Positions 1 to 64,000 of a DNA stretch of 64,000 nucleotides are shown one piece after another; within the stretch, counting starts at the first letter, position 1, and each line of letters starts with the position of its first letter. The stretch comes from Eledone cirrhosa. Its lineage: Eukaryota. A program made the translations under genes and the position numbers. The notes beneath the pieces were generated by a model, which was given only the letters and a program-made list of their open reading frames with translations, did no database searches and was not told the origin of the DNA. Location of the stretch: contig OZ024741.1 of assembly GCA_964016885.1 (NCBI GenBank), positions 326,554,001 to 326,618,000 on the forward strand. The letters run 5' to 3'.

Positions 1-31272: not shown

Positions 31273-32040
31273 GTAATATGTTTATATAAAAAAACTAACA
31301 AAAAATGGATATCCATATATGTGATACAGTGCAGAATGTACAATAATGAAAAAAAGAAGATAAATATGCACTATGTCAATTTTATCTAAATGATGAATAC
31401 TAAACTATGATAAGAAACTGAACATGGTATTATCTCTCCTTTAGGCGTGACTTCTTATCTATCCCGAATCATGTTTTGGGAAAATGTGTAAAGATTATAT
31501 GCTGTAAGCAACAAACATATCCATTATAAATATTGTAAACAACAAATATACATTAAGTATGCTGCAATCATATGTATTTATTTCTTAACTAATCTAAATA
31601 TTGATGTATATATTATTTCGAGATAATCTTTTAAAACCTCATCTTTTATAATACCCGAAATATATTTTTCTTTTAAAAAATCTACAAATCATTGTTTGAA
31701 TAGAAAAAGTAACGAAGAATTGTGATAACGTGAAATTAACGAAAATAACATTTTTATATAGCTCTTTCTTTTTTGTCGCTTTGCTTCTTACATACACACA
31801 CACGCGCACATGTACATAAATATAGTGTAGTAGTTTATATAGGAGTTTCCAGAGTAACTAGTCGCAGGGTCAGCTGAAATTAGCTACATACACAGAGGCA
31901 CACACACATACACAAACATGCATACAAGCATCCATAAAGAACTCCACACCTCACCACCTTGACCAACACAGTCTAACTACGAAGTTACTGTCCATATATC
32001 ACATACACACACTCACACGCACACCCAAGCACACACACAT

Positions 32041-32073
<33 letters not shown>

Positions 32074-32179
32074 CACATATATGGTCCACCTGGTATCCTA
32101 CCACACTTTCTTTGTTATATATATATATATATATGTGTGTGTGCCTGATGGTAGCTAAGATACTTCCATAGGCGGTATG

Positions 32180-32214
<35 letters not shown>

Positions 32215-33129
32215 TATGAACGGAGGCACTAAGAGAACATTTAATTATAATAGAGGTGTATATGAAAATATATAAAATTCGTTTAAATACAACAAACATA
32301 TGGGCAGCCTTGCTGCCGAAGAAAAATATTTTTCGTAACGAAACGAAAAAGATTTTATTTTTCTCAATTTATCTCGATGAATATATCACCGAGCTGCTAG
32401 TATATTCTGAGAATATCAGTCATTGCGCTGTTTCAAGATTTGTTGATCTTTGATGCCCATACAAATAAGAGTTGTGTTTTGGTAGTAAGTGACAATACCA
32501 TAATTTTTTTAGAACCATCTATGCATAGTCAATTATATCCTTCCTGGAAATTTAGCAAAACACTTAATCTGAAGCTGAACAAACTTGGAAAAAATCGATC
32601 ATCCATTGCCTTTAATATTTAACGTGAACAGAATTCCTGTTCATTAAATCAACCTGGTTCCAGTTATGAACATTTATGAACAGGAGGAAAGCTATATATA
32701 TATATAGCCGATAATGTATGAGATATATTTTACACCCAACTACCTGAGATAATTTAAAAAAATGCTTCCGTTATTTGTTAAAATAATAATAATGCAGTTG
32801 TTCATCTTGCTGCATAATCTACTTATCTGTTGAACTGATATATTTTTTCCGTTTGAATAGAAGAGAACAGAATGATGCCGCCAGAAGGATATACATGTCA
32901 ATTATACATTGTGCATCTACGTATTTATGTTATGCTTGGATGGCAAGAAACATTAATATAATGGCATCGCATATTAGAGAAGCTTTTTAACATTTAGAGG
33001 CTGATATAGCTGATAGCATACTGAATGATGCTTTTCTGTGCTATAAACTGCAGTAAGATTTTCATTGCGATCCGATTTTCATTATCTATAATAAATCTAA
33101 GCTTCATCTAACACATGTCTAATATATAA

Positions 33130-33310
33130 TTGTTTCTACTTTTGGCACAAGGCCAGCAATTACCCAGTGCTTTACTGGTACTTTATTTTATCGACCCCGT
33201 AAGGATGAAAGGCAAAGTTAACCTCGGCGGGATTTGAACTCAGAATGGCAAGGGCCATAACTCTATGCGTCGAAGCATGTCGTCCGACCATCTACCGATA
33301 CTGCCAAATA
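33130..33310 (-). mobile_element. SINE family B
   Basis: GGCACAAGGCCAGCAAT..GGATGAAAGGCAAAGTTAACCTCGGCGGGATTTGAACTC. Confidence 0.85.
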
Positions 33311-33456
33311 CTAGTATGTTACCCGTCATGCGACTGGTAATTTGGGGAAGATAGATTTTCACTCTATATTAAGGGTGAAATAAATCTTCGTACGAAACCT
33401 ATACGCATTCACAGTTGCCACAGAAGGCCAGTATTTTAAGTGTATACATACATACA

Positions 33457-33533
<77 letters not shown>

Positions 33534-33575
33534 GCATACATACATACATAAAAAACATATATATATATATATATA

Positions 33576-33674
33576 CAGGGTGTCCTAAAGAATGTGTACA
33601 CACTTTGATTAATTGTACAGACAATATTTATTAGAATGCTTTTGAAGTGTCTATACATTTTTGGGTACATCCTC
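33576..33674. mobile_element. Tc1/mariner-type MITE (about 99 bp)
   Basis: TA-CAGGGTGTCCTAAAGAATGTGTACACACTT ... AAGTGTCTATACATTTTTGGGTACATCCTC-TA, imperfect TIRs of about 30 bp. Confidence 0.7.
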
Positions 33675-33728
33675 TATACAGTAACAATAATTACGAAGAT
33701 CAAAATCCGAAGAAGGCTCCGTAAGGAT

Positions 33729-33764
<36 letters not shown>

Positions 33765-34016
33765 AATGAAAGGTATAGAAATTGTTTTAGCGAGAAGCTA
33801 ACAGTATTCTATAACATATATGCGACTATGTCGTCAAGAGGGAAAAATAGTTAACGTAAAATGTAGGAAAAATAATTCAAACTCATCTCAAAAGAGAATC
33901 ATGATACAAATTCATCCACAGAATTTAGTGAAATCCAGGGAAAAATCAATAGACCATTAACTCATGATAAAATAAGGTTTAAAATACTTATCCTTCAATT
34001 TGGAAAAACATCAAAT

Positions 34017-34096
34017 GCTCTGTATAGTCTTAAAGACTATTTCATGAAAAATTTCAGTGGAGATGGTCACGGTTGGATTTCAATCGTCAGCAGAGC
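34017..34096 (-). ncRNA. Type I hammerhead ribozyme (AUA triplet), copy 1
   Basis: Minus strand: GCTCTG-CTGACGA-T-TGAAA..TTTCA-T-GAAA-TAGTC tttaa GACTA-TA-CAGAGC. Confidence 0.88.
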
Positions 34097-34641
34097 TCAA
34101 CAGATAACCAGGGCCACCACAGAATTATAAGCCAAAAAGTGATTTCTAAAACTGGCTAATTCACCATCATGCGTGATTATGAAAAACGCACATGAGGAAA
34201 AACGGGGCTAGTGACGTCAGGATGAAAATGAATGTTTGTTTACAAGAAATAACAGTCAAATACATTCCGAAAAATAACTCTACAAAAGGAGTTCAGCAAA
34301 CAGCAATATTATCGCAGTTTTTATAAAAAAAACGGGATTAGTCACAGATAATTTAAGCACTCAAGGAAAAGAATCCGAGTATAATTATAAATGAAAGGTA
34401 TAGAAATTGTTTTAGCGAGAAGCTAACAGTATTCTATAACATATATGCGACTATGTCGTCAAGAAAGAACAATAGTTAACGTAAGATGTAGGAAAAATAA
34501 TTCAAACTCATCTCAAAAGAGAATCAGGATACAAATTCATCTACAGAATTTAGTGAAATCCAGGGAAAAATCAATAGACCCTTAACTCATGATAAAATGA
34601 AGTTTAAAATACTTATCCTTCAATTTGGAAAAACATCAAAT

Positions 34642-34721
34642 GCTCTGTATAGTCTTAAAGACTATTTCATGAAAACTTTCAGCGGAGATGGTCACGGTTG
34701 GATTTCAATCGTCAGCAGAGC
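34642..34721 (-). ncRNA. Type I hammerhead ribozyme (AUA triplet), copy 2
   Basis: Same core and stems as 34017-34096, offset exactly 625 bp; the two differences fall in the stem II insert. Confidence 0.88.
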
Positions 34722-34741
34722 TCAACAGATAACCAGGGCTC

Positions 34742-34824
<83 letters not shown>

Positions 34825-34851
34825 GATATATATATACATATATGTATATAT

Positions 34852-34940
<89 letters not shown>

Positions 34941-35156
34941 ATATACATATATATATATATATGTAAAGGATATATAAACCCATAGAGTAAATATTTATTA
35001 TTAGAGCAGATTAAAGTTTCAGCAAAGAATTTCCGCTTCCAACCTATTACTGGATCTTAGGTCCCGTATATGGATGAAAAAAGAAATTCTTCGCTTAAGC
35101 TATCAATCCTCTCTCTCTGTCTCCTTCTCTCCCTGTATATATATATATATATATGA

Positions 35157-35297
35157 ATGAGTAGGACCCTGACGGCTGAGATCAAGCGGTTTCGACGGCT
35201 AATTCTACTCGTTCCTATTACTCACTCTACTACACTAAGTATTGAGTACTTTGGTGCGTTATGGTCCACCTGGTTCCTTAACACATTCCTCCGTTAT
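35157..35297. mobile_element. Fragment of the GACCCCGACGGC half-HHR family
   Basis: GACCCTGACGGCTGAGATCAAGCGGTTTCGACGG plus tail CACTCTACTACACTAAGTATTGAGTA.. homologous to 62613-62815. Confidence 0.7.
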
Positions 35298-35438
35298 ATA
35301 TATATATATATATATATGCAGAGGTTATATTTAATTTGTTGGGATTCAACAAGCTTAGAAATAGCTATCCAGGAAGCTCCGACCGTTACGGTTGTCTTTT
35401 TTCTGGGTATGTCAATATTTATTCATAAAACAAATCTG

Positions 35439-35504
35439 TATTTTATCTGATGATAGCGCACCATAATTTCCCTTGGTTGCCCTTGAAATATATATAATAA
35501 AATA
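35439..35504 (+). ncRNA. Minimal type I HHR (AUA triplet)
   Basis: TATTTTAT-CTGATGA-TAG..CTT-GAAA-TATATA-TA-ATAAAATA; same stem I as 30676. Confidence 0.75.
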
Positions 35505-35560
35505 AATATGGTTTTATAAATATAGTTTCCATTTATTAATATATTGTATATATATATACA

Positions 35561-36394
35561 ACATTCTCCAGCATGGACGCCAGTATAAAGTTCAGCATGG
35601 AACACCCCGATGACCGCGGATCCCTTTCCCTACTGGACTTCCAACTGAGGGTAACATCCACACCTGCTTCTATAAAAAAGCCGCCAGCAGGGACCTGTTC
35701 GTACATTTCAGATCGGCCCTCCCACTCGGTGCCAAGTTCGGATACATAAGGAACGAACTGGCACGTTTCCGGAACAAATGCACCGACGCTAGAGACCGAG
35801 ACACACACCACACATTTCCTGGAAGTACTCAAACTGAACGGATACACGACATCCACCACAAACCGTGCCAGAAAGAACAGAGGACACCACACCCGAGGCA
35901 CTAACACTTGCTTCCTGAAGCTCCCATACTTCAGTGAAGAAACAACAACAGCCATCCGCAGAGCCATCATACGAGAGGGACTAGATATCCAACTGGCCCA
36001 CTCAGGTCCTTCTCTACGCGGACAGCTAACCAAAAGACACTCCACCAGACATGACAACTGCTGCAGACTAGCCAACTGCCCCATCAAGGACACAGACCTA
36101 TGCTACCAGGCTTACGTCGTATACAGACTAGAGTGTGACAAATGCAACAACTTCTACGTAGGTAGCACCACCAGACCACTCCACATAAGAATAAAAGAAC
36201 ACCTCAATACTAACGCTTCCTCATTTAAGAAACACCTAGTTAAATGCAAAAACACCGACAAAACCATAACAGTTAGGATAGAAACTAAGGAAAGAAATCT
36301 CAGCAATCTTAGAATTAAGGAAGCCCTAATTATAGATAAAACACAACCACCAATCAATAATAGACTAGAATTCAACACCCAATTTATAACCTGA
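35561..36394 (+). pseudogene. Penelope-like element: RT C-terminus, Cys-rich linker and GIY-YIG endonuclease (5'-truncated, frameshifted)
   Basis: Hand translation: IKFSMEHP..LSLLDF, FYKK..FVHFRS, KLPYF, CCRLANCPIKDTDLC, VVYRLECDKCNNFYVGSTTRPLHIRIKEH, IKEALII..PPIN, stop at 36392-36394. Not in the supplied ORF track. Confidence 0.9.
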
Positions 36395-36769
36395 TAGGGC
36401 TTCTTGCCCCATATTTACACACCCCACACACACACACACTTACACCTCCACTTATTCTCTCTCACACATACACACACAAAACCAGTTCTAACACCAGATA
36501 ACACCTATCCCCCACATTTACGAATATACTTATCTTCTCACACTCACACACACACACTCACATACTTACACCTTCATGCATTATCCCACACACTTAAACA
36601 GGCATGTATATTAAAAAAAACCCCAAAAAACTAAACAAACCCCTTTTAAAGGGAGACTACTCTTTATCCATCTAATTTTAACTCTTTGACATTAGAGATA
36701 GAACAGATACTCTATACTATTTCCTGTCAGCATGGCTTGGCAAGATATTTAGAAGGCTGGTTTGAGACC

Positions 36770-36838
36770 TTTTTTCCCTCTGAAGAAGAGATATTATCTC
36801 GAAAATTAATGACATTTAAATAAATCTAAGGTAAAAGA
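36770..36838 (+). ncRNA. Decayed HHR in the PLE 3' pseudo-LTR
   Basis: TTTTCCCT-CTGAAGA-A-GAGAT..ATCTC-GAAA-ATT..AATC-TA-AGGTAAAA; stem III imperfect. Confidence 0.6.
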
Positions 36839-36925
36839 CGATTTGTCAACAATATCTTTTGCAATTGCATTCTTTTTTCTATGTCCATACCTGCATTGTT
36901 TTGGCTTTATTATACATATTCAAAC

Positions 36926-36983
<58 letters not shown>

Positions 36984-37814
36984 TACTCTTATTTTACTAT
37001 TGTTACAATTCACATATGAACGTTTAGCTGGTCTCGAAATTGCTCGCATTTCATTAGAGATTTCTCGAATGCTTTAATGATTAGGATTCCAGTCCTATCA
37101 TCAGAGGCAACATAAAATGAAACTTCTTTGACATGAACACACAAGCGGCACTTGGTACAATTATCCATCCCACGATTTTAAGATCGTTAATTCAACACAC
37201 AAACCACTAAGCCAAGCAAGCACCTTCGTTGTCCGAGACAAAACTTGTCAAATCTGTGTTTTGATGTACGCGAAACGCAGTCGGAATTGTGAGTAAATAC
37301 TAAGAATTCCAATGTATGGTTTGCTCCATTTTTAAAAAGATATTTGGTTTGGGTTATGTATTTAATTCTTCTGGTATTTGTCTACAAAAGAATCAAAAAG
37401 AAAAAAAATATTTGAGGGAAAATATCCTGGAATCTTACAGACACTAAATCAGAAGTTACTAAAATATATTTAAATAACAAAAAACTTGATAAAAACTATT
37501 TAGAATTTTTATGAGAATACTATAGTTAGGCTAATCTTTGACAAATCCCCAACTAATGAGATTTCTGCCCATGAACCATAAAACACACATATATATCGTG
37601 AATATGTCATAAATTTTACATTAAAACACTTACACGCAGACGCATAGACACACACATAATTACATACCCCCATACACAATAGCATGTATAATACATACAT
37701 TCATATATGTACATATATTATATATAAATATACATATATATATAAAAATATATATATATATACAATACATAAACAGAGAAAGCCTTAAGCGATACTCCGA
37801 CCAACTCCATCTCA

Positions 37815-37901
<87 letters not shown>

Positions 37902-38589
37902 TATATATGTACATATATGAATGTATGTATTATAAATATATATATAAATATATATATGTATATATATATGTGTGTGTGTATGTTCGTGTGTGTGTGTATG
38001 TGTGTGTATGTGTGTGTATGTGTGTTTGCGTGTGTGTATATATATATAGGTATGTATATATATTCATTTGAATACATTTTTCTCATTAAAAGATGAATAC
38101 ATCGTTTTCTTGAAAATCTCATAATTTTTGCTTATTAAGAATATAACAAATAAATATACACATAAATAAATAAGAAAAATCTATTTAAAAAAAAAATAAT
38201 ACAAATATGTGTCAAAAATAGAATTTCTTTAATAAGAAATGTCAATTGTATTTAAGGAAGTCAATAATTCACATCAGTGTTTCATTAACGAAATCTTTCA
38301 TATCTTTGATTAAGAAATTTCTGTTTTAGTTTAATGTATTTTTATCCAATTATTACTATCAATCGCGAAATATATATAAAAGTAAAATTGTCATATTTGT
38401 TGATGGTTACTTTTTGTCATTTATTACTCACAGAGACACGCACACACACACACACACATACACACACACATACACACATACACACAGAAACACACACACA
38501 CACTCACAAAGATATACACATTCACCAGTTATCAATTGTAAAATGTGATTTTGTCATATATAATTTTTTATGATATATATTCATATACA

Positions 38590-38713
<124 letters not shown>

Positions 38714-39135
38714 GGTATATGTATATATATATATATATATATATTCGGGGAATTAATCTTATCAATCTTTGTAAATTAAAAAAATGTAATCGCCGGATTC
38801 GTCTTTCTTTATATTGCCTAATATAACAAAAGAATCCAAGTAAAATTTAAACTATTCATCATCAATGACAAATATATTTTTAACAATTTAACTCTTGGAT
38901 ATAATAAGGAATGACATTAGTTAAGTAGACCCCAAAAGGAAGATTGTAAATTTCGATTTAAAATTAAAAAGAATCTATGGAATAATGTGTGTGTGTGTGT
39001 GTGTACATATATATATATATATAATCTATGTTTGATGCACATACTCAAGCAAATATCTATCACTCTATCTCTATATGTTACTCTCTTTCTCTCTTTCTTT
39101 CATTCATTCATTATTTCTTTCTTTCTTTCATTCAT

Positions 39136-39244
<109 letters not shown>

Positions 39245-39256
39245 TTCTTCCCCCCC

Positions 39257-39300
<44 letters not shown>

Positions 39301-39311
39301 CTTTCTTTCTC

Positions 39312-39392
<81 letters not shown>

Positions 39393-39432
39393 ACGAAAGA
39401 AAGAAAGAGAGAAAGAAAGATCGATAGATAAA

Positions 39433-39987
39433 TTAATGTATCGTGATATTTCGCTCCTTATAACAGTCTTTCCTCTCTCTCTGTTTAGTTGAGCACACTG
39501 CTCTGAGTGGTTTTGGGCTGCCCTTTCTAGCAGCTCGTCCCTCAGAGACCACTTGTTCACTGCTCTTAAACACGCTGTGACTTCTCTCTCCCACGTGTAG
39601 TTGGGCGGTCGCTTTAAAAATTCTCTTAGACTTGTCTGAAATGTATGGCCTAACACACGCTGATGAACCTGGATTATTTCACTTCTCTTAACAACTTAAT
39701 GGCGAAACAGATCACTTCGGATTTGAACGTGTGTTATATAGTTATAGAGATATTTATTCATGCTTTAATTTATATTTTTAATTATCGTGTCTATATTCTG
39801 CCTTCCATAGGTTATAGATTCCATACACTGGTGGTTTTTCCCTGTTTTATTGATGGCGCACTGTATCTCTCTCTAGTGTGTTACCTTTTCAACATATTGT
39901 ATTCTAAGGTGGTCAGGATTTCACCTCCTTTGAACACATTTACAGGGAACGGCGAGAGTCTATGACTCCGTTAATGTATCGTGATAT
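39433..39987 (+). mobile_element. Monomer of the approx. 540-bp HHR family with 17-bp terminal redundancy
   Basis: TTAATGTATCGTGATAT at 39433 and 39971; reverse-complement homologue of 19552-20100. Confidence 0.85.
39651..39736 (+). ncRNA. Type I HHR with mutated triplet (GAA)
   Basis: TAACACACG-CTGATGA-ACC..GGC-GAAA-CAGATC acttcg GATTTG-AA-CGTGTGTTA. Confidence 0.8.
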
Positions 39988-39999
39988 ATATATATATAT

Positions 40000-40164
<165 letters not shown>

Positions 40165-40684
40165 AAGCGAGAGAGTGAGAGAAAAGTTGAAACTGGAAAT
40201 AGCACGGAAAATATATTTTAGGTTATGTTTTTCGCTTTTTTCCTTTCTTTGATTCGTCAGTGACATTATTGATAACTGAGAGGGACAATTCTTTTTTTAA
40301 AAAAGGGTTTATAATGTATATAAAGTATATAAAGTATTACCGGTTTCGATGCATTCGTAAAATTCATCTTATCAAATGTTGAGTATGACAATTAAAATGA
40401 ATTAATAAGAAGTAAAAACTAAAAATTAAAGGTTTAAAATTAAGAGGTGAGATTTTTTCATCTTCCTTGTTGAGAAGGAGACTAGAAAATGAACTCTTGT
40501 GTATATAGAGAGAAGTGTAGTCAAAAAGTAGCAGCAGCAGTGGTGGTAGGTGTGTTTCTTCACAGAACAAAATTGTTTTTAGGAACAAAGGAAATGTCCT
40601 TTAAACATGTGTGTTTATTTCAGTTGTATTAATGAACTGTTCAAGAGTTCAGATGGGCGAAGGGGAAAATGTAAGCTATATAAA

Positions 40685-40747
<63 letters not shown>

Positions 40748-40750
<3 letters not shown>

Positions 40751-40919
40751 AAATAAGAAAATTTTAAAAAATTAACTTACTTACTAAAATTTTCACTCCA
40801 ACTAATTAGTGTCTGCAATACAATTTATTACGTAACTGTCTTTATCCCATTGCAGAAACTAATTAGTTGGAGTGAAAATTTAGTAAGTAAGTTAATTTTT
40901 TAAAATTTTCTTATTTTAC
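40748..40919. repeat. About 70-bp-arm fold-back containing the 3' half of a minimal HHR
   Basis: GTAAAATAAGAAAATTTT..TGCAAT / ATTGCA-GAAA-CTAATTAG-TT-GGAGTG..TTATTTTAC. Confidence 0.88.
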
Positions 40920-41038
40920 GTCTTTTATATTATTGTTCTGCATCCTCCTGCATTGAACCACCTAGGTACTATGACATAACCTGTGTATTTGCTAGCATTA
41001 GCGTACATCTGTACGCATATGTTAGTAGATATACTAAA

Positions 41039-41111
<73 letters not shown>

Positions 41112-41164
41112 TAGATAAATAGATAGATAGATAGATATATTTAACACTCTCTTTAAACGACTAT

Positions 41165-41197
<33 letters not shown>

Positions 41198-41541
41198 ATA
41201 TATAGAGAGAGAGAGTGAGAGAGCAAAAGAGGCAGAGAGAGAGAAAGAGAGATAGTGAGAGAGAGAATGAAGAATATGTATATATATATATATAATTTTA
41301 ACGATGTTATCCTATTACAATCAGTATATATCCGGCCGCTATCTACTCACTCGGTAAATGTACAAAAATAGTGTTGTTAATACGAATTTGGCCCCAGAAA
41401 AGATACTGTGTGTTCCTTATTATCGTCTACAGGTGTTACTTTCGTTTCCAAGTGTTACCCACAGGAAACATCGAAATATTTCTCATTACAAACAAGTACT
41501 GACGTAGGTTTCATATATTCTTCTTCCTTCTTCTTCTTCTT

Positions 41542-41569
<28 letters not shown>

Positions 41570-41610
<41 letters not shown>

Positions 41611-44600
41611 GTTATTGTTATTCCTTGAATCTCAGTCATTGATGTTGGTTAACTGGAAAGTCCGTTGGATTGAATATCAAGCCACTACCTGCAGCCTCAG
41701 ATATTCAGGACGTATCGGAGGGTTCTTGCCGTTCCAAGCAAGCATGCCTTTTGAAGCGTTCCAAAAAGCGTGAAGGGGCCGATTTTCTTTAACCATCCCT
41801 GGAAACCTTTGGAGATAGTCCCCAGTGCGCCTATGACAATCGGGATCACTTTGACTTCATGGCAGTTCCAAATCCTTTTCACCTCCCACTTTAGGTCCTG
41901 GTATCGGTTAATTTTCTCCCTCTCCTTCTCTTGCACTCTCGTGTCGAACGGGCAGGCCACATCCACAATCAGGCACGATCTTTTTTCTTTGTCCACAACC
42001 ACCAGGTCAGGTCTATTGTGTTCCAGTTTTTTGTCCGTCTGTATCCTAAAATCCCACAGCACCTTCACCTGACTGTTCTCCATCACCGCCTCTGGCCTAT
42101 GCTCATACCATTTCTCAGAATGTGGTAGATTGTTTACTTTGCACAGGTGCCAGTGGATCACCCTGCCCATCACATCGTGTCTCCAGCCCTTATAGTGGGT
42201 CTGGGCTAGGTGTTTACACTCGGACACAATGTGGGCCACAGTCTCCTCTCTCTCTCCACAGATCCTGCACAGTGGGCTAGCCTCCTCCTTGTAGATATGG
42301 TGCTTCAACCACTTCGTTTTGAGGGCCTGCTCCTGCGCAGCCATTAGCATTCCTTCTGTAGCCTTTTTGAGGTCTCCTCTTCTCAACCAGTTCCATGTTT
42401 GTGGATCTCTAAATTCAGTTTTCTCAAAGAAGGTACTATGAAGGGATTTTCCCTTAAGGCTGCTCTTCCTCCTTGATGTTATTTCCTCCTTGGATATCCC
42501 CTGGCCTACTGTCCCCTCCTTCAGTACAGCTCTGAGCATTGGCTCCTTACTATAGGTCACGTATTTGTATAGGTTGTTTTTTTCCATCTGAACACAGTCC
42601 TCTATGCTGATAAGACCTCTTCCACCCTCAGATCTCCTTAGGTAGAGTCTATCGACATCACTCCTCTTGTGGAACATGTTGTAGATAGTCAATAGCTTCC
42701 TAGTCTTCCTATCCATTTCTTTTTGTTTAGCAACATTCCATCTCAGAATTCCCGCACTGTACCTAATAATAGACACAGCTCGGGAATTTACTGCGCTTAT
42801 GGCATTTCTGCTGTTCAGATGTGACTTCAATACGCTCCTTACTCTCCGAATGTATTCAGTTCTTAACAATTCCTTCATTTTTTTGTTCTTTACGCCATCA
42901 GCCTCCAGAACGCCCAAATACTTGTATCCTTCCTCAGAGTCAATTTCCTTTATCATCTCACCTGTTGGTATCTGGATCCCGTTACTTCTGCTCAACCTAC
43001 CCCTCCTCGTCACAATGACTCCACATTTACCAATACCAAACTGCATACATATATCACTGCTGAAAATACGGACAGTGTCAACAAGCACATCCAACTCCTT
43101 CTCACTTTTCCCGAAGAGCTTAAGATCGTCCATGAAGAGGAGGTGATTGATGGTAAGCTCTCCCCTTCCCAACTTGTATCCTGCTCTCACTTTTCGCAGC
43201 ATAATGGTCAAGGGCATCAGGGCAAGGACAAACAACAGAGGGGACTGGCTATCTCACTGGAAGATACCTCTCTTGATCTTCACGCTTCCCAAGGATACTC
43301 CAGTTGATGTCAACTCTGTCTCCCAGGACCCCATACTCCTGCCCAGCAACTGTCTGATGTTATCTGCCACCCTGAAGATCTCCAGGCTTTTGGTGATCCA
43401 GGAATGAGGCACCATGTCAAATGCCTTTCTGTAGTCTATCCATCCCATGGCAAGATCAGTGTGTCTCCTCCTGCAATTCCCCATTACCATCTTATCAATA
43501 AGCAACTGGTCCTTTGTACCACGTGACTTCTTTCGGCATCCTTTCTGTTCGTCCGGTAACAAGTTGTTTGTGTGGAGGTGATGGTAGATTTCCTCAGACA
43601 CAATGCTCGTCAACAGTTTCCACATTACGGGCAGACATGTGATAGGTCTATAGTTGGTAACATCATTACCCTTGATTCGGTCTTTCATTATCAGAACTGT
43701 GGTACCTTTTGTCAACCACTCTGGCACCTCACCCGACACCAAGCAGTCATTGAACATGGCCGTCAGCTTCGGGTGGAGGGATGTTAAATGTTTAATCCAA
43801 TACCCCTGCACACCATCTGGGCCTGGTGATTTCCAGTTGGTTAGTTTTTTGGCTTGCCCCTTAAGAGTTTCAACTGTGATACTCAAATCAGTCTGTTGTT
43901 GTGCCTGCTCACCGATCTCCCTCTGTACTGTCTCAATCCACCCTGCCTGGGCATTGTGTCTAACATCCTGCTCCCATATTCCTCTCCAGAATGTTTTAGC
44001 TTGTTCCGCCCCAGGGATCAAGTCGTTGCCTCTTTCTTTCCCCTCAAGCTGTCCAAACAGCATCTTCTGGTTGTTGTCGAACATGCGGTTCTGTTTATAC
44101 TGACTGACTCTGTTCTCGTATCGCCTGATTTTGGCACTCTTTGCTACAATGCGTTGCTTCAATTCCTCTATGATAATATTTAGCTTTTTACTCCTAGTTT
44201 TGTATTTTATTTCCAGTCTATTTTTAGTGCCTATGTTTTTTAGTGTCCCATTCAGTAGTGACTCAAGCTTTCCTATGTCATCTCTCATTTCCCCGATTTG
44301 CCCACTCAGTCGCTTCTTCCACCACGGCTCTGCTCTTTCTTGTCTGTTGTTTCCTTTCGCTTTTATACCAAGTAGTTTCCTCACCGTATTTGCTGTTGCT
44401 TTGAGGATATTGTTGCACTGGTGAAGACTCCTCGCCTCAAGGTATGGGATGACTTTGTTTACCTTAGCTGTTGTTTCTTTTAACTTTTTCCTGTCTACAA
44501 ATCTTAGGTTCATAGGTCTCCCACTATCATTGTTCAACTCATCTACCACTAAATTTAGGATGTCAACCGAATCTTGTCCTAGCCCGTCAGCATTCATCTC

Positions 44601-45230
44601 CTCAGTGGCCGTATCTCTGTTCCAGATATTATTTATCTCAGTATTCAGATCATTGTCTGCTTCGGGTGGTTCCTCCGTTCTCAGGACCTCCTCACCTTCA
44701 TTTCCCGCCGGCTCGCTTGTCTGGCATACTACACCCGCCATCTCCAAGCCATTCTCTCTGCTCAGTTCCTCCAGTTCCAGCTCGCTTATCCACCCATTAG
44801 TTCTTATTACCCGAGCCTGCCCGGCCAATTTTTGTTCATCTAATTTAAATAAACCAATCTCGTTCCAGATGTTATGCATCCGTCTCCTGTAGCCCCTCTC
44901 CTTGGGGTTACTTTTCAGGTAGCATTGCATAACAGTTCTATTCAATTCTTTCGTCCAGTTGGTTCTGGCCCCTTTCCTTCTTCTTCTTCCTCCAACATCA
45001 GCAGTATTTGGTTGACAGTCGGGTTCCTGCTGCTGAGCCAGGGGGCACCTGTTGGGTGAGAGTCTGTCACATGACGTTCTAGTCTCCATTTCACCGTTAT
45101 TCGAACTGTTTATGTTCGATATTTAAACACTCTTATCGAGGATTGGCGAACGTATGTTTACATAGCCATCTGTGGATCCGCCATCACACTTGGCCCTTGT
45201 GTGGCATTATCACCACGCTGTATACGGACA
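41570..45230 (-). mobile_element. R4/Dong-like non-LTR retrotransposon, near full length, (TAA)n tail
   Basis: Single RT-RLE ORF; about 75-nt 3' UTR runs into (TAA)n; 5' boundary approximate. Confidence 0.9.
41697..45089 (-). pseudogene. RT + CCHC + restriction-like endonuclease ORF (about 1130 codons) with one in-frame stop
   Basis: NYRPITCL, IDYRKAFDMVPH, GIFQ*DS (TGA at 43254-43256), LFMDDLKL, CRIC..ETVAHIVSEC, RHD, NRPDLVVVD..IVDVACP..EKINRY. Confidence 0.95.
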
Positions 45231-45658
45231 CACATAAACAAACAAACACACGGGCAGAAAGGGCCCCAAAAATGAATAAGCATAAGTTTCATTGTAATGT
45301 AGTATTCGAATGTCTGACTTAGTTTTTGTTTTTTAAGTTTTACTTTTTCCCCCCCTCTTCTCTGTCCGTCCGCCTGCTTCTCTCTTCATTCTTATTTTCT
45401 TACGTTTTTGGGGTTTCTTTTTTTGTTTTTGTTTTTCTCTGTTTTTCTCGTTTTTTACTGTTGTTGCTGTGCTGCTTTTGTTGTTTGTTTTTTCTTTTTT
45501 CTTTTGAGTTTATCTATATATTTTGATGCCTTCCTCTTTGTTAGTAGTAGGAATTCTATAATGTGGAAGTGGTAGCCAGCAGAGACTGGCGGCGTTGGCG
45601 ATACTGAGACAGTGGTGGTGGTGATGTCGATACCGAGGCAGTGGTGGCGGTGATGCGA

Positions 45659-46304
45659 CCGTATTACTGTAGTGATGGTGCTGTAGCGGTGGCAGCAGCA
45701 GTGAAGGAGTCAGGGGGTGGTGGCGGCGGTGATGGGATAGTGATGGTAATGATGGCCGTAGTGAGCGGTGGCGGTGAAGGTGAAAATGCTGTTGTGTTTA
45801 GTGTACACAGATGATGGGGTGGGTGGTGTATCTAGTTTCTGGTGTTGGTGAGTTTCGCTGTCCTATATAGTGTAGCCAGAGGAGAGGAGGGGGGGGGGGG
45901 GGGGTTCTTCTTCTTCCATTTATAGCCATTTTATTTTTTTTTGGATATACAGTGTACAATACAAAGTTGAATATTTGAATATTTGAGCCGTATTACTGTA
46001 GTGATGGTGCTGTAGCGGTGGCAGCAGCAGTGAAGGAGTAAAGGGGTGGTGGCGGCGGTGATGGGATAGTGGTGGTAATGATGGCCGTAGTGAGCGGTGG
46101 CGGTGAAGGTGAAAATGCTGTTGTGTTTAGTGTACACAGATGATGGGGTGGGTGGTGTATCTAGTTTCTGGTGTTGGTGAGTTTGGCTGTCCTATATAGT
46201 GTAGCCAGAGGAGAGGAGGGGGGGTTCTTCTTCTTCCATTTATAGCCATTTTTTGGGGGATATACAGTGTACAATACAAAGTTGAATATTTGAATATTTG
46301 AGCC
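45659..46304. repeat. Tandem duplication, about 329-bp period, GTG-rich
   Basis: CCGTATTACTGTAGTGATGG at 45659 and 45988; both copies end TATTTGAGCC. Confidence 0.9.
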
Positions 46305-46470
46305 TTATAACAATATATTTTGGGTCCGAATTTTTTTGGGGCTCAAGCCGGGTGCTTTACGTAGCATTTGTACTAAGAGTTGTTATTTCACAAATGATTT
46401 AAATATGTTAAAAATTCAAAACTTACGGGAGCGATTTCATGACCTCCGTCACCTCGTGCGTCTTCTTCCC

Positions 46471-46529
<59 letters not shown>

Positions 46530-46853
46530 GTTATTGTTATTCCTTGAATCTCAGTCATTGATGTTGGTTAACTGGAAAGTCCGTTGGATTGAATATCAAG
46601 CCACTACCTGCAGCCTCAGATATTCAGGACGTATCGGAGGGTTCTTGCTGTTCCAAGCAAGCATGCCTTTTGAAGCGTTCCAAAAAGCGTGAAGGGGCCG
46701 ATTTTCTTTAACCATCCCTGGAAACTTTTGGAGATAGTCCCCAGTGCGCCTATGACAATCGGGATCACTTTGACTTCATGGCAGTTCCAAATCCTTTTCA
46801 CCTCCCACTTTAGGTCCTGGTATCGGTTAATTTTCTCCCTCTCCTTCTCTTGC
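46471..46853 (-). mobile_element. 5'-truncated R4/Dong-like copy A
   Basis: Near-identical to the 3' end of the 41570 copy; (TAA)n both sides. Confidence 0.92.
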
Positions 46854-48083
46854 ATTATTATTATTATTATTATTATTGTTGTTATTCCCTGAATCTCAGT
46901 CATTGATGTTGGTTAACTGGAAAGTCCGTTGGATTGAATATCAAGCCACTACCTGCAGCCTCAGATATTCAGGACGTATCGGAGGGTTCTTGCTGTTCCA
47001 AGCAAGCATGCCTTTTGAAGCGTTCCAAAAAGCGTGAAGGGGCCGATTTTCTTTAACCATCCCTGGAAACTTTTGGAGATAGTCCCCAGTGCGCCTATGA
47101 TAATCGGGATCACTTTGACTTCATGGCAGTTCCAAATCCTTTTCACCTCCCACTTTAGGTCCTGGTATCGGTTAATTCTCTCCCTCTCCTTCTCTTGCAC
47201 TCTCGTGTCGAACGGGCAGGCCACATCCACAATCAGACACAATCTTTTTTCTTTGTCCACAACCACCAGGTCAGGTCTATTGTGTTCCAGTTTTTTGTCC
47301 GTCTGTATCCTAAAATCCCACAGCACCTTCACCTGATTGTTCTCCATCACCGCCTCTGGCCTATGCTCATACCATTTCTCAGAATGTGGTAAATTGTTTA
47401 CTTTGCATAGGTGCCAGTGGATCACCCTGCCCATCACATCGTGTCTCCAGCCCTTATAGTGGGTCTGGGCTAGGTGTTTACACTCGGACACAATGTGAGC
47501 CACAGTCTCCTCTCTCTCTCCACAGATCCTGCACAGTGGGCTAGCCTCCTCCTTGTAGATATGGTGCTTCAACCACTTCGTTTTGAGGGCCTGCTCCTGC
47601 GCAGCCATTAGCATTCCTTCTGTAGCCTTTTTGAGGTCTCCTCTTCTCAACCAGTTCCATGTCTGTGGATCTCTAAATTCAGTTTTCTCAAAGAAGGTAC
47701 TATGAAGGGATTTTCCCTTAAGGCTGCTCTTCCTCCTTGATGTTATTTCCTCCTTGGACATCCCCTGGCCTACTGTCCCCTCCTTCAGTACAGTTCTGAG
47801 CATTGGCTCCTTACTATAGGTCACGTATTTGTATAGGTTGTTTTTCTCCATCTGAACACAGTCCTCTATGCTGATAAGACCTCTTCCACCCTCAGATCTC
47901 CTTAGGTAGAGTCTATCGACATCACTCCTCTTGTGGAACATGTTGTAGATAGTCAATAGCTTCCTAGTCTTCCTATCCATTTCTTTTTGTTCAGCAACAT
48001 TCCATCTCAGAATTCCCGCACTGTACCTGATAATAGACACAGCTCGGGAATTTACTGCGCTTATGGCATTTCTGCTGTTCAGA

Positions 48084-48084
<1 letters not shown>
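46854..48084 (-). mobile_element. 5'-truncated R4/Dong-like copy B
   Basis: ORF 46961-48040 near-identical to the C-terminus of the main copy; (TAA)n both sides. Confidence 0.93.
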
Positions 48085-48120
<36 letters not shown>

Positions 48121-48121
<1 letters not shown>

Positions 48122-48640
48122 TGGCCTGTCGGAGATGCGTGAAGGGCGAGGAAACCGTTCTGTACGCATTCATCCAGTGTCCGAGTATTGCTGACTTGTG
48201 GGTTTATGTCGAACACCTGCTGTCGCGAGTAGGAAGGATCCGGCTATCAGCTGAGTCCATCGCGAGGATTGCCCCGCCGCCTTCCTTTAGCCGGGAAGGG
48301 CAGGCATTTTTTATCTGCCTGGTGGCCATGGTAAAAGAGGTCGTATGGTGGGCGTGTATTTCAAGACGGGTACTTTCCTCTTCGGTGACGCCATCATTAA
48401 CTTTTTCGGGTTTCACTTGAAAAGGAAAATCCGAGTGGTGAGGGAAGTGCTGCCTTCCAGCCTTTTTGTTGAAAGGTGAGTGAGAGAGGCAAGAATGGCC
48501 CGTGTGAATGGGCCTACTCTGAGCGTGTGCCTGTAGTATTGTAGGAGGAAAACCGGAAGAGGGCGCTTGCCCTAGCGGACAGGGTAACTGTGGCTTTTTT
48601 GTGGGCTTTCTCCACGAGCGACCCTGGGAAGTCTCACCCA
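48121..48640 (+). mobile_element. Tx1/L1-like ORF2 C-terminal and 3' UTR fragment
   Basis: EETVLYAFIQCPSIADLWVYVEHLLSRVGRIRLSAESI homologous to the 26923-27130 region. Confidence 0.85.
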
Positions 48641-49677
48641 TATTATTATTATTATTATTATCATTATTATTATTGTTCTTTGAGTCTCAGTCATTAATGT
48701 TATTTAACTGGAAAGTTTGTTGAAATGAATATCAAGCCGCTACCTGCAGCCTCGGGTATTCAGTACGTATCGGAGGGTTCTTGCAGTTCCCAGCAAGCAT
48801 GCCTTTTGAAGTGTTCCAAAAAGCGGGGCTGGACTAATCTTCTTTAACCATCCTTGGAAACTCTTTGAGATAGTACCTAGTGCGCCTATGACAATCGGGA
48901 CGACCTTGATTTCATGGCAGTTCCGAATCCTTTTTAACTCCCACTTTACATCCTGGTATCGGTTAATTTTTTCCCTTTTTTTCTTGCACTCTCGTGTCAA
49001 ATGGGTAGGCTACATCTACAATCAGGCACGATCTTTTTTCCTTGTAAAAAACCACCAGGTCAGGCCTATTGTGTTCTAATTTCTTGTCCGTATGTATCCT
49101 AAAATCGTTTTCTATCACCGACTCTGGCTTATGCTCATACCACTTCTCAGAATGCGGTAAATTGTTTAGTTTGCATAGATGCCAGTGGATCACCCTGCCC
49201 ATCACATCGTGTCTCCAGCCTTTATAGTGAGTCTGGGCTAGGTGTTTACACTCGGATACAATGTGAAAATTTACTGCACTTATGGCATTCCTACTATTTA
49301 GATGTGATTTTAATACGCTCCTTACTCTCCTTATGTACTCAGATCTTATTAACTCCATCATTTTTTTTTCTTGATGTCATCTTCCTCCAGAACACCTAAA
49401 TATTTGTATCCCTCTTCAGTGTCAATTTCCTATATCATTTCACCTCTTGGTACCTGGATTCCGTTGCTACCGCTCATTTTACCCCTCTTCATCACTAGGA
49501 CTCCACACTTATTAATATCAAATTCTATACATATATCATTGCTGAAAATACGGAAAGTGTCAACATGTACGTCCAAATCCTTCTCACCCTTCCCAATGAG
49601 TCCGTTAATGAAGAAGAGGTGGTTGATGGTAAGCCCTCCTTTTCCCCACTTGTATCCTGCTCTGACCTTTCGCAATA
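48641..49677 (-). mobile_element. Older, internally deleted R4/Dong-like copy C
   Basis: More diverged; AISAVN joined directly to HIVSECK; (TAA)n both sides. Confidence 0.88.
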
Positions 49678-49914
49678 TAATATTATTATTATTATTATTA
49701 TTATTGGTCTGTTCGGACGTCTTTTAGGCTCGCTCCCAGTAAGTCGCTTTATTTGCCTGTTAAAATTATTTGTTGTTAAATATTTCTTGTTGTGTAGGGG
49801 ATATAAGTCCTTAGACTTTGCCCTGTGAAGGGGAAAGTATAATATTTGGGCCTTTTGGCCCAAATATTTGAACTTTTTTTTACATGTTAAAAGAATTTAC
49901 GGAGAAAAAAAAAC

Positions 49915-51890
49915 ATGGCTGAGCCACGCTCCAGCGATATGTCTGCTGTCGTGCGACAACGACGTAGAAGTAGAGAGGAGCGCTACAGCGAAATTAACAC
50001 AAATTGATAACACAAACACCACCACAAACAAAGTAAACAAAGACACTAATGATACCAATGAGAACTCTAATTTTGAAAAAAATGACACTAACAGCGACAA
50101 CGAAAATACAGATAACAAAGAAAAACAAACAAATGCAACAACAATATCAACACCACTAACATGAAAACAAATAGCGACAACACCAACAGCAACAATACCA
50201 ACTGCACCGAGAACAACGGTGGTAACAAAAACAACAATGATAACAGCGATAGTGCTAACAACAACACCAACAAGAACAACGACAACCACAACAACACCCC
50301 CAACGAAAATAAGAACACTTTCGTTGCGGCAGCAGCAAAAAAGAGGCCATTCTTCAACATGAACCTCTCAAACAAAGATGAAAAGTTGGCCCAGGCATGG
50401 AAGCTCATCAAGCAAGAGCAAAGCTGGGCCAACTTAACTGTCCCGGTAGAAGCTATTGAGGCAGTGGAGCGCAGAACGGTGCATTATAGATGCATCTCAG
50501 CACAAACCAAAAGGGAACCTTTAATCCCACAAGAAGATGTCGAAGTAGCGCTGAGGTGCATCAGAGAACACACCTAATACATAGAGAGGGGCAGACAGTA
50601 CGGCACCATTTCGGTGTTGTTCAAGTCAGAAGCCCTCGCTATGAAACACGCTATGAATCCTTGCAAAACCAGCAAGATCATAATGTACCCCTCCCACATG
50701 GGAAAAAGAACGGCCCGTCTCTGCATTCCCAGAATCGCACCAGGACTTGACATGTGGTGGCTTCTGGGATGTGTGATTGTGGAGGGGACGGATACCGTCC
50801 CTATAGAAGTGACCAGAACGGCCATAGAGGTCTGGTCCCGTGTTGACCTGGAGATCCTTCTCCATATCAGGCCCGAGAATGTGAAGACAATCCCGGACCA
50901 CATCCGCCTTCAGAATGGGACGGTCATTAACATTATGACCGAAGGCAAAAGGCCGCAGTGTTTTGTTTGTGGGGAAAAAACCCATTTGCGAGCCTTCTGC
51001 CCTCAACTGCTGAAAGAGGCAAGGGGTCGAAAGGCTCCACTGCTGCCGACGCCGGGGCGAGGAGCACAACCAACACCAGCACCATCAAAACCACCAACAA
51101 CAACACCAATAGAAAGACCACCACCAACATTGACCACCCAGGGGGGAAACGAGGAAACTGACAAATTCCCCCTCCCCACAAAAATACACACCAATAAAAC
51201 CATAAACATACATACAGACACACTTACAGACACAGACCCCTTATCTACCAGTAGTGAAGATAAGGGAAAACCCAAATCCCCCCAAATTCAAAAAAGGAAA
51301 TACAAAAAGAAAAAAAAAACTCAATAAAGCACAAAATCACCCACAATAAAAAACGCAGACACCACCCACGCAAACATCTCTCCAATAACACCAACATCAA
51401 CACCACCATCACCATCACCAGAATCCCCCAAACGCAAACAATCTAAACAGACGCAAGAACAAATATACACACAAACATCTGAAACCATAGACACCGCACT
51501 CACAACAAACACAGACACAACCGAAACAACACCACCAAAACCATCACCACCACTGCCACGCAAACAAATAAAATCGCACCAACAAAACATACAAAACTTC
51601 GTGCTCGTCAGGAGGGCCAACAAGGAACTGTTGGCCCTCGTAGCACGAAGTGAAAATTATACAAAAAGAGGGAAATTTTTAAATCAAGCACATTTCGCGT
51701 GCCTGAAGATTTGGTTCTGGTGCGAATGTCGATCGATTCATTCAAAGAAATACGAGACAGCTTTTCTCGGGACGTGGGAACACCGACCGTAAAACCACTT
51801 CAAAACTTTTAAAGGGGTTCCCAAAAGAAACACCACCAACTATGGAGGTCGAACAACCCGACCTTCACAAGAACCCGGAAGGTAAGTAAA
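49915..51890 (+). pseudogene. LINE ORF1 (Asn/Thr-rich, CCHC zinc knuckle), disrupted
   Basis: CFVCGEKTHLRAFC at 50959-51000; C-terminal MEVEQPDL matches MEIEQPDL of the other copy. Confidence 0.75.
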
Positions 51891-51920
51891 CCTTCCTCTC
51901 TCCCTTTTTAACCTGCCAAC

Positions 51921-54780
51921 ATGGCCGTATTAAGAGTAGGATATTTAAATGTTCGAGGCCTAGGATCGTCCTGGAAGCAGTGTCACCTGCTCAACGACCT
52001 CAGGTCTATAGAAATGGATGTAATTGCCGTCAGCAAGACCAGTATTTCCGACACGCGCGCACTAGCCCCCATTTCCGACGACTATCAGATCTTTGCATCT
52101 GTTAGCCGGCCGAGAATGGGAGGCGGGGTGGCAGTGCTGTTTAGGAAAGGCCTGGATCTCGAGGTAAGGTCGATCTTCCGGGACCCGGACGGGAAGTTGG
52201 TGGTCCTGGACGTGAACAATAACGAAGATGGTGCCTTTTGACTGGGGCCGTCTATGCTCCTACTAGGGCAGGACGGCCGGATTTCTTTAGACGCCTCGAA
52301 GCCTTTCTGGGTACGTCTCGCCCTTTACTGTTGGCGGGGGACTGGAACGGCATCTTAGACGCACACTGATACTGTGTGGGAGTATCTAATAGGAGCGGGG
52401 GTGCAAAAGCCTCAAGAACCTGATCAGCCAGTTCCAACTGTCTGACAGGTACCGACTAGATTTCCCTAATGCGCCAGTGTGGACCAGGGCTAACCGCATA
52501 TGGTCCTCTAGATCGTATATAGACAGGATATTCATTATGAAAATAGACAGAAATAGTGTAAGCTGTCCACGTTTTGAAACGGTCGCCTATTCAGATCCCA
52601 AGTTTGTGATCTGTATGTTCTACCTAGATAAGACGCGTAGGTTAGGACCTGGTTACTGGAAGCTAAACATGTCATTTCCGGCACGTAAGGCTTACAAGGA
52701 CCAGGTCAACAATTTAGTTAAGAAAAATTGACAGGGGCAGTCGTCAACAATAGATGGGGGGGGGGGGGGGTCTCTCAAAAGAGAGATTTGAGTAATGCAG
52801 ATAGAGTTTAGCAAAGAAGTAGCGTTAGAGAAAAATAGAAAGGAGGGGGAGTTGGTAGATAAGTTAGACGAAGCTATTGTTAGTGGCATTGCAACTGACG
52901 TGCTAGCGGCGAGAATGGCATTAGACCATTTCTTCAATGCGAAACACGAAGGGTGTATTGTCAGAGTTAAGGCGCGTGCTCTGAGAAACGAGGGAACCAA
53001 AGCTGTTCGATGGGCCCGCGTGGCAGAGGCGCAGCGTGGTAATAAAACCATGATTCGGTCTTTGACGGACCGAGACGGACACGAGCTGAGCGATTCCAAG
53101 CGGATGTGTGAGGCCTTTCGCCAACATTTTGCTCGGTTGTTCGGGGGAAGTGGCGGGTCAGAGATGGTGGCGGACTTCAGTCCCTACCTCGATGGTTTGC
53201 CGCAACTCTCGACGGCTGACGCTGGGCACTGCGAAAGGCCAATTACTTCAGCCGAGATTCAGGATACCCTTGTCGGCTGCATGAGCCGCAAGTCACCCGG
53301 TTTGGATGGTCTGCCCTACGCGCTTTACGTAAATATGCCAGACTTGTTCTCCAATCTCTTCGAAGCCCTCTACTGCAACTGGCAGCAAAACGGGAGTATT
53401 CCCAGTTCTGTGAGCCGGGCGTAGTGGTGCTGATAATGAAAGACGAGAACAAGAGGGACACATTAGACAATTTCAGGCCCATAACTCTGCTCAACACAGA
53501 GTTTAAGATTTTGGCCAGGGTGTTAGCGAAGAGGTTGGTGCTTGTCGTCGGGGATTTGGTTGGGGAGGCGCAAACTTGCGTAATCCCAACCAGGTCCATA
53601 CCCGACAACCTCCACCTAATGCAATACATCATAGAGAGGGGAGGGTGTAAACCTGGCTTCGGTGGGGCTCTGATCAATTTAGATCAATCGAAAGCATTCG
53701 ATAGGGTCGACCATCGGTACCTGGAGGCTGTCTTCAAGGCGGCTGGCTTCGGCCCCGTCTTCAGAAGCTGGATCGCTGCAATGCACAGCGGCACCTGCTC
53801 GATGGTCAAAATGAATTGCTACCTCTCGGGACCGTTTCAGGTCTCCCGATCGGTCCATCAAGGGTGCCCTCCCGCCTCCCTTCTGTACGTATTGACTCTT
53901 GAACTTTTACTGCGGAAGCTGGAGCTGTTGCAGGGCATCCCGCTCGAACGGGGATGCGGAAAGGCTGTGTCGGCTTATGCAGGCGACATCACCGTGATGG
54001 TGTCGGACACCTCAGAAATCGAGGTGGTCGGCAACTTATTGGAGGAATATGAAAGGTTGACGGGTGCAAAACTTAACCCGGAAAAGTCGGTGGGCTTGCA
54101 ACTCGGCACCTGGAGAGGCAAGTCCATGCCGTCCAACGGCGTCGTTAGGCGCTGGACAGACGGACCGGTAAAGTTGCTAGGGGTTTGGTTCGGGCCAGAC
54201 CTCCAGGTGGATAAGAATTGGGACGGGGTGACGGGCAGGTATGCCAGTCTCACCCAGAAATGGGCTGGGATGAAGCTATCACTGAAAGGTCGGGGGGAGG
54301 TGGCGAACGCGTACATCGCATCCGTCATCTACTACCGTCTGACTGTCGTCCCCTGCCCCCGTTCGCGCCTCGCCATCTTGGAGCGGCTCCTCTTCAAATT
54401 CTTGTGGAGGGGTCAGGTTCCGCTGGTGAGGCGCTCCATCTGCTGCCAGCACCCTCTACGTGGAGGGCTTGGCATGCCGTGGCTAATGATGCGCAGGCAC
54501 GTGCTGAGGCTGCGGCATCTCCAGATATTCTGCCTAAACGGTGCACAGGTGTGGTCGCCGTTTGTCAGACGGGCCTTTCCGCAGCTCGTTTCTTTGACTG
54601 AACTGCAGTCCTGGGTCAAGAAGAGACCGCGACTGGGTGACTGGCATCTGGAATGTTGCCAGGCACTCACTGCCCTCTACCAGGCGGGCAATACGGTCAG
54701 TGGAACTTCCACTCTCGAATTCTATAGAGGATTAGTGGTGGGCAAGTGTGACGACGCACTCGGAGAGGCTCTGGGAGTCA
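51921..54780 (+). pseudogene. LINE ORF2 APE + RT, disrupted
   Basis: VGYLNVRGL, YIDRIF, NFRPITLLNTEFKI, LDQSKAFDRVDH, QGCP, AYAGD. Confidence 0.93.
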
Positions 54781-55464
54781 ACGGTCAAAAATACAGATAT
54801 AAATACATATAATATAGTCTATCAAAGTTCTATAGTTGCACATCTGCAACATCGTCAGTGTTGCTATTATGTTTCCTCCCGTTTCATTATATGCCTACGC
54901 CATCTTTATTTAGTCTGTTTATTTATTTATTTATTTGTTTATTTTTCTTTATTTTTTAATTTTTAATTTTAATTTTAATTTTTTTTATTGTTTTATTATT
55001 TTAATTTTTTTATTTTTTTTATTTATTTTATTTTTTTTATTTTTTTATTTTTTATTATTTTTTTTATTTTTTTGTCTTCTCTGCACATGCGTTTGCGTAT
55101 AGTGTTTTGTTTGATGTGTGTTCATGTTTGGGTTACTGTGTCTTGGTTAATGTGTTCTATCTTAGTTTACTAGTGTGTGTTTATATGTGTTTGTGTGTTT
55201 ATATGTGTTTGTGTGTTTATATGTGTTTGTTGTTATTGTGCTTGTGTATGTATTTATTTATTTATTTATACCTCTCTTAGTAAATAAATAAATAAATAGA
55301 CAAATAAATAAATAAACAGACTGAATAAAGATGGCGTAGGCATAAAATGCAACGAGAGGAAACATAATAGCACCACTGACGATGTTGCAGATGTGCAACG
55401 AAAGAATTTGATAGACTATATATATGTATTTGTGTCTATATTGTATCTGTATTTTTGACCGTTG
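54779..55464. mobile_element. Long-TIR fold-back element
   Basis: CAACGGTCAAAAATACAGATA.. about 170-bp arm inverted at about 55290-55464; T-rich low-complexity centre. Confidence 0.75.
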
Positions 55465-55607
55465 GTCAGTCAATGGTAACATAGAGGACCGAATAAATTA
55501 AATTAACCGATATAAAAGACACAGAAGCGAAAACCAACCAAACAGTGAGTGTGTTCTGTTATTAATTCTGGCAATATTATTACACAACTATGACCCTCCC
55601 CAAGTAT

Positions 55608-55663
<56 letters not shown>

Positions 55664-56057
55664 ACATACACACACATACACACACATACATATATATATA
55701 TATGTGTATGTATGTGTGTGTGTGTGTGCGTGTGTGTGTGATGGACCTTTTTCAAATATGAGAAAAATCTTGTAAAAGTTTTGACATACAATAGAGTCGT
55801 GACTTAACAACAGATATATAAAAAAATTGTTGTTGCCCATGAATAAGAATACATACATACGTCCATCTGCACACACACACACAAACATACGCACACACAC
55901 ACACAAATATATATAAATATGTATTTATACATATATACATATATATATATTTATATATATATATTTGTATAAATGCATATATACATATATATATATATAT
56001 ATTTATGTATATATTTTTATTTATATATATATTTATGTATATATTTATATATATATT

Positions 56058-56234
<177 letters not shown>

Positions 56235-56265
56235 ACAGACACACAGAGAGTAAAAATGTATCTAA

Positions 56266-56341
<76 letters not shown>

Positions 56342-56807
56342 GACATATGGATAAGGATATGTCTGTCTAAGTGATTGTGCGTGTACACATATATATTTAT
56401 ATATTAGAAACATTTTTACTCTCTGCGTGTCTTTTATTCTTAATGACACGTTATGCTTTTATGTTGTATCGTCTGGAACATATTTTTTTATTATTTTCAA
56501 CGATCTATTGTGTAGATATATTTTTCAGTATATCTTGAAATTCGTGTTGAAGTAGCCCTTTTTCTTTCCTTACCCGTTCAGTCGTTTTTAATTCTGAAGT
56601 ATTATGATCATTTTTCTTATATATCTACTATTATTTATTCCCTCTGTCGGTGACATACAATGATTTAGACATGTGTTTATTATTTTTCGTCTATTTACAA
56701 ATGGTTCAAGCATATATTTTAATTCCAATGATTTATATATTCTACCAACCGTGTGATTGCTATTTTAGAGTCCATTAGACAAACACGCGCGTGCGTGCGC
56801 GCGCACA

Positions 56808-56815
56808 AACACACA

Positions 56816-56902
<87 letters not shown>

Positions 56903-56913
56903 ACACACACACA

Positions 56914-56982
<69 letters not shown>
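56808..56982. repeat. (CA)n/(TA)n microsatellite
   Basis: Direct reading. Confidence 0.97.
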
Positions 56983-57153
56983 CATATAGAAATGATGTTT
57001 ATATGTCTAAGATTGTTTCATTCATATTCAAACGAAACTTTTCTAGTCCCGTAGAAGTCATTTTTAAAAGAAAATATATCTTTACTCTACTTACTTTGGA
57101 CACCTCCTCATACGCATCGTGGGAATCCACACACAATTATATATATATATATA

Positions 57154-57456
57154 TGGAAAATTTACTTTAGAATTTTAATTCCTCGAAAGCACTATACATA
57201 TTTCGATGGCCCATCTCTATCATCTGATTATGATGATTTCATCAGGTGCTATTTGCAGAATTATATAACAGGATTACGTTGACCCCTAACGTAGAATGAA
57301 GGATATGGGATAGAAAAAGATAGAAAATAAAAAATTCAGTTTTAGGACAGCCTGAAAATATGGTGTTATATCGATAGCAGACGGTCCCCTCCGAACTGGG
57401 CCATAGCCATATGTATAGTACTTTCGCAGAATTAAAATTCTAAAGTAAATTTTCCA
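57154..57456. repeat. Inverted repeat (about 60-bp arms) formed by two diverging HHR-bearing units
   Basis: TGGAAAATTTACTTTAGAATTTTAATTC..ATGGCCCA versus TGGGCCAT..GAATTAAAATTCTAAAGTAAATTTTCCA. Confidence 0.85.
57188..57250 (-). ncRNA. Minimal type I HHR (AUA triplet)
   Basis: Minus strand: AGCAC-CTGATGA-AAT..ATC-GAAA-TATGTA-TA-GTGCT. Confidence 0.8.
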
Positions 57457-57771
57457 ATCAGGCCTTCTATTGTTGTTTTAATAAATACTTTACTCCGTTC
57501 CTGTACCAAACACTGGATACCACATCTACGACGGGTGATTTGCATAACGTTGAGTGCTTTAATTAATTTGTTGCATCATCGTTTACCAACACGAATCCCA
57601 GATCTATCCATTGGTGAACACCCTAATACAAATTGAAACCTAGAACATAGAGCTTCTGGATGCCTAGGTGTTTGTCTCCAAATCGAATCCCTTCTTTTAG
57701 CCCACCTTTCTGACTCAAGGCGGGTTCCGGTGGTTGGGATGTAATTGGTGACTTCTATACCATTAAAATAA

Positions 57772-57855
57772 TTGTTTCTATTTTTGGCACAAGGCTAGGA
57801 ATTAACCAGTGCACTACTGGTACTTTATTTTATCGACCCCGTAAGGATGAAAGCC
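57772..57855 (-). mobile_element. SINE family B, 3' fragment
   Basis: TTGGCACAAGGC..TTATCGACCCCGTAAGGATGAAAG. Confidence 0.75.
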
Positions 57856-58117
57856 GTTCTCTAAAGTGTTCCACTGGTCGGGTTAATATCGATGATGTTA
57901 GTGCGTTACTGCTACTTCATTATATCAACCCCGTGTTACTGGTATGCCTTGTGCTACAGTATTGAATGTTAGTTTTATTCAATATATGCTGTTTGTTTGT
58001 TCATATTTCTCTGTATCATACCTCGTGCTTTGTCTACTGTTCTAATTACATTGAAGATCCTTGGATTTCGATGGTTTTCTTCTTCTTTTCAGGCAATATA
58101 TTGCTCATAATAGATAA

Positions 58118-58293
58118 TTGTTCCTACTTTTAGCACAAGGCCAGCAATTACCCCAGTGTGTTACTGGTGCTTTATTTATCGACCCCGTAATGATGAAAGC
58201 CAAAGTTAACCTCAGCGGGATTTGAACTCAGAACATAAAGGGCCATAACTCTGTGATGCAAAGCATAGTGTCTGACGCTCTACCGATACTGCC
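58118..58293 (-). mobile_element. SINE family B
   Basis: Close match to 33130-33310. Confidence 0.85.
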
Positions 58294-59019
58294 TGTCTAT
58301 CCATTTGTATCCATTAGTGTTCCAGTTTTTGCTTATTATAACTTGTCTGTTTGTTTTATTCTCCTAGTCAGTTTGCATATGTGTAGCCCTGATAATTGTA
58401 TCCAAGTTGTTTTATTGTGTGTGAGATACGTCTTGTTTTACATTAGTAGAGTATGATTTGCAGAAGGTTTACTTGCTGACATTTCTAGCAGATTCAGCTG
58501 CCTTTGCGTACAAACCCACAGCAGTGGTTAGAAAAGTATTGATTGAAATCAAACAATTGTACTTGCTGATATATTTCCAATGCAAAGGGATAAAATGACA
58601 TAAAAACTGTTCATTGAAAGAGAACATACTGGATTAACCATAGTAGAAAATGTATTAAATGTAGTGGTTTAATTCTCTGAAGGTTGGTTATAACATTTGC
58701 TATATTCAGAGGTCAACGAAATATATATATATGGTTAAGGTGACGCTGAAGGCAATCCAATTTACTATATTACTTCCACATGTGTAGTCATCCTGTTCGG
58801 AAATTAGTAAACATCATATTTCAGTCTGCTTTTCAATTGCTATTGTATATTGTGTAATGTGCTTATCGAATAATGTTACTCTTCCGCTATTTTTCGCCAC
58901 TATCCCTCTCGATCTCTCCGTCAAATCCAACAGCATTCCACCTGCATCTACCCTGCAATTACAGCGTACACTAATAGACAATAGAATAAAAACATTCTTC
59001 AGTCTCTCTAATATGCCTG

Positions 59020-59272
59020 TCGTGAACAGGGATGCTCATTAGGTCGGTTTTCTTGGCATGAAGTGACTAAGAGAACATGACTCCACTCTGGACAGGACGC
59101 CAGTGTATCAAAGGTTTATATCCCCAACTATTGTGGTATTCATTTTCAATTGAGTAAACTGAAGCAACGTGAAATGATGTGTTTTGCTCAAAAACATAAC
59201 ACTCAACCCAGTCCAGGAATCGAACATTATGATGGTAATTCCAATACCTTCACCTCAAAGCCACGCGCCTAT
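59020..59272 (-). mobile_element. SINE family C
   Basis: AGCAACGTGAAATGATGTGTTTTGCTCAA..GGAATCGAAC; reverse homologue of 59811-59930. Confidence 0.7.
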
Positions 59273-59454
59273 GACCTTACGACATTCTAATTATTTATTT
59301 AGTTATTACCAGTATTCTAAGTGCGGTATACGTTAGAACAGATAAAATGTTTTGTGATGTTTAATAACAATACTTTACGTTCTCATTTCAAATTCCAATA
59401 GCATTTTATTTGCATTTCATCCGTATTTTGCCTGCAGTTACGGAAGCACTAACT

Positions 59455-59600
59455 ATTGTTCCTACTTTTGACACAGAGCCAACAATTTGAACGGAAGGGA
59501 TAAGTCGATTAAATCGGCTCCGTGCGTTACTAGTACTTTATTTTATCGACCTTGTAAAGACGAAAGGCAACGCTAACCTCGGTGGGATTTGAACGAAAGC
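59455..59600 (-). mobile_element. SINE family B, degenerate
   Basis: GTACTTTATTTTATCGACC..AAAGGCAACGCTAACCTCGGTGGGATTTGAAC. Confidence 0.75.
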
Positions 59601-59810
59601 ACTAATATTTTCATTAGATATAACCATGGAAGCAGGCATGAGTGATGTTTAAAAGATTTACTTCACATTCATGGGTTCCCTGATTTGATCCCTCTGGCAG
59701 TGTTGTTAAAACGTCAGCGTAAAGGCCTTGGCTTTTGTCCCATCTCTTCGCACTAAATGTTGAAATCTCGTGTCTTTCTGCTAGGAGTTTCAATAGGCAA
59801 ATATTGTAGT

Positions 59811-59930
59811 GAAGGCACATGGATTAATTTTTAGAGACATGGATTCGCAATCGTGACGTAGCGAGTTCGACTCCTGGGCCGAGCTATGCGTTATCCCCTT
59901 GAGCAAGACACTTTATTTCACGTTGCTCTT
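59811..59930 (+). mobile_element. SINE family C, 5' part
   Basis: B box GAGTTCGACTCC followed by CTTGAGCAAGACACTTTATTTCACGTTGCT. Confidence 0.75.
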
Positions 59931-60983
59931 TTTGGCAAAAGTTGCAACCGGTAGAATTTTATCAGTAATGAAAAGTCCAATGGAAACATTATTTCCTTGA
60001 TCCAATTTGACAACGTCCTCCTGGGGTCCTCATGAGGGTCCTCCTTGGTTAGTGAATGAGGGCTGGGATCATGTCGATCGACTTGCTGTTCCTTCTATCA
60101 GTGATGACCGAATGACACATAATTTCTTTGATACAGACTGAAGAACGGTTCGTGTACATTTTATATATTCTGAAGTATTTTCTCTTCTTTATCGTGGAAA
60201 ATGTTCTATGCTGAAATATTATTACTATTTTATGAAGACATTCGGAGCAAATATTTCTATATGAAGACGTCATATGGAGCTTCATCAAAATTGTTCCTTT
60301 CACAAATATATATAGTGAAGGTTAAACACGTTGAAACAGCGCACTAACAATACCGAAGCCCCTAGTCCCATCCTTGCCTTCTTAATTTTACTTTAATCTA
60401 AATTGAAAAATAACAACTGCCCAAAACATTCATGCAAGTTATATATTACTTTCCATGTCTCTTAATGCACTAACTGAACTTGCACTTTGAATATAACATA
60501 CAGGTATTTAATCCTTAAATCTACACGTTGAATTACCATGTATTCGTCAGCGGCACTGATGAAGGCGATGATGGTGGTGTATATTTTATTATTTATTCTA
60601 AAGTAATTTCTCTCCAAACAAAGCCCCTGAAAACAAACATACATGCTTTTATATCATCAAATGAGATATACCCTCAGGTATGCAATATATCTTTGTCTTC
60701 CTATAGTACAAGTTTTCAAACGCTATTCTCAGCCTTTGGTGTGGTTCATGCATACTGCTAATCATTATCTCTTCCCCAGTATCTTCTTTATGAAAGATTC
60801 GATTGCCTTTTCTTTTCCAATCCTACCAACTATTCTTGAGTTCTCAATCTACCCTCTCCTCTGCCCATCCCTTTCTCTTTATAATGTACGTAACACGAAT
60901 ATATATATATATACATATTTATATACAATATATATATGTATATATATAGAATATATATATGTATATATATATACATATATACA

Positions 60984-61073
<90 letters not shown>

Positions 61074-61519
61074 ATGAGACACTTTGCGTTACAGCATGCA
61101 TTGTAAGAATCACCAGTAGACAATGTCTGCTAGATGTTATATGTTGATATATATTCATTGTCGTATTCCAACATAAGTTAGAAACAATTGAAAAAGAATA
61201 GAAGAATACACCGTATAAATCAGAATAGAATAGTAAATGTATTAAAACTATCATAGCCGAACATGAATAGGATAGGGAAAGAAAGGCTGAACAAAATGTA
61301 AGGATCCAATGGAGCAAATATTCAAAGTTAAGAAGTATCGTACTTTATTCTTTGGAGACAGATAGACCCGCAGATAGACAGACACACATACAAACACCCA
61401 TGCACATACACATTTCTACGCATACACAACAACAACACACATATACACATAACTATAAGTATTTTCCTCTGCGAATATATTAATACACACACACACAGAC
61501 ACACAGACACACAGACACA

Positions 61520-61649
61520 TATATATATATGTGTGTATGTATGCATGTATATATGTATGTATGCATGTATGTATGCATATATATATATATCTATGTATGC
61601 ATCTATATATATGTATATATGCATATATATATATGTATGTATATGTATG

Positions 61650-61680
<31 letters not shown>

Positions 61681-61975
61681 GTATGCATATATATATATGT
61701 ATATATATGTATGTATATATATATATGTATATATATATATATGTTTGTATATATATATGTGTATATGTATGTATATATGTATATATGTATGTATATAAAT
61801 ATACACGTATAGATATATGTATATATATATGCATATATATATACACCCACTCACGCACACACATACATACATATATATATATATATACCCATATGAATGC
61901 ACACAAATAAATACATAAATACATATATAATACGTACATACATATATATACATACATGCTTATATATACATGTAG
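61520..61975. repeat. (TA/TG)n low-complexity tract
   Basis: Direct reading. Confidence 0.95.
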
Positions 61976-62612
61976 CTATCTTGTCCATTTATTCAAACGC
62001 TTATGCTCCAGTGGCATATGTGCGTGTTCGTTTTACTTTGTAGAGAGAAGAAACTAAGAAAAAGAAGAAAATCAAAATACTGAAAAACGTAATATACGAT
62101 CGAGTAAAAGAAATAATAAAAAATAAGAATAAACTAGGAATACATTTGATAATATATTAACACTAACAACAACAACAATAATAAAAACAACATTGTCTGC
62201 AGAGTCTAAAAAATAACATATCTTTGATATATACTACAAGAGCAATATACATATATTTATTTATTTCTGTTTTATTATTTCCAATTCATTTTATTTGCTA
62301 TATGCTCGTGTCTATCCAGTATCTATTCCTACATGAGAATAGAAATGTTTTCTTTCTTGGGAAGTAAAAATACAAGCTAGGTCTATAGATGGAAATTCTC
62401 CGAGGCTATGCATATGTTTGAAGAGAGAAACGTATAAAAAAATTTATATTCTATGGTTTAGATGGACTTCCAACATAATGCAATCTCCTTGCACTAAAGA
62501 GCGATTATTTATCAATGTCTCTATCTAGCTATCTACACACACACACACACACACACACATATGTATGTGTGTGTGTGTGTATGTATATATATGTAAGCTT
62601 GCATATATATAT

Positions 62613-62733
62613 ATAGGAAAAAGTATGACCCCGACGGCAGAGCTCAAGCCGTTCCGACGGATATTTCTGGACAGTCCAGAAATAACCGTCGAAACGGCTT
62701 GAGATCTGCCGTCGGGGTCATACTTTTTCCTAT
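62613..62733. repeat. 121-bp fold-back hairpin containing the 3' half of an HHR
   Basis: ATAGGAAAAAGTATGACCCCGACGGCAG..CTGCCGTCGGGGTCATACTTTTTCCTAT; GAAA at 62691, GTC at 62711-62713. Confidence 0.9.
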
Positions 62734-63060
62734 TTCCCACTCTACTACCCTAAGTATTGAGTATTCTGGTGCGTTTTGGCCCATCTGGTCCCTTACCACA
62801 ATTCCTTTGTTTTATATATATATATATATATATGTATATGATTTATTTTCTTGAGATCGTGTAAAAGGTTGCTGGAAAGCGGCATTAATATGTAAGGATG
62901 TATGTATATATGGACATATGCGGCCAGCCGTCGAAGAAACAACGCCACGCGTTCGGCCGGCCCCCTGTATCATTAAAAGGAAATCTTTTTCGGGGAAATT
63001 ATTAGATTTTTTCGAATTTAAAGGTTTCTTAGTAACTTTCTATGTTTATTTTAGGTTTTG

Positions 63061-63118
63061 CCGTCTGATGAGCTCATGGTATCATAACTGATAAACTTCA
63101 GTGAAGTATGTATAATGG
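63061..63118 (+). ncRNA. Decayed minimal HHR (GAAA changed to GAAG)
   Basis: CCGT-CTGATGA-GCT..AGT-GAAG-TATGTA-TA-ATGG. Confidence 0.6.
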
Positions 63119-63173
63119 AGTTTTAAATAAACCTGAATCAACCGAATAAGGCCTCCGATCTTTTATTAATATA

Positions 63174-63816
63174 CTAGCTGAATGACCTGGCGTTGCCCGA
63201 GTTACTGCTGTTTTTATTCAGATTAGGAAACAATAAATATGAAGAATTTTTTTTTCTCATATTCACTTTACATAAAATATGTCAAAGTTGTAATGATAAT
63301 AGAATTTAGAAATGAAAATCTCTTCAACCCGGTTTTACCATCTTCTTTTCTCAACCAAGAAACCAACAAAAATCACAAAAAGGGAACACAAAAATATATA
63401 TATATATTAAGAATAACAAACAGAAATCGTAATAAATTTTCTGTCGAAAACAAAAAACAGCCATAAAACAGTTTTTTTTTAACGGATGATAAAGCACTGT
63501 AAAGTTGTTGGAAGAGCCTGATAGAATGAGATGAGCAACAGCCAGAAGCACAGCAGCAGCAGTATTTCGAACTGTCCTCCATTTAGGGTCGTAATCTTCA
63601 GTTTCGATATCAGATTTATGAGAGAGGTATATCGTCAATTATTGATTTTTATCGATTTGTTTGCGTAATTGGGGATCAATTTTAAATATATAAATTCTGC
63701 ATGACCTAATTGAAGCTATTTCGAATATTGATAAGTAATTTTCCATTGAAGGAGGTGTTATTTTTTAATCGTATAGAAAAGGAACATGCACACACACTCG
63801 CTTTTATAGATAATGA
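63174..63816 (-). mobile_element. Non-autonomous Helitron (about 640 bp)
   Basis: Plus strand A|CTAG..ACCTGGCGTTGCCCGAGT hairpin at left; CTTTTATAGATAATGA|T at right, matching the 8412-8427 terminus. Confidence 0.8.
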
Positions 63817-64000
63817 TATATATATATCTGTATGTGAGTGTGCGTATGTGTTTGTATATATATAAACTCTTTTTGTGTTAAATCATCTCAGTGGTAATGC
63901 ACGTTACAGGACCTCTTTGTAGACTATGTTGCGGGTCATACCGTTGGGTGTGTATGAAAAAAGGGAGTCCTTACTCCCAACTCGCGAGCAGGCAACATAA

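Follow-up and report, generated by a model that had tools for sequence, protein, structure and literature searches.

The question raised by this locus is what is represented by two hammerhead motifs lying 625 nt apart on the minus strand of Eledone cirrhosa DNA (contig OZ024741.1), and from what template and by which enzyme the sequence carrying them was copied. The whole stretch analysed, hereafter the window, comprises 64,000 nt. On balance, the insertion is probably one 5′-truncated copy of a dispersed, non-coding, hammerhead-bearing non-LTR retrozyme with tandem 625-nt units, likely a non-autonomous parasite of Penelope-like elements (PLEs) of the Hydra clade and likely copied from a circular RNA.

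Organization of the insertion

Two direct repeats of 351 nt, offset by 625 nt and identical at 339/351 positions, were flanked on both sides by (TA)n runs, inside which a target-site duplication was unreadable (Table 1). Each repeat held one type I motif. The two ribozymes reported 625 nt apart by the first-pass annotation were thereby borne out, and the same minus-strand positions were obtained for both predicted cuts and for the 625-nt monomer between them. The predicted monomer folded better than its shuffled versions (z -2.8, 20/20 shuffles beaten). Its coding capacity is negligible, as had been noted earlier: the longest stop-free frames of the circularised monomer were 41 aa (sense) and 84 aa (antisense), and a Pfam search with an 80-aa antisense stretch returned no match.

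The window copy has the first ribozyme at its very start. Missing from it is the preceding portion of the unit, including the family-conserved TGACGTCA palindrome there, which we take to resemble a CRE/ATF site. This copy would thus need read-through transcription, and longer arrays are the better candidates for donors. That it is a ready template for a circular RNA, as first annotated, is uncertain from its sequence.

Table 1. Features of the retrozyme insertion in the window
Feature	Position	Strand	Basis or remark
Entire insertion (about 1.57 retrozyme units of 625 nt)	33765..34743	-	3′ end, fixed in the family, at 33765; 5′ end, truncated, near 34743
(TA)n target run, 3′ end of element	33731..33764	.	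sequence
(TA)n run, 5′ end of element	34744..34962	.	sequence
351-nt repeat, 5′ copy, pseudo-LTR-like	34390..34740	-	direct-repeat comparison
351-nt repeat, 3′ copy	33765..34115	-	direct-repeat comparison
Type I hammerhead 1	34642..34721	-	predicted cut 34648/34647
Type I hammerhead 2	34017..34096	-	predicted cut 34023/34022
Predicted pseudoknot arm, ribozyme 1	34723..34734	-	10 bp possible with loop II (34690-34700); covariation not significant
Predicted pseudoknot arm, ribozyme 2	34098..34109	-	10 bp possible with loop II (34065-34075); prediction
Predicted 625-nt monomer, 33% G+C	34023..34647	-	both predicted cuts
Unit junction, AU-rich patch directly after family 3′ end	34381..34392	-	putative site of priming by nicked (TA)n
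Junction hairpin, relaxed form of Hydra-PLE start motif	34359..34380	-	shuffle test
Second hairpin, matching the strict Hydra-PLE start motif RCTCC-N(4-8)-THGAGY	34277..34292	-	shuffle test
TGACGTCA palindrome, family-conserved, candidate internal promoter element	34212..34219	.	conservation in family

Ribozyme motif

In both repeats, the minus strand read as a 6-bp stem I, CUGACGA, a stem II with a 24-nt loop, GAAA, and a 6-bp hairpin stem III, with the predicted cut after UA. Cores and stems had been described as identical; this holds for the cores and for stems I and III, but each ribozyme carries one private change in stem II or its loop, namely at 34683 in loop II of the 5′ copy and at 34051 in the top pair of stem II of the 3′ copy (an allele present in 1/56 insertions). 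A U.U mismatch opens stem II in both. No hammerhead model of Rfam was matched at the gathering and E-value thresholds, probably owing to the long loop II. When up to one mismatch was allowed, a 31-nt ribozyme pattern was matched 476 times in the genome and its reversed control not at all, indicating that the motif is not due to chance.

The 93-nt segment of ribozyme plus 5′ arm contained only 1/34 lineage polymorphic sites, located at the free N7 position (P 0.026), and a scan found 0/440 other windows as poor in such sites. In a copy of 85% identity, the first two positions of stem II were replaced on both sides by two other standard pairs. The scarcity of polymorphic sites and the two-sided change in stem II suggest that the ribozyme, whose core is intact and conserved across lineages, is under selection.

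A predicted 10-bp pseudoknot can form between loop II and the 12 nt preceding stem I. The five helices (stems plus pseudoknot) were 97.8% paired on 36/39 distinct segments, and a covariation test of ribozyme and pseudoknot on these segments was not significant (70/500 shuffles as high). When folded free of the pseudoknot, the active form lay about 6 kcal/mol above the minimum, with a probability of at most 0.08 for stem I and 0 for stem II. The ribozyme is therefore weak by prediction, its active fold not being favoured by the model without the pseudoknot. Weak cleavage, 22% in 1 h as a monomer, is reported for an axolotl ribozyme whose stem II opens with the same U.U (PMC7229834), and 8/9 Xenopus dimers showed no cleavage in vitro (10.64898/2026.07.22.740005).

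A dispersed family with one 3′ end

When the 3.0-Gb genome was searched with the unit, 3468 candidate places were returned; the 38 that were scored showed 89-100% identity. A 36-nt 3′-end pattern had 292 exact matches against none for its reversed control. Arrays reached about 7.5 units, the units being 627-629 nt long (period 628 nt). Among loci chosen regardless of their flanks, all 3′ ends in view except that of L027 stopped at the same base and were followed by (TA)n. The count of copies and ends proposed in the first-pass annotation thus yielded hundreds of dispersed copies with one fixed 3′ end and variable 5′ ends. A single-locus duplication or a satellite with a chance ribozyme-like motif, for which the lack of an Rfam match might be cited, is refuted by these dispersed copies and by the complete core with three stems; the duplication that had been named beforehand as the adverse outcome was not what the candidate places, exact 3′ ends and ribozyme matches revealed.

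Insertion lengths were taken from the first 100 listed 3′-end matches, which gave 94 rows, the other 6 being internal hits of arrays already in the set. Removal of 7 further rows as duplicates or internal hits left 87 insertions, including L211, which was retained and is an internal hit with its true 3′ end out of view. Forty-eight were at most 70 nt, 10 measured 71-250 nt, and 29 passed the cut site. None of the 87 ended within 8 nt of the cut site, with about 1 expected at a uniform stop rate, and 5/87 were at least 970 nt long and hence contain two whole ribozymes each. The 5′ ends are otherwise random, except that most copies of at most 70 nt end at an internal ATATA patch; a microsatellite lay directly before 106/124 of the 5′ ends. 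Mini-copies of 58 nt ending at this patch made up about half of the 3′-end matches, several of them in one TA run at L145.

The footprint described for PLEs (PMC8557442) combines a fixed 3′ end with 5′ truncation, partial tandems and a microsatellite target; the retrozyme family showed it in all four respects, the target being (TA)n. The 1.57-unit layout resembles a pair of pLTRs, and the element might accordingly be taken for no more than a terminal repeat (pLTR) left by truncation of an autonomous PLE. This reading is largely refuted and very improbable: the unit's own 3′ end stands upstream of each repeat, up to about 7.5 times over, and 0/87 end-selected insertions ran on into other element sequence or an ORF, which marks the element as non-autonomous rather than a stray pLTR. 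An ORF for reverse transcriptase plus GIY-YIG upstream of the terminal repeat was absent from the long retrozyme copies.

The locus had also been called a young retrozyme. The family is indeed recent, but the window copy is not among its youngest members, its repeats differing by 3.1-3.4%, whereas the mean for 29 insertions is 2.1%. Identical unit pairs were found in 0/29 multi-unit insertions, and no sign of current activity was seen. Unit variants with an internal deletion occurred at L135, L163 and L204 (e.g. 551-nt spacing). At L252, another hammerhead with a long stem II was present in two copies 459 nt apart (4699 and 5158, plus strand), probably representing a second retrozyme family.

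Relation to known retrozymes

The designation as a retrozyme was supported by an element that is multi-copy, tandem and non-coding with one type I hammerhead per unit. From its sequence, it would be classed as a non-LTR retrozyme as defined by Cervera & de la Pena 2020 (PMC7229834) and, following Li, Clavereau & Pollet 2026 (10.64898/2026.07.22.740005), as a non-autonomous derivative of PLEs. With the metazoan non-LTR retrozymes of PMC7229834 it shares tandem non-coding units with one type I hammerhead each, in dimers to multimers, a G+C content below 45% (33% here), and PLEs in the same genome, and with axolotl HHR_Amex2 the U.U at the base of stem II. It differs from what is described there in the 24-nt loop of stem II with its predicted pseudoknot, in the strict (TA)n target with no readable duplication, and in circles that are here predicted only. 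The unit had been thought longer than those of animals. At 625 nt it lies above the 150-450 bp of metazoan non-LTR retrozyme units (PMC7229834), but the claim fails against retrozyme consensus lengths of 51-972 bp, with a mean of 650 bp in ray-finned fish (10.64898/2026.07.22.740005).

By the definition of Li, Clavereau & Pollet, copies with two full ribozymes qualify as active retrozymes. In that work, extended similarity to pLTRs is given for about 21/57 Xenopus retrozyme families, and tandems are ascribed to local satellite expansion; in the present family, no extended pLTR similarity was found in the PLE loci examined, the Hydra clade is linked to it by a short hairpin, and the ends of the arrays suggest that tandems arose during insertion. 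The (TA)n target, 5′ truncation and partial tandems are shared with Hydra-clade PLEs (Craig et al. 2021, PMC8557442), for which a canonical hammerhead near the 3′ end is described; unlike these elements as characterized there, the retrozyme has no ORF, forms whole-unit tandems of up to about 7.5 units, and lacks an inverted 5′ copy in nearly all insertions examined. Two repeats of about 350 nt with a ribozyme each, and a monomer in the 600-1000-nt size class, recall the plant LTR retrozymes. The plant type was ruled out by topology (type I here versus their type III) and by variable 5′ ends, the ends here being permuted and truncated instead of fixed LTRs, with no 4-bp duplication.

The kind of element is already known, and 625 nt is no record length for it. 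In the literature consulted, neither a non-autonomous element of the Hydra clade nor a description of the present family was found, and Repbase, Dfam or supplements may already hold the repeat. New here are the Hydra start hairpin in the unit, the template copy statistics, and the predicted loop-II pseudoknot.

Template of the insertions

The 3′ end of the insertions sits 258 nt downstream of the cut site and is therefore not an end of the cleaved monomer. At unit junctions of tandem copies, TTTA- or TATA- came next in 41/45 junction hits; by sequence, these could pair with nicked (TA)n, and junctions of the same kind were observed in PLE families of this genome. A cleaved linear monomer primed at the junction would stop all copies at 258 nt, as 0/29 do, so that a simple template of this sort is excluded.

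Units were compared over 73 insertions, with 2 loci removed (one segmental duplicate and one double insertion). The last two units of the 29 multi-unit insertions differed at 246/11691 positions (2.1%) as against 5.7% between insertions, and discordance at 34 common polymorphic sites was 25/530 (4.7%) within versus 6438/14016 (45.9%) between insertions. In 16/29 multi-unit insertions, alleles private to the insertion were present in all its units. In a separate pass, 179/229 within-insertion differences were private. This likeness and the shared private alleles indicate that each insertion is one unit sequence copied repeatedly, which a circular RNA would explain most simply, although conversion or unequal crossing-over could also make arrays homogeneous. 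In the 8-unit array of L095, units 1 and 4 differed by 1 and units 2 and 5 by 0, a period of three that may reflect either an internal duplication or a trimeric template.

Alternatively, the same non-autonomous element may have been copied from a linear tandem transcript, uncleaved or partly cleaved, or from a monomer re-entered by template jumping, circles being a by-product. The predicted weakness of the ribozyme would suit such a template, multimeric RNAs are described in axolotl (PMC7229834), and an uncleaved multimer accounts for read-through of the cut site as well as a circle does, since it likewise gives no stops there. Masters of this type would, however, accumulate and transmit differences between units, yet most within-insertion differences were private; lineage alleles were concordant over many lineage splits, and the ribozyme was conserved across lineages. 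We regard the linear template as rather doubtful and retain the circle as the preferred reading.

Hydra-clade PLEs as candidate helper

PLEs associated with (TA)n were abundant in this genome, comprising a family with C-terminal GIY-YIG, several Neptune-type families, and Hydra-clade families. The largest Hydra-clade family had 64,982 candidates, with intact 713-aa ORFs bearing RWR, DKT and CxCx5C motifs, features that are given for this clade together with a preference for (TA)n (PMC8557442). In Hydra families a small hairpin lies between the 3′-end junction and the start codon. Its strict form was found at most 100 nt before the ORF in 30/50 Hydra loci (many belonging to one family and some 5′-truncated), its relaxed form in 7/11 hand-picked Hydra upstream regions, and the strict form in 0/4 other PLE sequences. 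The 16-nt start hairpin is shared by the retrozyme unit, where the strict match is the only one in the window on either strand and is conserved in 36-38/38 insertions per base; such a match arose in 16/5000 shuffles of the unit. A relaxed junction hairpin within the first 20 nt arose in 2/3000 shuffles, with a pattern that was widened after the unit had been seen. Among the Hydra 3′ UTR ribozymes of this genome, stem II is mismatched at its base or long, or stem III is a hairpin; Hydra PLEs resemble the retrozyme in these ribozyme features as well as in the start hairpin. Judged on these sequence likenesses, a Hydra-clade PLE is the likely helper of the retrozyme.

At L019, a retrozyme dimer lay within an inverted Hydra structure and was joined directly to a Hydra 3′ UTR, with no TA between them. 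This single case fits a template switch, and a target deletion explains it as well. It was the only direct Hydra fusion among 124 flanks (1/124), Hydra ends near 4 others being merely neighbours in a TA run.

Extended DNA similarity of the unit to an autonomous element was not found in the PLE loci examined. At least five Hydra families were rejected as direct parent, having the hairpin alone in common with the unit. A 25-nt likeness to the 3′ end at L298 belongs to another small repeat and not to the adjacent Hydra ORF, and the Hydra ORFs downstream of retrozyme copies at L096 and L097 are separate insertions. Neptune families showed no extended similarity. The neighbouring PLE, a 5′-truncated copy with a GIY-YIG end at 35560-36927 (+) of the window (ORF 35750-36394), lies 1 kb away between (TA)n runs; it was likewise rejected as parent, having no DNA similarity and a different, minimal ribozyme. 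Its family comprises about 26,000 candidates with 905-aa ORFs, and by eye a minimal hammerhead-like core with a palindromic stem III was seen in its 3′ UTR near 36780.

The helper might instead be a Neptune-type or other PLE with C-terminal endonuclease, the likeness to the Hydra hairpin being an old relic or chance. The Neptune-type and a third PLE type likewise target (TA)n here, several Neptune families and the abundant neighbouring PLE also ending in it, and one Neptune family opens its stem II with a U.U and matches the unit at 21/23 nt. In the sequences searched, however, these PLEs lack the start hairpin, and they have either no ribozyme or a minimal one whose stem III is palindromic, so that this helper appears unlikely and one of the Hydra clade is preferred.

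Other observations on hammerheads and neighbouring sequence

About 20 distinct type I hammerhead families were observed in 1.1 Mb of loci, many with a long stem II that is mismatched at its base. A variant core, CAGAAGA, is present in the hammerhead of the largest Hydra family. The Neptune-type PLE at L215, L216 and L217 has a long N-terminal extension (a 1215-aa frame in L099) and a 3′ UTR with more than 1 kb of TA/TG microsatellite, in which a scan found no hammerhead. In the window, a third type I hammerhead (35425-35547, plus strand; core at about 35447) lies in a short 3′-end fragment, and the same 3′ end also follows Hydra-clade ORFs in L164 and L299; the sequence at about 35318-35360 resembles another Hydra 3′ end in opposite orientation. 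A 345-nt tandem of two copies (46509-47199) and a degenerate (TA)n array of 6.8 kb (12767-19555) were also present. Broken frames at 3530-7183 (-) resemble a Helitron Rep/helicase, and those at 26923-29869 (-), 50116-54812 (+), and 41697-45122 plus 46961-48085 (-) we take to be degenerate non-LTR retrotransposon frames of endonuclease and reverse transcriptase types.

Proposed course of mobilization

A donor array would be transcribed through two ribozymes, and slow cleavage, helped by the loop-II pseudoknot, would release the monomer, to be closed into a circle by a host ligase; RtcB is given this role for retrozyme circles (PMC7229834). The Hydra reverse transcriptase-endonuclease may then dock on the junction hairpin and nick (TA)n, and the nicked DNA would pair with the AU-rich patch, which lies 258 nt downstream of the cut site, and serve as primer. 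Priming at this internal patch would set the 3′ end within the RNA rather than at one of its termini. The enzyme would circle the template for anything from a fraction of a turn to at least 7 turns, after which the 5′ end would be joined to TA via microhomology. Taken as a whole, with hairpin docking, priming at the internal AU patch and rolling, the view of the family as a record of a Hydra-clade Penelope enzyme copying a ribozyme-made circle is a tentative one, less probable than not.

The family bears on the enzyme that moves animal retrozymes, on the circle as template, and on the formation of PLE tandems. With it come a named candidate helper, whose intact ORFs are numerous in this genome, a shared 16-nt hairpin that can be mutated, and a defined priming site. 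If the proposed course is true, the hairpin would be the recognition signal of the Hydra clade, and the helper together with the 625-nt circle would provide a two-part test system for retrozyme mobilization and for the origin of PLE tandem repeats.
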